DNA of 64,000 nt from Lachnospiraceae bacterium (GTDB taxonomy: Bacteria; Bacillota; Clostridia; Lachnospirales; Lachnospiraceae), in NCBI GenBank assembly GCA_018056425.1, contig JAGPFR010000007.1, positions 2,907 through 66,906 of the forward strand, in the 5' to 3' direction. The notes beneath the pieces were generated by a model. It was not told the origin of the DNA and did not search any database. It worked only from the letters and a program-made list of their open reading frames with translations. Shown in pieces: positions 1-64,000 of this stretch (its first letter is position 1; every line of letters starts with the position of its first letter). The translations under genes were made by a program, and so were the position numbers.

Positions 1-978
1 GATATGGACATACACTCCGCCTTCCTTGGTGAATTTAAATCCGTTGCTTATAAGATGCCAGAGGATTTTCTTGATCTTGCTTCCGTCTCCGAGAAGTTCC
101 GAAGGAATATGTGCATCCATATCCACTATAAGATCGAGACCGTAATTTTCGGTAAATGAAAGCTGGACGAGCAGGTCGTTAATGAGAGAGTCTATCATAT
201 AAGTCTCTCTCGTGACGGCAAGCTTACCCATATCGATCTCGGTAAAATCGAGAATATCGCTTATCTGTTCACTTACTCTGTGTCCCGCTTCCGATATTGC
301 GCGGATATTGGCCTGTGCTCCGTCGGGAAGGTCCTCTTTTTCGATTACCGCGGTAAGACCTATGACCGCATTTACGGGAGTTCTTATCTCATGCGAAACA
401 TTGGCAAGGAAGTTATCTAGTCTCTCCGTTGCACCTTTAAGTTCCTCGATCTCTTTACGGGTTCTCATGGTAACTCCATTCCAGTTGTCGATTATCATCC
501 TGCCGATCCAGCCGGCCATCGTTACGACAACGACATGAAGAAACGCCCTCGATACAGCCAGGACATCAAACTTTTCACCCATTGTAATGAGCATGAGAAT
601 ATCGTACGCGAATGTGATATAGAAGGTACCCTGACAAACCCAGATGAGCGATCTTACGCACGTGATGGAGTAGATCATTATGACCACTACCATGATAAGT
701 GCCGTATCAAATGTGCTCGTCATATGTGTACCGTAGAAGAAGTACAAGATCATCATCATGACGGCATATATCCACAGCCTTGCATTCGGTGCAAGTATCT
801 GCTGAATATGCATGACCCACGCTCCGCAGAGCGCAGCGATGACCAGAACAAGTGCCCACCTTTCCCAATCCATCAGGATGCATTCACCTATCAGGATCAG
901 GGCAAAGGCTGAAAAGCACAATAACAGAATCATATGTGAGGATTTAAATACCTCATTTTCTTCGTTCCCCCGACTCAT
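1..978 (-). CDS. Membrane-bound sensor histidine kinase, 3'-truncated by the window edge (not in the ORF track)
   Basis: Manual translation from ATG 978 (RBS AAAGGGG): MSRGNEENEVFKSSHMILLLCFSAF..., several hydrophobic helices, then HisKA H-box FLANVSHEIRTPVNAVIG and N-box KILWHLISNGFKFT. Frame stays open to position 1. Confidence 0.9.
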   Translation of the reverse strand, partial: MSRGNEENEVFKSSHMILLLCFSAFALILIGECILMDWERWALVLVIAALCGAWVMHIQQILAPNARLWIYAVMMMILYFFYGTHMTSTFDTALIMVVVIMIYSITCVRSLIWVCQGTFYITFAYDILMLITMGEKFDVLAVSRAFLHVVVVTMAGWIGRMIIDNWNGVTMRTRKEIEELKGATERLDNFLANVSHEIRTPVNAVIGLTAVIEKEDLPDGAQANIRAISEAGHRVSEQISDILDFTEIDMGKLAVTRETYMIDSLINDLLVQLSFTENYGLDLIVDMDAHIPSELLGDGSKIKKILWHLISNGFKFTKEGGVYVHI

Positions 979-1002
979 AAGAATCCCCTTTAAATCAAAA
1001 GA

Positions 1003-3366
1003 TCAATTATCTTTTTCCCTCATGTTGTACTGCGTGTCTTCGTCGATCATCTGGATCATAATGTCTGCAAATACGGGATCAAACTGCGTCCCCCTGCCCT
1101 TGATGATCTCCTGTCTGATGACTTCCTGCGGAAGCACATCCCTGTAACTTCTCCGGCTGCTCATCGCATCATACGAATCCGCTACGGCAATGATCCTTGC
1201 TTCTTCCGGAATGGCTTCTCCCACAAGCCCGTCCGGATAACCTCCGCCTCCGAATCTTTCGTGATGCCATCTTGCACCTGTTGCAAGAAGCGGCATTTCC
1301 TCAATGGTTTCAAGTATCCTGGCTCCCTTTACGGGATGAGTCTTGATGATCTCGAACTCTTCGTCCGTAAGCTTTCCGGGCTTATTGATGATAGCATCCG
1401 GAATACCGATCTTGCCTACATCGTGGAGAAGACCGAGCATATAGATATCTTCAAGCCTCTTATCACGATATCCGTATCTCTTGGCTATCTCTCTGGTATA
1501 ATCCGCCACTCTTCCGGAGTGACCGTTTGTATATGTATCCTTTGCATCGATGGATTCGGCAAGTGCCTGAACGACATGGATGAAAAGGGTATTGTTTTCC
1601 TTTGTCTTTTTCTCTACCTCGTTGGAAAGAGACCTCTGCAGTCTTACGAGTTCGATTATGTGTCTGACCCTGAGAAGAAGTATTTCGGGAACGAAAGGCT
1701 TCTTGATAAAATCCATCGCGCCGAGTAAAAGCCCCTGCTTTTCTGCTTCTTCGCTCTCATCCGCAGTCAGGAATATGACAGGAATGTCGGAAACCTTTCT
1801 TTCCATGGTGCGAAGTCTTCTCATGGTCTCAAAGCCGTCCATTCCGGGCATCTTGATATCGAGAAGGATCGCATCGGGAATTGTTTTTTCGAGATAATCC
1901 AGAAGTGCCTGTCCCGACTTAAGAGCCGTTACATAAAAACCGCTCTTGCTCAGTATATGTCCTGCGACCTGAAGATTTGCCGTATCGTCATCAACAACGG
2001 CAACTCTCACTTCACGATCGTATTTGGGATTATCATCACCACCGACAAACTCTGTCTCATACGTGATCTCGAGCTTGCCCGGATTCTTATCGTGCCACTC
2101 TCCCAGGAGTTCTCCGACAACCTTTTCTATGGAATCCTGGCGGATATCGGACAAAAGCACAAAGTATCTGTTAAACCTGTTCTTCATGAACAGATCGGAT
2201 TTTCTGAGCGATTCACCGATGTGATTTCCGAAACTGTCGCAGAGTTCCTTGAACTCCTCTTCCGTCTTCCCGACGGCAGGCTCCAGATTGATCAGAACCT
2301 TGCATGCGGTTCCCTGATTACGCATCAGGTATCTCATGATATAGCGGTAAACGTAGATGAAGGAATCCTTGTCGAGGCAGAGAGCATTGTTCGAGATCGA
2401 ACGCTCATCGAGGATCTTCGAAACGGTATGGATATCCATTCCGTTATTGTCGTCATCATCATCCTGACCCGTTCCGGAATATACGGAATATCCGTGTTTG
2501 CCGTGCTGCTTTACACTGTAAACCGCTTTGTCGGCAAGCTTTTCAAGAACGTCATGATCATTGCCGAATTCGGGAACAAATACGACACCGAACGAAGCAC
2601 CGAGGGGAATCTCCATATCATCGCCCATCATCTGCTTCGCATCTTTTATCATCTCCTCATTAACCTTATCGGAGAAGCGGGAGATGCTTTCTTCATCCGT
2701 AACACCGGGAACAAACGCTTCGAACTCGTCTCCGCCCATTCTCGAAAGAACGCTTCCGGCGGGAAGAACCTCCGACAGGATCCTCGCAAAGCTTATGAGA
2801 ACTCTGTCACCCATATCATGGCCATAGATATCATTGACGAGTTTAAATGAATCAAGATCTATCATCATCAGCGCACCTTCTCCGGATGCGCAGATCTTGG
2901 AATATTCGTTTTTGCCGGACATCTTGTTCAGAAAGCCCGTGAGCTTATCCGTGGATGCCTCGACTTTAAGGTTGAGCATTTTCTCGCGATTGGAGAGAAT
3001 GTTATTGATACGCCTGAGAAGAACCTCAGGGTCGAAAGGTTTCTTGATATAGTCCGATACACCGACTTCAAATCCCATGGTCTCGGTATCGGGTGTGTCG
3101 TCCGCTGTGAGGAATATGACGGGAATCTCTTCTCTTCCGAGCTCGTTCTCATATCCGCGAAGTCTCATGAGAGTCTCGAAACCGTCCATTTCGGGCATAT
3201 TTATGTCCAAAAGAATAAGATCCGGAAACCCCTTCTCGCTGACATAGTCAAGAAGAGACTGCCCGGATCTGAGCGCAGTAACACGCATATTGGCCTTACT
3301 TAAGATGTGACCTGCCATCTTAAGATTACTGGTATCGTCATCAACTACAATGATCCATTCCGCCAT
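1003..3366 (-). CDS. Response regulator with REC-GGDEF-(degenerate GGDEF-like)-REC-HD-GYP architecture, c-di-GMP metabolism
   Basis: Two receiver domains (LILLDINMP, AILLDIKMP), DLDSFKLVNDIYGH and RMGGDEF, then HDVGKIG and HHERFGGGGYP. Confidence 0.92.
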   Translation of the reverse strand: MAEWIIVVDDDTSNLKMAGHILSKANMRVTALRSGQSLLDYVSEKGFPDLILLDINMPEMDGFETLMRLRGYENELGREEIPVIFLTADDTPDTETMGFEVGVSDYIKKPFDPEVLLRRINNILSNREKMLNLKVEASTDKLTGFLNKMSGKNEYSKICASGEGALMMIDLDSFKLVNDIYGHDMGDRVLISFARILSEVLPAGSVLSRMGGDEFEAFVPGVTDEESISRFSDKVNEEMIKDAKQMMGDDMEIPLGASFGVVFVPEFGNDHDVLEKLADKAVYSVKQHGKHGYSVYSGTGQDDDDDNNGMDIHTVSKILDERSISNNALCLDKDSFIYVYRYIMRYLMRNQGTACKVLINLEPAVGKTEEEFKELCDSFGNHIGESLRKSDLFMKNRFNRYFVLLSDIRQDSIEKVVGELLGEWHDKNPGKLEITYETEFVGGDDNPKYDREVRVAVVDDDTANLQVAGHILSKSGFYVTALKSGQALLDYLEKTIPDAILLDIKMPGMDGFETMRRLRTMERKVSDIPVIFLTADESEEAEKQGLLLGAMDFIKKPFVPEILLLRVRHIIELVRLQRSLSNEVEKKTKENNTLFIHVVQALAESIDAKDTYTNGHSGRVADYTREIAKRYGYRDKRLEDIYMLGLLHDVGKIGIPDAIINKPGKLTDEEFEIIKTHPVKGARILETIEEMPLLATGARWHHERFGGGGYPDGLVGEAIPEEARIIAVADSYDAMSSRRSYRDVLPQEVIRQEIIKGRGTQFDPVFADIMIQMIDEDTQYNMREKDN

Positions 3367-3419
3367 TAAAACATTGTCCCCATAAACATAAGAAAAAACT
3401 AAAAGACATTAGTAAGACG

Positions 3420-3448
3420 ATTTTACGATAAACAGGCGGATTTGGCAA
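3420..3448 (-). promoter_or_regulatory. Sigma70/A-type promoter for the REC-GGDEF-HD-GYP and kinase genes
   Basis: TTGCCA-17 bp-TAAAAT on the minus strand, directly after the carB stop. Confidence 0.55.
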
Positions 3449-6400
3449 TTAAATAGGCGAAACTCCGATGGTCATTTCCTCGAGAACATCAAGGAGAACC
3501 CTGACGGTATCGAGTGATGTAAATGTAGTGATCCTGTGCTCGCTTGCACATCTTCTGATGGCAACACCGTCCTCGTAATGAACGCCCGAAAGGATCGCTC
3601 TGGTATTGATAACATAGCTTACATATCCCGCACTGATGGAATCGAGGATCTCGGTGCTTCCTTCGCTGAGTTTATGACGGAGTCTGCATCTGATGCCGTG
3701 ATCCTTGAAATAGAGCGCGGTCATGGTGGTAGCTTCTATATTGAAGCCCATGTCGTAGAAACGCTTTGCGAGGGGAAGAGCTTCCTCCTTGTCCTCGTCA
3801 GCAAGCGTAAATGTAACCGTGCCGTAATTCTGAAGCTTGATGCCGGATGCCACAAGCGCCTTGTACATTGCACGATGGAGCAGCCTGTCATATCCTATCG
3901 CTTCACCTGTGGACTTCATTTCGGGTGAGAGGTAAGCATCCATTCCGGAAAGCTTCGAGAATGAGAATACGGGAGCCTTTACGAACCACTTCTCACCGGG
4001 AACGGGTGTCATGTCGGTGATTCCCTGCTCTTTAAGTGAGATGCCCAGGCTTACTCTTGTTGCAATATCGGGAAGAGGGAATCCCGTAGCCTTTGACAGG
4101 AAAGGAACGGTTCTCGAGGATCTGGGATTTACCTCGATGATGAATACATCCTCATTCTTATCACAGATAAACTGAATATTGAAAAGTCCCTTGATTCCGA
4201 TTCCGAGACCGAGCTTTCTGGTGTAATCCCTGATGGTCTCTTTTACCTTATCGGATACGCTGAAGGTGGGATATACGCTTATGGAGTCTCCGGAGTGGAT
4301 ACCTGTTCTCTCTACAAGTTCCATGATTCCGGGGATGAATACATCTGTTCCGTCACAGATCGCATCAACCTCAAGTTCCTTACCGCTGATGTATCTGTCT
4401 ACGAGAACGGGTCTGTCCTCATCTATTTCAACCGCAGTCTGAAGGTAGGTTCTTAAGTCCTTTTCCTTCGATACGATCTGCATTGCTCTTCCGCCGAGAA
4501 CGAAGCTGGGACGTACAAGAACGGGATAACCGATGGACTCCGCAGCCTTCACGCCGTCTTCGATATTGGTAACCGCAAGTCCCTTGGGCTCGGGAATCCC
4601 GAGTTCTTCGAGAAGCTTTTCAAAGCTGTCACGGTTCTCTGCCTTATCGATTGCATCGCAGTCGGTTCCGATAAGCTTTACTCCGCGCGCATGAAGAGGC
4701 TCTGCGAGGTTGACCGCAGTCTGTCCTCCGAGAGTTGCGATGACTCCCTCGGGCTTTTCAAGCTCTATGATATTCATTACATCTTCAACGCACAGAGGCT
4801 CGAAATAGAGCTTGTCGGAAGTTGTGTAATCGGTTGATACGGTCTCGGGGTTATTGTTGATTACGATTGCTTCGTATCCCGAATCCTTGATGGTCTTAAC
4901 AGCATGAACGGTTGAGTAGTCGAACTCGACACCCTGTCCGATCCTGATGGGGCCTGCACCGAGTACGATAACCTTGGGCTTGTCGGAAACCTTTGATTCA
5001 TTCTCTCCTTCATAGGTCGAGTAGAAATAAGGTACATAGCTTTCAAACTCGGAAGCACATGTATCGATCATCTTATAAACGGGGAAGATTCCGTTTTCTT
5101 TTCTCAGATCGAATACTTCCTTCTCGGTAATGCCCCAGATATATGCGATCTCCACATCGGAGAATCCCATTCTCTTGGCATCCCTAAGGACAGCAGGATC
5201 ATTCTTATGGTCGAAAAGAATACTCTCTTCATCGATGATGTTCGAAATCTTATCGAGGAAGAACATATCGATCCCGGTTCTCTTCGAGATCTCTTCGGGC
5301 TTGATCTTACGGCGAAGCATCTCCGCAATGGCATAGATTCTGTCGCCGGTCATCTTAAGTACGGGATCCCAGAGTTCTTCGTCCGACATCTCTGTGAACT
5401 TGCTCATGTAGAGATGAACGGTTCCGCACTCAAGGCTTCTTACTGCCTTAAGAAGGCTCTCCTCAAAGCATCTTCCGATACTCATGGTCTCACCGGTAGC
5501 CTTCATCTGGGTTCCGAGGCTTTGGTTGGCATCTGTGAATTTATCAAATGGGAAGCGAGGCATCTTGGTTACGATGTAATCAAGTGCGGGCTCGAAACAT
5601 GCGGGAGTATTTGCAAGACGGATCTCCTCGAGGTTGTATCCTACGCTTATCTTCGCAGAAACTCTTGCGATGGGGTATCCGGATGCCTTGGAAGCAAGTG
5701 CGGAGGATCTGGATACTCTGGGGTTAACCTCGATGAGGTAATACTTAAATGATTTGGGATCGAGAGCAAACTGAACATTACATCCGCCGCATACTTTCAA
5801 AGCTCTGATGAGCTTGAGAGCCGAATCACGGAGCATGTGATACTCTTTATCGGTAAGTGTCTGTGAGGGGCATACTACGATCGAATCGCCGGTGTGGATT
5901 CCGACGGGATCGAGGTTTTCCATGTTACATACGGTAATCGCGGTATCGTTTGCATCGCGGATTACTTCATACTCGATCTCCTTGTAGCCCTTTACACTCT
6001 TTTCTACGAGAACTTCGCTTACGGGAGAAAGTTCAAGTCCCGCTGCAAGAAGCTCGACAAGTTCTTTTTCGTTATCGGCAAATCCGCCGCCTGTTCCGCC
6101 GAGAGTAAATGCAGGGCGCAGAACCACGGGATATCCGATTTCCTCAGCTGCTGCCTTCCCTTCTTCAATGCTGTGAACTACGATGGAAGGAAGAACGGGC
6201 TCACCGAGTCTTTCGCAGAGCTCTTTAAATTCCTCTCTGTCCTCAGCCATCTCGATACTGTCGGAATCGGTTCCGAGAAGTTCGCATCTGCACTCTTTAA
6301 GGATGCCCTTTTTCTCAAGCTGCATTGCAAGGTTAAGACCGGTCTGTCCGCCGATTCCGGGAAGGATTGCATCGGGACGCTCGGTTCTGATTATCCTCGC

Positions 6401-6622
6401 AACATATTCGAGATTGAGGGGCTCCATATAAACCCTGTCCGCAACCGATGTATCGGTCATAATGGTAGCGGGGTTTGAGTTACACAGGATTACTTCGTAG
6501 CCTTCCTCTTTAAGTGCAAGGCAGGCCTGGGTTCCAGCATAATCGAATTCGGCAGCCTGACCGATGACAATGGGTCCCGATCCGATAACCAGTATTTTGT
6601 TTATGTCTGTTCTCTTGGGCAT
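3449..6622 (-). CDS. carB: Carbamoyl-phosphate synthase large subunit
   Basis: [30 protein letters not shown] start, two ATP-grasp halves ([21 protein letters not shown]), C-terminal MGS-like domain; 1057 aa. Confidence 0.99.
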
Positions 6623-6650
6623 TTTTTCTACCTTTCCGTATCCGCAGTCG

Positions 6651-7736
6651 TTAATCCATCAGTTTAAGAAATTCATCAAACAGATATGAACTGTCGTGCG
6701 GGCCGGGTGAACTCTCCGGATGGTACTGCACGCTGAAGATCTTATCCTTCTCACACTTGACTCCCTCTACGGTACCGTCGAGAAGATTTTTGTGCGTGAC
6801 AACAAGACCGGTTCCCGCAAGTGAATTCTCGTCCACAGCATAGGAATGGTTCTGTGATGTAATGTCTGTTTTTCCTGTCTCAAGATTTTTAACGGGATGG
6901 TTTCCGCCGCGGTGACCGAACTTAAGCTTATAAGTCTTTGCTCCGCAGGCAAGTGAAATGATCTGATGTCCGAGGCAGATTCCGAAAATGGGATATTTAC
7001 CGCGAAGCGTTCTTACAAGCTCGATCGCTTCCTTGACATCTTCGGGATCTCCGGGGCCGTTTGAAAGGAAGATTCCGTCGGGCTTTACATCCTCAACTTC
7101 CTCAGCCGTGGCATTCCAGGGGAATACCGTTACACTGCAATTCTTGTTGAAAAAAGAACGGAGAATGTTCTCTTTCATACCGAAGTCAATTGCAGCGATG
7201 TGATATTTGGAATTTACTGAAATATATTTCTCGATAAGGGGACGGCTTACTCTGGGAACCTGATCGTGTCCCATGACCGTTTCTTCCAATATCTTAAGTC
7301 CCTCTTCCAGAGTGGTGCTTTCATCGGTAATGAGAGCTTTTCTCGTACCTACATCTCTTATCTTACGAACTATCTCTCTGGTATCGACTCCGGTAATTCC
7401 CGGAATACCAAGTTCTTTAAGTGTCTGTGAAAAAGTCTTGCTGCTTCTGAAATTGGAAGGGAGGTCGTTATAATCCCTTACGACAAAACCTCCGATGGTG
7501 GGATGCTTGGTTTCGTAATCGTCATCATTGATGCCGTAATTTCCTATAAGAGGATAGGCCATGGTAACGAACTGATCGGTATATGAGGGGTCGGACATTA
7601 TCTCCTGATAACCCACGGGTGAAGTATTGAACACGAGCTCACAAACTCTGTTTCCCGTATCCTCTCCGAATCCGATGCCGACGTATTCACTGCCGTCCGA
7701 CATTATCAGTTTTCTTTTCTTCCCCTTGTAAATCAT
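6651..7736 (-). CDS. carA: Carbamoyl-phosphate synthase small subunit
   Basis: [17 protein letters not shown] (catalytic Cys), QYHPE. Confidence 0.98.
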
Positions 7737-9163
7737 TACCTGACCTCCGAAAGTTTTTTCTCGAATCTGTCCTTCCTCGGATCCGACGGTATCCTTGTGG
7801 GATAATCTCCGTCAAAGCAAGCACTGCAGAAAGACTTAACTCCGCTCATCTCTTCAAGACTGTTTATAGGAAGAAATCCTATCGAATCTGCTCCGCAAAG
7901 AGCGGCTATTTCCTCGGGTGTATGATGGTTTGCGATAAGCTTGTCCTCGGAATCGATATCAACCCCATAGAAGCAGGGATGTCTGAACGGAGGTGATGAG
8001 ATCCTTAAGTGAATCTCCTTAGCTCCCGCATCCCTCAGGATGCTTATGATCCTCTTGCTGGTGGTTCCTCTTACTATCGAATCATCGATAAGAACCACTC
8101 TCTTGCCTTCAAGGACGCTCTTTACGGGACTGAGCTTTATTCTTACGGTATCCGTTCTCTGATCCTGGGATGGTGCTATAAAGCTTCTGCCCACATATTT
8201 ATTCTTAACGAGACCGATCTCGTAGGGGATTCCGCTCTCCCTTGAATAGCCTATGGCTGCATCAAGTCCGGAATCGGGAACGCCCACAACCACGTCCGCA
8301 TCCACGGGATATTCCCTGGCAAGAATTCTTCCTGCCCTGACTCTCGTATCATGCACCGCTATACAATCTATCACAGAATCAGGTCTTGCAAAATAGATAT
8401 ATTCAAAAATACAGGGACTTTTTTTGCCGCCGCAGTTTTCCGTGTAGGATTCGGGCTCAGAAAACGGTTTATCTGCCTGGAAGACCAACATTTCACCGGG
8501 GACGATATCCCTTACGAAGGTTGCACCGACCGCATTCAGGGCACAGCTTTCGGAAGCTACAACGAAGCTTCCGTCCTCCCTTTTACCGTAGCAAAGAGGT
8601 CTGAAACCGTGAGGATCGCGCACCGCAAGGAGCTTTGTCGAAGACATCATGACCAGGCTGTATGCGCCTTCAAGGTGCTTTACCGCAGCAAGAACCGCTT
8701 TTTCGATGCTGTCCGTTTTAAGCCTTTCCCTGGTAATCATGTAGCAGATTGTCTCGGTATCGCTGGTCGAGTGGAAAATAGCACCGGAAAGCTCGAGAGA
8801 ATCGCGAAGATCCAGGGAATTGGCCAGATTGCCGTTATGTGCAAGGGCAAGATTACCCTTCTGATGACTTACAACCATGGGCTGAATATTGCTTGCGACA
8901 TTTCCGCCCGTTGTCCCGTATCTGACATGTCCGATCGCCATGCATCCGCCCGGAAGATTATTTAATTCAGTCTCGGAAAAGACCTCGCCGACAAGGCCGA
9001 GGTCTTTATGTGTTGCAAAAACGCCGTCGTCATTTACCACGATACCGCAGCTTTCCTGCCCTCTGTGCTGAAGCACATACAGCCCGTGATAAACGTCGCG
9101 TGCAATATCATTATTCTTACTTCCGACTACTCCGAATACTCCGCATTCTTCATGAATTGCCAT
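7736..9163 (-). CDS. purF: Amidophosphoribosyltransferase
   Basis: EECGVFG Ntn nucleophile, QHRGQE, PRPP loop VVLIDDSIVRGTT, Fe-S Cys motifs. Confidence 0.98.
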   Translation of the reverse strand: MAIHEECGVFGVVGSKNNDIARDVYHGLYVLQHRGQESCGIVVNDDGVFATHKDLGLVGEVFSETELNNLPGGCMAIGHVRYGTTGGNVASNIQPMVVSHQKGNLALAHNGNLANSLDLRDSLELSGAIFHSTSDTETICYMITRERLKTDSIEKAVLAAVKHLEGAYSLVMMSSTKLLAVRDPHGFRPLCYGKREDGSFVVASESCALNAVGATFVRDIVPGEMLVFQADKPFSEPESYTENCGGKKSPCIFEYIYFARPDSVIDCIAVHDTRVRAGRILAREYPVDADVVVGVPDSGLDAAIGYSRESGIPYEIGLVKNKYVGRSFIAPSQDQRTDTVRIKLSPVKSVLEGKRVVLIDDSIVRGTTSKRIISILRDAGAKEIHLRISSPPFRHPCFYGVDIDSEDKLIANHHTPEEIAALCGADSIGFLPINSLEEMSGVKSFCSACFDGDYPTRIPSDPRKDRFEKKLSEVR

Positions 9164-10022
9164 TTCGTTTACAAGCCTCCTTTACGAATCCTTTGAAAAG
9201 AGGATGAGCTTTGTCGGGTCTTGACTTAAATTCGGGATGATACTGGACTCCGAGGTAGAAATTCTTATCGGTGATCTCCATCTCCTCAACAAGTTTTCCG
9301 TCCGGAGACATACCCGCAAATGTTGCTCCCGCTTTCTCGAAAGCTTCTTTGAAATCATTATTGAATTCATATCTGTGGCGGTGACGCTCGGAAATCTCTT
9401 CCTTACCGTAATATTCCTTCATCTTGGAATTATCGCTTATCTTACAGGGATATGCTCCGAGTCTGAGTGTGCCGCCTTTATTGATGATATCGCTTTGCCC
9501 GGGCATAAAGTCGATGACCTTATGTGCACAGAGTTCGTCAAACTCACCTGAGTTTGCATCCTCATATCCGAGAACGTTTCTGGCAAACTCGATACATGCG
9601 ATCTGCATTCCGAGACATATTCCGAAATAGGGAACGTCATGTGTCCTCGCATATCTGGCGGAGGTGATCATTCCCTCGATACCTCTGTCACCGAATCCTC
9701 CGGGAACAATGATCCCGTCGATTCCCTTAAAGGTTTCTTCAACATTTTCTTCGGTGATCTTCTCGGAATCGATCCACTTTATCTGAACCTTTGCATCATT
9801 CTCATATCCGGCATGACGAAGTGCCTCCGCAACGGACAGATATGCATCGTGAAGCTGTACATATTTTCCTACAAGACCGATAACCGCAGTCTTCTTAAGA
9901 TTCTTGATCCGATCGACCATCTCTCTCCAATGGCCGAGGTCAGGATCACCTGCTTCTATACCGAGTTCCCTGCATACGATCTTGGAAAATCCCGAATCCT
10001 CAAGCATAAGAGGCGCTTCATA
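9150..10022 (-). pseudogene. pyrG: CTP synthase C-terminal (glutaminase) half only, fused in frame to a gltB C-terminal fragment; synthetase domain missing
   Basis: YEAPLMLE...VGKYVQLHDAYLSV...VPGGFGDRG...GICLGMQ...ERHRHRYE...QYHPEFKSRP; no N-terminal amidoligase domain. Confidence 0.93.
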
Positions 10023-10565
10023 CTTTGCTATCGTTCTGATCATTCTCTGATAATCTCTTGCGATTACTTTCTTGAAGCAAAGAAGCTCTTCGTCAAAATT
10101 ATCGAGTATCTCTTTACCGAGCTTTGAACCGGTACACTTAACGTAATCTTCAAGGATCGTCTTAAGCTCTTCCCTGTCGACCTTCTCCGATACTTCCTCG
10201 AGTTCGATCATATCCTTGTTGATCCTGCGGTAAAGGCTGTGATCCTTATCAAGTACATAAGCGATACCGCCGCTCATACCTGCCGCAAAGTTCTTGCCGG
10301 TGCTTCCGAGTATTACGACTCTTCCGCCCGTCATATATTCAAGGCCGTGGTCTCCGCAGCCTTCGGCAACTGCTGTAGCTCCCGAATTTCTTACACAGAA
10401 TCTTTCGCCCGCAACACCGGTGATATATGCCTTACCCGATGTGGCACCGTAAAGAGCCACGTTACCTACGATTATATTCTCCGAAGCTTCGAATCTGCTG
10501 CCCTCTGGAGGAACCACGACAAGTTTTCCGCCGGATAATCCTTTTCCGAATCCGTCGTTTGCATC
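10017..10565 (-). pseudogene. gltB: Glutamate synthase large subunit, C-terminal GXGXG domain fragment
   Basis: DANDGFGKGLSGGKLVV...GNVALYGATSG...AGERFCVRNSGA...EYMTGG; begins abruptly at 10565 and runs into pyrG at YE. Confidence 0.93.
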
Positions 10566-12067
10566 AGAGGATAATTGTCGGAAAGAGAAGCAAGCGGTAC
10601 GTCATGGCCCATTGATACGGTAGGCTCCGCACCGTTTTTGGCAGCTTCAAGTATGTATGACTTAACCTCCTCGTAGCTGTATCCGAATACCTTGTAGAGT
10701 CTGTCCCTTTCAGGCTGCGTATGAACGGGAACCTGATGATTGGGAATGGTCAGATCCTTAAGTCTGATCAGATGTGCATCGAGCCACTCACCGTAAGGAT
10801 TGGAAGATGCATAGTATTCCTTGCACTCTTCATCGGAAATGATCCTCTTCTTACGGGTATCGACAAGGAGCATTCTTCCGGGAGTGAGTCTTGATTTCCT
10901 GACGATATGCTCGGGCTCGATATCAAGAACACCCACTTCGGATGAAAGGATAAGTCTGTTGTCATCCGTTACATAGTATCGTGAGGGACGAAGTCCGTTA
11001 CGGTCGAGTGTAGCACCGAAGAGCTCCCCGTCTGTAAAAAGGATCGCTGCGGGGCCGTCCCAGGGCTCCATCATAGTTGCATAGTAGTGATAAAAATCCT
11101 TCTTGGATTCACTCATGAATCTGTTATGCTTCCAGGGCTCGGGGATCAGTGTCATCATCGCAAGAGGAAGATCCATTCCGTTCATGTAGAGGAATTCAAG
11201 AGTATTGTCGAGCATTGCAGAGTCGGATCCGCTTGCAGAGATAACAGGATAGATCTTGCTCTTTTCGGATTCCAGAAGTGCAGAGTGCATGGTCTCTTCA
11301 CGGGCAAGCATTCTGTCTGAGTTGCCTCTGATGGTATTGATCTCACCATTATGAGCGATGAATCTGTAAGGATGAGCCCTCTCCCAGCTCGGAAGAGTGT
11401 TGGTGGAAAATCTTGAATGAACAAGAGCAACGGCAGTCGTATATTCAGTGCTCTGAAGATCGTCATAGAAACGTCTGAGCTGCGAAACAAGGAACATTCC
11501 CTTATAGACTATGGTCCTGGATGAAAGCGAACAGATATATGTATCATCGGAAGACTGCTCGAACTCCCTTCTGATGACATAAAGCTTTCTGTCAAAATCT
11601 ATACCCTTCTGAACTCCCTCAGGTCTTGCGACGACGCACTGCCAGATGGAAGGCATGCATTCAAGTGCTCTCTCACCGAGGATCTTGGGATTTGTGGGAA
11701 CCTCTCTCCATCCCTTCACCTCAACGCCCTCTTTGCCTGCAATGACTTCAAAGAGTCTCTTGGCGAAAGTACGCTTTAAATCATCCTCTGGAAGGAAGAA
11801 CATACCGATCCCGTAATCTCCCGCATGACCGGCTTTAATACCCGCCTTCTTAAGCGCTTGCGCAAAAAAAGAATGAGATATCTGAAGCATGATACCTACG
11901 CCGTCTCCGACCTTGCCGCTCGCATCTTTACCTGCTCTGTGCTCAAGCTTTTCAACGATGGTAAGAGCATCATCAAGAACAGAATATTCGGGTACGCCGT
12001 CAATCTTAACTACTGCGCCGATTCCGCACGCATCATGTTCTCTGTCATATGAAAGATTATTGTCCAT
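10566..12067 (-). pseudogene. gltB: Glutamate synthase large subunit, N-terminal amidotransferase fragment (~500 aa), frameshifted at a deletion junction
   Basis: HDACGIG, HSRFSTNTLPSWERAHP, HNGEINT, EPWDGPA, LDRNGLRP; homology ends at SMGHDVPLASLSDNYPL; central and FMN domains absent. Confidence 0.93.
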
Positions 12068-12138
12068 GTCTTCTTCCTTTCACCAATTGCTTTACTTAAC
12101 CATATCGGGCCGGGCCCGTTCTGCATTTCAATCTCCGG

Positions 12139-12195
12139 AAAAAAAGAAAAAGACGCCTCTAATGTCATTAAAACATTAGAGACGCCTTTGCCTCT
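12139..12195 (-). promoter_or_regulatory. Leader attenuator of the gltB operon: intrinsic terminator overlapped by an ANTAR-like hexaloop hairpin
   Basis: 13-bp stem GGCGUCUCUAAUG/CAUUAGAGGCGUC followed by UUUUUCUUUUU; competing hairpin AGAGGC-AAAGGC-GUCUCU uses the 5' arm of the terminator. Confidence 0.6.
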
Positions 12196-12203
12196 TTCTC
12201 AAT

Positions 12204-12232
12204 AAAATAGACTTTTAAAACTGTTTTGTCAA
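12204..12232 (-). promoter_or_regulatory. Promoter of the gltB operon
   Basis: TTGACA-17 bp-TATTTT. Confidence 0.6.
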
Positions 12233-12294
12233 CAAAATACTTTATCGCTTTACCGCGATGTATTGTGCACAGTGTAAAATCCGATTGATGTTTC

Positions 12295-12861
12295 TTACAC
12301 CTCGAGGTAGTTTCTGAGCATTTTTCTGCCCTCCGGAGTAAGGATGGATTCAGGATGGAACTGAACTCCGTATACCTTAAATTCTTTATGCTCAACAGCC
12401 ATTACTTCTCCGTCATCCGTCTTTGCAGTTACTTTAAGGCAGTCCGGCATTGTGTTTTCATCAGCAGCAAGGGAATGATACCTTGCAACTTCCGTTGTCT
12501 TTCCAAACCCTTTAAACAGAGCGGATTCATTATCGAGAGTTACTATGGAACTCTTTCCGTGCATAAGTGTCTTGGCATAGGTTACCACAGCACCGAATGC
12601 TGCACAGATCGACTGGTGTCCGAGACAAACTCCGAGAATGGGAATCTCACCGGAAAGCTCTTTGACAACATCGATGCATACTCCGGCATCCTCGGGTCTT
12701 CCCGGACCGGGACTTAAGATAATGTGAGAAGGCTTCATCTGCCTGATCTCGCTGACCGTATAGGCATCATTTCTTATGACACGAATGTCGGGATTGATCT
12801 CACCTACAAGCTGGAACAGATTATATGAAAAGCTGTCATAATTATCTATAAGAAGAATCAT
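12295..12861 (-). CDS. trpG: Anthranilate synthase component II (glutamine amidotransferase)
   Basis: IDNYDSF, ILSPGPGRP, GVCLGHQ, RYHSL, QFHPES; follows trpE. Confidence 0.95.
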   Translation of the reverse strand: MILLIDNYDSFSYNLFQLVGEINPDIRVIRNDAYTVSEIRQMKPSHIILSPGPGRPEDAGVCIDVVKELSGEIPILGVCLGHQSICAAFGAVVTYAKTLMHGKSSIVTLDNESALFKGFGKTTEVARYHSLAADENTMPDCLKVTAKTDDGEVMAVEHKEFKVYGVQFHPESILTPEGRKMLRNYLEV

Positions 12862-12862
12862 C

Positions 12863-14311
12863 TTACACCTCCGAAGCCTGTGTGATGGCCTTAATAACCG
12901 CAGCTGCTTTGTTGATGCACTCGGTAAACTCGGACTCCGGTACGGAATCTGCCACGATCCCCGCTCCGCTTCTTACGAAGACCTTACCCTTCTTTTTATA
13001 TGCAAGTCTTATAGAGATGCAGGTATCAAGATTTCCGGTAAAGTCGATGTATCCTATGGCGCCGCCATATATGCCTCTCTTATTACCTTCAAGTTCATCG
13101 ATAAGTTCGCATGCCCTGATCTTGGGAGCACCGGAAAGCGTACCTGCGGGAAGGACCGCACCGATCGCTGACATTGCATCCTCGCCTTCTCTTATCTCAC
13201 CTCTTACCGTGGATCCGATATGCATTACATGTGAGAAGAACTGGACTTCACGAAGCTTTTCAACTTCGACGGTTCCGAATTTAGAGATCCTTCCGATATC
13301 GTTTCTTCCGAGATCCACGAGCATGTTGTGCTCAGCAAGCTCCTTGGGATCTGCGAGGAGATCTTCGACAAGCGCTTTATCCTCCTCTTCATCCTTACCG
13401 CGCTTTCTCGTACCTGCAAGAGGGAATGTATGAAGCACACCGTCCTGAAGCTTTACAAGTGTCTCGGGTGAAGCACCCGCAAGCTCAAGATCATTGGAGC
13501 TGAAGTAGAACATATAGGGTGAAGGATTGATCGTTCTGAGCATCCTGTATGTATTAAGAAGAGATCCTTCAAAAGGAGCACTGAGCTTATTGGATAGAAC
13601 GATCTGGAATATATCCCCCTCAACAATGTGATGCTTTGCTTTTTCGACCATTTCGCAATATGCATCTTTATCGAATACGGGTGTGAATTCTCCCATTGCT
13701 CTGCCCGATGTATTTTTACACATCTCACCGTTTTCGATAAGATCTTTTAACTTAGCAAGTTCTTCCTGCGCCCTTTTATACTCTGCTTCGATATCATTTA
13801 AGTGAATATTTACGATGATGATGATCTTCTGTTTGAGATGATCGAATGCGATAACCTTATCAAAGAGCATCAGATCGATATCGTTGAACTGTTCTTCATC
13901 TTCTTCTGTAAGATGGAGGGATTTTTCGGCATACTTGATGTAATCGTATGCAAAATATCCTACAAGTCCGCCGGTAAAAGGAGGAAGTGAAGAAACCTTT
14001 GGACTTCTGTAACGTGAAAGAAGTTCCCTGATATGCTTTTCGGGACAATCCGTTTCAAAACAGTCATCACCGATCTTCATCCTGCCGTTAAGACATGTGA
14101 TCTCAAGCTTGGGATCAAAACCAAGGAATGTATATCTGCCCCAGTTGTCATTGTCCTTCGCAGATTCCAGAAGATAGCAGTGATCAGATACATTCTTAAG
14201 TATTCTGAGAACCTGTATCGGCGTTCTCATATCGGAAAGCATCTCGCAGCTTACCGGAGCGATGTCATATTTTCCCTGATCGTTAAGAACTTTTAATTCT
14301 TCAATAGTCAT
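12863..14311 (-). CDS. trpE: Anthranilate synthase component I
   Basis: LLES, GDIFQIVLS, NPSPY, KELAEHNMLVDLGRND, PAGTLSGAPK; start at ATG 14311 behind GGAGG; Trp T-box upstream. Confidence 0.95.
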   Translation of the reverse strand: MTIEELKVLNDQGKYDIAPVSCEMLSDMRTPIQVLRILKNVSDHCYLLESAKDNDNWGRYTFLGFDPKLEITCLNGRMKIGDDCFETDCPEKHIRELLSRYRSPKVSSLPPFTGGLVGYFAYDYIKYAEKSLHLTEEDEEQFNDIDLMLFDKVIAFDHLKQKIIIIVNIHLNDIEAEYKRAQEELAKLKDLIENGEMCKNTSGRAMGEFTPVFDKDAYCEMVEKAKHHIVEGDIFQIVLSNKLSAPFEGSLLNTYRMLRTINPSPYMFYFSSNDLELAGASPETLVKLQDGVLHTFPLAGTRKRGKDEEEDKALVEDLLADPKELAEHNMLVDLGRNDIGRISKFGTVEVEKLREVQFFSHVMHIGSTVRGEIREGEDAMSAIGAVLPAGTLSGAPKIRACELIDELEGNKRGIYGGAIGYIDFTGNLDTCISIRLAYKKKGKVFVRSGAGIVADSVPESEFTECINKAAAVIKAITQASEV

Positions 14312-14326
14312 ATGCTTTCCTCCAAA

Positions 14327-14580
14327 CAAAAAATCCCTGACAGTACGGTTATACTGTCAGGGACGAATCAGTTAATTCGCGGTGCCACCCTGCTTCATGG
14401 TTTGACCCATGCTCTCGCGGGATACCTTCATATCCCCGGCAACTAACGTATGCCTTACGTCATGGTATTTCCTCCATGCCCTCCGAAGTCCATTCACAAA
14501 AGCCTTTACTGTCCGGATCCCACCACCCCGGGCTCTCTCTGAGCAAGCATCCTTTGCTACTCCTCTTCGTCATCGGTTTC
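14327..14580 (-). ncRNA. T-box riboswitch with Trp (UGG) specifier
   Basis: Stem I with AGAGAG and GGUGG loop elements, specifier GAA-UGG at 14495-14490, T-box GGGUGGCACCGCG at 14390-14378, 12-bp terminator stem at 14334-14363 with U-tract. Confidence 0.93.
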
Positions 14581-14639
14581 TATGTGATTTTATTCAGAAT
14601 AATACATGTCGAAACTCTTTGCAATCTTTTTGGGAAAAA

Positions 14640-15668
14640 TTATAAGAGTTTGAGGAGTTTATCACGGATTCCGTCAAGTTCCGGAGCGATAAGTCCAAAG
14701 TTCATCTCCTTATATGACCATGCGGCTCTTCCGATACTGAATTTATTAAATGATTCGCTGATCATTTCATACCACTTAAGAGCATCCTCTGCGGTTGCAC
14801 ACTCGATAACTCCGTATTCGCCGCAGTACAGGGGAACATTCCTCTCCTCGGCAAGCGCAACGGCCTCTGCAAAACACTTGTCGAAATACTTTGAACTGAA
14901 CTTTTCGCTCTGATCAAAGAGCTTAAGATCTCCGCCTATTCCGTTTGTCTGCTCCTCGGAAGCCTTAGCCATTTCGCCATAGGTTGAATCTACAGATATT
15001 CTGAAATCAAGATCCATATTATCGACCCAGCCCGCTCCCTGATGAGTAAAGATCAAGGGATCATAGCAATGGAAATTGTAAACGATATTCTCATCGTAAG
15101 GAGCATCAAGGTCCTTAAGCGCAACGATGCTGTTGTTGTAATATCCGCCGACAAGGATCTTAACATCGGGAAGGATTGCACGGATCCTTCTTATACATTC
15201 CCCGGCAATCCTGTTCCAGGTTTCGCAGTATTCCTTGCTTGTAACTTCGTTAAGAAGCTCAAATGCAAGAGCATCACCATATCCTCCGAACTCGGAAGCC
15301 AGCTTCTCCCACAGCTTATAGAATCTTTCCTGATACTTCTCATTATCGAAAAAGCTGCTCTCGCCGTATCCCTTATCAAAAGAATACCCGAAGGTCTTAT
15401 GAAGATCGAGAACCGTGTTCAGGTTATATTTTCCTGCCCACTCGAGAGCCTTTCCGATACGGTCAAAACCGTCCTGTCTGTATCCGCCGTCATCATCCTC
15501 AACCAGTTCGTAATCGATCGGAAGTCTTACATGATCGAGCCCCCAGGATGCGATGGTCTTATAATCTTCTTCCTTAATAAAGTTGTCATAACGCTCAGCA
15601 GTATGATCACACTGGGAAAACCAGCCTCCCAGATCAACCCCGTGAACATATCCCTTGAATTCTCTCAT
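14640..15668 (-). CDS. GH5 glycoside hydrolase (CelC-like), no signal peptide
   Basis: GVDLGGWFSQ, DHVRLPIDY, LDLH, AFELLNE (acid/base), LYCGEYG (nucleophile). Confidence 0.9.
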   Translation of the reverse strand: MREFKGYVHGVDLGGWFSQCDHTAERYDNFIKEEDYKTIASWGLDHVRLPIDYELVEDDDGGYRQDGFDRIGKALEWAGKYNLNTVLDLHKTFGYSFDKGYGESSFFDNEKYQERFYKLWEKLASEFGGYGDALAFELLNEVTSKEYCETWNRIAGECIRRIRAILPDVKILVGGYYNNSIVALKDLDAPYDENIVYNFHCYDPLIFTHQGAGWVDNMDLDFRISVDSTYGEMAKASEEQTNGIGGDLKLFDQSEKFSSKYFDKCFAEAVALAEERNVPLYCGEYGVIECATAEDALKWYEMISESFNKFSIGRAAWSYKEMNFGLIAPELDGIRDKLLKLL

Positions 15669-15863
15669 ACGATTTTCCTTTTTTGTCAAAAACAGTTCAG
15701 TCTACCGCATAATTATATCAAAGAGCCCCTGAGTACTGCCAATAAAAAAAGATAAAAAAATCCGTCAAAAAAATGCTTTCTTTAACGCGCGTTATAATGT
15801 AATATATTGTTAATGCTGGTAATTACCAGCTTTGTCATTGACCTGTTTTCTAAGGATAGAATT

Positions 15864-17597
15864 ATGTCTTTTTCAGAACGATTGGATTCATACTTGAAGG
15901 AACTTGGCGTTTCAGCCAAAGAGTTGTCACTCGAAAGCGGCGTTTCACAGGTCGTAATAAGCCGCTACCGTACCGGTCAAAGAATACCCTCTCTTGATAA
16001 CAGAGGAGTATTGGAGGAGCTGGCATACGGCATTGAAGCTCTGTCACACAAAAATGACAGAGAACCCATTAATGCAACCGATGTTCTTGAGGCATTCGAT
16101 TCCGACCTCTCTTTATTGAATGTTCCTTTCAATTATGAGAATTTTAACTTTCTTATAAGAGAGCTCTCTCTTAATACTTCCGAAATGTCCAGGGTAATGA
16201 ACTATGACCCTTCATACATTTCCAGAATCCGAACAGGAAAGCGTCGTCCTCCCGATCCGGAAGAATTCGTCAGCACACTTTGCAAGTTCATATATCCTTC
16301 CCTCGGAAAGAACGTATCTGTTACGGCTTTCAGAGATCTTTTGAATGTACCTGCATCGGAGAAATTCGATTCGTACGATTCATTCTGTACTCTTTTGAAA
16401 GCATATATCCTCAATAACGATAATGTATCGGAAGACAAGAATGTATCCGTCTTTCTTAAATACATGGATGAATTCGATCTTAACGATTATATAAGATCGG
16501 TTCATTTTGATGAGATAAAGCTTCCCAATGTACCGTTCTCTATCCCCAAGACTAAGGTCTATTTCGGGGTCGAAGGACACAAAGCCGCAGAGCTGGATAT
16601 ACTGAAGCTGATCATTTCGTCCAAATCCAATGAACCGGCATTCTTATTCTCGGATTTCGAATTATCCGATCTGATCAATGATCCCGAATTCAACAAGAAG
16701 TTCATGACCGGTCTTGCGATGATCCTTAAAAAGGGCATAAAGATCCAGTATATTCTTAATCTGGATTCCACCCCCAACGAGATCCTCTTCGCACTGGAAA
16801 CGCTTCTTCCTCTTTATATGACCGGACAGGTTGAAGTATACTATCTTCCCGAAAGACATAATGATATTTTCAAGCATCTCATAAGAGTAGCGGGCGGTGT
16901 TGCCATGATCGGAACAGGCATTTCCGGTGACCGGAAGGGATACTGTTTCCGCACAACAACATCCAAAACCTTTGTAAGCGGTGTGCGGCAAACGGCAAAT
17001 GCACTCCTTGCCAACGCATCTCCCCTTATGGAGATGTATACCGATTACAACCAGCCTGAATTCATTGAATTTCTCAAGATCAACACATATCAGAAAAAAC
17101 CCAGATACAACAAGCTGTCAAGCCTTCCCATGTGTACCATTCCCGAAAAAACTCTCAGGAATGTACTCAAGAGAAATAATGTTTCCGAGGATATCATTTC
17201 CAAGGAGATCGAATATTTAAGAGCTCTCAAAACCATGATGGAAGTCTGGTTAAGAGATATCGAGGTTGTCGATGAAGTTCCCATCATCTCCAAAAAAGAG
17301 TTTGAGAAGGCTCCTTTATTCATGCAGCTTCCCGGTGGGCCTCTTCCTTTCGACCTGCCCTATACATATGAAGAGTATTCGGAACAGCTTGAAGTATCCA
17401 GAGAATACGCTAAGAAAAATAAGAACTACAAACTTGTAGAAAATCCCAACAGCACTTTCAGGAATATCAACATCATAATCTACAGAGGTGAATTTATCTG
17501 GATCTCTAAAATGAGAGCTCCCTCAATCCAGCTGATCATAAGGAACGCCGAACTGAGGGAAGTTTTTGAGAAAATGTATTTTAATGTTGAAGAATAA
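15864..17597 (+). CDS. XRE-type transcriptional regulator with two HTH domains and a large C-terminal domain
   Basis: ELSLESGVSQVVISRYRTGQR and MSRVMNYDPSYISRIRTGKR; likely start ATG 15864 after TAAGGA; only plus-strand gene, divergent from the GH5. Confidence 0.85.
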   Translation: MSFSERLDSYLKELGVSAKELSLESGVSQVVISRYRTGQRIPSLDNRGVLEELAYGIEALSHKNDREPINATDVLEAFDSDLSLLNVPFNYENFNFLIRELSLNTSEMSRVMNYDPSYISRIRTGKRRPPDPEEFVSTLCKFIYPSLGKNVSVTAFRDLLNVPASEKFDSYDSFCTLLKAYILNNDNVSEDKNVSVFLKYMDEFDLNDYIRSVHFDEIKLPNVPFSIPKTKVYFGVEGHKAAELDILKLIISSKSNEPAFLFSDFELSDLINDPEFNKKFMTGLAMILKKGIKIQYILNLDSTPNEILFALETLLPLYMTGQVEVYYLPERHNDIFKHLIRVAGGVAMIGTGISGDRKGYCFRTTTSKTFVSGVRQTANALLANASPLMEMYTDYNQPEFIEFLKINTYQKKPRYNKLSSLPMCTIPEKTLRNVLKRNNVSEDIISKEIEYLRALKTMMEVWLRDIEVVDEVPIISKKEFEKAPLFMQLPGGPLPFDLPYTYEEYSEQLEVSREYAKKNKNYKLVENPNSTFRNINIIIYRGEFIWISKMRAPSIQLIIRNAELREVFEKMYFNVEE

Positions 17598-18484
17598 TTA
17601 CAGTATTTCCGAGAACTGTTCTCTCTTCGGAAACACTCCGTATTGTCCGCCGGTGTGGATGAAAAGTATGTTTTCGGATTCTTTGAAGTATCCCTTTTTT
17701 ATCTCATTATACATACCGTAAAATGCCTTTCCCGTATAAACGGGATCGAGCAGGATACCCTCTTTGGAGGCGACTTCGGATATAAAACGAAGCTCGCCTT
17801 CTTTTGATATTGCATATCCCAGGCCTTTATAGCCGTCTATAAATTCAAAACTGATATCAGCCGGATCCTTTTCACCGAGTATAGAATAAACCTCCTTAGT
17901 GATCCTGCCGCACACCATACTGTGTCAAACCTGACTCCGATCTGTTTTTCCTGAAGAGATATTTCATGCATCGCTTCAATGTATCCGAAACTTCCGAGCC
18001 CGTCCGATGCACCAACCGGGATCACAAAGGGTTTAAGTCCCTTCGCGGTATAGTCAGCTGCTATTTCCTCCATCTTCTGAGACAGAGTGCATTTCTCCTT
18101 TTTCTCATTCAGAAGAGTTATCCTTGCTCCAAGGATCTTATCCACGAGGTAATTACCTTCAACCTCGGGTGTCTGCGATATGCTCAGTACAAGGTGTGAC
18201 AAAAGCCCGAGCCTCGCAGCGACTGCTGCGGTAGCCCGGGCATGATTGGACTGTATTCCGCCGCATGTTATCAGAACATCTGCTTTATCCGCAATCGCTT
18301 TAGAAACTACGTATTCAAGCTTCCTTATCTTGTTTCCGGAAGTCTCAACTCCCGTCATATCATCTCTTTTGATCCATATCTTCTTACCGAGGTCGTCTGA
18401 GATACGTGTTAACTCAAAGACCGGAGTCGGAAGAGCCGCCAGAGATATTTTCTTAATAGCTTCAGTCTTGTCGATAAGGTTCAT
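17598..18484 (-). pseudogene. dcyD: D-cysteine desulfhydrase / ACC deaminase-family PLP enzyme with an internal frameshifting deletion
   Basis: LPTPV, IKRDD, SGNKIRKLEY, GGIQSNHARATA in one frame; EGILLDPVYTGKA and FIHTGG in another; the GSGGT segment is cut after GS at ~17900. Confidence 0.85.
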
Positions 18485-18518
18485 TGTTCCGGTAATATCG
18501 GCTTTATTATCCTTTTGA

Positions 18519-19451
18519 TCAGTTAGCGAAAAGATCGGTTGAGTAATATCTGTCTCCGCTGTCGGGAAGCAGTACGACAATGGTCTTGCCTTCAAATTCA
18601 GGACGCTGAGCTACCTGAATTCCTGCCTTAAGTGCAGCGCCGGAGGAAATACCAACCTGGAATCCCTCTTCTCTGGACACTTCCTTTCCGCCTTCAAATG
18701 CTACTTCATTCTCAATGGTGATGATCTCATCATAGATCTTGGTATCAAGAGTATTGGGAACAAATCCTGCACCTATACCCTGGATCTTGTGAGCTCCTGC
18801 CTTGCCCTCAGAAAGTACGGGAGAAGTAGCAGGCTCAACTGCGATGACCTTGACATCGGATTTCTTTTCCTTAAGGAACTTACCTACACCTGAGATGGTT
18901 CCGCCGGTTCCTACACCTGCGATAAATGCATCAACCTCTCCGTCGGTATCGTTCCAGATCTCGGGACCGGTGTACTTGTAGTGTGCTGCAGGGTTAGCGG
19001 GATTCTCGAACTGAGCGGGGATGAAGCTGTTTTCGATCTGCTCATGAAGCTCATTAGCCTTAGCGATAGCTCCCTTCATTCCCTTTGCTCCCTCGGTAAG
19101 AACAAGTTCTGCACCGTATGCCTTGATGATATTTCTGCGCTCAACGCTCATGGTTTCGGGAAGAACGATGATGAGCTTATATCCCTTTGCGGCTGCAATG
19201 GCAGCAAGTCCGATACCGGTGTTTCCTGAAGTAGGCTCAATGATGGTTGCGCCGGGCTTCAAACTTCCGTCAGCCTCTGCTGCTTCGATCATTTCCTTAG
19301 CGATTCTGTCCTTAACGGATCCCGCGGGATTAAAGTATTCAACCTTTGCAAGAAGTCTTGCCTTGAGGTTATATTTCTTTTCGATATGAGTAAGCTCCAA
19401 AAGGGGAGTATTTCCGATCAGATCAATTGCACTTTTATAAATTTTAGCCAT
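18519..19451 (-). CDS. cysK: Cysteine synthase A
   Basis: NPAGSVKDRIA, EPTSGNTGIG, GVGTGGT, HKIQGIG. Confidence 0.97.
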   Translation of the reverse strand: MAKIYKSAIDLIGNTPLLELTHIEKKYNLKARLLAKVEYFNPAGSVKDRIAKEMIEAAEADGSLKPGATIIEPTSGNTGIGLAAIAAAKGYKLIIVLPETMSVERRNIIKAYGAELVLTEGAKGMKGAIAKANELHEQIENSFIPAQFENPANPAAHYKYTGPEIWNDTDGEVDAFIAGVGTGGTISGVGKFLKEKKSDVKVIAVEPATSPVLSEGKAGAHKIQGIGAGFVPNTLDTKIYDEIITIENEVAFEGGKEVSREEGFQVGISSGAALKAGIQVAQRPEFEGKTIVVLLPDSGDRYYSTDLFAN

Positions 19452-19590
19452 AATTATCTCCTTACCGGATCATGCGATCCTTAAAATTTCTTAATGTAGT
19501 ATTTTGCGAGGTCGAAGCTTTTCTTTATCTATTAATTATTTGTACTACATCGAAATCCGCTTGTAAACATACTCTTCATCCTCCCAAATC

Positions 19591-20886
19591 TTAAAGAGCC
19601 TTTACGGCTTCAAAGCCCTGTTCCAAATCCCAGATGATGTCATCTATATGCTCGGTACCGATGGAAAGACGGATGGTAGCCTGGCTGATACCTGCTTCTG
19701 CAAGCTGCTCGGGAGTCATCTCCGCATGAGTGGTGTCATAGGGATGGATAACAAGGCTCTTAACATCCGCAACGTTTGCAAGAAGTGAGAATACCTTGAG
19801 TCCGTCTATGAATGCGTATGCTTCCTTCTGTCCTCCCTTGATATCGAAGGTAAAAATAGAACCTCCGCCGTTAGGGAAATATCTCTCATAAAGATCATGC
19901 TGAGGATGATCCTTAAGTGAAGGATGGCTTACCTTCTCTACAAGAGGATGATTTGCAAGGAACTCAACAACCTTAAGAGTATTCTCTACATGACGCTCAA
20001 GTCTGAGTGAAAGGGTCTCAAGTCCCTGAATGAGTGCCCAGGCATTGAAAGGAGAAATAGCTGCTCCGGTATCTCTGAGAAGGATTGCTCTGATGTAGGT
20101 TACATATGCCGCAGGTCCTACAGCGCCTACGAAGGATACTCCGTGATAGCTTGCATTGGGCTCGGTGAATCTGGGGAACTTTCCGCTTGCTGCCCAGTCA
20201 AACTTTCCGCCGTCTACGATGATACCGCCAAGGGTGGTTCCGTGTCCGCCGATGAACTTGGTTGCGGAGTGAACTACGATGTCAGCACCGTGCTCAAGAG
20301 GACGGATGAGATAGGGAGTTCCGAAAGTATTATCTATAATAAGAGGAATCTTATGGGAGTGTGCGATCTCTGCAATCTTCTCGATATCGGGAATATCCGA
20401 TCCGGGATTTCCGAGGGTTTCGATGAAGATTGCCTTGGTCTTCTCATCAACAGCGGCGGCAACTGCTGCATGATCATGGATATCAACGAACCTGGTATCA
20501 ATGCCGTAGGTAGGAAGCGTATTATCAAGGAGGTTGTAGCTGCCGCCGTATATGCTGTTCTGGGCTACGATATTATCGCCTGCGCCTGCGACTGCGAGGA
20601 TTGAATATGTTACTGCGGCTGCACCTGATGCAAGAGCAAGTGCTGCGACTCCGCCCTCAAGAGCTGCTACTCTTTCTTCGAGAACGCCCTGAGTTGAGTT
20701 GGTGAGTCTTCCGTAGATGTTACCTGCATCTCTTAAATTGAATCTGTCAGCTGCATGCTGAGCTGAATGGAATACATAGGAGGTAGTCTGGTAAATGGGA
20801 ACCGCTCTGGAATCGGTTACAGGATCTGCCTGCTCCTGTCCTACATGAAGCTGCTTTGTCTCAAATTTGAATTCGTGATCTGACAT
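19591..20886 (-). CDS. metY: O-acetylhomoserine/O-acetylserine sulfhydrylase
   Basis: PIYQTTSY, YGRLTN, HSATKFIGGHG (PLP Lys), LANVADVKSL. Confidence 0.95.
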   Translation of the reverse strand: MSDHEFKFETKQLHVGQEQADPVTDSRAVPIYQTTSYVFHSAQHAADRFNLRDAGNIYGRLTNSTQGVLEERVAALEGGVAALALASGAAAVTYSILAVAGAGDNIVAQNSIYGGSYNLLDNTLPTYGIDTRFVDIHDHAAVAAAVDEKTKAIFIETLGNPGSDIPDIEKIAEIAHSHKIPLIIDNTFGTPYLIRPLEHGADIVVHSATKFIGGHGTTLGGIIVDGGKFDWAASGKFPRFTEPNASYHGVSFVGAVGPAAYVTYIRAILLRDTGAAISPFNAWALIQGLETLSLRLERHVENTLKVVEFLANHPLVEKVSHPSLKDHPQHDLYERYFPNGGGSIFTFDIKGGQKEAYAFIDGLKVFSLLANVADVKSLVIHPYDTTHAEMTPEQLAEAGISQATIRLSIGTEHIDDIIWDLEQGFEAVKAL

Positions 20887-21012
20887 AATGTGTACCTCCT
20901 GAATCTCTTTAATCTATCTTCCTCAAAGCCCTGAGGAAATGTTGTTTTGTTTGATGATGTTAAGATACACCTTTTTAAAAAGCCTGTATAATTCTTAAAA
21001 GCAAGAACGGGT

Positions 21013-21029
21013 TATAGCCTGAGACTATA
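21013..21029 (-). promoter_or_regulatory. LysR-type (MtaR/MetR-like) dyad box upstream of metY
   Basis: TATAG-N7-CTATA, centred 59 nt upstream of the 3' end of a TATCTT -10 (20962-20967); -35-like TATACA at 17 bp spacing. Confidence 0.6.
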
Positions 21030-21113
21030 ACCCGCTTTGATGTCAATATCCGTAATTTGCTTCTGTCACTATATCCCATATTAATATAAAATGAGAAGGG
21101 AATATATCCCTTC

Positions 21114-21782
21114 TCATCTCTTTCTTTTATCAAGTTTTTTGGACAATCTCATTCCAATGACCTGGAACAGCTGTACAAGAAGGATCAGGATGATTACCGA
21201 AGGCCACAGGATCTGAGGCTGGAATCTGTTATAGCCGTATCTGATCGCTATGCTTCCGAGTCCTCCTCCGCCTACGGCACCCGCCATTGCGGAATAACCG
21301 AGAATAGTTCCGAATGCGATCGTAGCTCCGACTAAAAGCGAAGTTCTTGCTTCCGCTATTAAAACCTTAAAGATTATTGTTCCGTTACCCGCTCCGAGAC
21401 TCTGCGCAGCTTCTATCGTGCCTTTATCAACTTCCTTCAGAGAACTTTCAACCATTCTTCCAATGAAAGGAGCTGCGGCAAAAACCAGAGGAACGATCGT
21501 TGCTCCTATTCCGTAGCTCTTTCCGACGATAGCTCTTGTGATGGGGATCAGAACGACCAGAAGGATTATAAACGGAAAGCTTCTGAGTACATTTGTCACA
21601 AGATCAAGCGTCTTATAGATGATCGGGTTCGGTTTAATTCCTTCTCTGTCGGTTACAGCAAGTATTATTCCGAGAGGTAGTCCTAGAACATATCCGAAAA
21701 AAGTTGAAAAACCTACAATAATAAGAGTATCTCTGAGCCCCTCAATTATCATCAGTATTTCCTGCTGTGATAACACTTGCAT
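21114..21782 (-). CDS. metI: Methionine ABC transporter permease
   Basis: LRSFPFIILL, EAAQSLGA, GAVGGGGLG, RYGYNRF. Confidence 0.95.
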   Translation of the reverse strand: MQVLSQQEILMIIEGLRDTLIIVGFSTFFGYVLGLPLGIILAVTDREGIKPNPIIYKTLDLVTNVLRSFPFIILLVVLIPITRAIVGKSYGIGATIVPLVFAAAPFIGRMVESSLKEVDKGTIEAAQSLGAGNGTIIFKVLIAEARTSLLVGATIAFGTILGYSAMAGAVGGGGLGSIAIRYGYNRFQPQILWPSVIILILLVQLFQVIGMRLSKKLDKRKR

Positions 21783-22776
21783 TCACCTCCTCCGGATTCA
21801 AACCTTTTTCTTCGAAGTATTTGATTATATGATCTGCCTTCTCATTATCGGACGGAAGCTGTAAGAGCATTTCACCTTCCGCGTTTCCGTTAACGGTACT
21901 TGTATTTGCATATAATATATTGATCGGAGTCTTCGTCTCCAGAATTATATTTCCGAGAGTGGGCTCATAAGCGCTCACACCGTGAAAACTGACTCTTACG
22001 ACTCTTTCAGAGGTCATCTCAAGGATGTGCTCACTGCCGCTGAAAACAAGTTTCTTGGCTTCCACGGTTTTAGGTGCTCTGAACAATTCTTCAGTAGGTC
22101 CGCTCTCAACGAGTTTACCGTGTTCAAGAACGGCAACGTGTTTACAGATTTCCTGTATCACACTCATCTCATGAGTGATAACAACTATCGTGATGCCATA
22201 CTTTTCATTGATCTCTTTTAACAATGAAAGAATGGATTTGGTAGTCTGCGGATCGAGCGCACTTGTTGCTTCATCGCAAAGAAGGATCTCCGGCTTTGAA
22301 GCAAGTACTCTTGCTATTGCTACACGCTGCTTTTGTCCGCCTGACAGCTGCGCCGGATACGCGGATGCTTTCTCCGATAATCCTACCGCATCGAGATACT
22401 CGGCAGCTTTCCTGCGTGCTTCCTTTTTGGACTTACCTGCTATTTCCAATGGAAAAGCGACATTGTCCAGTACGCTTCTTTGCATCAGCAGATTGAAATG
22501 CTGAAATATCATTCCAATCTTTCTGCGCTCGCTTCTGAGCTGTTTGTCGCTTAACTTAGTCAGTTCTTTTCCATTTACGATCACCTGCCCGGAAGTTGGT
22601 CTTTCGAGCAGGTTCATACACCTGACAAGAGTGGATTTACCGGCTCCCGAAAGACCTATGATACCGTAAATGTCATTTTTCTCTATCTCAAGGCTCACAT
22701 CACGGAGAGCCTCCACCTCTCCTTTATCGGAGACAAATGATTTATGCAATTGTTTGATCTCAATAATGTTACTCAT
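21742..22776 (-). CDS. metN: Methionine ABC transporter ATPase
   Basis: GLSGAGKS, LSGGQKQRV, LLCDEATSALDP, C-terminal NIL domain. Confidence 0.95.
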   Translation of the reverse strand: MSNIIEIKQLHKSFVSDKGEVEALRDVSLEIEKNDIYGIIGLSGAGKSTLVRCMNLLERPTSGQVIVNGKELTKLSDKQLRSERRKIGMIFQHFNLLMQRSVLDNVAFPLEIAGKSKKEARRKAAEYLDAVGLSEKASAYPAQLSGGQKQRVAIARVLASKPEILLCDEATSALDPQTTKSILSLLKEINEKYGITIVVITHEMSVIQEICKHVAVLEHGKLVESGPTEELFRAPKTVEAKKLVFSGSEHILEMTSERVVRVSFHGVSAYEPTLGNIILETKTPINILYANTSTVNGNAEGEMLLQLPSDNEKADHIIKYFEEKGLNPEEVNASVITAGNTDDN

Positions 22777-22810
22777 TTTATCTCCTCAAAAGGATCGGTC
22801 AGTGTACATA

Positions 22811-23734
22811 TCAGTTAAAAGGAACTACTGCTCCGTCATAGGCGTTGTTAATGAACTCGGTGATAGCATCGGACTTAAGAACCTCTACGAGAGCAACGAT
22901 TCCTTCATCATTCTCATGTCCTTCCTTAACAGCGATAACATTTACATAGGTCTGTGCGGCGGTTGAATCATTTGACTCATAAGCAAGTGCATCCTTACCT
23001 ACGGAAAGTCCTGCTTCAAGTGCATAGTTACCGTTAAGGATTACGAATGCCGCATCGGGAATAGCATCCTTAACGCTCTCTGCTGCAAGCTCGATGATCT
23101 TAACCTGTACATTGTAAGTCTCGATATCGTTAACGGTTGCGGTAAGGCCTGCGCCTTCCTTAAGGGTGATGATTCCGTTGTCCTGAAGGAGAAGAAGTGC
23201 TCTTGCTTCATTGGTGGTATCATTGGGGATCGCAATTTCATCACCGTCTGCAATGTCATCAAGGCTGCTCTTGGTTCCTGCATAGATTCCGAAAGGCTCG
23301 TAGTGAATTCCGCCTGCGTTTACAAGATGTGTTCCCTGCTCCTCATTGAAAGAGTTGAGATAAGGAATATGCTGGAAGTAGTTTGCATCAAACTCTTCTG
23401 ATTCAACTACATTGTTGGGCTGTACATAATCATCAAATACAGTTACCTGAAGATCCCATCCCTGCTCTGCAAGGATCTTAGCTGCTTCTGCAAGGATCTC
23501 GGAATGAGGGGTCTGGCTTGCTGCTACGGTAATGGTTCCCTTAACCTCTACTTCAGCATCCGCTGATGTATTATCTTCTGCGGAAGTGTTGTCAGCCTCC
23601 TGAACGGGAGCCTCTGCTGAGGGAGCGGGAGCATTTCCTCCCTGTGCACTATTTCCGCATCCTGCAAGAAGGCTTCCTGAAAGAGCGGTTGCTGCTGCTA
23701 AACTGATGATTCTTCCGATCAAATTCTTTTTCAT
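22811..23734 (-). CDS. metQ: Methionine ABC transporter lipoprotein (MetQ/NlpA)
   Basis: Lipobox LLAGC, DANYFQHIPYL, IPNDTTNEARAL, ILNGNYA. Confidence 0.95.
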   Translation of the reverse strand: MKKNLIGRIISLAAATALSGSLLAGCGNSAQGGNAPAPSAEAPVQEADNTSAEDNTSADAEVEVKGTITVAASQTPHSEILAEAAKILAEQGWDLQVTVFDDYVQPNNVVESEEFDANYFQHIPYLNSFNEEQGTHLVNAGGIHYEPFGIYAGTKSSLDDIADGDEIAIPNDTTNEARALLLLQDNGIITLKEGAGLTATVNDIETYNVQVKIIELAAESVKDAIPDAAFVILNGNYALEAGLSVGKDALAYESNDSTAAQTYVNVIAVKEGHENDEGIVALVEVLKSDAITEFINNAYDGAVVPFN

Positions 23735-23843
23735 AATATTTATCCTCCATGTGATCATTTTCTCTGTAACAATCATGATTTGTTATGAACCGATTATCAC
23801 TCAGTATCCATCCCGTGTAAAATATTCATAATTTATTATCAGT

Positions 23844-23860
23844 TATAGTTTTGATTTATA
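23844..23860 (-). promoter_or_regulatory. LysR-type dyad box upstream of metQ
   Basis: TATAG-N7-TTATA, centred 59 nt upstream of the 3' end of a GATAAT -10 (23793-23798); -35 TTTACA at 17 bp spacing. Confidence 0.55.
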
Positions 23861-23875
23861 ATGCTGATCTCCACC

Positions 23876-23905
23876 AAAAAAGGACCGTGCAGGGTGCACA
23901 GTCCT
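23876..23905 (-). terminator. Intrinsic terminator after the Cof hydrolase
   Basis: AGGACTGTGCA/TGCACGGTCCT stem followed by TTTTT. Confidence 0.8.
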
Positions 23906-23937
23906 CTTTCATATATGAAATCCTCCCGGGAAATCAT

Positions 23938-24747
23938 TTAAATATTTGCTTTTAATACTGCTTCCAATCCGTCGTGGTCGTTATCAAACTCAGTGATCAA
24001 ATCCGCAGCTTTCTTTGCTGCATCAACTGCATTTAACATCGCAACCCCTAGTCCGGCAGCTTCGATCATTGATATATCATTCTGCTCATCACCTGCAGCA
24101 ATGGTATTTTCAATCGGGATATTTAAATGCTCCGCAAGCCTTACTACCGCAGATCCCTTACCCGCTTCCTTCATGAATATCTCAAGGTAATTCGGATTGG
24201 AGTAAACGGTCGTTACCGTATCGGAATATTTCTCCATTATTGCCAGTCTGAACTTCTCGAGTTTTTCAAGATCATGAAGCTCTATCGCTATAACTTTACA
24301 CGGATCTTCCGGAAGTGCGGCTACTATATCATCAGTTACTACAACCGGTCTTTTGATAACCCTGTTGTAATACTGCATCTCCTCCCCGTTTTCCGGAGAG
24401 ACAAGTGAATCGGAAGTATATGTATGTACATGTATTCCGTATTCGGCAGCGGTTTCAAATATTCCGGGAATGAGTTTAAGCGGGACTCCTATCCTGAATA
24501 TATCCTTACCCGCATCAACATCATAGATCTCCGCACCGTTATAACAGATAAAATACATCCCTTTGTAATTTAAACCCAGCTCTTTGCTGACAGGAATTAC
24601 ATTATTCAGTCCCCGTCCGGTGCATATCGCGAAATGATTTCCTGCTGCAGCAAATTCATCAAGCGCCTTTTTTGTTTTCTCTGAAATCTTCTTATCTCTT
24701 GTAAGAAGCGTTCCGTCCATATCGGAAAAAAATATCTTTTTACTCAT
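23938..24747 (-). CDS. Cof-type HAD-IIB hydrolase
   Basis: FSDMDGTLL, CTGR, KGSA, AGDEQNDISM. Confidence 0.93.
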   Translation of the reverse strand: MSKKIFFSDMDGTLLTRDKKISEKTKKALDEFAAAGNHFAICTGRGLNNVIPVSKELGLNYKGMYFICYNGAEIYDVDAGKDIFRIGVPLKLIPGIFETAAEYGIHVHTYTSDSLVSPENGEEMQYYNRVIKRPVVVTDDIVAALPEDPCKVIAIELHDLEKLEKFRLAIMEKYSDTVTTVYSNPNYLEIFMKEAGKGSAVVRLAEHLNIPIENTIAAGDEQNDISMIEAAGLGVAMLNAVDAAKKAADLITEFDNDHDGLEAVLKANI

Positions 24748-24782
24748 AACTGATATTTTACCAAGGATGCGGACAGTGTCAA

Positions 24783-24824
24783 TAAAAAACGGTGCCCACG
24801 CACAGGGGTTAAGCGCAGGCACCG
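24783..24824 (-). terminator. Intrinsic terminator after the serpin
   Basis: CGGTGCC.../...GGCACCG stem followed by TTTTTT. Confidence 0.7.
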
Positions 24825-24837
24825 CAGGGCTTAGCAA

Positions 24838-26148
24838 TTAAAGCTGATTGATCGTTCCGAGAAATACGGGAAGTCCGGTTGCATTGTCAACGATCCCGTA
24901 TACGAACGGACGATCAAGATATACCGTTACAGGAGGCTCTGTTATTGCCGCACAGCCATCCAATGTCTCAATGGCTGTTACAGCTGCCGCTCTGGTTCCT
25001 TCTCTGTTTACATCAATGAAAGTCTTGTGAAGAACTCTTCCAATGTAAGCATTGTATTCAGGATCATCAACTGCGCTAACCATTCCGCTGAGGTCTGCGA
25101 GATTGGGATCATATGCATCTTCCATTCCCATTTCCTGAAGAATACTGCTCATCTCTATAAAGTAATCACTTGTAAACTCAGGAATTCTGACATTTACGTT
25201 CTCAAATGCGTATTCGGGATTCTTGACCGCATCCGCAAACTGATCACCGTTTTCGGCAAGCTTAGCAAGGAATTCTTCAACAGATGTTCCCTCTTCGGGA
25301 AGGATACCTACGAATGAGTACTCACCGCCTTTGTAAGGACGAATAAATCCTGTTCCGCCCGCAATGTTGAAGTATTCACTCTCCAGGCTGTAAAGCATGG
25401 TTACCTCAGTAGTTGAACCATCATAGTTAGTAAATATAGAGCCGTCGTATATGTCAGACTTTTCATACTCAGCCATCCACTCACCTTCAAATGCCATGGC
25501 ATTGATCAGGTACATACGTGCATCTTCGGGAATCTGATCCAGGATACCGGGAATCATTCCATAAGTCTGATCGTTTACCCAGCCGTTGATATCATTAAGA
25601 GTGGTATCATCAAAAGGCGCCATCCAGATATCAGCACCGTAATAGTTCTTTACGGCAGTTGCAAAATCAGGGACAACCTCAACCTTTCCATCTTCCTTAA
25701 ACCAGATTGAATTTGCCACATTCCACTTAACATCACCTGCTTCGTTGAAACGCTGAGCCATGGAATACATGATGGGGTTCATCTCGGAAACAGGGATGGA
25801 TCCGAATGTGTTCTCTATCTGAGAAAGTGTTTCACCTTTTGCTCCGTTTTCGAGCATTCCGAATGCCATCATCATTGAGGTGGGGGAAATAAGGACATTT
25901 GATCCGGCACCTTCTCTTGCAGCGACACGCTGAAGAAGCTCCAGAGACGCTGCCGAGACAGATCCTATCTGTCCAATGTTCATATCACCGGTCTCAACTT
26001 CTATTGCGGGGGCATCAGCGGTAACATTTCTTGCAGCTGAGCCTCTGTGAGTCTCCAAGCCACCGTTTCCTCCGCCTATTTCACCCGCCATGCCGCATCC
26101 GGCAAGCATCGACATTGCTAACATTCCTGCTACGATCTGTTTTTTCAT
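24838..26148 (-). CDS. Serpin-family lipoprotein
   Basis: Lipobox LAGC; NVLISPTS, LINAMAFEGEW, hinge EGTRAAAVTA, DRPFVYGI. Confidence 0.93.
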   Translation of the reverse strand: MKKQIVAGMLAMSMLAGCGMAGEIGGGNGGLETHRGSAARNVTADAPAIEVETGDMNIGQIGSVSAASLELLQRVAAREGAGSNVLISPTSMMMAFGMLENGAKGETLSQIENTFGSIPVSEMNPIMYSMAQRFNEAGDVKWNVANSIWFKEDGKVEVVPDFATAVKNYYGADIWMAPFDDTTLNDINGWVNDQTYGMIPGILDQIPEDARMYLINAMAFEGEWMAEYEKSDIYDGSIFTNYDGSTTEVTMLYSLESEYFNIAGGTGFIRPYKGGEYSFVGILPEEGTSVEEFLAKLAENGDQFADAVKNPEYAFENVNVRIPEFTSDYFIEMSSILQEMGMEDAYDPNLADLSGMVSAVDDPEYNAYIGRVLHKTFIDVNREGTRAAAVTAIETLDGCAAITEPPVTVYLDRPFVYGIVDNATGLPVFLGTINQL

Positions 26149-26232
26149 AATATAAATACCTTCTTTCATTGATAATTCGAGTGATCCGTCCGCTTTTTGC
26201 GGTGTTTTACTGCCCTACACCATGAAAGACGC

Positions 26233-26261
26233 AAAAAAACAGAGGCGGGTCACGCCTCTGC
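26233..26261 (-). terminator. Intrinsic terminator after PaaI
   Basis: CAGAGGCG/CGCCTCTG stem followed by T7. Confidence 0.8.
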
Positions 26262-26268
26262 AAAAAAT

Positions 26269-26667
26269 TTATAATTTAAAGCCCGTTCCGGTAAATAAAG
26301 CGATATCCCGCCCCGTTTCATCCGTAATCTTAACCTGGATGATCGTACTCGAGCGGCCGTTTTTAACAAGTTCAGCCCTTGCTTTGAGAGTTTTCCCCTT
26401 AGGTGCGGATAAATAGTTGATACTTACCTGTTGTGCGACCGTCGGTCTGTGGATATTATTGGACAAAGCGGCAAATGCCAGATCTGCAAGTGTGAACATT
26501 ACTCCGCCCATGATCCCGCCGTTTGCATTCAGATGCCTGTCATCAAGTTCCATCGAACAGAGAGAAAAATCCTCTCCCAGATCCTCCAAAACCATTCCGC
26601 TGTTATATGCAAATTTGTCGTTCTTAAAATACTCTCTTGCTTCTTCTACCGAATTAAATGTAGACAT
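26269..26667 (-). CDS. PaaI-family hotdog thioesterase
   Basis: HLNANGGIMGGVMFTLADLA, SINYL. Confidence 0.9.
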   Translation of the reverse strand: MSTFNSVEEAREYFKNDKFAYNSGMVLEDLGEDFSLCSMELDDRHLNANGGIMGGVMFTLADLAFAALSNNIHRPTVAQQVSINYLSAPKGKTLKARAELVKNGRSSTIIQVKITDETGRDIALFTGTGFKL

Positions 26668-26686
26668 GTTGTTACCTTCCGATTAC

Positions 26687-26917
26687 CTATCCCATTACCA
26701 TTTGAGATGTATTATTTATAACTGAATCCTCATAAAAGTCATCCTGATTGGAAATGAACTCCAGGATATCTGAAGTTAGCGCCTTAGGATGGTTATCCAG
26801 ATATTCGTTAACTGCATTTAATCTGGAAGGTTTATTTTTGACATATGTCAAAACTGCAGCTATAAATCCGTAATAGGAGTCTTCTATATTATTAAGTCTC
26901 ATAGTGAACTGTTCCAT
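26687..26917 (-). CDS. Hypothetical 76-aa acidic protein
   Basis: Strong RBS TAAGGAGG and a protein-like composition. Confidence 0.75.
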   Translation of the reverse strand: MEQFTMRLNNIEDSYYGFIAAVLTYVKNKPSRLNAVNEYLDNHPKALTSDILEFISNQDDFYEDSVINNTSQMVMG

Positions 26918-26928
26918 TGTCAGCCTCC

Positions 26929-27057
26929 TTAATGATTATCAACTACTTTGTTAAAAATATTGTAATCATCAAATCCATGGTTTTCGAAATAGTAAACATA
27001 CGCTATTCCATCTATTCCAAATGAAGTATGGGCAGCAATGGGAATACCTTTTGGCAT
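26929..27057 (-). CDS. Small 42-aa ORF (MPKGIPIAAHTSFGIDGIAYVYYFENHGFDDYNIFNKVVDNH), below the ORF-track cutoff
   Basis: TTAGGAGG RBS; its TAA stop is part of the next gene's TAAGGAGG RBS. Confidence 0.6.
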   Translation of the reverse strand: MPKGIPIAAHTSFGIDGIAYVYYFENHGFDDYNIFNKVVDNH

Positions 27058-27180
27058 ATATCCTCCTAAATTGTAACATAGAAGATAAAGAATTCAATAT
27101 TCTTCCTTTCAACCATAAGCAATTATATCGATTAAAGTTAGTGTATTAACGCACGATTTGTGTATGTCTCGGTTCAAAAA

Positions 27181-28155
27181 TTATTTAACATCCTGCAAGA
27201 TAAGATCAATCAATTCATCTTCTCTTTCGGCGCAATATTCATAAGGGAAGATATCTTCCATACGGCCTAGATCTCTGACATCATCATTCCTGGAGCCATA
27301 CTCCACCTTAAGAGGAGAATCAGTTTTACCTCCAAGATGAAGTACCGTAAGTTTCGCTGAAGTCTTCGTTACCAGATCGGTGAATCCGCTTCGAACCGCA
27401 ATTACATGCTTAAAGAGCGGAGCATTAATGATCAGCTCTCTTGTGCTCAATATACATTCCTTTGAACCCTTTATGATCTGGTCGTAAGACAATCCCCCGG
27501 AATTACAGTAAACTTCTATTCCTTTTTCATTAAGCTTGGCCACCAGTTTCTCCCAGAACGATTCAGGGATACCTTTATTGGTAAACGCTGCCGGAGCTAT
27601 CAAAACTGCATTTCCATACTTAGCAGGGCAAGCAACTATTCCGTTGTTGGGAGGGACGATAATACCGCCAAGTTCGGAATCATCCGGAAGATCCAATAGT
27701 CTCTTCTTCCATATATTCATAAGCGAATCGCCACGAAATCCCGGCTCTATATGCAGGAAATTATTTGGCACATTCCAATCTACATAACATGGAATATGTC
27801 CATATCTGATCCCATTTTCATAAAACTTTCTGCTGATTATGAAATAATGCCTGAGACAGATCATCTCATAATCTTCAAGCGGCATTACAGCATCAACACC
27901 TTCAAACCACTCCACAGCATCAGCCTGGCGCTTCTTTGCAGCAATCAGTAGCGTGTTAACGTTATGTGCCTTCTTATATTCTTTCGCAAGAGTTCCTATA
28001 AAAACAGTATCTCCAAGATTAGCAGGCGAAACTATCAGCTCCGCCCCCGGAGATTCTTTAAGAACATTTACGCACACTTCGTAAATGGCTTTTCCCTGGG
28101 AATATCTGTCGAAAGTTTCTTCAAGCCAGCTAAGATACTGATTATAGTCTGTCAT
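27181..28155 (-). CDS. GT9-like (GT-B) glycosyltransferase, paralogue 1
   Basis: SPANLGDTV, VLIAPAA, FWEKLV, IAVRSGFTDLV; motifs shared with 28533 and 35860. Confidence 0.6.
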   Translation of the reverse strand: MTDYNQYLSWLEETFDRYSQGKAIYEVCVNVLKESPGAELIVSPANLGDTVFIGTLAKEYKKAHNVNTLLIAAKKRQADAVEWFEGVDAVMPLEDYEMICLRHYFIISRKFYENGIRYGHIPCYVDWNVPNNFLHIEPGFRGDSLMNIWKKRLLDLPDDSELGGIIVPPNNGIVACPAKYGNAVLIAPAAFTNKGIPESFWEKLVAKLNEKGIEVYCNSGGLSYDQIIKGSKECILSTRELIINAPLFKHVIAVRSGFTDLVTKTSAKLTVLHLGGKTDSPLKVEYGSRNDDVRDLGRMEDIFPYEYCAEREDELIDLILQDVK

Positions 28156-28179
28156 CTCGTCACCTGTTAATCCAAATAT

Positions 28180-28566
28180 TTATAATTCTCTGCTAATTGA
28201 AGGAACCGAAAAAACATCACGATCCAAATTGAAAGCTATCGCCATATCAAGTCCCGAAGGCTTTCTGTCATTTACTATAATCCTTTCGCCATAAGGAATA
28301 TTAAAAATGATCTCATCATATCTGATCCCGACCTCTTTAAGATAATCCAGGGTCATATTTCTGTACTCATCAGTTCTTGAAGTAAGGATCACGATCTTAT
28401 CCTCAGCAGGAATCGCATCAATATATTCAAGAGCTCCGGGCAAAAGTGAATCCTTCCCGTCGATCTTATATCCGTTATGTTTTAAAAGTGTTCCGTCAAG
28501 ATCAAGGATCCAAGTCTTGGGAAGAGTGGACATTACCACTGTATCCTTTTCCTTATCTTCTCCCAT
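28180..28566 (-). CDS. Small HAD-superfamily phosphatase
   Basis: WILDLDGT (DxD), ILTSR, IVNDRKP. Confidence 0.8.
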   Translation of the reverse strand: MGEDKEKDTVVMSTLPKTWILDLDGTLLKHNGYKIDGKDSLLPGALEYIDAIPAEDKIVILTSRTDEYRNMTLDYLKEVGIRYDEIIFNIPYGERIIVNDRKPSGLDMAIAFNLDRDVFSVPSISREL

Positions 28567-29804
28567 GTATCTCCATCCTCCAATGCAATATTCTCAAATC
28601 CGTCAATCGAATATATATCTATTGCTTTCCACTTCGTATCGCAATAATTATAATCCGGATACAATGCGATCTTCTTACAATTTGCAGTTCTTACAACATC
28701 GCACAATCCGCTTCTGATTCCGATAAAAGTTCCGGCTTTCTCCAGCACCGATATCATCTCCGGAAGAGGCACATCAAGTGCTTCCGTTCCTTCAAGCCGC
28801 GCTTCATCACCAACGACATTCGTAAAGCACTTGAAACCTTCACCAGAATAGTAACTTACCGCATCTTTCCAGATACCTGCATCTATCGCAGTAACTGATT
28901 TTGCATATGGTGAAAAAATTACCGACTTTCCTTCCTCAATGCGATCCGGATACTTATATTCTTTCCTGCCATACTTAGGGATCTCCGGAACTGTACCGAC
29001 CGGAAGCCCAAAGACACCGCAACAATATATCTGTTCAAGTGGAATCTTCTTAATATATAGAGCTCTGTGAAGATTGATCACATACGGCCTGTCCTGATGA
29101 GCTATATATGAATCCCTGTCCTGAGTATATATAGCAGCCTGAATCATTGCATCTAGCTCTTTCTGCTCATATACTTCAACCGGATAATCACCGAACATAT
29201 GTATAATATCCGCCAGAACTCTTCCGGATACACAGAAGACCGGATTATCTATCTCCCGCATCTTCGCAAAAGAATTCCAATAGGACATCATTATATAAAT
29301 ATCGCCAAGTGCATTGAACGGGCAGAATACTTTAAAGACATGTCCGTGCTTTTGGATCAATTCACCGATCAGGTCCTCCCCATGCTTTTCTCTTGCAGTC
29401 ATCCTCTTAATCGTATCTTCCGATAAAGAATATTCTGCATAGGTATTGTAATCGATGAGTTTACGTATAGGTCCGTTATATCCCAGTTCACGAAACTGCT
29501 TTTGCATGGAAGCATAAAATCTGGATGTGATCAGAACGATGGAATCATTCTCAGGATCAGTTCCTGCCAAAGCAATAATCTTATCAGGCGCAACAACCTC
29601 AGCTCCCTTATATACCAATCCCTGCTTTTCAGAACTATTGTCAAGAATTGCTGTAACAGACAAGCCCTTATCTTCCAGAAGATCTGTCAGCTCCAGGGTT
29701 GCTACACAGTGACCGAAAAGAAAGATCTTTCTGTCAGAAAGACCGGTCTCTTCAATAATAATTCTTAAATTGTTTTCCATTTCGGAAAATAATTTCTTAT
29801 CCAC
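28533..29804 (-). CDS. Rossmann-like module plus GT9-like glycosyltransferase, paralogue 2
   Basis: N-terminal IFLFG...AILDN...; then PFNALGDIY, VIFSPYA, IGIRSGLCDVV. Confidence 0.65.
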   Translation of the reverse strand: MDKKLFSEMENNLRIIIEETGLSDRKIFLFGHCVATLELTDLLEDKGLSVTAILDNSSEKQGLVYKGAEVVAPDKIIALAGTDPENDSIVLITSRFYASMQKQFRELGYNGPIRKLIDYNTYAEYSLSEDTIKRMTAREKHGEDLIGELIQKHGHVFKVFCPFNALGDIYIMMSYWNSFAKMREIDNPVFCVSGRVLADIIHMFGDYPVEVYEQKELDAMIQAAIYTQDRDSYIAHQDRPYVINLHRALYIKKIPLEQIYCCGVFGLPVGTVPEIPKYGRKEYKYPDRIEEGKSVIFSPYAKSVTAIDAGIWKDAVSYYSGEGFKCFTNVVGDEARLEGTEALDVPLPEMISVLEKAGTFIGIRSGLCDVVRTANCKKIALYPDYNYCDTKWKAIDIYSIDGFENIALEDGDTWEKIRKRIQW

Positions 29805-29990
29805 TTACTGCTCAGCATCCTTATTATATTCGAGAGCATCTATCAACTCTTCCCTAGTCAGCAATCCTGTTTTTACATAATTAAGAAGACCGGGATACAG
29901 CGGATTATCTTCAAGCACGCAAATATCGTCCGTATATTCATACAGGCGATAATATTTCATATAATTTGAATTAGTATTACATATCTCCAT
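29805..29990 (-). pseudogene. Short ORF, probably a chimeric remnant at the edge of the AT-rich block
   Basis: AT-rich 5' codons switch at ~29950 to host-like composition; 3' part reads like a protein C-terminus and abuts the next GTG start. Confidence 0.45.
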
Positions 29991-30014
29991 AAGCTTCAAA
30001 AAAGTATCTCTTTG

Positions 30015-31121
30015 TTACAAAACACAGCATTTCAGAAAATCCGGTAATTTAAAAGTATCATTTTCACAAGCAGGCGAAAAATACTTTTCAATATATTTAT
30101 GTTTCTTTTGACAAACAAACTCTTTGTCTGAATTCATAAAATCTATGGATGTAGCCTCAAAAGAAGAACTGATTTTTACTCCAATCGAAGTAGAAAATGG
30201 TAAAATCAATAAATCTTCATCAACATTTATTGCACCAAATGTAGTTATTTTTCCAAATGAGCAATCTTGTTTAGGAATTATAATACCTGATTTTTCAAAT
30301 ACTTTTTTTTCATCATTTGAAATATATATTTCATTATCGTAAGATGGCAACAATATAGTTTTATCCCTAAAGGCAATTAGTTTATTTGCAGGCCTTTGAT
30401 TACTTGAATAATTTTCAGAATTTCTATAGCCTTCTATTATCCACTCAGTTACATTTTCATCTTTATCATTCCATAAATAGATACTGTCGCCACCAGAGGG
30501 AATGATCCATATTTTGTTATTAGTATTAATCACACCAAATATTTTATCAATTCCCACATGCTTAAATTCAGCCTGATCATCACTAAAATCATATATACAA
30601 ATAATATCAGTATTAACTATTCCAAATATTAATTTATTATTATCATACATCGAAGCTCTTGTTAACAGATAATCGTTTGCCTTTAGTCCAGCGAATTCAA
30701 TGCAACGTCTAGCTAAACAATCAGATGATTTATATTCCATTGTATCCATATTTACTTGCATCACACTTTGATCTGCAAAAAGTGGAAAAACCATCAACTC
30801 ATTCCCATTAACCAATCCTCCCGCAGCATACTCTTTTCCGCATCGATTTATTGGAATCGATGCTTCAAATTTATTGTCCACTAAATTATATACAGAAATA
30901 TTATCTGCATTAGCAGGCAAGAAAAATAGTTTGTCTTTATATTCGATTACTTGTTTATGCAACGCTACCCCGAACTCGTCTTCCAAGGGAAACATGCCCA
31001 TTGATTTTATATTATATGTATGTGAGTCCATCACAAATAAACTATTGTATGTATTATTTGAGAACCAAATGTTTCCGCATATACTAGCTGCATCATACAT
31101 CGATATATTTTCGTTAATCAT
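30015..31121 (-). CDS. Hypothetical protein, beta-propeller-like, glycan island
   Basis: 368-aa AT-rich ORF with repeated beta-strand units (KLFFLP, LMVFP, IWIIP, ILLP, LILP). Confidence 0.75.
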   Translation of the reverse strand: MINENISMYDAASICGNIWFSNNTYNSLFVMDSHTYNIKSMGMFPLEDEFGVALHKQVIEYKDKLFFLPANADNISVYNLVDNKFEASIPINRCGKEYAAGGLVNGNELMVFPLFADQSVMQVNMDTMEYKSSDCLARRCIEFAGLKANDYLLTRASMYDNNKLIFGIVNTDIICIYDFSDDQAEFKHVGIDKIFGVINTNNKIWIIPSGGDSIYLWNDKDENVTEWIIEGYRNSENYSSNQRPANKLIAFRDKTILLPSYDNEIYISNDEKKVFEKSGIIIPKQDCSFGKITTFGAINVDEDLLILPFSTSIGVKISSSFEATSIDFMNSDKEFVCQKKHKYIEKYFSPACENDTFKLPDFLKCCVL

Positions 31122-31154
31122 TTTTTCTCCTTTAAACCAGATATCACTTCATTG

Positions 31155-34100
31155 TTATTTCGCTTCTATTTCTTTAATCCAATTATATATATGTTCAAAT
31201 CGTGTAATCCCCATATCTAATAAGGAGTTTGAAATTGATATGGATGCTGCCGCATTTTCAACCATAATCAGCACAAACGGATTATTTAATTTCAACAAAT
31301 CAGCAGGTGATATGCAGATTATATTTTCTGTCAACTTTGTCCCCCATAATGCAGGATTGTTATCGCATACATATTTAATATCACTATATTCATTTATATA
31401 ATTCAAATTTTTTCTAAAGCAAAAACCGGCTCCCCATCCTACAACCATTTCTGTTTGTTCCTTTCCAGAAGCATTTAATTTCACTGTACGATTGTTGAAA
31501 CCATTAAAGAATAATTCCGATTTAATCTCCTTAATAATTCTTTCATCATGTTCAAATTTCTTCCTTAACTCATTTTGAGTTTTTAAGAAATAATCATATG
31601 AATTAGGAGCCTTAAATCCATCCCTCCCTCTTTCCAGAGATGTCTTCAACCATTCATGACTAGTTTTTTTTAGCTCCAAGAGTTTTCTGTTTACTATAGT
31701 GTAATCAATGTCTTCCATGCAATCAATTTTACAGCCTTCAAGGAGTAACCTGCTTTCAAGTCCAAGCATTTCTAAAAAATCTTTGAATCTTCCTACACCT
31801 CTCCAATTGTCTTTTTCATATACAATTGTAAACGGTTTATTGTATATTAATGCAAAACACATGCCATGAAACGAGTCAGTGATGATATAGTCAGAATTCT
31901 TTACCATTGCAATCCATTCCTCCACGCATGGCTCAACAGTATAATACAATAACTCACTATTTACTTCACTATAAGGTGGTTCAGTAACAACTACGTATTT
32001 TCCATCGCATATTTTGTCTGAAGTATCTTTTAGGATAGTTTCCTTTCTGGTGTCCGGGTCCAAATAATACCCAAATACATATTTGTCATTTGGTATTCTC
32101 AGTCTGCCTCTTTCTGCAAGCTCATCAAAACGACTTCTGTCGCACAAAAAAACCGGGTCTAATACGACAGTCGACAAAATCCCCCATTCATCAAGAGCTT
32201 TTTTTGCAAAAGGCTCCCGTACAGACACATAGTCAAATCGCATCAAAAATTCCCGTACCACCGATATAAAATCACTATCTTCAGAATCAAATTCGATCCC
32301 CATTGATGTTCCGTATGAAATTTTCTTTTTTTCAGGCATAACCCAATTTAATGTTGTAAAGAAATCTGTTGTCTTGATAAATTGACTACGCCATAGTTGA
32401 TCTGAAGCCAATACATATTGGTCACAGTTATTTTTTTCATATAACTCCCAAAATGCATTAGCTTTATATATAGATGAAGGCTCATACGGGTTTTTCAAAA
32501 AGTAAAACAACGGTCCTTTTTCATTATAAAATGATGATTCTTGTACATATGAAGGCATATCTATCATAAGAGGCATATATCCCATGCTGGAGATAACCTC
32601 ATAAAGAGCATAGTTGGTCAGATTATTTCCAATATTATAGTTCATCATACATACAATTCCCACATCATATGTATCGCTCATAGTTCTTCGTACCGAAGTG
32701 GAAAAAGTATTTCTACGTATGAGTCTGTCAAAATATTCTTTATTATGATGATTAGCTCTTGCATCTGTTCCATATCGGTTGCCCTTATTTTCCGCCCATT
32801 CTACAGGAACGTTTTCTATCCGAGCAAAATCATTTTTTATCTCTTCAAATAATTTATTGCCTTTTAATGAATTAACTGAAATAAGGCTTGTCCCTTTTCC
32901 ATCGTTCCACGTAGGATCATGTAATTGTATACCCCAAAAATCCCCAAGAGTGAAATCGCCAATCCTTGGAATTTGGAATCTGTTACATTTTTCGCAAACT
33001 TTATTTCTAAATATCACCCCATGAAAAGCTCTCTGATACTCATCATCCCCATTAGGATAATGCTCAGACCCATCATTTGAGTATATCCCATATCCGGTAG
33101 GAGACCAGCCTTCACCGGCTTTTTTGTCCCGAAATACAATATCTCTTATATTAGATACGTCATAATTCTCAGCTAGATATTTATGAAATAATTTGTTGGA
33201 GGGAATCCCAAAGCATACCAGATCAATAGTCCATAGTAAATCACTATTGCATAAATTCCCTAAATACGAGTACAGGCCTTCAACTTGACAAGGAAGTCCA
33301 ACAAATAATACCTTCTTTCCAAGTAAAATTTTGTCGCGAACGTGTTTGAATATGCCTACTGTACTACTCTGCACATACTTGGAATGCATAAAATCATTCA
33401 ATTCGTTCTCTTTTTCAGCGCATGAAAAAACAACGTTAAATTCTTCATCCCATCTTGCTCCAAATACACACCCGCCATCTTTTATAAAATGTGATGCAAT
33501 TACAAAAAATGCTCCACCAGAAGAGGAGTTTTCTCTAATATCATTCGATGCCCATGCAGCATACAGGCAAGGAGTCTCCATTCTTGGAATGTTTGATTCT
33601 ATTAACTGAGGACATTTATTTATACAAGCATTACATCCAATACATTTTTTTGTATCACATATTGGTTTGAAAAAGCCTTCATCATCATAATCAAATGATA
33701 ACGCGTCCTTAGGGCATGCATTAACGCAAGCCCCACAGCCTGTACAATCTTTTATTTTGCATAAGCTTTTAGGTGTTATTTTTTCAAAGCATCCGATTAT
33801 TGTCCATTCACTTAAAGTGTCATCGTTACCAGTGAGCACAAATCCCTTCTTCTTCATATACGAAATCACTTCATTAGTGGTCAGTAATGATTCTGTATAT
33901 TTTTCCTTTCCTTTATAAGAGATGATGCATTTGGACGTATTAGCGCATATTTGATCCAAAAACCAATACGGATCATCTATATATCCAAGTATTCCTGCAG
34001 CAACAATAGCATCGGCATATATCTGGGGGAATTCTGATTTATTAAAATCACATACTATTGTCTGTTCCGATGTTTTTTTATAATCAACAGGTATATACTT

Positions 34101-34277
34101 AACCCCCGGCATCAAAAGCCCCTTCAGTCTCATGCTTCCAGCGCCAAGATCCATCACTACATGATCATTCGGACTAAGAAAACCAGCCATGGATACTGTT
34201 CTTTTTCTCCACTCAACTCTTTCATATCCTAGTTTATTTTCTAAATCACCACGCCATTTTGCCGCTTTCACACCCAT
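31155..34277 (-). CDS. Multidomain protein: methyltransferase-like, 2x[4Fe-4S]/FrhB-like, polysaccharide pyruvyltransferase, Rossmann-like module
   Basis: VMDLGAG; CTGCGACVNACP and CIGCNACINKCP; SSSGGAF, GLPCQ, GDFTLGDFWG; GNNLTNYAL, SDQLWR, SVRE, TDSFHG. Confidence 0.88.
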   Translation of the reverse strand: MGVKAAKWRGDLENKLGYERVEWRKRTVSMAGFLSPNDHVVMDLGAGSMRLKGLLMPGVKYIPVDYKKTSEQTIVCDFNKSEFPQIYADAIVAAGILGYIDDPYWFLDQICANTSKCIISYKGKEKYTESLLTTNEVISYMKKKGFVLTGNDDTLSEWTIIGCFEKITPKSLCKIKDCTGCGACVNACPKDALSFDYDDEGFFKPICDTKKCIGCNACINKCPQLIESNIPRMETPCLYAAWASNDIRENSSSGGAFFVIASHFIKDGGCVFGARWDEEFNVVFSCAEKENELNDFMHSKYVQSSTVGIFKHVRDKILLGKKVLFVGLPCQVEGLYSYLGNLCNSDLLWTIDLVCFGIPSNKLFHKYLAENYDVSNIRDIVFRDKKAGEGWSPTGYGIYSNDGSEHYPNGDDEYQRAFHGVIFRNKVCEKCNRFQIPRIGDFTLGDFWGIQLHDPTWNDGKGTSLISVNSLKGNKLFEEIKNDFARIENVPVEWAENKGNRYGTDARANHHNKEYFDRLIRRNTFSTSVRRTMSDTYDVGIVCMMNYNIGNNLTNYALYEVISSMGYMPLMIDMPSYVQESSFYNEKGPLFYFLKNPYEPSSIYKANAFWELYEKNNCDQYVLASDQLWRSQFIKTTDFFTTLNWVMPEKKKISYGTSMGIEFDSEDSDFISVVREFLMRFDYVSVREPFAKKALDEWGILSTVVLDPVFLCDRSRFDELAERGRLRIPNDKYVFGYYLDPDTRKETILKDTSDKICDGKYVVVTEPPYSEVNSELLYYTVEPCVEEWIAMVKNSDYIITDSFHGMCFALIYNKPFTIVYEKDNWRGVGRFKDFLEMLGLESRLLLEGCKIDCMEDIDYTIVNRKLLELKKTSHEWLKTSLERGRDGFKAPNSYDYFLKTQNELRKKFEHDERIIKEIKSELFFNGFNNRTVKLNASGKEQTEMVVGWGAGFCFRKNLNYINEYSDIKYVCDNNPALWGTKLTENIICISPADLLKLNNPFVLIMVENAAASISISNSLLDMGITRFEHIYNWIKEIEAK

Positions 34278-34579
34278 GATTCGACCTCTTGATAAATTTT
34301 AGAGCCCTTTTGCTTCCGCATGATTTCAATTGAATAAAACAATAACCTATATCAAACAATCTATTATCCTAAATTCCGACTATTACAAATCATTTCTGAC
34401 CCAGTTTTACCTTCCATTCTCAGAAAGTATGAAATTCATATCACCGAGAAATCCTAAGATGTGTGATACTTCGGGTAAAACTTTAATATGAATTTATGAA
34501 TATAGTAACATGTCAATATCTCAATGCACATGTAACTTGAACAATACAATTCTCTGATTCATTCAATCAAATATCCGCA

Positions 34580-35845
34580 TCACCATATTTTTGAATAATT
34601 TGGAATGCCATAAATATTTTGTTCGGATACCCCCATCTCGATTAATTGTTTAAAAATAGCATCATAAAATCTCACATCGATTATCACTGCAGTTCTTAAA
34701 ACATCATTTTCAAGAAGTGTCTGGGGGGATGTGACCATCAAACCATTTATTGGCCCTCCCCATTTGTTTTCTGCGTTATCCAATATCGCATTAGTTTCAA
34801 TGCAATTCTCTCTTAATTTATCTATCAAAAAAGATGTGAAATTTCCAAAACCAAATATATAGACCGAGTCCATATTTCTCAAATTGTCAGAGATTCTTTT
34901 AACCGCATTTATAATCTCGTTATTAATATGATTTATTCTTTTTTCACGGAATTCCTCAGCTTCGACAATATTTGTTACCTCTAAACTAAAGGGAGCTGCC
35001 TTTGCTAACGCAAATCCTCCTTCGATATCGTCAATTCCAATATCAATTTTAACAACGTCACTAGCAATGTCTATTTCTCCAAGTGTATTACACCCGAAAA
35101 CATTCTGAATGATTGGAAACTTCAATTTTCCCGCTTTCCATCTATATACTCCAGAAGTGATTGGGTTCATAATAAAATCATCCGAATAGTGAAGGAATAA
35201 CAGATTCTCTATATAAAACGTTTCTATTTTTACTGATTTTTCCTCAGATTTAATATATGTAAAATACTCGTCAATATTCTTAGGGTGATTCCAATTTGAA
35301 AAAAATTTACTGCCATTTACATATCCTGAGTGTTTTCGCATAATCGATACCCAGTCAACCATACCATTAGTGTATGTTATGCCAAATGACCAATGAATGG
35401 AATTTGATCTGCTTCTCCACATATCCAGTGAAAATAAATCTATCTCATTTGTTTCCGCATACTTTTCAACCCTTCTGAGTGCTTCGAACAATCTATCTGA
35501 ATCAAGCCCAAACATCGTATCATCAGCATCTATATTCCAATATCGTTCAAAGCCATTTTGTCTAGCATGTATGAATGGAGTCAAATGAGCATACCCAGCA
35601 TTGTACCACCTTGGTATTGCCACTGATTCCATCAATTCTCTATCCTCTTCTCTTTTAATACTTTTTATATACTCACAAACTACTGAATCAAATCTGATTT
35701 CATTCTTTATCCTTTCTATCAAGGCCTCATTATCACAAAGTATATACACTATAGACCCTTCATACTTTTTAAGCATGTTTATCCATGACTGAAGATTTCT
35801 TATAGAATAATCGATGCATCTATTTAACTTCAAATAAAAAACCAT
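34580..35845 (-). CDS. Putative GT-A-type glycosyltransferase with C-terminal Rossmann-like module
   Basis: YWNIDADD (DxD); C-terminal VYIFGFG...AILDN...KWG. Confidence 0.55.
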   Translation of the reverse strand: MVFYLKLNRCIDYSIRNLQSWINMLKKYEGSIVYILCDNEALIERIKNEIRFDSVVCEYIKSIKREEDRELMESVAIPRWYNAGYAHLTPFIHARQNGFERYWNIDADDTMFGLDSDRLFEALRRVEKYAETNEIDLFSLDMWRSRSNSIHWSFGITYTNGMVDWVSIMRKHSGYVNGSKFFSNWNHPKNIDEYFTYIKSEEKSVKIETFYIENLLFLHYSDDFIMNPITSGVYRWKAGKLKFPIIQNVFGCNTLGEIDIASDVVKIDIGIDDIEGGFALAKAAPFSLEVTNIVEAEEFREKRINHINNEIINAVKRISDNLRNMDSVYIFGFGNFTSFLIDKLRENCIETNAILDNAENKWGGPINGLMVTSPQTLLENDVLRTAVIIDVRFYDAIFKQLIEMGVSEQNIYGIPNYSKIW

Positions 35846-35859
35846 CTTTACATACCTCT

Positions 35860-37161
35860 CTAAAAATATTTATTCAAATCCGACATCAGCATTTCTTCAG
35901 AAATATACTCAACTTCCTTCACATTTTTGTTTAGTCCCATCTTGTTTAAGCTAAAATATTCATAATCTGATGCAAGATAATTACTTTCATAAATAATCAT
36001 CATTTTGCTGTCAGAACCACTAATCACGTCACACAACCCGCTCCTCACACCTATAAATCCGCCCGCATATTCTAGAACATCAACCGCTTTGTCATATGGA
36101 AATTGAATTATCTTGGTATCCTTAATTGGCTCTTCTTCACCATAGCAGTTAGTGCATACATCATAATCTCTTTCGCTCAGCCATTTTGCAATCCTTTCCC
36201 ATTCATCAAGCTTTATTGCAGACACAAACGAACCCGCATATGGCGCCAATATTATTGTTTTGTCTTTTCTAATTTGTTTTTCTTCGAATAATTTTTCTAC
36301 ATATTCCATATCGGGATTATGTACAGGATGGCAAAACTTTACACCATCATCCAAATCAAAGACATCATATTTAAAATAATCAGAGAACGACATCGTTTTA
36401 TGTCTTTGATAATTTCGATAATAATGTTTAGTCTCCCAACCCCAAAAAAGTAACGGCTTTATATTTATTTTTTTTGTCCCAACAAACTGCCAAGCCAAAA
36501 GCAGATTCTTCATTTCTTCTTCATTAATTATACTTATGTCCTGATATCCAAACAGTTCTGCTACTCTTTTACAGTTGCTTTTTGAAACAACCAGCAGGGG
36601 ATTATTAATTCCATGCTTTTCTATATATGCATGCAAAAAACCGCAAGCCAAATATATATCGCCGGTCCCGGGATATGGAAAGACAAATACAACTGAAGAA
36701 TCACGTTTTTCAATTAATCTGTTGTATATTTCAATTCCTCTATAAACATCTGCTAATTTATTATTGATTATTCCCTCATTTATCTCCCGATTAATGGAAG
36801 GATCAACAACCGGAATTATCAAGATATTTTCATCGCTTAAGCCAAAAGAATGTAATTGTCCTTCCATCTCTCTGGAGTATGTAGGCGAAGAGATAATAAC
36901 CAATAAATCCTCTGAATTGATTTCCTTGACATAGCCTGGATTGTACACTGGTAATCCACTGCACATTCCTCCTATTTTAGTTTTGTTATTATCTATAAAT
37001 CCAGATGGCCGAATCCCTCGGCTTACTAAACTATCAATAACATCATTAGCATATAACGTGCATCCAAAAATGATAATCCTTTTAGTGCTTAGATTATTGT
37101 TAGTTGATGCTTCCTTTATTGCCTCACATATTATATTTCTGTTTTCTTCTGAGGGTAACAA
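35860..37161 (-). CDS. Rossmann-like module plus GT9-like glycosyltransferase, paralogue 3
   Basis: IIIFG...FIDN; PYPGTGDIY, IILAPYA, IGVRSGLCDVI. Confidence 0.65.
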   Translation of the reverse strand: MLPSEENRNIICEAIKEASTNNNLSTKRIIIFGCTLYANDVIDSLVSRGIRPSGFIDNNKTKIGGMCSGLPVYNPGYVKEINSEDLLVIISSPTYSREMEGQLHSFGLSDENILIIPVVDPSINREINEGIINNKLADVYRGIEIYNRLIEKRDSSVVFVFPYPGTGDIYLACGFLHAYIEKHGINNPLLVVSKSNCKRVAELFGYQDISIINEEEMKNLLLAWQFVGTKKINIKPLLFWGWETKHYYRNYQRHKTMSFSDYFKYDVFDLDDGVKFCHPVHNPDMEYVEKLFEEKQIRKDKTIILAPYAGSFVSAIKLDEWERIAKWLSERDYDVCTNCYGEEEPIKDTKIIQFPYDKAVDVLEYAGGFIGVRSGLCDVISGSDSKMMIIYESNYLASDYEYFSLNKMGLNKNVKEVEYISEEMLMSDLNKYF

Positions 37162-37177
37162 CTTGTCTCTCCTTACA

Positions 37178-37621
37178 TCAAATATATGTTCCTTCTACAT
37201 AATCATCCATGGTTATTGAATGCTTTCCCAAAAGGTTTAGATTTCCAAATGGCTCATCAGCAGATACTACTATCATCTGATCATTGATATTTATTAACCG
37301 AAGAAAATATATCAGCGATGTCATTTTTTCGTTATCTAAATATTCATATTCAACAGTGGCTTTGCCATCGCAAATATTCTGAGGAACTCTATAAGTATCA
37401 AGCATAATAATAATTATTCGCTTATAGTATTTTGTTTTGGCAAACCTTTGAACATGTGACAATGCCGCTTTATTTAGTTCATCGTATTCAGTAGGAAAAC
37501 TTACAGCAAAATCATAATATCCCATTTTGTATTTTGCTTTTATAGCCTCCCAAATTTCATATCCTTTTTTTGCAGCTGTTACTTCCCTTTCGATATTCAA
37601 ATTTTCTCCTTTATTCATCAA
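37178..37621 (-). CDS. Hypothetical protein, glycan island
   Basis: 147-aa ORF co-oriented and closely spaced with its neighbours. Confidence 0.7.
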   Translation of the reverse strand: MMNKGENLNIEREVTAAKKGYEIWEAIKAKYKMGYYDFAVSFPTEYDELNKAALSHVQRFAKTKYYKRIIIIMLDTYRVPQNICDGKATVEYEYLDNEKMTSLIYFLRLININDQMIVVSADEPFGNLNLLGKHSITMDDYVEGTYI

Positions 37622-37701
37622 TGATATATTGCTTCTACAATGAGAAATAATTATGTTACTAGAGCATTTTATTGTAGCTCATATACATTACATCTTCTTG
37701 T

Positions 37702-38292
37702 TCACACTAATTTTGCATTCAATCTTGCTCCAATTCCTCCACCCGGATGGTTTACTCTGAAATCATCAAGTGTCACTCCAAGTCTCTTGCCAATCTCAAT
37801 CGCAATTCCCTGAAGAATAATCAAATAAACCGTAGTTGAATTATTGGGGACTATATCCCATTCATCGCCTTCATTGATCAGATGCATAATCAGTTTCTTT
37901 TCAACAACCTTGGATGCTTTACCATCGCCGTAGAAAGACATCAGCCAGGTATTGGTACCTCTCTCATTTAAGTGAACTCCGAGGTCTACCGTTTCGCTTG
38001 TATTTCCGCCCTTGGTCAGGAGTATGACGAGGTCTTTCTTTCCGACCATGCCAAGGTCGCCGTGAACGGCGGTATTTGTATGGAGAAAGCGTGCATCTAT
38101 TCCAAGAGAGTTAAGTGTTCCTACAAACTTTTCACAGATAGGAACATTTTTTCCGAGTCCGCTCGCTATGATCTTTCCGCCGTTTTTAAGTGTTTCTACA
38201 CACTCATCAACAAGCTGCTTATAAATTTCTTCAGGGATTGATTCAACCGAATCAGTAATTGTCTCCAATACTTCCTTGTAATATTCGATCAT
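37702..38292 (-). CDS. SIS-domain sugar-phosphate isomerase (KpsF/GutQ/KdsD-like, no CBS pair)
   Basis: SGLGKN, AVHGDLGMV, KGGNTSE, NHPGGGIG; ATGA overlap with the upstream gene and GGAGG RBS. Confidence 0.88.
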   Translation of the reverse strand: MIEYYKEVLETITDSVESIPEEIYKQLVDECVETLKNGGKIIASGLGKNVPICEKFVGTLNSLGIDARFLHTNTAVHGDLGMVGKKDLVILLTKGGNTSETVDLGVHLNERGTNTWLMSFYGDGKASKVVEKKLIMHLINEGDEWDIVPNNSTTVYLIILQGIAIEIGKRLGVTLDDFRVNHPGGGIGARLNAKLV

Positions 38293-39839
38293 AATACCTC
38301 CTCCAGATAATAAAGTCCGTTGTAGAATGATCCGCAAACCGAATCATAATCCTGCCATGCATATGTTGTCAGCGACAGCCATATAACTGCATGAAGCAGT
38401 TTTATCTCATATTCATCACAGCCGGTCAGTTCAAAGAAATCTTTCTCGAGTTCTTCCCATCCGTTGGATTCGATCTGCAGTCTTACTTCTCCATCGGACA
38501 GATCCTTGATCTTCTCACCGCTTACGATGGAATGTCCGCCTATATCGAGTGAAAATTCTTTCAGGTTGAATCTGTCATAATTTCCCTTCAGGGAATAATA
38601 CAGTTTCGCCCAGTCATATCTCTCGTCTCCGTATAGTTTGGTAAATCCGAAATATCCTCTGGGATCTATCAGAACAGGGTCACCGTTATCTCTTATCATC
38701 AGATTTGAAAACGTACAGTCTCCGTGTATAAGAGGAAATGTATCCGTCTTCAAATCATCCAGTTTTTTCTCGAGGATATCTTTGTAATAGAAAACATTTC
38801 TGCAGACTCTTCCGTTTACGGTTATTGTTTTCTCCTTAGCATAAGGAACCAGATCTTCGACCTTTGCAAGGCGCTGCATGGTTTTATTGAAATATGCTTC
38901 CTTCATGCTCGAAGGATCCGCAGGAATGGAGTCCTTGGAATGAAGCTCTTTTAGTGTATTTACGAGTGAGGTAAGAATCTTCTTTTTATCCTCATAAGGA
39001 AGATCACATTCATAGATGTTCTTACCCTTGATGTTTTCCATCTTGAGAGGATTGGTTGAATATATCTTGGGGATACCTGTTATATTCAGTTCCTTAACCT
39101 TGTCGTACCAGGCACATTCTTTTACAGCAAGTCCTCTTCCCTGTTCATCGACAGGTTCCTTGATAAGGACATCACCATCCACGGTTATTCTGTTAAATGG
39201 TCTCGTTTTGACTCTTCCGAGTTTCTCGTATTCTTCTATAAGTCCGAACTCTCTTGTTCCGCCAAGTCCCAGGGGCTTGAACTCAAGTCCGTTATCTCTC
39301 ATCCACCTTACGAGTTCGCCGCTTTCGGGAACTTCCGAAAGAATCTGTTTTTTCCTGAACAGGAAGAATCCTGCTACTCCGAATTCGGTCGATCTTTCTT
39401 CTGCGAGTTTTCCGTTCTCGAATTTCCATCTGCAGGGGAATGTCTGGGATACACCGACATAGTCATTCTCGCAGGATGAACCTTTATCCGAATATCCTTC
39501 CGGAAGGACCAGATTCTCGGGAAGGATCAGGTCTGACCAGACGAGCATAAAGGGCGAATCATCGGGAATAAGATCCAGAGACTGTTTTACCCCGGAACAG
39601 GTTCCGGTTCCTGATGCTTCAACCACTTCATATCTGACATCGGCAAAAGCTGCCAGGTATTTCCTGAGCACATCTTTCTGATAATCAGCTATAACTATGA
39701 ACTTCTTATCGGGGTATTTTCTGAAGAGATGAAAGAGCATGGGCAGATTATCGACAGGTGCCAATGCCTTGGGTTTGTTTTTTGTAAGATAGCCGAGTCG
39801 GGTACCCTTTCCGCCGGCCTGAACGATGATGTAATCCAT
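38289..39839 (-). CDS. Nucleotidyltransferase fused to an APH/choline-kinase-like phosphotransferase
   Basis: QAGGKGTRL...KPKAL; C-terminal IHGDCTFSN, LIDPRG, YDWAKL. Confidence 0.88.
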   Translation of the reverse strand: MDYIIVQAGGKGTRLGYLTKNKPKALAPVDNLPMLFHLFRKYPDKKFIVIADYQKDVLRKYLAAFADVRYEVVEASGTGTCSGVKQSLDLIPDDSPFMLVWSDLILPENLVLPEGYSDKGSSCENDYVGVSQTFPCRWKFENGKLAEERSTEFGVAGFFLFRKKQILSEVPESGELVRWMRDNGLEFKPLGLGGTREFGLIEEYEKLGRVKTRPFNRITVDGDVLIKEPVDEQGRGLAVKECAWYDKVKELNITGIPKIYSTNPLKMENIKGKNIYECDLPYEDKKKILTSLVNTLKELHSKDSIPADPSSMKEAYFNKTMQRLAKVEDLVPYAKEKTITVNGRVCRNVFYYKDILEKKLDDLKTDTFPLIHGDCTFSNLMIRDNGDPVLIDPRGYFGFTKLYGDERYDWAKLYYSLKGNYDRFNLKEFSLDIGGHSIVSGEKIKDLSDGEVRLQIESNGWEELEKDFFELTGCDEYEIKLLHAVIWLSLTTYAWQDYDSVCGSFYNGLYYLEEVL

Positions 39840-39869
39840 ATGTTTACTTCCTTTTTTGTTTTATGCAGC

Positions 39870-39916
39870 AAAAAAAGCTTCTGTCGGCCATACTTTAATA
39901 AGACCGCCAAAAGCTT
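39870..39916 (-). terminator. Terminator-like hairpin inside the 5' leader of the nucleotidyltransferase operon
   Basis: 15-bp stem with one mismatch plus U-tract, ~20 nt before the RBS. Confidence 0.65.
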
Positions 39917-39998
39917 CTAAATCCGTCTCTTTTCACAGAAAATATGTCTATTTCCATATTATGCCTCTCACAAATCCGTTTATTGAGGTTCCATCTAT

Positions 39999-40027
39999 AT
40001 TATACGTATTTATATCGGCATTTTGAA
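39999..40027 (-). promoter_or_regulatory. Promoter for the nucleotidyltransferase/SIS operon
   Basis: TTCAAA-17 bp-TATAAT. Confidence 0.6.
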
Positions 40028-40100
40028 CAGATTTCTTAAGTCTCTGAAGGATTTCATGTCTACTTTTTTGGGTTTCAATTGACAAACTTGGTAATTATAC

Positions 40101-40133
40101 ATAAGGCTGAGAACACCTGGTTCTCAGCCTTAT
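40101..40133. terminator. Perfect 14-bp inverted repeat, probable terminator
   Basis: ATAAGGCTGAGAAC-acctg-GTTCTCAGCCTTAT; U-tract weak. Confidence 0.55.
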
Positions 40134-40286
40134 CATAGTCCGATTACAATATTGCTTTTTTCTTATTTGTATTTTTGATGAGGGAACAGACAAGTAAAGC
40201 CTCATTCAATAGTTGATCATTTTACTGCAAGTTATACCTTATAAATAATCAGTTTGCCCTCATCACATTGCTCACCTCAATGTATC

Positions 40287-41354
40287 TCAAATAGTATCAA
40301 TAAATGGAAGTTGTTCTCTGTCTGCAGTCAATATTGAATCATTATACTTTGAATGTTTAAATACATTCATCACCTTCAAATTTCTATTGAAGTCTTCCTT
40401 TATATGGATTCTTCCCTCTGGAGAAATATTGAATTCTGAATTTCTTTTGTTGAATTCTTTAATAGCTAAATCTTCTCCTTGATATTCATATTCACTATGT
40501 AAATCATCAAAATACATCCATACTCTAGGTATCAGCATATCTTCATTCAGACTTTCAAAATAGTTCAGTATATCAACTGTTGACGAATAATAATCAACAT
40601 CTATCATAACGGCACCTATAGGTGCAGGATGGTGCTTATTCTGAAAATCCAGACATGTCTTTCTAATATCTCCAATAATCAAATTAGCGCATCTAAGACG
40701 ATCCGCCAATTCTTCCTGACCACCCATATTATATCCTGTCACAGGGAAAAGATGTGGTAAATCCTTGTACCCATAATCAGTCTCGTGAAGCCCGTCACCC
40801 CAGTCAAATCCGTATACTTCCACTTGTATCCCAAACAGTCTTGCACATTCATTTGCATGAAATTCTAGGCAGCGTAGCCCAGAACCACCAGCGACTCCAA
40901 ACTCAATTACACTGATTCTATCATAACCCAATATCTTTGCCTCACTCAAAGCTCGCACCAAGCAGGTAGCATAGTGCTGTCTAGGCAATTGGTGTTCATT
41001 ATACCTCAATTTATAAAAGGCTCTGTTTTTAGTCATAATATCGATTATATCTTTTTCTCTATTGAGAATTGGAATGGCATTAAATGTAGCACCTCCTCCA
41101 TAAATATTCCTAGCCTTAGAATATATATCTTCATCGTCAATAATAGTTGTACACTTCTTATTGCAAATATCCATTACAGTTAGCGATTCATTTATAAGGG
41201 CTTTATTCATCTCAGCTTGGGAAATAATGCCTACAAATTTCTCATTATTATCTACCACAAAGCAAATATTCCTATTTTTCATCAGCTTATACGCTGCTTT
41301 GTAAATACTATCCCCTTCTTCAACCACATAATCCTTTAGAAATTTAGAATACAT
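40287..41354 (-). CDS. CBS-pair plus TylF-like methyltransferase
   Basis: N-terminal CBS repeats (VVDNNEKFVGII, IPILNREKDIIDI); IEFGVAGG, IDVDYYSS, MYFDD. Confidence 0.7.
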   Translation of the reverse strand: MYSKFLKDYVVEEGDSIYKAAYKLMKNRNICFVVDNNEKFVGIISQAEMNKALINESLTVMDICNKKCTTIIDDEDIYSKARNIYGGGATFNAIPILNREKDIIDIMTKNRAFYKLRYNEHQLPRQHYATCLVRALSEAKILGYDRISVIEFGVAGGSGLRCLEFHANECARLFGIQVEVYGFDWGDGLHETDYGYKDLPHLFPVTGYNMGGQEELADRLRCANLIIGDIRKTCLDFQNKHHPAPIGAVMIDVDYYSSTVDILNYFESLNEDMLIPRVWMYFDDLHSEYEYQGEDLAIKEFNKRNSEFNISPEGRIHIKEDFNRNLKVMNVFKHSKYNDSILTADREQLPFIDTI

Positions 41355-41392
41355 TTATTGATCCTTTCCTAAAAAAACATTAATACAAATTT

Positions 41393-41770
41393 TTAATCAT
41401 TTACTACATCCACATTCTGCAGCATTACGGGAATGCCTTTATTCTTAGCTTCGAATGCAAGATCACAGGCATCGCCATAGTAGGCATCACAGCTCATCAT
41501 GACTTCTCTTGCATCTGCGATAGTGGTGGTTTCGTCAAGCACGCCCCAGCCGGCAGCCTTAAATTCATCGACAATCTTCCTGTATTCGTCAATGACGGAA
41601 CATTTATTGAGTTTCATGAACTCCTCGGTACGTGACCAGGGATGCCAGATCAGCTCGATATCGCCGGAAGCCTCTTTGAAGATTTGCAGATTTGCCTTTA
41701 ATTTGGTTATTGCTGCGTTTTGTTTTGATAAGAACGGAAGTACATCCGTATAATAGAATATTTTTTTCAT
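41393..41770 (-). CDS. Stand-alone glycerophosphotransferase-like C-terminal domain
   Basis: LIWHP, DAYYGD, IPVMLQN, motifs of TagF/TagB-like C-terminal domains; family call from memory. Confidence 0.55.
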   Translation of the reverse strand: MKKIFYYTDVLPFLSKQNAAITKLKANLQIFKEASGDIELIWHPWSRTEEFMKLNKCSVIDEYRKIVDEFKAAGWGVLDETTTIADAREVMMSCDAYYGDACDLAFEAKNKGIPVMLQNVDVVND

Positions 41771-41782
41771 ATTTATTCTGTA

Positions 41783-42121
41783 TTAAAATTCAATGTTGTT
41801 TAGTTGCTCTCTAAATTGTGGTACTACATCAAAAACTATGTCACAGATTATGGTCCAATTAGTATTATCATAATCATGAACAAGCCTATGGCGAAGACCG
41901 GATATTTTGTTCCAAGGAATTGTCTCATTCCTTTTCTTAAAATCATCGGTCAAATTATATGCATGTTCTCCAATATTATATAAAGGAGTAGTTAGCGTCC
42001 ATCTGATGGTTTCACTTTCAATTACTTGTTCCCTGGTGATTTTATTTTCGATAATATATTTCTCGAGTTTATCTACTGTAATTATTATCTTTTCAATTCT
42101 TTGTTTATCCGAATATTGCAT
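41783..42121 (-). CDS. hepT: HepT-like HEPN RNase toxin (DUF86)
   Basis: IGEHAYNL, IPWNKISGLRHRLVHDY (RX4HXY). Confidence 0.9.
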   Translation of the reverse strand: MQYSDKQRIEKIIITVDKLEKYIIENKITREQVIESETIRWTLTTPLYNIGEHAYNLTDDFKKRNETIPWNKISGLRHRLVHDYDNTNWTIICDIVFDVVPQFREQLNNIEF

Positions 42122-42423
42122 TAAATCTTTACTCCGTCTCTAAGAATATTTCTGTAAAAATCAGAGTCTTTATTAATCTCTCTTTCTTCATATACATCTA
42201 CATTTTTCCCTGACAATCTGTAAAGATCCTCAGCTATACAAAAAATATCCGTAGGATCAAAATCATTCCCACCAACGACCATTATATCAATATCCGAATT
42301 ATCATGAGCCTCATTTCGAGCAAATGACCCAAACAAGACCGCTTCTCTAGCAGAATACTTATCAAGAATCGGCCTGACAATCCCCTTTATCTCTGTAATT
42401 GTATAATTTAAAGTTTCTGCCAT
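42121..42423 (-). CDS. mntA: MntA-like minimal nucleotidyltransferase antitoxin
   Basis: LFGSFARNEAHDNSDID (GSX10DXD); stop/start overlap with hepT. Confidence 0.9.
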   Translation of the reverse strand: MAETLNYTITEIKGIVRPILDKYSAREAVLFGSFARNEAHDNSDIDIMVVGGNDFDPTDIFCIAEDLYRLSGKNVDVYEEREINKDSDFYRNILRDGVKI

Positions 42424-42542
42424 GACACTTCCTCACGAAGAATAATCAAACCAAATCAATATCCACTTAAATAATACACCCCTCAACTATCGGGTGCAAT
42501 TAGCTTTCATACATATCTTTTCACAACTCTCATTCCATACAC

Positions 42543-42572
42543 AAAAAACCGGCACACCACACGGTGTGCCGG
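42543..42572 (-). terminator. Intrinsic terminator after the symporter
   Basis: CCGGCACACC/GGTGTGCCGG stem followed by TTTTTT. Confidence 0.85.
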
Positions 42573-42599
42573 CCACACATCACTTATGTATGTTCCGGA

Positions 42600-44138
42600 T
42601 TACTCCAGCGACTGTGTTACGGGAACCTGATTCTTCTTATCGTAGCAGCTGAAGATCTTATCGATGTCTTCCTTCTCGGGCTTTTTGGTGATCAGGGATA
42701 CAACAGGTACTATCACAAGCCCTGCCAGCATTGCCAGAGCACCGGCATTGATGGGGGATTTAAGAAGTGCAGGGAAGTACTGCTTTCCGAACAGCATATT
42801 GCAGATCATGAAACCTGCACCGAATATAAAGCTTGCCATGCATCCCGCTTTTGTAGTGCCCTTCCAGTATAAGCCGTAGAGGAAAGGAGCAAGGAATGCA
42901 CCTGCCATTGCACCCCACGAAACACCCATGAGCTGTGCGATGAAGGTTACGCTGGACTTGTACTGAACGATAGCCAGGATAACTGAGATGATGATGAATA
43001 CTACGATCAGAGCTCTGATCCAGAGAACCTGCTTCTTGTCATCCATCTTCTTAATGATGTTTCCTTTGATAAAGTCAATGGTAAGGGTGGAGCTTGAAGT
43101 CATTACCAGAGATGAAAGTGTGGACATTGACGCGGAAAGAACGAGGATGACCACAAGTCCGATAAGAGCGGGACTTAAGTTCCTGAGCATGGCGGGAATA
43201 ATCGCATCATATCCCTCTGTAGCGATATCAACGGAATCGGAGAAGAGTCTTCCGAAGCCTCCGAGGAAATAGCATCCGCCCGCAACAACTCCTGCAAAGA
43301 GTGTGGAGATGATGGTTCCCTTGGTGATGGACTTCTCGGACTTGATCGCATAGAACTTCTGGACCATCTGAGGAAGTCCCCATGTTCCGAGCGAAGTCAG
43401 GATTACAACTCCGATCAGGTTAATGGGATCGGGTCCGAAAAATGAATTGAACACACCGGGGGTGGTACTTACGGTTTCATCGGAAACCCTGGCGAGCTGA
43501 TCGAGAGCTGAGAGGAATCCGCCCTTTGAATTAAGAACCGCAAGGATTACAGCTACGATTCCGAAGAGCATTATGATTCCCTGAATGAAATCATTGATAG
43601 CGGTCGCCATGTATCCTCCGGCAATTACATATACCCCGGTAAGGATGGCCATTACGATGATACATACGGTGTAATCGATATCAAAAGCCATTCCGAACAG
43701 TCTGGAAAGACCGTTGTAAAGTGAAGCGGTATAAGGGATCATAAAGATAAAAACTATAAAAGAAGCCGATATCTTAAGTCCCTTTGAGTGAAATCTTTCT
43801 CCGAAAAACTCAGGCATTGTCGCCGAATTAAGGTGTTGGGACATGATCCTGGTTCTTCTTCCGAGAACTCTCCATGCAAGCATGGATCCGAGAAGTGCAT
43901 TTCCAATTCCTATCCAGGTTGAAGCAATTCCGTATTTCCAGCCGAACTGTCCGGCATATCCTACGAAAATAACTGCGGAGAAATAACTGGTTCCGTATGC
44001 AAAAGCAGTGAGCCAGGGACCTACATTTCTACCGCCGAGAACAAATCCTCCTACATCGGTCGCATTTTTACGGCAATAAAAGCCTACGCCGAGCATAACC
44101 GAGAAAAACAACAATAGCATTAAGATTTTGATAAGCAT
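42600..44138 (-). CDS. Sodium:solute symporter (SSS family)
   Basis: FVLGGRNVGPW, TSYFSAVIFVGYAG, TMPEFFGERF, SASMSTLSS; many TM helices. Confidence 0.93.
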   Translation of the reverse strand: MLIKILMLLLFFSVMLGVGFYCRKNATDVGGFVLGGRNVGPWLTAFAYGTSYFSAVIFVGYAGQFGWKYGIASTWIGIGNALLGSMLAWRVLGRRTRIMSQHLNSATMPEFFGERFHSKGLKISASFIVFIFMIPYTASLYNGLSRLFGMAFDIDYTVCIIVMAILTGVYVIAGGYMATAINDFIQGIIMLFGIVAVILAVLNSKGGFLSALDQLARVSDETVSTTPGVFNSFFGPDPINLIGVVILTSLGTWGLPQMVQKFYAIKSEKSITKGTIISTLFAGVVAGGCYFLGGFGRLFSDSVDIATEGYDAIIPAMLRNLSPALIGLVVILVLSASMSTLSSLVMTSSSTLTIDFIKGNIIKKMDDKKQVLWIRALIVVFIIISVILAIVQYKSSVTFIAQLMGVSWGAMAGAFLAPFLYGLYWKGTTKAGCMASFIFGAGFMICNMLFGKQYFPALLKSPINAGALAMLAGLVIVPVVSLITKKPEKEDIDKIFSCYDKKNQVPVTQSLE

Positions 44139-44226
44139 ATACGACCTCCGTAAATATATGTTACTGTCGAATAGTTTATCACTTTAAAGCGTTAGTGTAA
44201 ATAAGTGTGTGTCCTGAAATGTGCAT

Positions 44227-44256
44227 AAAAATACCCCGCAAATATATGCGGGGTAT
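44227..44256 (-). terminator. Intrinsic terminator after the EAL gene
   Basis: ATACCCCGCA/TGCGGGGTAT stem followed by TTTT. Confidence 0.8.
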
Positions 44257-44266
44257 CTAAGGACTT

Positions 44267-46348
44267 TTATTCAGTCAGTTCATATTCATATCCGTTGAGC
44301 ACTATCCTTACTCTTCCATGAATAGCTTCAACTCTGTCCTTGGGTAAATATTCCTCCAGCTTTACGGCTGCCATTATCTTAGCCGTGATATCCGAATCCC
44401 TGAAAGAGATATCCGTATCCCCTGTAAATCCGCCGAAGGGAAGGATATTTTCTCCCTTTGCAAATATTCTCAGTCCGCCTCTTTCGTACTTAAAGTATGT
44501 CATTCCGTCAAGAGCTGCAACTCCCGAGCATCTGTCATTGTGAATATTCATTATGACGCTTGCGTCATGAACAGATACATCGCAGCGCTCACCGGACAGC
44601 GTTCCTATCGCAACGGCTTCTTTTCCGCTTATATAGAGTTTGACGGATGTATTGGAAATCGTGATATCGCAGTTAGCTCCGATGGAACCGAGAGCAACGC
44701 CTTTAATGGTATTGAGTTCGGCAGTGATATCGGAATTGTCCACAGTAAGAATACAGTCACGGTAAAGTGAACCTATTCCCAGAGCTCTGTCTCCGTTCAT
44801 CTCCAGGATGTACTGGCCTCCGGCGATATTGATACCTCCGCCGAATCCGGAACCGATACACACTCCTATCTTACCGTTTGATTCTATCTTAAGTGCTCCG
44901 GACTGTTCGAAGACAAGATTTCCGTGTCCTGCGTTTATGCCGTTTCCTATTCCGAAGTATTCATCGGCATCCAGGAGGATTCCGAGATTTCCGTCTCCCC
45001 TCAGGATAAATCCGGTACCTTCGGGAACGCTGATCCCGCCCAGGTTAAGCCTGTTATCGCCCTTAAGATTTAGAACAACCTCACTTCCCTTTCCGATATC
45101 TATGCATGGAAGTTTCTTCTTATTAAGAAGTCTTACGTTCTCTATAGTAACTTCAGCTTTTACTTTATCTGCTATCTCAACAACGATCTCTGCTTCCAGT
45201 CCGGGATTGCCGCTTATGTAATAATCTCCGTCATTTCCGATAAGAATGCTGACAGTTCCGTTCTTTACAAGCCGGCCAAGTTCGACATGTTCTCCGCTGT
45301 CTGCGGTATAAATCCTGGATGCCTCGCCTTCCTGACGTTCATGACAGTAATTTCTTATCTCCTGTCTGATCTCATAGGGAATATCTTCTATCGGTTCCGC
45401 AGCGGGCCTTGCCGTGTAATAACCCTGTACAAGATCTGCACCGAGGAGAATGACACTTCGAAGTTCCTCAGCCGTTTCAACGCCCTCCGCAAGAGCCATT
45501 ATTCCGTTACTGTGACAGAACTCAATGATCTCTCTTACGAAATGTCTCTTCTTGGGATCGTCCTGCATTCCGCTGAGGAGCGAACGGTCTATTTTGACAT
45601 AGTTGGGCATGTATCTTAAGAGGTTCTGTACATTTGAATATCCGCTGCCGTAATCATCGATGGCGGTCTGGATGTTCATGGTACGATAACGCTCTTTGAA
45701 CTCAGCGAATTCCTTTTCATCAAGTTCTGCCCTTTCGGTAAGTTCTACAACTACCGAGCGGTTATGTATCATCAGAAGCTCGTTAACGGCACCCTGATCC
45801 TCTTCATTTAATCTTGTCTTAGGGATACTGTTGATAAATACTCTTTTACCATGGAAGAACCTGGATTTATGATCCACTATCTTCAGGACATTCAAAAAAG
45901 TGGCTCTTTCTATATCATTAAGCCTGTTCCTGAGTTTTGCATATTTTAATATCTGAAGTGGACTTTCCAGAATATCGCTTCTGGGGCGCATCAGAGCTTC
46001 GTATGAAAAAATCTCGCCGGTGGAGATACTGACGATCGGTTGGAAATGGTACCCGAAAAGATTGTCATCAATAATACGATCGGCTTCTTTTAACTCTTCA
46101 AGTTCAGTATCACTGAGGGTAGCAAGAAGACCCCTGCCCATCTCATCATCATTTCCTGTCTTGAGATAGACAAGTTCTTTACCCAGGATAATGCTGTCTT
46201 CCCACAGAACTTTCTCGGCTTCACCCAGTTCGCCGAGTTCTTCTCTGTAGCGGGTTGTGATCTCCTCAAGCTTTTCAAGCGAGGAAACACTCATTATTTC
46301 TTTGAGATATTTGTGTACCGCTAAATACTTATCCTGTATCATGTCCAA
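44267..46348 (-). CDS. EAL-domain c-di-GMP phosphodiesterase with a C-terminal beta-helix-like domain
   Basis: YEALMR, FINS, ELTE, IDDYGSGYS, KIDRS, AEGVE, QGYY all intact; Gly/Ile-rich repeats follow. Confidence 0.9.
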   Translation of the reverse strand: MDMIQDKYLAVHKYLKEIMSVSSLEKLEEITTRYREELGELGEAEKVLWEDSIILGKELVYLKTGNDDEMGRGLLATLSDTELEELKEADRIIDDNLFGYHFQPIVSISTGEIFSYEALMRPRSDILESPLQILKYAKLRNRLNDIERATFLNVLKIVDHKSRFFHGKRVFINSIPKTRLNEEDQGAVNELLMIHNRSVVVELTERAELDEKEFAEFKERYRTMNIQTAIDDYGSGYSNVQNLLRYMPNYVKIDRSLLSGMQDDPKKRHFVREIIEFCHSNGIMALAEGVETAEELRSVILLGADLVQGYYTARPAAEPIEDIPYEIRQEIRNYCHERQEGEASRIYTADSGEHVELGRLVKNGTVSILIGNDGDYYISGNPGLEAEIVVEIADKVKAEVTIENVRLLNKKKLPCIDIGKGSEVVLNLKGDNRLNLGGISVPEGTGFILRGDGNLGILLDADEYFGIGNGINAGHGNLVFEQSGALKIESNGKIGVCIGSGFGGGINIAGGQYILEMNGDRALGIGSLYRDCILTVDNSDITAELNTIKGVALGSIGANCDITISNTSVKLYISGKEAVAIGTLSGERCDVSVHDASVIMNIHNDRCSGVAALDGMTYFKYERGGLRIFAKGENILPFGGFTGDTDISFRDSDITAKIMAAVKLEEYLPKDRVEAIHGRVRIVLNGYEYELTE

Positions 46349-46422
46349 CCCCCGGACTGACTTTTCGTAGTATTTCAGACTATATTATTCTATCACAAAC
46401 CCAGTGTTCATGCACAAGAAAT

Positions 46423-46453
46423 AAAAAAAAGCGGCCGCCGAAGCGACCGCTTT
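46423..46453 (-). terminator. Intrinsic terminator after the ABC transporter
   Basis: AAAGCGGTCGC-TTCG-GCGGCCGCTTT followed by a T-run. Confidence 0.88.
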
Positions 46454-46483
46454 CCAAAGTTGTCAACAGACAAACTTTATAGA

Positions 46484-47998
46484 TTATTTCCACTCGTTGT
46501 ACTGGCGCTGAGCCTCAGCAAGGACATCCTGATATCCTGCCTCGTCAAGAGCTGCCTGGTACTCCTCAAGTACAGCGGGAACATCTGCAGATGCATATCC
46601 GCCGTTCTCAAGTGCGAATCCGTAGGTCTCGAATACAGTCTGGCAAGCAGTGTACTGAGCTTCAACGGGAGTCTTATCGAACTGGAAGCCGTTAGCGCAG
46701 GAGATAAGAGCTGAAGAGTTGAAGTCGATGTACATCTGAGCGGTGTAAGGGCTGTCCTTCTCACAGGTTACTACAGTAGCGTTTGCAGACTCCCACATTG
46801 AGTGGTTGTACTTAGCATCAGCGATCTTCTCTACATAGCCGTCAGCGTTGTAGTTGAAGTCTTCGCCTTCGATACCGTAAGCATAGATGTCAGCAAGCTT
46901 GCTGTCGGTGAAAAGAAGTCCAAGGAAGTCTACACAAGCCTGAGCTTCTTCAGGTGTGCAGGTAGCAGATACGCAGTAGCAGGAACCAAGCATGGAGTCG
47001 GTGTGCATGTATCTGTTGGAAGCAGGCTGCATAACAACTTCCTGTCCATATCTTCCGTTAGCCTCTCCGTTGTTGGGAAGGTCGGTCCACCATGAAATAG
47101 CCCAATCCTGAGTCTGAGTGGTGGTGTCATCGGTGGTCTTGGTTACATCATCCTCGGAGATGTAGCCTTCCTCAGCCCACTTGCACATAAGAGTTACAAA
47201 CTCTTCGTACTCGGGAGTGAGAATGGTGTCTACAACTTCGTTGCTCTTTCTGTCAACAGCGATGAAGTTTGAAGTAGCGTCGCCGGTGAAGAAATCGAAT
47301 GAATCGATGTACCATCTGTAGAACATTGCGGTTCTCTGGGTAAGGAAGGGATACTTAAGTCCTTCAGCAGCTGCATCAGCGAGCATGGGCTCGAGATCTG
47401 CAAGAGTCTTAACTGAGGTGGTGTCCCATCCGTACTTGTCAACAAGTTCCTTACGGAACATGAAGTCGTAACCTTCTACGTTATCCTTGTAAACAGGGAC
47501 GAAGTAGTTTCTTCCGCCGTACTTGGAAGCTTCCCAGGTGTTAGCATCCATTGAATCATAAAGAGCTGATCCGGGAAGAAGATCGGTGATGTCATATACT
47601 GCGTTTGAAGCAAAGAGATCCTTTGTTCCGATGGTGCTCTCCCATGCAGCGGTCCAGAGGAGATCGATCTCTCCGTTGTTGAGTGCAAGGTTAGCCTTGT
47701 CCTCATACTCGGATGCGATATCGTGAAGAACGATCTGAACGTTGATCTTATCAGCGATGTATGCGTTGATAGCATCCTCTACCTTCTTAACCTGTGCATC
47801 ATCAACTGCACCAAGGTTAAATGTACGTCTGTAGACGTCGATAACGACTGCGCCGTTATCATCAGATACGGTGGTGGTTCCGGGCTCTGTACCGGTGTTA
47901 CCAGGCTGTGCAGGGGTGTTTCCGTTGCCGCAAGCGGTCATGGAAAGTCCCATCACGGTTGCAAGCGCAAGTGCTGCAACTTTGTTGAGTTTTTTCAT
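46484..47998 (-). CDS. Carbohydrate ABC transporter substrate-binding lipoprotein
   Basis: Lipobox MTAC; family-1 SBP pattern; YGIEGEDF (DUF3502-like tail). Confidence 0.93.
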   Translation of the reverse strand: MKKLNKVAALALATVMGLSMTACGNGNTPAQPGNTGTEPGTTTVSDDNGAVVIDVYRRTFNLGAVDDAQVKKVEDAINAYIADKINVQIVLHDIASEYEDKANLALNNGEIDLLWTAAWESTIGTKDLFASNAVYDITDLLPGSALYDSMDANTWEASKYGGRNYFVPVYKDNVEGYDFMFRKELVDKYGWDTTSVKTLADLEPMLADAAAEGLKYPFLTQRTAMFYRWYIDSFDFFTGDATSNFIAVDRKSNEVVDTILTPEYEEFVTLMCKWAEEGYISEDDVTKTTDDTTTQTQDWAISWWTDLPNNGEANGRYGQEVVMQPASNRYMHTDSMLGSCYCVSATCTPEEAQACVDFLGLLFTDSKLADIYAYGIEGEDFNYNADGYVEKIADAKYNHSMWESANATVVTCEKDSPYTAQMYIDFNSSALISCANGFQFDKTPVEAQYTACQTVFETYGFALENGGYASADVPAVLEEYQAALDEAGYQDVLAEAQRQYNEWK

Positions 47999-48073
47999 AA
48001 CTTAACCTCCCTAAATGGTTATCTATATTCTAAAGTAAAGGCGTAATGCCGATACCCGAATATCAAATTGAAA

Positions 48074-49003
48074 TCAGCCCTTAACGGATCCGACTGTAAG
48101 TCCCTTGATGAAGTACTTCTGGAAGAAGGGATATGCTACCATGATAGGTCCGATGACTACGATAACCGTTGCCATGGTTGCGGAGTTCTGAGGGATTGCT
48201 CCTCCCATTGCCGCTCTTGCAGAAGCAGGGACATTGTTGTTGTTAAGAAGGAACTGAATGCTCTTCTGAATATTTACGAGAAGGAGCTGCAGAGGCTTCT
48301 TGCTGTTGGTATCGATGTAAAGGAGTGCGTTCTGCCAGTCATTCCAGTAAGCGGTTGCCATCATGAAGCCGACAGCTGCAAGCGAGGGCTTAAGAAGAGG
48401 CAGTGTGATCTGGAAGAAGGTTCTGTATTCTCCTGCTCCGTCAATCTTGGCAGCCTCCATAAGCTCGGAAGGGATGCTGTTTACGATGTATGTTCTGAGT
48501 ATGATAACATTCATCGTGCTGACGCAGAGCGGAAGGATCAGGAGAAGCAGACTGTCCTTAAGATGATACAGGGATGTGAATACGATGTATCCGGAGAGCT
48601 GCCCTCCGTTGAAGAGCATAGGGATCAAAAGGAAGATCGCCAAAAACTTTCCAAGTCTGAAATCTTTTCTGCTCATCGCATAAGCATACATGCTCATGAT
48701 CAGAAGTCCGAGAAGAGTTCCGACAACTGTTACAAAAATAGTAACGGCATATGATGTAAAGAGCTGTTTTCCGTACTTAAGAACGGCGTTCATACCGGAC
48801 ATGGACCACTTCTCGGGGAAGAACGAAAATCCATGCTGGGTGATATAGATCTCATCGGTAAATGCTGAGATGAATACCAGAAGTACGGGTGCAAAACAGA
48901 AAATCGTAAATACTATCAGGCAAAGGAGCAGAATGATCTGTCCTGTGCTCATTTTCTCTTTTTTTGAAGGTGCCAGATCGGCATTCTTGTTCATACGCGC
49001 CAT
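48074..49003 (-). CDS. Carbohydrate ABC transporter permease
   Basis: EAAKIDGAGE (EAA motif), YWNDW, YPFFQKYFIKG. Confidence 0.95.
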   Translation of the reverse strand: MARMNKNADLAPSKKEKMSTGQIILLLCLIVFTIFCFAPVLLVFISAFTDEIYITQHGFSFFPEKWSMSGMNAVLKYGKQLFTSYAVTIFVTVVGTLLGLLIMSMYAYAMSRKDFRLGKFLAIFLLIPMLFNGGQLSGYIVFTSLYHLKDSLLLLILPLCVSTMNVIILRTYIVNSIPSELMEAAKIDGAGEYRTFFQITLPLLKPSLAAVGFMMATAYWNDWQNALLYIDTNSKKPLQLLLVNIQKSIQFLLNNNNVPASARAAMGGAIPQNSATMATVIVVIGPIMVAYPFFQKYFIKGLTVGSVKG

Positions 49004-49016
49004 TTCCTTAACCTCC

Positions 49017-49922
49017 TTAGAATAAAGCGTCATCAGGCTCAATCTTCCTAACCATCCAGTTTGCAAAGAGCATCAGGAGCAAACCGACGACCGACTGGAA
49101 GAAGGATGTAGCAGCCGTAAATCCAAAGTTTGAATTCTTGAATATTGCATGGAGTACGTAAGAGTCGATAACCTGTGTGGTCGAGTAGAGCTGGCCGGAA
49201 TCTCTGGTTACCTGGTAGAAAAGACCGGTATCGGATCTCATTACGTTACCTACGGAAAGAAGGAGCATGACGGTGATCATGGGGATCAGACTGGGAAGAG
49301 TGATGTGCCAGATCTTTTTCCATCTGTTTGCACCGTCGATTTCTGCTGCTTCATAAAGCTCGGTATCGATACCTGCAAGAACCGACATATAAAGAACCGA
49401 TCCGTATCCGGTATCCTTCCAGATCTTGGTGATGGTTAAGATAGCGGGCCAGTACTTAGCCTGTGTGTAGAAGCTGGTGCCTGTTCCGAGTGCGCTGTTG
49501 ATAAGTCCGGTGTCCTTGCTGATGAAAGCGTAGACGATGAACTGAACTGCTGCGTAGGAGATGAAGACCGGGATGATCATGAGGGTCTGCATCGCTTTGG
49601 TGGTCTTCTTGAAAATGCACTGGTCAATCGCAACCGCAAGAGCTACGTTCAGGAAAGTTCCCACTGCAGTGAAGATCACATAGTAGAAAAGGGTGTTCCT
49701 TGTCATGGTTACGAAAATATTTTTTGAAGCGATGAGGAACTTGAAGTTATCAAGTCCGCACCAGGGGCTTCCGTAGATTCCCTTCGTAACATCAAAGGTC
49801 TTGAATGCAAGTACGAGACCCGTCATGGGAACGTACATGATGAAAAACAGAACAAGGAATACGGGGAGTGCCAGTACCACGTGTGCTCTATGTTTCCATG
49901 TGTTGTGTAGGAAATCCTTCAT
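49017..49922 (-). CDS. Carbohydrate ABC transporter permease
   Basis: SPWCGLDNF, YEAAEIDGANRW, TQVIDSYV. Confidence 0.95.
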   Translation of the reverse strand: MKDFLHNTWKHRAHVVLALPVFLVLFFIMYVPMTGLVLAFKTFDVTKGIYGSPWCGLDNFKFLIASKNIFVTMTRNTLFYYVIFTAVGTFLNVALAVAIDQCIFKKTTKAMQTLMIIPVFISYAAVQFIVYAFISKDTGLINSALGTGTSFYTQAKYWPAILTITKIWKDTGYGSVLYMSVLAGIDTELYEAAEIDGANRWKKIWHITLPSLIPMITVMLLLSVGNVMRSDTGLFYQVTRDSGQLYSTTQVIDSYVLHAIFKNSNFGFTAATSFFQSVVGLLLMLFANWMVRKIEPDDALF

Positions 49923-49977
49923 TTCGTACCCTTCTTTCTACATTAAAATTTTTGTTCTTAATTAAGCAAAAATTTTA

Positions 49978-50039
49978 CTTAATCGATTTCCTTAATCGAT
50001 TTCGTGCTTAAGAATATATTATTTGACCCATCAATGCAA
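49978..50039 (-). promoter_or_regulatory. ABC-operon promoter with tandem operator repeats
   Basis: TTGCAT-17-TATTCT (50039-50011), followed by two adjacent perfect copies of CTTAATCGATTTC (49978-49990 and 49991-50003). Confidence 0.65.
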
Positions 50040-50201
50040 CCATTTTTTTGCATTTTTTGTGCAAATCTGCACTTTTGGTTAAATATTAACGATGGGTATA
50101 TGTGATTTTTGTCAAATTTTCAAACCGCAATAATTGATATTTATATTGCAATATTTGAGAATATGTGTTCCAGCGGAGGATCCTCCGCAAAGAATGGCTG
50201 T

Positions 50202-51701
50202 TTACTCGTCTTTTGACCAGGCAATGGCGTATTTTACGGCTTTGTGCCAGCCTTTCAAATGTTCCTCAGCTTCGCTCCTGTCACTGTCAGGCTCAAACGC
50301 TCTTCCAAGCTCCCATTTCTCCCTGATCTCATCTTTGTTTTTAAAATATCCGACAGCAAGCCCCGCCAGGAAAGCCGCGCCCATCGCGGTTGTCTCGATA
50401 CATTTGGGCCTGATGACCTTCGTGCCGATAAGATCTGCCTGGAACTTCATGAGGAAGTTATTGGCTGAAGCTCCGCCGTCAACCTTAAGTCCCTGAAGAG
50501 GCGCACCCAGGTCCTCCTCCATCGCCTTCATCACGTCATATGACTGATATGCGATGGATTCAAGAGTTGCCCTGATGAAATGCTCCTTGGTACATCCTCT
50601 TGTAATACCGAATACCGTGCCGCGTGCATACTGGTCCCAGTAAGGAGCGCCCATTCCCGTAAATGCGGGAACGACATATACTCCCGTACTGTCCTTGACT
50701 CTGTCCGCGTATTCCTCGGTCTGTGCGGCGCTCTTGACCATCCTCATGCTGTCTCTGAGCCACTGGACAGCTGCGCCCGCAACAAAGACCGAGCCCTCAA
50801 GTGCATACTCTGGTTTATCGGAAGTGCATGCAGCCATGGTGGTAAGAAGTCCGTTCGATGAAACAACGGGCTCCGAACCGGTATTCATCAGGATGAATGA
50901 GCCCGTTCCGTATGTATTCTTAACATCACCCTTATCAAAACAGCACTGTCCGAAAAGTGCAGCCTGCTGGTCTCCTGCGGCTCCGGCAATGGGGATCCAT
51001 CCTCCCATTACCTTTTCGCTCGTATATCCGTACTGAGCGCTGCTGGGCTTTACTTCGGGAAGCATACTCGCGGGAATGTTGAACAGCTTAAGAAGATCCT
51101 TGTCCCACTTAAGCGTATGGATATTAAACAGCATTGTTCTGGCTGCATTGGTGTAGTCGGTTACATGTACGAGTCCGCCTGTCAGATTCCAGATCAGCCA
51201 TGTGTCAACGGTTCCGAAAACAAGTCTTCCTTTTTCTGCTTTCTCCCTTGCTCCGTCAACATTATCAAGGATCCATGCTATCTTGCTTGCACTGAAATAT
51301 GCATCGGGAACAAGGCCGGTCTTTTCGGATATCATATCCGAACGGCCTGCCGCGACTATCTTATCTATCATGGGTGCGGTTCTTCTGCACTGCCAGACTA
51401 TAGCGTTATATACCGGCTCTCCGGTTTCTTTGTCCCATACGATCGTAGTCTCACGCTGATTTGTAATACCGATCGCGGCGATATCGGAAGCATCTATACC
51501 GAGATTGGCCATTGCCTCTCTTGCAACAGAGATCTGTGAAGACCAGATTTCTCTGGGATTGTGTTCTACCCATCCCGGCTGGGGATAATACTGATCGAAT
51601 TCTTTTTGCGCGATTGCTTTTATCCGCGCATCTTTATCGAATATGATCCCTCTTGAACTGGTAGTTCCCTGATCGAGTGCAAGAATATATTTTTCTCCCA
51701 T
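50202..51701 (-). CDS. glpK: Glycerol kinase
   Basis: [37 protein letters not shown]. Confidence 0.97.
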
Positions 51702-51715
51702 AAGCTTTCTCCGTA

Positions 51716-52075
51716 TCAATCGTCATTTGAAGTAACGATAACATTAACGCCGGTGCCTGCCACATTCTCGGCTGCTATATCCCCTATCTTCACAGGTGCG
51801 GTAAGTTCAATATCCTTGAGAGCTTTTACGACATCCATCATTTTATCTTTGGGAACATCCCCCTGAGTTTTGACGGATACGACAGGTCTCTTTCCGTTCT
51901 TAAGTCTTACAAGACTCGTCACGCATCTGACGGGATGTGTAACTTCATTTGCCGCATATTCCTCCCCGCGGGGGCAGGAATTTCCGGTGATGTCTTTAAC
52001 TTCCCCGTTTTCAAGCGTGACTGTGATGTGGCAACCGATCGGGCATCTTATGCATGTCAATTCGCGTTTTTCCAT
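51716..52075 (-). CDS. DUF1667 metal-binding subunit
   Basis: [15 protein letters not shown]. Confidence 0.9.
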
Positions 52076-52077
52076 GA

Positions 52078-53373
52078 TCAGTCCTCCACTCTTATTACAA
52101 GTTCATGTTCTGTTTTGCCGGAGCTTTCGGTTATTTCCAGAACCTTGCTCTTCACAAGTATGATCTGTTCCATTTCACCGGGAGCCATTACTCTCTTGGG
52201 AAGTTTCATAAGCTGCTTTCCGTCGAGGTATACCCCAAGGTTTGTATTGCGGTATTCGTTACCCACTCTGAATCTTACGGTGAGGGTATCCGGCATGATG
52301 CCGCACCTTACGGTTGAAGGCACGCTGTATCTGACACCGTTCTCGGTTCTTATACTGATAACGTCTCCGGGATCTTTACTTATACCGCGGACATATCCTG
52401 CAGCGTTTTTACCTGCCGCGGAAGCTTCGCCGGATACGTAATCGACGAGGTCATGTACGTGAAGTACGTTACCGCATGCGAACACCCCGGGTATTGAAGT
52501 TTCCAGACTCTCGTTTACAAACGCACCGTTTGTCACGGGATTCATCCGGACTCCGAGTTTGTTGGAAAGTTCATTCTCAGGTATCAGGCCGCAGGATAAC
52601 AGAAGCGTATCGCATTCATAGAAAACCTCGGTTCCCGGAATGGGCTTTCTGTTTTCATCAACTTCCGCTATCGTAACGCCCTCGACTCGTTCTTTGCCCT
52701 TGATGTCGACAACGGTATGGCTAAGGAGGAGTGGTATATCGAAATCATCAAGGCACTGGACTATGTTTCTCTTAAGTCCGCCGGAATAAGGCTGAAGCTC
52801 TGCAACGCATAAAACCTTTGCACCTTCATATGTCATACGCCTTGCCATGATAAGTCCGATATCGCCGGATCCGAGTATGACTACTTTTTTTCCGGGCATA
52901 CGTCCTTCAATATTTACATAGTACTGAGCAGTACCCGCAGAATATATTCCCGCAGGTCTGTATCCGGGAATGTTCAGAGCGCCCCTCGGTCTTTCCCTGC
53001 ATCCCATTGCAAGGATCACGGCACGTGCCGTGACGGTAAATAAACCTTCATCAGGATTCATCGCAGTAATGATCTTATTTTCGCCCTCTTCATCCGCTGA
53101 TATATCCACCACCATCGTATCAAGCATATAGGGAATCTTTTCGTCCTCTATCTGCTCTATGAAACGCGCCGCGTATTCGGGACCCGTAAGCTCCTCTTTA
53201 AATGTATGAAGTCCGAATCCGTTATGTATGCACTGATTAAGGATACCTCCGAGCCTTGTATCCCTTTCGAGTATAAGTATATCCTGAAGTCCTTCTTTGC
53301 GGGCGGATGCCGCCGCAGCAAGTCCTGCTGGTCCGCCGCCTATGATAACAAGATCTGCTTTTTTATCAGCCAT
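52078..53373 (-). CDS. NAD(P)/FAD-dependent oxidoreductase (TrxB-like subunit of a putative glycerol-3-phosphate dehydrogenase)
   Basis: IIGGGPAG, GGILNQCIHNGFG, ELTGPEY, GNVLHVHDLVD. Confidence 0.9.
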   Translation of the reverse strand: MADKKADLVIIGGGPAGLAAAASARKEGLQDILILERDTRLGGILNQCIHNGFGLHTFKEELTGPEYAARFIEQIEDEKIPYMLDTMVVDISADEEGENKIITAMNPDEGLFTVTARAVILAMGCRERPRGALNIPGYRPAGIYSAGTAQYYVNIEGRMPGKKVVILGSGDIGLIMARRMTYEGAKVLCVAELQPYSGGLKRNIVQCLDDFDIPLLLSHTVVDIKGKERVEGVTIAEVDENRKPIPGTEVFYECDTLLLSCGLIPENELSNKLGVRMNPVTNGAFVNESLETSIPGVFACGNVLHVHDLVDYVSGEASAAGKNAAGYVRGISKDPGDVISIRTENGVRYSVPSTVRCGIMPDTLTVRFRVGNEYRNTNLGVYLDGKQLMKLPKRVMAPGEMEQIILVKSKVLEITESSGKTEHELVIRVED

Positions 53374-53382
53374 ATCCGCTCC

Positions 53383-54831
53383 TTACAGACTGTCCTTAAT
53401 CTTACCTTCGATGTAATAAGATCTTTTACCGCTCTTTCTGATCTCTTCTTCGTCAACTCCGAGTGCCTCGGCAAGAAGAGGTATTGTTCTTGCCAGACAA
53501 AATCCGGTCTGACATCTTCCCATTCCCGCTCTGGTCCTTCTCTTGATCCCGTCGACTGTCCTTGCACCGAGAGTTCTGTTTATGGCATTTTTGATCTCAC
53601 CTTCGGTTACAAGTTCGCATCTGCAGATAACGTGTGCGTATGAAGGATCCGATTTGATGAGCTCTGCTCTTTCTTCGGGAGTTGCAAGTGCCATTGAAGG
53701 AATTCCTTTTCTGGTTTCTTTGAAATTCTCCTTCCCGGATGCTCCGAGCATATCCTTTACAAGGTCTGCAACATATGCGCCGATCGCGGGTGCTGCCGTA
53801 AGTCCGGGAGATTCTATTCCCGCAGCATCTATGAATCCCGGAGAATCCTTTACTTCTCCGATTATAAAATCGCCTCCGTCTTCATGAGCCCTGAGTCCTG
53901 CAAATGAAGTAATGGTCAGTCTCGGAAGTTTGTTAACGGAAAGTGCGCCTCTTGCAAAAAGCTGATCAAGTCCTTCAGCCGAGGTTGATGTATCTTCGGG
54001 ATCATCCACAGCTTCGGCAGTAGGTCCGACCATAAGATTTCCGTGAACCGTAGGTGTTACCAGAACTCCTTTTCCGAGTTTTGACGGAAGCTGGAATAAA
54101 GTAGCTCCGACAAGATCTCCCGCCATCTTATCCATAAGCAGATACTCGCCCTTTCTGGGAGTGATATGTATCTTCTCATCGGATACCATGTTGTGGAATC
54201 TGTCACTGTATACTCCCGCCGCATTGATGACAAGCTTTGTATCAATAACCCCGGAAGTGGTATTAAGGCTGTAATAACTCGGACCGTCTTCGGCTTTTTT
54301 CCTGACAATATCCTGAACTTCGGTATCAAACTTAAAAACGACACCATTGTCAGCTGCGTTTTCCGCAAACGCAATTGTCATGTTAAACGGACATACGATC
54401 CCGCCGGTTGGTGCATAGAGAGCACATACCGCAGCATCCGAAACATTCGGTTCAAGCCTCAGAAGATCTTCTTTTTCAAGTATTCGAAGACCGGGCACAC
54501 CGTTAGCTCTTCCCCTTTCGAGAAGTTCCTCTATTCCCGCTCTTCCTTCTTCTTCGAGCGCAAGAACCAAAGACCCGTTTTCCTTAAAAGGAAAATCAAG
54601 AGTCCGGGAAAGTTCATGTATTAATTTATTTCCTTCAACATTGAATCTTGCCTTGAGAGTTCCGGGTTTTGCATCATAGCCGGAATGAACTATCCCGCTG
54701 TTTGCCTTGGATGTTCCCTCGCAAACATCGGATTCTTTTTCCAGTACAAGAACTTCAAGATCATATCTTGATAATTCCCTGGCTATAGCACTTCCCGTTA
54801 CACCGGCTCCGATAATCGTGACATCAATCAT
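53383..54831 (-). CDS. FAD-dependent oxidoreductase with BFD-like [2Fe-2S] tail (GlpA/LhgO-like)
   Basis: IIGAGVTG, TSKANSGIVHSG, GIESPGLTAAPA, CRCE...CQTGFC; start ATG 54831. Confidence 0.9.
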   Translation of the reverse strand: MIDVTIIGAGVTGSAIARELSRYDLEVLVLEKESDVCEGTSKANSGIVHSGYDAKPGTLKARFNVEGNKLIHELSRTLDFPFKENGSLVLALEEEGRAGIEELLERGRANGVPGLRILEKEDLLRLEPNVSDAAVCALYAPTGGIVCPFNMTIAFAENAADNGVVFKFDTEVQDIVRKKAEDGPSYYSLNTTSGVIDTKLVINAAGVYSDRFHNMVSDEKIHITPRKGEYLLMDKMAGDLVGATLFQLPSKLGKGVLVTPTVHGNLMVGPTAEAVDDPEDTSTSAEGLDQLFARGALSVNKLPRLTITSFAGLRAHEDGGDFIIGEVKDSPGFIDAAGIESPGLTAAPAIGAYVADLVKDMLGASGKENFKETRKGIPSMALATPEERAELIKSDPSYAHVICRCELVTEGEIKNAINRTLGARTVDGIKRRTRAGMGRCQTGFCLARTIPLLAEALGVDEEEIRKSGKRSYYIEGKIKDSL

Positions 54832-54872
54832 ATGTACCTCCGATCCGGGCAATAGAAACATATAGAAAATTT

Positions 54873-54917
54873 TCTTGGAAACTAATAATATTTTATCAGT
54901 TTCCAAGACTTTTTCAA
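54873..54917 (-). promoter_or_regulatory. Glycerol-operon promoter with an 11-14-11 palindromic operator candidate
   Basis: TCTTGGAAACT-N14-AGTTTCCAAGA brackets a TAAAAT -10 (54890-54895); TTGAAA -35 at 54912-54917 (16-bp spacer). Confidence 0.55.
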
Positions 54918-54949
54918 GAAGTAAGAATCATCAAATAAATCGCGGCTTT

Positions 54950-57355
54950 TTATGAAGTTTGACGGGCGGCAGAACGTATCTCCTTCATATACAGGACTGC
55001 CTTGTCATAATCTTCTGCGGATATCTCGCGTCCGGAGAATGCCGCTTCTCTTACTATATTTGCGACATCCATTATCTTATCTTTAGTCTCCTGAAGATCA
55101 AAGTTTCCGGTAAGTTCCTCTGCCACGCTGACACTGTCGGCATTCGAAGATGTGATGAGTTTCTTCTTAATAAGATAAGAAGTATAGGATCTGTATCTTA
55201 CGAGTACCGCTTCGCTGTATTTTCCTTTTCTCCTGTACGACAGGATCCTGAGAAGCGTAACAATGCGCTTTATCAAAGGTATCGCAAGAAGGATCAGAAT
55301 TACTGCGGCAAGCGAATATCCGATGGGTCTTACCAGGAATTCAAGGCTTTCTGCGATCTTTCCGAATGTTCCGAATGCTCTGTCGCCTATTCCGCCGCCT
55401 TCTTCCGCTCCTTCGGCATCATCTCTTTGTGCTGCGGTAAAGAGTCCGGATAGGATTCCGAACAATCCGTTCATGGAAACATCGTCCTCATCTCCGAAAG
55501 AAGGAGGAGTCATTTCGTAGGGGATCCATCCGTAGTTCGGAATATATATCTCAACCCATGCATGTGCTGCAGCATCGGTTATTTCTACTTCAACCGTTGT
55601 TTTTCCGTCTTCTTCCGATACGATGACACCGTTTTGGAGATCCGAAGCCTGTATGATATAGCCCTCGCAGTACCTTGCCGGAATACCGATATATCTCAGA
55701 AGCATTGTTGCGGAGGATGCAAAATGCATGCAGTATCCCCTGTCCTGATTGGTCAGGAAATAATCCACAACATCCGCTCCAATGGGAGTTCTTCCGGGGG
55801 TAAGGGAATATCTGTAGTTCTCCGCGAAATACTTTTCAAGCTTATAGCATGCAAGAAGCATACCCTCGCTTCCCCTTTCCGCTACGATCATGTCCGCCCT
55901 CCTGACGGTAGCATCAAGAGTGGGGATAAGGCTCTCGGGAACGCTCAGGTAGTTGGTGAAAGCATATTGTGAATAGGCGTACATATCCGGATCATCCGTG
56001 GGATATGATACGGAGACGGGATTGGGAATATAAGTGACCGTGTACACTCCTTCGGGATCACCGTCCACATCCGTTGTATGGTAGGGTCTGAAATAGTACC
56101 CCTCACCTGCATCGATGTTTTCTATCTGCATTGTTCTGAGTTCTTCACCCTCTTCATAGTGAAAGGGTTCGGAATCGGCAGGATATTCCGTATTCTTATC
56201 TTCGAAAAATCTGTCCGTCTGATATTTGCCTCCGACAAACGCTCTAAGATAGACAGTATCGGTTGACTCGGGAACATAGGTCACTATCAGGTCTGTTTCA
56301 TAATCCGGAGCAACGGATCCGATTCCTCCGAGCCTTCCCTCTGCCAGTCCTCCTCTTGCGGAATAGCGGTTGAACAGCGAATTCAGTCCGTTCATTACCA
56401 GCGCTTCGACATAATCATCCGTTCTGTTTTTCAGCTTGTTTGATACGTACTTGGTCGAATATGTATCACCGAAAGCAACGCCGGATATTACGAAAAACAC
56501 AAGTGACATGATCAGTGATACGGTAAAGACCGACAGCATTCCTTTTGCGGACAGAATGTATGAATCTTCCGAACCCTTTCTCATACGGCGCCTTGAGAAC
56601 GATTCGTATTTTTTATATCTGTACGGAAGTGCATAATATCCCGCCCTTGACAGTACGAGTACGGAAGCGTAGCACATGATGAGCATCGTCATGCACAGAT
56701 ATGAAGGATATCTGTCAATGTAAAACACGGTCTGAAGAGGCAGGAATGTAATGACGAATGTAAGAACGGGATTCATGTAACTTGATATCGTTACATTGAG
56801 CATGATGCAGTAAACCCATCCGAGGAAGATCGCCATGATGGGAACGGACAGATTTCTGTCGGTTATGATCTCGTCAGAAACTCTCAGTGCGGGCAGAGAG
56901 AAGTAATCGACATATGCCTCGTTCAATTCATTCATGAATGCCTGAAATCCGGAGTTGATATACGAATACATCACCACGGAGAAAAAAAAGAACGATATAA
57001 ACATCACGATATAACCGGCATAGAAAGTAAAACGGTTATAGTAGATCGCAGCAGAGAAGATCGACAGGATAAGGATTCCCGCAAACACTTTTCCCTGTCC
57101 GTATCCGAGTCCGAATGCAGAGATCATCCCCCACACCGTTCCGTATGCTGCCAGGAATATAAGCAGTCCTCTTAAGAGCACGGAAACAAACTTGTGCGGC
57201 ATGTGATCAAGCAAGACATCTTCTTTGCAGACACCTCTCCGCGCAAGCTCTTCATCTCTCTTTTTGATCTCCCTCCTGCCGAGTATTCCGGGATGAGGGT
57301 CTGTTCTGAGAGACAAGATTCGTTTTTTTAATTTAGCACTATCCTGTCGTGACAT
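54950..57355 (-). CDS. Membrane transglutaminase-like (TgpA-like) protein
   Basis: N-terminal TM helices; GYCMHFASS...GIPARYCEGY, HAWVEIY...GWIPYE; C-terminal TM. Confidence 0.92.
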   Translation of the reverse strand: MSRQDSAKLKKRILSLRTDPHPGILGRREIKKRDEELARRGVCKEDVLLDHMPHKFVSVLLRGLLIFLAAYGTVWGMISAFGLGYGQGKVFAGILILSIFSAAIYYNRFTFYAGYIVMFISFFFFSVVMYSYINSGFQAFMNELNEAYVDYFSLPALRVSDEIITDRNLSVPIMAIFLGWVYCIMLNVTISSYMNPVLTFVITFLPLQTVFYIDRYPSYLCMTMLIMCYASVLVLSRAGYYALPYRYKKYESFSRRRMRKGSEDSYILSAKGMLSVFTVSLIMSLVFFVISGVAFGDTYSTKYVSNKLKNRTDDYVEALVMNGLNSLFNRYSARGGLAEGRLGGIGSVAPDYETDLIVTYVPESTDTVYLRAFVGGKYQTDRFFEDKNTEYPADSEPFHYEEGEELRTMQIENIDAGEGYYFRPYHTTDVDGDPEGVYTVTYIPNPVSVSYPTDDPDMYAYSQYAFTNYLSVPESLIPTLDATVRRADMIVAERGSEGMLLACYKLEKYFAENYRYSLTPGRTPIGADVVDYFLTNQDRGYCMHFASSATMLLRYIGIPARYCEGYIIQASDLQNGVIVSEEDGKTTVEVEITDAAAHAWVEIYIPNYGWIPYEMTPPSFGDEDDVSMNGLFGILSGLFTAAQRDDAEGAEEGGGIGDRAFGTFGKIAESLEFLVRPIGYSLAAVILILLAIPLIKRIVTLLRILSYRRKGKYSEAVLVRYRSYTSYLIKKKLITSSNADSVSVAEELTGNFDLQETKDKIMDVANIVREAAFSGREISAEDYDKAVLYMKEIRSAARQTS

Positions 57356-58332
57356 ATCCTTATCGCACCGTAACTTGCAGGGTTCTGATTCATGTAAACC
57401 GAATAGACTTCTTCTGCGGAAGCCTTCTTTCTCATGATCTCATACAGACTTTCATCAAGACTTCTGTCATCGCTTACGTTCATGTACGAGAAGATCTTTG
57501 TATCGGGATCGTAGATCGCAGTTCGAAATCCCATATTCTGCGAAAGCATTTTTTTACCGAGTGAGTAATAGTATATAAGCGTACCTTCCTCCGAATCCTT
57601 TATAACCTCGGGCAGAAGAAGATACATCAGGTCGATACTTCTTTCGTATTCTTTGACCATAAGTTCACCGGCTGATGCGGAAGCTTTCCAGTGAATGTCG
57701 CGAAGTCTGTCGCCCGCCCTGTATTCGCGAAGCTGTCTGATATCCCTTGTCAGTTCTCCGCTTTCCGAAGGCAGATCGTCGAAGGGCTCTCCTTCGAATT
57801 TCGGAAGATCCTTATCGGGCAAAGGGATAACCCCGGGCATTACTGGAATCGTGATATGAATGTTTACCTTGCCGGTAAAAGTATGGAAATGAAGAGGATC
57901 GCTTATAAGTATCTTATCCGCATCAAAAACAAACATCCCGGGAATGGATGTTTTAAAGCTCATTGAAATGTGTTCCGATGCAAAGCTCTCCCCCGCAAGT
58001 GTCATGGAAAACTTTTCATCATCCTGTCTGTAGAAATTGTAAAAAGAATACAGAAGTGTGCAGCGAAGAAGCGGAACGGGTGAAGTGTTTCTGATATGAA
58101 ATCTTATCCTGAATTCATCGCCGGCTGTTATATGCTCTGAAGGAGCAGTTGCCGTTACCGAAATATGCTTATATCCGTACGCACCGGATGCAAGAGATAT
58201 AAAAGGAAGGATTATAAGAAAAACCAGGAGCACAGAAGCAAGCGGTTGTCTGTAGAAAACTGTTACCAGTAAAACAACCGCCACCATCATCACATATGAA
58301 ATAATATACAGAGCATTTTTAAGATGTTCCAT
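57328..58332 (-). CDS. DUF58 protein
   Basis: Two N-terminal TM helices; LREYRAGDRLRDIHWKASA...LMVKEYE. Confidence 0.92.
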   Translation of the reverse strand: MEHLKNALYIISYVMMVAVVLLVTVFYRQPLASVLLVFLIILPFISLASGAYGYKHISVTATAPSEHITAGDEFRIRFHIRNTSPVPLLRCTLLYSFYNFYRQDDEKFSMTLAGESFASEHISMSFKTSIPGMFVFDADKILISDPLHFHTFTGKVNIHITIPVMPGVIPLPDKDLPKFEGEPFDDLPSESGELTRDIRQLREYRAGDRLRDIHWKASASAGELMVKEYERSIDLMYLLLPEVIKDSEEGTLIYYYSLGKKMLSQNMGFRTAIYDPDTKIFSYMNVSDDRSLDESLYEIMRKKASAEEVYSVYMNQNPASYGAIRICHDRIVLN

Positions 58333-58334
58333 AT

Positions 58335-59258
58335 TTATCCGATCTTGGGAACGGGAACAGATTTTATGATCTCTCCGAGAATATCTTCGGCCGAAAGTCC
58401 CATCGCTCTTCCTCTGGGAGATACTCTGACTCTGTGTGCAGCAACATACATCCAGGCAGAGTGAATGTCCTGGGGAGTCAGATAATCTCTTCCGATCATA
58501 TACGCCAGCGCTCTTGCCACTTTGTATAGAGCGATGCTTCCTCTGGGAGAAAGTCCGAGTGAAAGCCTTTCGTCGTTTCTGGTTGCTTCGGAAAGAGCAA
58601 CGACATAGTCATAGAGTGACTGATCGACATGGATCTGTTCGATCTGTTTTTGAACCGCGACTATCTCCTCTGCCGAGAAGATGGGAACAATGGTATCGAT
58701 CCTGGAATGTGAATCGTTCATAAGAACTTCCACTTCACTTCCGTGATCGGGATATCCGACTTTCATGCAGGTCATGAATCTGTCGAGCTGCGATTCGGGA
58801 AGTTTCTGCGTACCGCTTGAACCGAAAGGGTTCTCGGTTGCAATTACAAAAAAAGGATCCGGAAGCTCTCTTGTCTTGCCCTCAACGGTAGCATGTCTTT
58901 CTTCCATGACTTCAAGAAGTGCAGACTGTGTCTTGGGTGAAGTTCTGTTGATCTCATCTGCAAGGAAGAGATTGGTATAGATGCTTCCTTCACGGAAAAT
59001 AAATTCACCTGTCTTCTGGTCGTAATAAGTAAAGCCGAGAAGATCTCCGGGCACAACGTCGGGAGTAAACTGCACTCTTGCAAATTCAAGTCCGAGTGCT
59101 TTGGACAGTGCGACCGCAAGTGTGGTCTTACCGACTCCGGGAATATCCTCAAGAAGAACATGGCCTCCTGCAAGGAGTGTTGCAAGGGCCATGGTGATTA
59201 CGCCTCTTTTTCCGCGAACAACCTTTTCGATCTCGTTGATTACGTCATCCGTTTTCAT
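58335..59258 (-). CDS. MoxR-family AAA+ ATPase
   Basis: LEDIPGVGKTT, QFTPD, DEINRTSPKTQSALLE, LPESQLDRF. Confidence 0.96.
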   Translation of the reverse strand: MKTDDVINEIEKVVRGKRGVITMALATLLAGGHVLLEDIPGVGKTTLAVALSKALGLEFARVQFTPDVVPGDLLGFTYYDQKTGEFIFREGSIYTNLFLADEINRTSPKTQSALLEVMEERHATVEGKTRELPDPFFVIATENPFGSSGTQKLPESQLDRFMTCMKVGYPDHGSEVEVLMNDSHSRIDTIVPIFSAEEIVAVQKQIEQIHVDQSLYDYVVALSEATRNDERLSLGLSPRGSIALYKVARALAYMIGRDYLTPQDIHSAWMYVAAHRVRVSPRGRAMGLSAEDILGEIIKSVPVPKIG

Positions 59259-59261
59259 TGA

Positions 59262-59501
59262 TCAGTTTCCTATCTGTCCGTTTTTTATAAGATTGAATGT
59301 TTCGATATCATCCTTGGTGAGTTTGATGTTTGATACAGATTCTTTTCCTTCGGGAGTGGTGACTTTAACTTCAATGACACTACCTTCCCTAAGGTCACCC
59401 TCGGATACGGAACGAATAAATGCAAGAGCCTTCGGATGCTGTTCCTTAAAGAGCTTGATCCTTCCCGCAGCCTGCATCATTGCTATCGGATTCATTGCCA
59501 T
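59262..59501 (-). CDS. Hypothetical 79-aa protein
   Basis: Tightly packed between the cNMP-domain gene and the MoxR gene; GGAG RBS. Confidence 0.8.
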   Translation of the reverse strand: MAMNPIAMMQAAGRIKLFKEQHPKALAFIRSVSEGDLREGSVIEVKVTTPEGKESVSNIKLTKDDIETFNLIKNGQIGN

Positions 59502-59513
59502 ATTAAAACTCCG

Positions 59514-61805
59514 TTATCTTGTTACTTTACCGTTTACAAACGCGATCTCGGCTGCGAGCGTATCGGGAACCTTCTGACCGGATGCAACGATTTTCTTTTC
59601 GAGAGTCTCGAGACGATGAAGTCTCTGAGCCTTTTTGATATTGCTTCTGTCGATTATCTCGGCATAGATCGGGTTTGCCTTGATCTTAGCCGCAAGCACC
59701 TGATCGAAAGGACAATATGTATAGAGGATCTGTCTTGCGACTTTGTTAAGTCTGGGAGATCCGTTTCCTTCATACAGAACCCAGAGAGTATAGTCCCTTA
59801 TGAACATTTCCTTGAAACTGTTCTTGGCTCTCTGAAGCGAAGACTTGATCTTCTCTTTGATCTCAGCGGACAGATCTCTGTTCTTGCGGTAGAACTGAAC
59901 ATAATCGAAATAATCACTGGTGAGTGAATGATCGCTGACATCATTCCATCTCGCACCCTGTATTCTCTTGCAAAGTTCCCATCTGAAATCACCGGTAAGC
60001 CTGATCACGGTACCGAGAAGATCCTCTGCATGGAATATTGAAAGCGCCATTCTTGCGGAAGATGTTCTGAGTTTTCCCTCGATCTCCTGCCACATAACGG
60101 CTCTGGTTCCCATGTTGGGCATAAGGATGAAATCGGGAAGATACTCTACATGGATCGATTCCTTACCCATTACCTCATGGTTTTCCTTGTCCAAGGTCTC
60201 ACGGTAATAAGCAGAATAGTCGATCTTTCTTACCTGATCCAAAGCTTGGGATATCTTATCGAGATCCACAAGACAGTTTTCGGGATCCTTCATACAGGTA
60301 CTGTCCATGAAAACGGGACAGAATGTCGTGATCCTTCCATAGGTAACCTTGTTGGCATTTCTGAAGAAATTATCAAGTTCGAAATTAGCCTTTGCAACGC
60401 CGTCTGAAAGTCTCTTCTTTTCCTCGGCGGCATCTATCTTATTCTGAACCTTTAACTTGTGGATCGTATCGGTGTAATCGGTATCGAATTCATCGCGGCT
60501 CGGATCTTTTCTGCCTTCATAGATAGCCTTAAGCCAGTCGTAGAAAGTATATAATCCGGCGAATGAATGATCAGCCATCGAGGAAGCAAGCTTAGCAAGA
60601 TATGCAGTATTCTTCCTGCCCGCAAGCACTTCGTCGGCATATCCGAAATACAGGAACATAAGAACCGGAAGTGGCGGAGTCTTCTCAAGCGATTTGAAAA
60701 ATGCCGCTTTGTAAACAACGTAGAATTCCTGAGCTATATGTCTTCTCAGGGTTGAAACATCATCGTCGATTGATTCGGGATCGTCTACATTTCGAAGATC
60801 TATCACATGAGTCTTAAAGTCTGTGATCTTCTCTGAATCATCATCGAGGAAGTCAATGATCTTATCGAGTGAATTCTCGAGCTCCTCCATGGGAATGACG
60901 CTTTCAACACTTTCTTCAGCCTCATCCTCTCCGGCATCCTCGGGAATGTTATCTGCCTTGTCTGCAAATTCATCGATACGATTTTTATAAATATCCTGAT
61001 CAAGACCGACCTCGTCATAGAAAGACTCTTCTATGCGCGTGATGATCTTTCTGAGTTCGAACATCTGGGGGCTGCCCTCTTTAAGCCTGAAGAAAAGCTG
61101 CGTCAGATACGCATAGAGATCCTTTCCGTCCGGCTTAAAATACAGATTTCCGAGCTCCTGTCTGAATGAGTAATAGTTATCAAGAAGAGAATATGCTTTT
61201 CTTGAATCAAGGCTGCCCTTTCTGACCATGCCCATGGTTACGGACAGATCGGAGATGACATTCTTGCCTGTCTCTGACTGATAGAGCTTCATAAGACCTG
61301 CGTAATAATCCGCAAGCCAGGTGTCGGAAGTTTCTTCCATCATATCGGTATCAAGATCCGAAGCCTCGCTCAGATCCATTGCCTTGATGCGGAACTTGCT
61401 GCACATATCCTTATAAAGTTCTATGTCTTTGAGAAGTTTCTGATACAGATCTCCGGTATGAATCTCTGAAACCTGACATTGGCCCACGAGACCCGTGATC
61501 TGTTTGAAAAGAGAACAAAGAGATACTCTCGCAAAATCATTATGCTGTGAAAAGAGCATCTCAAGATTTTCAAGATTGGTGTAGGGATAGGGAACAACAA
61601 CAGCATCGGAAACAGCTTTGTATCCGAGGAAATGAACCTCATTAACAACCTCGGTGATGCCGATGACATCACCTCTTTCGAGCATCATCGCACCGCCGGG
61701 ATAAACAGCGCATACACGTCCCGAGATCACCAGACCCAGGGACGTCATTGCACTGCCTGCTGCTACTATTGTCTGTCCTCTTGTATAGCTTTTGTTATCA
61801 GCCAT
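59514..61805 (-). CDS. Protein with an N-terminal cNMP-binding-like domain and a large helical C-terminal domain
   Basis: GQTIVAAG...LVISGRV...LERGDVIG jelly-roll pattern; start overlaps the thrS stop. Confidence 0.75.
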   Translation of the reverse strand: MADNKSYTRGQTIVAAGSAMTSLGLVISGRVCAVYPGGAMMLERGDVIGITEVVNEVHFLGYKAVSDAVVVPYPYTNLENLEMLFSQHNDFARVSLCSLFKQITGLVGQCQVSEIHTGDLYQKLLKDIELYKDMCSKFRIKAMDLSEASDLDTDMMEETSDTWLADYYAGLMKLYQSETGKNVISDLSVTMGMVRKGSLDSRKAYSLLDNYYSFRQELGNLYFKPDGKDLYAYLTQLFFRLKEGSPQMFELRKIITRIEESFYDEVGLDQDIYKNRIDEFADKADNIPEDAGEDEAEESVESVIPMEELENSLDKIIDFLDDDSEKITDFKTHVIDLRNVDDPESIDDDVSTLRRHIAQEFYVVYKAAFFKSLEKTPPLPVLMFLYFGYADEVLAGRKNTAYLAKLASSMADHSFAGLYTFYDWLKAIYEGRKDPSRDEFDTDYTDTIHKLKVQNKIDAAEEKKRLSDGVAKANFELDNFFRNANKVTYGRITTFCPVFMDSTCMKDPENCLVDLDKISQALDQVRKIDYSAYYRETLDKENHEVMGKESIHVEYLPDFILMPNMGTRAVMWQEIEGKLRTSSARMALSIFHAEDLLGTVIRLTGDFRWELCKRIQGARWNDVSDHSLTSDYFDYVQFYRKNRDLSAEIKEKIKSSLQRAKNSFKEMFIRDYTLWVLYEGNGSPRLNKVARQILYTYCPFDQVLAAKIKANPIYAEIIDRSNIKKAQRLHRLETLEKKIVASGQKVPDTLAAEIAFVNGKVTR

Positions 61806-63654
61806 TTATCTGTCCGTCAAGTTCCTGTGCTTTGCTTTCGTTAAGCTTCTTACAGCTTTCTACAAATACATCAACGGGTACATTGTGGAGCTGCTCTTTC
61901 TGTCCTCTTACGGTGATTGAAAGAGTTCCGGACTCTTTTTCCTTATCTCCGATAACTACGATATAAGGATCCTTCATGGTCTTGAAGAACTTGATCTTCT
62001 CGTTCATATTCTTGTCGGCATAATCTGCTTCTACACGGATACCGACTGCCTCGAGCTTATCCTGAAGTTCTTTGGTGAAATCGTTATGCTCCGGCTTGAT
62101 GGGAACAAGAGCGACCTGATAAGGGGAGATCCAGAAGGGGAAAGCTCCCTTGAAGTTCTCGATGATGATTCCTATGAATCTCTCGAATGAACCGAAGATT
62201 GCTCTGTGTATTACTATAGGCTGTGACATGCTTCCGTCAGCATCCTGATAGGTAAGTCCGAAGTTATGAGGAAGCTGGAAGTCAAGCTGGATGGTTCCGC
62301 ACTGCCATTCTCTTCCGAGAGCGTCCTTCATCTGAAGGTCGATCTTGGGTCCGTAGAATGCGCCGTCGCCTTCGTTGATCTCGTATCCGCCCTCGCCGTA
62401 TTTCTTGTCGAGGATCTTCTTAAGCGCTGCCTCGGCCTTGTCCCAAGTCTCGATCTCACCCATGAAATCTTCTGGTCTGGTGGAGAGCTCCGCTCTGTAT
62501 GTTACACCGAAGGTGGAATAGATCTGATCAGCAATCTCCATGATATCTGCGATCTCTGATTCGATCTGGTCTTCCATTACGAATGTATGATCATCGTCCT
62601 GACGGAATTCCTGTACACGGAAGAGTCCGTTCATCTGTCCGGATTTCTCCTTACGGTGTACAAGGCCCACCTCGTTGTAACGGATGGGAAGTTCCTTGTA
62701 AGAGTGAATGGTTCTCTTATAAGCATTCATGGCATTGGGACAGCTCATGGGCTTTGCCGCCATGGTATCGTCATCATCCTGATCGTATACGGGATTAAGT
62801 GTAACCTCGGATACGGATCCGTCTTCCTGAGGGATCTGAGCCTTGGCATCGATATTGCCGAGTACTCCGGGAACGATGAACATATTGTTTACATAGTGAG
62901 CCCAGTGTCCGCTGATAAGCCAGAGCTTCTTGTTATTGATAATGGGAGTCTTGATCTCCTGATATCCGTGCTTATCATGAATCTCTCTCCAGAACTCCAT
63001 GAGAGTTCTGTAAAGTCTCCATCCTCTGGGAAGCCAGTAAGGCATTCCGGGTGCAGATTCACTGAACATAAACAGATCAAGCTTGGGTCCGAGTTTCTTA
63101 TGGTCTCTTTCCATAGCCTCTCTGATCATATTGAGATGTGCCTTGAGTTCATCTTTGCTAGGGAATGCATAGACATAGATTCTCTGCATAACATCCCTTT
63201 TCTGGTCACCTCTCCAGTAAGCTGCGGACGCACTTCTTACTTTGAAGGCCACACCCATAAGATCTCTTGAGTTCTCTACATGAGGTCCGCGGCACAGATC
63301 CACATAATCATCACCGGTGTAATAGATGGTGAGCTTTTCATCTTCGGGAAGATCGTTAATGATCTCGGTCTTGAACTTCTGATCCTTGAACATTTCGAGA
63401 GCGTCGGCTTTTCCGATCTCCTCCCTTCTCCAGTCCTCTTTTCTCTTGATTATCTCGTTCATCTTATTCTCGATGATCTGATAATCCTCCTCCGTGACCG
63501 CACGGGGAAGTACGAAATCATAGTAGCATCCGTCGGAAATCTGAGGTCCGATGGCATACTGCACATTTTCTTTTCCGTAGATTTCGATGACTGCTTTTGC
63601 CAGAACGTGGGCAATAGAATGACGATAGAGACTTAAAAACATTTCCTGATCCAT
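61798..63654 (-). CDS. thrS: Threonine--tRNA ligase, lacking the N-terminal TGS domain
   Basis: RHSIAH and DLCRGPH editing domain, DHKKLG, KPMSCP, FRVQEFRQDD, EGDGAFYGPKID, IHRAIFGSFERF; start ATG 63654 after GAAAGGAG. Confidence 0.98.
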   Translation of the reverse strand: MDQEMFLSLYRHSIAHVLAKAVIEIYGKENVQYAIGPQISDGCYYDFVLPRAVTEEDYQIIENKMNEIIKRKEDWRREEIGKADALEMFKDQKFKTEIINDLPEDEKLTIYYTGDDYVDLCRGPHVENSRDLMGVAFKVRSASAAYWRGDQKRDVMQRIYVYAFPSKDELKAHLNMIREAMERDHKKLGPKLDLFMFSESAPGMPYWLPRGWRLYRTLMEFWREIHDKHGYQEIKTPIINNKKLWLISGHWAHYVNNMFIVPGVLGNIDAKAQIPQEDGSVSEVTLNPVYDQDDDDTMAAKPMSCPNAMNAYKRTIHSYKELPIRYNEVGLVHRKEKSGQMNGLFRVQEFRQDDDHTFVMEDQIESEIADIMEIADQIYSTFGVTYRAELSTRPEDFMGEIETWDKAEAALKKILDKKYGEGGYEINEGDGAFYGPKIDLQMKDALGREWQCGTIQLDFQLPHNFGLTYQDADGSMSQPIVIHRAIFGSFERFIGIIIENFKGAFPFWISPYQVALVPIKPEHNDFTKELQDKLEAVGIRVEADYADKNMNEKIKFFKTMKDPYIVVIGDKEKESGTLSITVRGQKEQLHNVPVDVFVESCKKLNESKAQELDGQING

Positions 63655-63678
63655 AATACTTTTTTCTCCTTTCATGCG

Positions 63679-63771
63679 TCCTGCTACCGGCAGGAATTCG
63701 CTTAAAACAAATAGGGCAAGCCTTTACAGAGGCTTACCCTATATTCTATAACGATTGTTTGGCATTAGCAA
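63679..63771 (-). promoter_or_regulatory. thrS promoter and leader with two hairpins
   Basis: TTGCTA-17-TAGAAT (63771-63743); hairpin 63711-63742 (loop CUGUAA); hairpin 63679-63695 (loop CCGGUAG). Confidence 0.6.
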
Positions 63772-63792
63772 GGCAAATTGCCTTTAAATGCT

Positions 63793-64000
63793 TTATTTTT
63801 CGGAAGTTTCAGGTGCTGATGATTTCTTACCGAAAGAATGCGACAGTTTGACCAGAATTGCTATAACCCCGGCGGCAAGCAGTACCGCAATTGCCGCATA
63901 TCCGGCTTTCTTGAGTCTTTCATCGGGCATCTGGGCGATCGCATACATGGCAATGGGTGAATCCATGCCAAGCTGGGCGTAACTTCCCTCGGCGGTAAAA
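63793..64000 (-). CDS. 3' end of a protein with a C-terminal membrane anchor, 5'-truncated by the window edge
   Basis: ...SPIAMYAIAQMPDERLKKAGYAAIAVLLAAGVIAILVKLSHSFGKKSSAPETSEK*; hydrophobic helix followed by a basic tail. Confidence 0.7.
   Translation of the reverse strand, partial: FTAEGSYAQLGMDSPIAMYAIAQMPDERLKKAGYAAIAVLLAAGVIAILVKLSHSFGKKSSAPETSEK

Follow-up and report, generated by a model that had tools for sequence, protein, structure and literature searches.

The window, a stretch of 64,000 nucleotides from a contig of a rumen Lachnospiraceae bacterium, contains a thrS gene whose leader carries a real, conserved and covarying hairpin that constitutes a thrS-specific RNA motif. Comparison of leader sequences makes it probable that this hairpin, the proximal one of two, serves as a cis-regulatory operator within the thrS 5'UTR, imitating the anticodon arm of tRNA-Thr with a single arm through which ThrRS would repress translation of its own mRNA. 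Firmicute thrS is usually taken to be T-box controlled, and autoregulation of ThrRS by tRNA mimicry is the textbook case from E. coli. The original prediction proposed tRNA mimicry with two anticodon-like hairpins in place of a T-box. Absence of the T-box and conservation of a thrS-specific proximal hairpin uphold this reading, while its distal arm and two-arm design have to be given up. The leader thus represents a one-arm variant and not a two-arm E. coli-style operator.

The thrS gene and its promoter

The gene and its upstream region contain the following features.

61798..63654, minus strand: thrS, coding for a 618-aa bacterial-type ThrRS without the N1/TGS domain; the sole thrS of the assembly
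63793..64000, minus strand: 3' end of the upstream gene, with its stop codon TAA at 63795..63793
63766..63771, minus strand: predicted thrS -35 hexamer TTGCTA
63743..63748, minus strand: predicted thrS -10 hexamer TAGAAT, separated from the -35 hexamer by a 17-nt spacer

A minus-strand check located all of the sequence features of the original prediction where it had placed them. The enzyme was described as a ThrRS that lacks TGS and retains its editing domain, and its editing site (H12, H16, CRGPH) is indeed intact, as are its zinc ligands. The start codon ATG at 63654 is conserved, with M-x-x-E eight residues before YRHS in ~70 relatives, and an alternative in-frame ATG at 63675 is missing in leaders L040 and L045. 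The intergenic region, estimated earlier at ~140 nt, measures 138 nt between the upstream TAA and the thrS ATG. The 605-aa product of the upstream gene carries a signal-like segment at its N terminus and a membrane anchor at its C terminus, and gave no Pfam match. The proposed TTGCTA-17-TAGAAT promoter is present at 63771..63743 and is conserved in relatives, with TTGC invariant in 10 close relatives and GTTATA(G/A)AATA invariant around the -10 hexamer. Transcription would start at about 63737..63735, which lies inside the 5' arm of the distal hairpin.

Structure and conservation of the proximal hairpin

The proximal hairpin and the Shine-Dalgarno (SD) sequence that follows it are organized as follows.

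63695..63679, minus strand: proximal hairpin core, with 5' arm UCCUG (63695..63691), loop CCGGUAG (63690..63684) and 3' arm CAGGA (63683..63679)
63676..63701, minus strand: extended proximal hairpin, in which GCG (63701..63699) pairs with CGC (63678..63676), with an AAU bulge
63684..63690, minus strand: loop CCGGUAG, a candidate tRNA-Thr anticodon-loop mimic
63673..63666, minus strand: Shine-Dalgarno sequence GAAAGGAG, separated from the end of the hairpin core by the 5 nt CGCAU

When numbered as in a tRNA, the loop reads C32 (63690), C33 (63689), G34 (63688), G35 (63687), U36 (63686), A37 (63685) and G38 (63684), with the triplet GGU at -34..-32 relative to the thrS AUG. Folding of the thrS leader gives z = -4.5, beyond what chance would produce. 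With respect to the anticodon-arm geometry with a 7-nt loop that was proposed earlier, seven nucleotides separate the covarying stems, whereas thermodynamic folding closes C32-G38 to leave a 5-nt loop, CGGUA, and C33 stands in place of U33. Nine look-alikes of the loop plus stem occur genome-wide, which is about the number estimated by chance, and the thrS copy is the only one located in a 5'UTR. A covariance model of the hairpin (R1) scores 40.6 bits at the thrS hairpin, its single match in the window, and at most 11.8 bits elsewhere in it.

The hairpin is present in 72 of 151 genome and metagenome leaders from the TGS-less ThrRS lineage and in 44 of the 75 genome leaders of that lineage. Carriers belong to the organism's own genus, to Butyrivibrio and to uncultured rumen Lachnospiraceae; cultured carriers are Lachnospiraceae bacterium P6A3, AC2028, Butyrivibrio hungatei and B. 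proteoclasticus. In an alignment of 35 distinct sequences, the 8 stem pairs are paired in 87.1% of cases vs 55.3% in shuffles, and the covariation score is 0.808 vs 0.217 when shuffled, with 0 of 500 shuffles as high on either measure and slid controls at or below 0.18. The three innermost stem pairs, which adjoin C32-G38, are paired in every sequence using 4-5 pair types each. Within the loop of these sequences, C33, G35 and U36 never change, whereas G, A or C may occupy position 34 and A or U position 37. Positions 32 and 38 form C-G in 32 sequences, G-C in two and A.G in one and are therefore probably paired, leaving a pentaloop CNGUW, with which folding agrees. Among 10 relatives of the organism's own clade only 1 of 28 positions of the hairpin block varies, as opposed to 82% of 4-fold degenerate thrS sites (P ~ 2e-19 when sites are treated as independent and neutral), which indicates that the block is under purifying selection.

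Position relative to the gene is also maintained. The distance between the end of the loop and the AUG is 19-32 nt for 64 of the 72 leaders, the stem ends 0-9 nt before the SD across leaders, and L073 and L100 (2 of the 44 genome leaders) are distance outliers with the hairpin 45-70 nt from the AUG. A search with R1 of 401 Lachnospirales genomes and ~400 Clostridia genomes returned seven matches of at least 33 bits, each directly 5' of thrS, while weaker matches were not at thrS. Conservation was the test by which the original prediction could have failed, and what was found is a proximal hairpin with a covarying stem and invariant G35 and U36 just 5' of the SD. Such a conserved thrS-specific structure, with these invariant bases and this position at the SD, is what a ThrRS-binding mimic of the anticodon arm predicts.

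The hairpin occurs in place of a T-box

As originally proposed, thrS lacks a T-box: there is no Rfam T-box match at E<=10 within 63000..64000, the genome's 4 T-box matches lie elsewhere, and the T-box motif AGGGTGGNACCGCG was not found in the leader. The 75 genome leaders divide into 44 with the hairpin, 9 with a T-box and 22 with neither, and hairpin and T-box never occur together. These leader types are interleaved on the ThrRS tree. Genuine T-boxes exist within the same TGS-less ThrRS lineage (L107, L110, L101 and L113), and the same loop CCGGU(A/U)G recurs in four or more ThrRS subclades, among which leaders that have a T-box or neither element are interspersed. More broadly, Rfam yielded no relevant family for the window leader, for 12 hairpin-bearing leaders or for the E. 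coli thrS leader; a ylbH match (17 bits, E = 0.5) was dismissed as noise.

The distal hairpin is a predicted terminator

Further upstream in the leader is a second hairpin.

63704..63742, minus strand: distal hairpin and T-tract, with a 13-bp stem (63742..63711), loop CUGUAA and TTGTTTT at 63710..63704

This hairpin had been proposed as a second mimic that presents the Thr anticodon UGU, a candidate that we ruled out as the loop is not conserved in 10 close relatives. Each of these has a different loop that has lost UGU (CUGUAA here vs AUUUAUAAU, CUGAGA, UUCUUUUGA, AUUCC, AUUUUUU and others), while compensatory changes preserve the distal stem along with the T-tract, as in a terminator. The stem and TTGTTTT lie 51 nt past the upstream stop codon on the same strand. 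In addition, the first nucleotide of the hairpin is found 1 nt after the -10 hexamer, with the result that just part of the hairpin is included in thrS mRNA; an mRNA starting inside the hairpin would keep a 5'-terminal stem of at most 8 bp that no longer abuts the U-tract. We conclude that the distal hairpin is a predicted intrinsic terminator which serves the upstream gene and which the conserved thrS promoter overlaps, and that, as judged from these sequence comparisons, it is not part of the putative operator. Since it behaves as a terminator, the two-arm E. coli-style architecture that had been envisaged is not present in the window.

A model for regulation and its alternatives

In our preferred model, thrS would be transcribed from the conserved TTGCTA-17-TAGAAT promoter to give a leader of ~83 nt that comprises the remains of the upstream terminator stem, then the hairpin capped by C-C-(G/A/C)-G-U-(A/U)-G, and then the SD. 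Free ThrRS may bind the loop via its anticodon-binding domain, which would recognize G(-33) and U(-32) in the way it recognizes G35 and U36 of tRNA-Thr, and the bound dimer would keep the 30S subunit off the adjacent SD. If tRNA-Thr competes for ThrRS, repression would be relieved and ThrRS synthesis would consequently follow the tRNA-Thr/ThrRS ratio. ThrRS binding, tRNA competition and ribosome occlusion are the steps of the model that we infer. In bacteria, the anticodon positions that ThrRS contacts specifically are 35 and 36 (PMC4756836), and the invariant and variable positions of the aligned loops conform to the ThrRS identity rules.

Several features count against this model. One is the greater distance from the AUG in L073 and L100. 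Mimicry of an anticodon is weakened by C33, which replaces the universal U33, and by the probable pairing of positions 32 and 38. A ThrRS operator is made less likely by the single arm, whereas the E. coli ThrRS dimer uses two, and by an enzyme that lacks N1; work in E. coli attributes ribosome exclusion to the ThrRS N-terminal region. ThrRS residues that in E. coli contact positions 32-34, 37 and 38 differ here (D549->P/V, N575->D, R583 and R589->K). No hairpin-specific ThrRS residues were seen, as the contact residues are identical in lineages with and without the hairpin, and thus there is no hairpin-specific adaptation of the protein.

The foremost alternative, which we regard as possible but distinctly less probable than a ThrRS operator, is that the hairpin is a regulatory RNA element specific to thrS whose action does not involve ThrRS. 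The C-G-closed pentaloop C-N-G-U-W could be the site for another RNA-binding protein, a small RNA or an RNase, or the hairpin might just set mRNA stability or SD accessibility. Both C33 and the covarying 32-38 pair, which are unlike a tRNA anticodon loop, would be accommodated by this explanation, as would the sameness of the ThrRS anticodon-domain residues irrespective of the hairpin. However, all strong matches in ~800 genomes are at thrS, whereas a general factor should have sites at further genes, and the bases that never vary are those read by ThrRS in the anticodon, while variation is confined to positions 34 and 37. Inspection also revealed no complementary partner near the beginning of the thrS coding region or among the tRNA-Thr genes of the genome. 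Several specific candidates were examined and rejected. Pairing of the 5' arm UUCCU with the SD as a switch is possible in the organism's own clade alone, and it was rejected as a general mechanism because Butyrivibrio arms are, by inspection, not complementary to their SDs. Pairing of the loop with tRNA-Thr or with early thrS coding sequence was discarded as no complement to CCGGUAG was found in either. Mimicry of a D-loop (CGGUAG resembles the tRNA D-loop UCGGUAG) is inconsistent with a first G that can be A or C and with a motif that is thrS-specific, and a kissing dimer of self-complementary CCGG is inconsistent with the existence of CCAG and ACCG variants.

Far less probable is a full two-arm operator of the E. 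coli type in which the distal UGU loop is bound by the other ThrRS subunit. The window does have two hairpins joined by a 15-nt linker (63710..63696), and a second suitable upstream loop is found in a few Butyrivibrio-type leaders (UUGGUAG in L104, UUGGUUG in L109 and L172, CCAGUAG in L112). Against this stand the divergence of the distal loop in all 10 close relatives despite a retained stem and T-tract, its length of 6 nt, the inclusion of just part of the distal hairpin in thrS mRNA, and leader L048, which has the proximal hairpin without the distal one. Least probable of all is that a dimeric transcription factor uses the inverted repeat as a DNA operator, or that the hairpin arose by chance or is neutral. 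A palindrome near a promoter could suggest such an operator, but the arms covary freely around a fixed center of 5-7 nt, which is the signature of an RNA structure and the opposite of a DNA palindrome read by a protein. The repeat also lies downstream of the predicted transcription start at a distance that is fixed to the SD and not to the promoter. A chance origin is ruled out by the shuffles, of which 0 of 500 scored as high, by the restriction of strong matches to thrS and by the own-clade P value given above.

A broader reading, which we consider as likely as not, is that Lachnospiraceae with TGS-less ThrRS replaced the Thr T-box by a minimal one-hairpin operator in which ThrRS would read CNGUW as an anticodon and block its own SD, with a few Butyrivibrio perhaps having added a second arm that rebuilds the two-arm E. 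coli design. The operator would either travel with the thrS gene or have been reached repeatedly. If true, this would be a second, independent example of the E. coli thrS logic, in a Gram-positive lineage, and its single arm together with an enzyme lacking N1 would therefore offer a natural test case for what is indispensable in the E. coli mechanism. A literature search found no paper describing the hairpin, nor a thrS mimic outside Proteobacteria, and the hairpin is a candidate RNA family absent from Rfam. Nothing comparable was seen in the proS and glyQS leaders, which were examined for a wider use of anticodon mimics in this genome.

Comparison with known systems

Autorepression by ThrRS at the E. 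coli thrS operator, in which domains 2 and 4 are anticodon-arm mimics, was established by the Springer, Romby and Moras laboratories (PDB 1KOG; reviewed in PMC9976931), and this operator is described as a split ribosome-binding site (PMC3858243). Both leaders contain a 5'UTR stem-loop just upstream of the SD of thrS, with an NGU triplet at a near-equal distance from the AUG (GGU at -34..-32 here, domain 2 CGU at -33..-31 in E. coli). In both, the G and U read by ThrRS are invariant and the structure is present instead of a T-box. In contrast, there is no sequence similarity between them, and R1 has no match in the E. coli leader at E<=10. There is one arm here as opposed to two (domains 2 and 4, with a single-stranded linker) in E. 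coli, and the E. coli loop UUCGUGU corresponds here to CCGGU(A/U)G, which has C33 and in which C32 probably pairs with G38. The host here is a Firmicute whose enzyme lacks N1/TGS, and regulation in it is predicted from sequence.

Yeast AspRS and other aminoacyl-tRNA synthetases recognize anticodon-like mRNA hairpins and thereby regulate translation (PMC6542539, PMC9956033). They resemble the proposed operator in pairing a synthetase with an anticodon-like mRNA hairpin for translational control, but are eukaryotic and involve other enzymes and other mRNA positions, a distinction drawn from their descriptions. In the hairpin leader the loop has the sense of the anticodon (GGU) instead of that of the codon (ACC), and pairing with the anticodon of tRNA-Thr is thereby precluded. 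Finally, the hairpin leader differs from the T-box (RF00230) in having no Stem I, specifier codon, T-box sequence or antiterminator, and yet the two are found at the same gene with the same presumed purpose, which is to couple the supply of ThrRS to tRNA-Thr status.

Organization of the thrS leader

The assembly contains a single thrS, which is separated from its upstream gene by a spacer of 138 nt on the minus strand that holds, in order, a promoter, a distal hairpin, a linker, a proximal hairpin and a Shine-Dalgarno (SD) sequence.

Features of the thrS leader
63795..63793, minus: stop codon (TAA) of the upstream gene, whose product of 605 aa has a signal-like N-terminus and is membrane-anchored at its C-terminus
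63771..63743, minus: predicted sigma-70-like promoter, TTGCTA-17-TAGAAT
63742..63711, minus: distal hairpin of 13 bp, loop CUGUAA, then TTGTTTT
Between the hairpins, minus: linker of 15 nt
63701..63676, minus: extended proximal hairpin, with GCG/CGC pairing across an AAU bulge
63695..63679, minus: proximal hairpin, UCCUG-CCGGUAG-CAGGA
63673..63666, minus: SD GAAAGGAG, 5 nt past the proximal hairpin
63654, minus: thrS start (ATG), with M-x-x-E eight residues ahead of YRHS, kept in ~70 relatives

The hairpins, loops, linker, promoter and SD were found as the original prediction had described them, and its claim that thrS lacks a T-box agrees with an Rfam search of the region at E<=10, which returned nothing meaningful, and with the genome's four T-box matches, all of which lie elsewhere. 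The loop GGU falls at -34 to -32 relative to the thrS AUG. An alternative in-frame ATG at 63675, the start chosen by ORF calling, is absent from L040 and L045 (L-numbers denote thrS leaders of relatives, from genomes and metagenomes).

Several other features of the locus were observed. A small nested hairpin (GCAUU..AAGGCA-AUU-UGCCUU..AAUGC, 63791..63762, minus) is located past the upstream stop codon and before the -10, overlapping the -35 hexamer; a similar one is kept in the closest relatives (L037-L039, L114) and is absent from L040-L045. The 605-aa upstream protein has no Pfam match. A 763-aa ORF (59514..61805, minus), whose sole Pfam match is a weak, sub-threshold N-terminal cNMP_binding, overlaps the thrS stop codon by 8 nt and is probably co-transcribed with thrS, and infC-rpmI-rplT is not downstream of thrS in the window. 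The four T-box matches are the total for a 91%-complete assembly. The best of them (14356..14582, minus, 111.7 bits) is probably a Trp T-box, since it lies directly 5' of a trpE-like ORF (12863..14329) that is followed by a trpG-like ORF (12295..12861).

The proximal hairpin is a conserved, covarying and thrS-specific RNA motif

Ten close relatives, with ThrRS 94-98% identical to that of the window, were aligned for the own-clade block and the distal hairpin. The 28-nt proximal block, AAGCGAAU(U/G)CCUGCCGGUAGCAGGACGC, has one variable position, as compared to 82% variable four-fold degenerate sites in thrS (n=198), giving P ~2e-19 when sites are taken as independent and neutral. Across the lineage the proximal hairpin is present in 72 of 151 leaders, two of which (L061 and L190) were left out of the alignment as probable false positives. 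The same loop is found just 5' of the SD on different stems, such as CUCUG/CAGAG (L048), UUGCGA/UCGCGA (L054) and UUACAC/GUGUGA (L064), and in Butyrivibrio on GCUGUAC/GUAUAGC, GCUGAGC/GCUUAGC and GCUGCGC/GCGUAGC. More stems come from metagenome contigs, GGGG/CCCC (L181) and GCCGGCGC/GCGCCGG (L184), with CUCUG/CAGAG carrying the loop ACCGUAG in L188. Aligning relatives' leaders for stem covariation, as the original prediction had proposed, gave a score of 0.808 for 35 distinct sequences versus 0.217 in shuffles, with 0/500 shuffles reaching the observed value, and at most 0.18 when the 3' partners were displaced. Standard pairs occupy 87.1% of cells versus 55.3% in shuffles, and the three innermost stem pairs, adjoining C32-G38 (numbered as in tRNA), are paired in 35/35 sequences with 4-5 pair types each. 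An earlier count of 22 sequences gave the same covariation picture.

A covariance model of the proximal hairpin (R1) gives 40.6 bits at 63658..63699, while no other site in the window exceeds 11.8 bits. Among 401 genomes sampled evenly across the order, R1 has seven matches of >=33 bits, all directly 5' of thrS and all from the window's own genus and Butyrivibrio, and matches of <=31 bits are not at thrS; this frequency is a lower bound, as 16 candidates per genome were scored with strict filters in sets of more than 40 genomes. Across ~400 genomes of the class only those same thrS loci pass E<=0.001, with E-values that are rough. The window's genome holds nine sites with such a loop on a stem of >=5 bp, about the number estimated for chance, and the thrS copy alone is in a 5'UTR. 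Rfam has no family for the hairpin, and a literature search, with subscription journals too thinly covered to prove absence, found no thrS anticodon mimic described outside Proteobacteria.

Two other kinds of leader were observed. L092 (Butyrivibrio sp. RGIG8880) has lost the 5' half and loop of the hairpin, leaving only GGGGUAGUAUGAAAGGA, which is either a natural operator deletion or an assembly artefact. The metagenome leaders L155, L158, L159 and L174 form a separate type; in both of those inspected (L158 and L174) a hairpin directly after a TATAAT box uses its 3' arm to pair with the SD, e.g. CUCCGU...ACGGAGAGG, and this type may represent another form of thrS control.

The loop compared with the tRNA-Thr anticodon

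C33, G35 and U36 are unchanging across the distinct sequences and position 37 is A or U. Conserved NGU loops had been predicted; the last two bases are indeed fixed, and position 34 is mostly G, replaced by A in L104 and L181, and in L188 by C. Thr isoacceptors likewise vary at this position. The base-specific anticodon contacts of bacterial ThrRS are at positions 35 and 36 (PMC4756836). With 35 and 36 fixed and 34 free, the aligned loops thus follow the pattern that ThrRS recognition would predict. The anticodon arm of the genome's own tRNA-Thr(GGU) is UCGCC-UUGGUAA-GGCGG, and the hairpin has C33 in place of the universal U33 of tRNA anticodon loops. Positions 32/38 hold C and G in 32 sequences; two independent types (L091/L116 and L197/L208) have G and C instead, and a single sequence has A and G. 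The swap of C-G for G-C suggests Watson-Crick pairing, which would leave a pentaloop C-N-G-U-W, the loop that energy minimisation likewise gives.

The distal hairpin

In the ten close relatives the -35 TTGC and the block GTTATA(G/A)AATA are invariant, and the distal hairpin begins 1 nt past the -10 hexamer. Its T-tract is kept and its stem is maintained by compensatory changes (GGGUAAGCC/GGCUUGCCC, AGGACAAGUCCC/GGGGCUUGUCUU, AAAGACAAGC/GCUUGUCUUU), with a loop that is different in each lineage (CUGUAA, AUUUAUAAU, CUGAGA, UUCUUUUGA, AUUCC, AUUUUUU). The UGU of this 6-nt loop, originally proposed as a second Thr anticodon mimic, is therefore not conserved, and with stem and T-tract kept and the loop free to vary, the distal hairpin behaves as the intrinsic terminator of the upstream gene and, on this pattern, is not an anticodon mimic. 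The predicted transcription start (~63737..63735) is inside its 5' arm, so that thrS mRNA would keep at most an 8-bp stem, with CCUA between stem and U-tract. A transcript starting there would not be expected to terminate, and the leftover stem may protect the mRNA 5' end. In L048 the proximal hairpin comes straight after the promoter and the distal hairpin is absent.

ThrRS and the evolution of leader type

The window ThrRS is of bacterial type, with tRNA_SAD, class II core and HGTP_anticodon domains. It begins at the editing (N2) domain, aligning from residue ~62 of E. coli ThrRS and ~75 of PDB 6vu9, and its editing residues (H73, H77, C182, H186), all present as expected from the retained N2 domain noted originally, are accompanied by zinc ligands C334, H385 and H511. 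An acidic insertion of ~30 aa, VPGVLGNIDAKAQIPQEDGSVSEVTLNPVYDQDDDD (residues 262-292, window ~62779..62871, minus), separates the two segments alignable to solved ThrRS structures and is covered by no PDB ThrRS. The nearest records come from rumen Lachnospiraceae, isolates P6A3 and AC2028 among them, and the TGS-less lineage also takes in Butyrivibrio, Catonella, Moryella and many uncultured rumen taxa.

Within this lineage 44 leaders have the hairpin, 9 a T-box motif and 22 neither, and none of these 75 has both. Rfam supports four T-boxes (L107, 93 bits; L110, 78; L101, 62; L113, 43); the other five leaders of this class have AGGGTGGAACC(G/A)CGG and a terminator, with Rfam scores below E = 1e-5, and 20 leaders with neither element match no Rfam family at gathering score. 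On a ThrRS tree from a quick maximum-likelihood search, midpoint-rooted for drawing only, the hairpin occurs in at least four subclades (the own clade; L047/L048; L054/L064/L068 with L100; Butyrivibrio, 26/27) interleaved with T-box and bare leaders, requiring six label changes, and the Butyrivibrio clade has T-box leaders (L110 and L107) at its base. The hairpin may be ancestral with repeated loss, may have moved with the gene or may have had several origins; that they share the loop CCGGU(A/U)G speaks for common descent or strong functional constraint.

At least four kinds of thrS occur inside the one GTDB genus to which the window belongs (genomes G001-G024; loci L026-L035): the window's type with hairpin (94-98% identity), one of ~75% identity with bare or different leaders, one of ~48% identity with a T-box (L026, 92 bits), and a 598-aa form of ~39% identity with a short leader lacking a T-box. 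This suggests repeated thrS replacement.

Proposed mechanism and alternatives

By analogy with E. coli, we infer that free ThrRS would bind the hairpin loop via its anticodon-binding domain, and that the bound dimer would block 30S binding, since in most leaders the end of the hairpin and the SD are 0-9 nt apart. tRNA-Thr would compete for ThrRS and so relieve repression. The analogy is weakened by C33 and the probable 32-38 pair, by the single arm and by the missing N1 domain of the window enzyme; in E. coli the clash with the ribosome is reportedly placed in the N-terminal part of ThrRS. Residues that in E. coli ThrRS contact positions 32-34, 37 and 38 are replaced here by P/V, D, K and K, and these replacements are identical whether or not a lineage carries the hairpin, which is a further weakness.

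A chance origin of the hairpin is excluded. It is possible, if doubtful, that the hairpin serves a different trans-acting factor or is purely structural, but this would leave unexplained both the motif's confinement to thrS and why the two fixed bases are those of ThrRS identity. With covarying arms and a fixed centre, it is unlikely to be a DNA operator. The E. coli-style two-arm operator originally proposed is contradicted for the window, where the terminator-like behavior of the distal hairpin leaves one arm.

Comparison with the E. coli thrS operator

Domain 2 of the MG1655 thrS leader is GUGAUC(U)-UUCGUGU-(G)GGUCAC, with CGU at -33 to -31 and the SD UAAGGA at -13 to -8. The window geometry, with GGU at -34 to -32 and an SD core at ~-14 to -11, is near-identical. 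There is no relationship at the sequence level; R1 has no match in the E. coli thrS leader at E<=10, and neither leader is represented by an Rfam family. In E. coli, two arms of the operator are anticodon-like (PMC9976931) and the ribosome-binding site is split by it (PMC3858243), whereas the window leader has one arm. A few Butyrivibrio-type leaders do have a second arm with an anticodon-like loop ~45-60 nt upstream of the proximal hairpin (L104, GCAC-UUGGUAG-GUGC; L109 and L172, loop UUGGUUG, in the form GCAC-UUGGUUG-GUGU; L112, AAUC-CCAGUAG-GAUU), and these four, like the E. coli operator, contain two arms.
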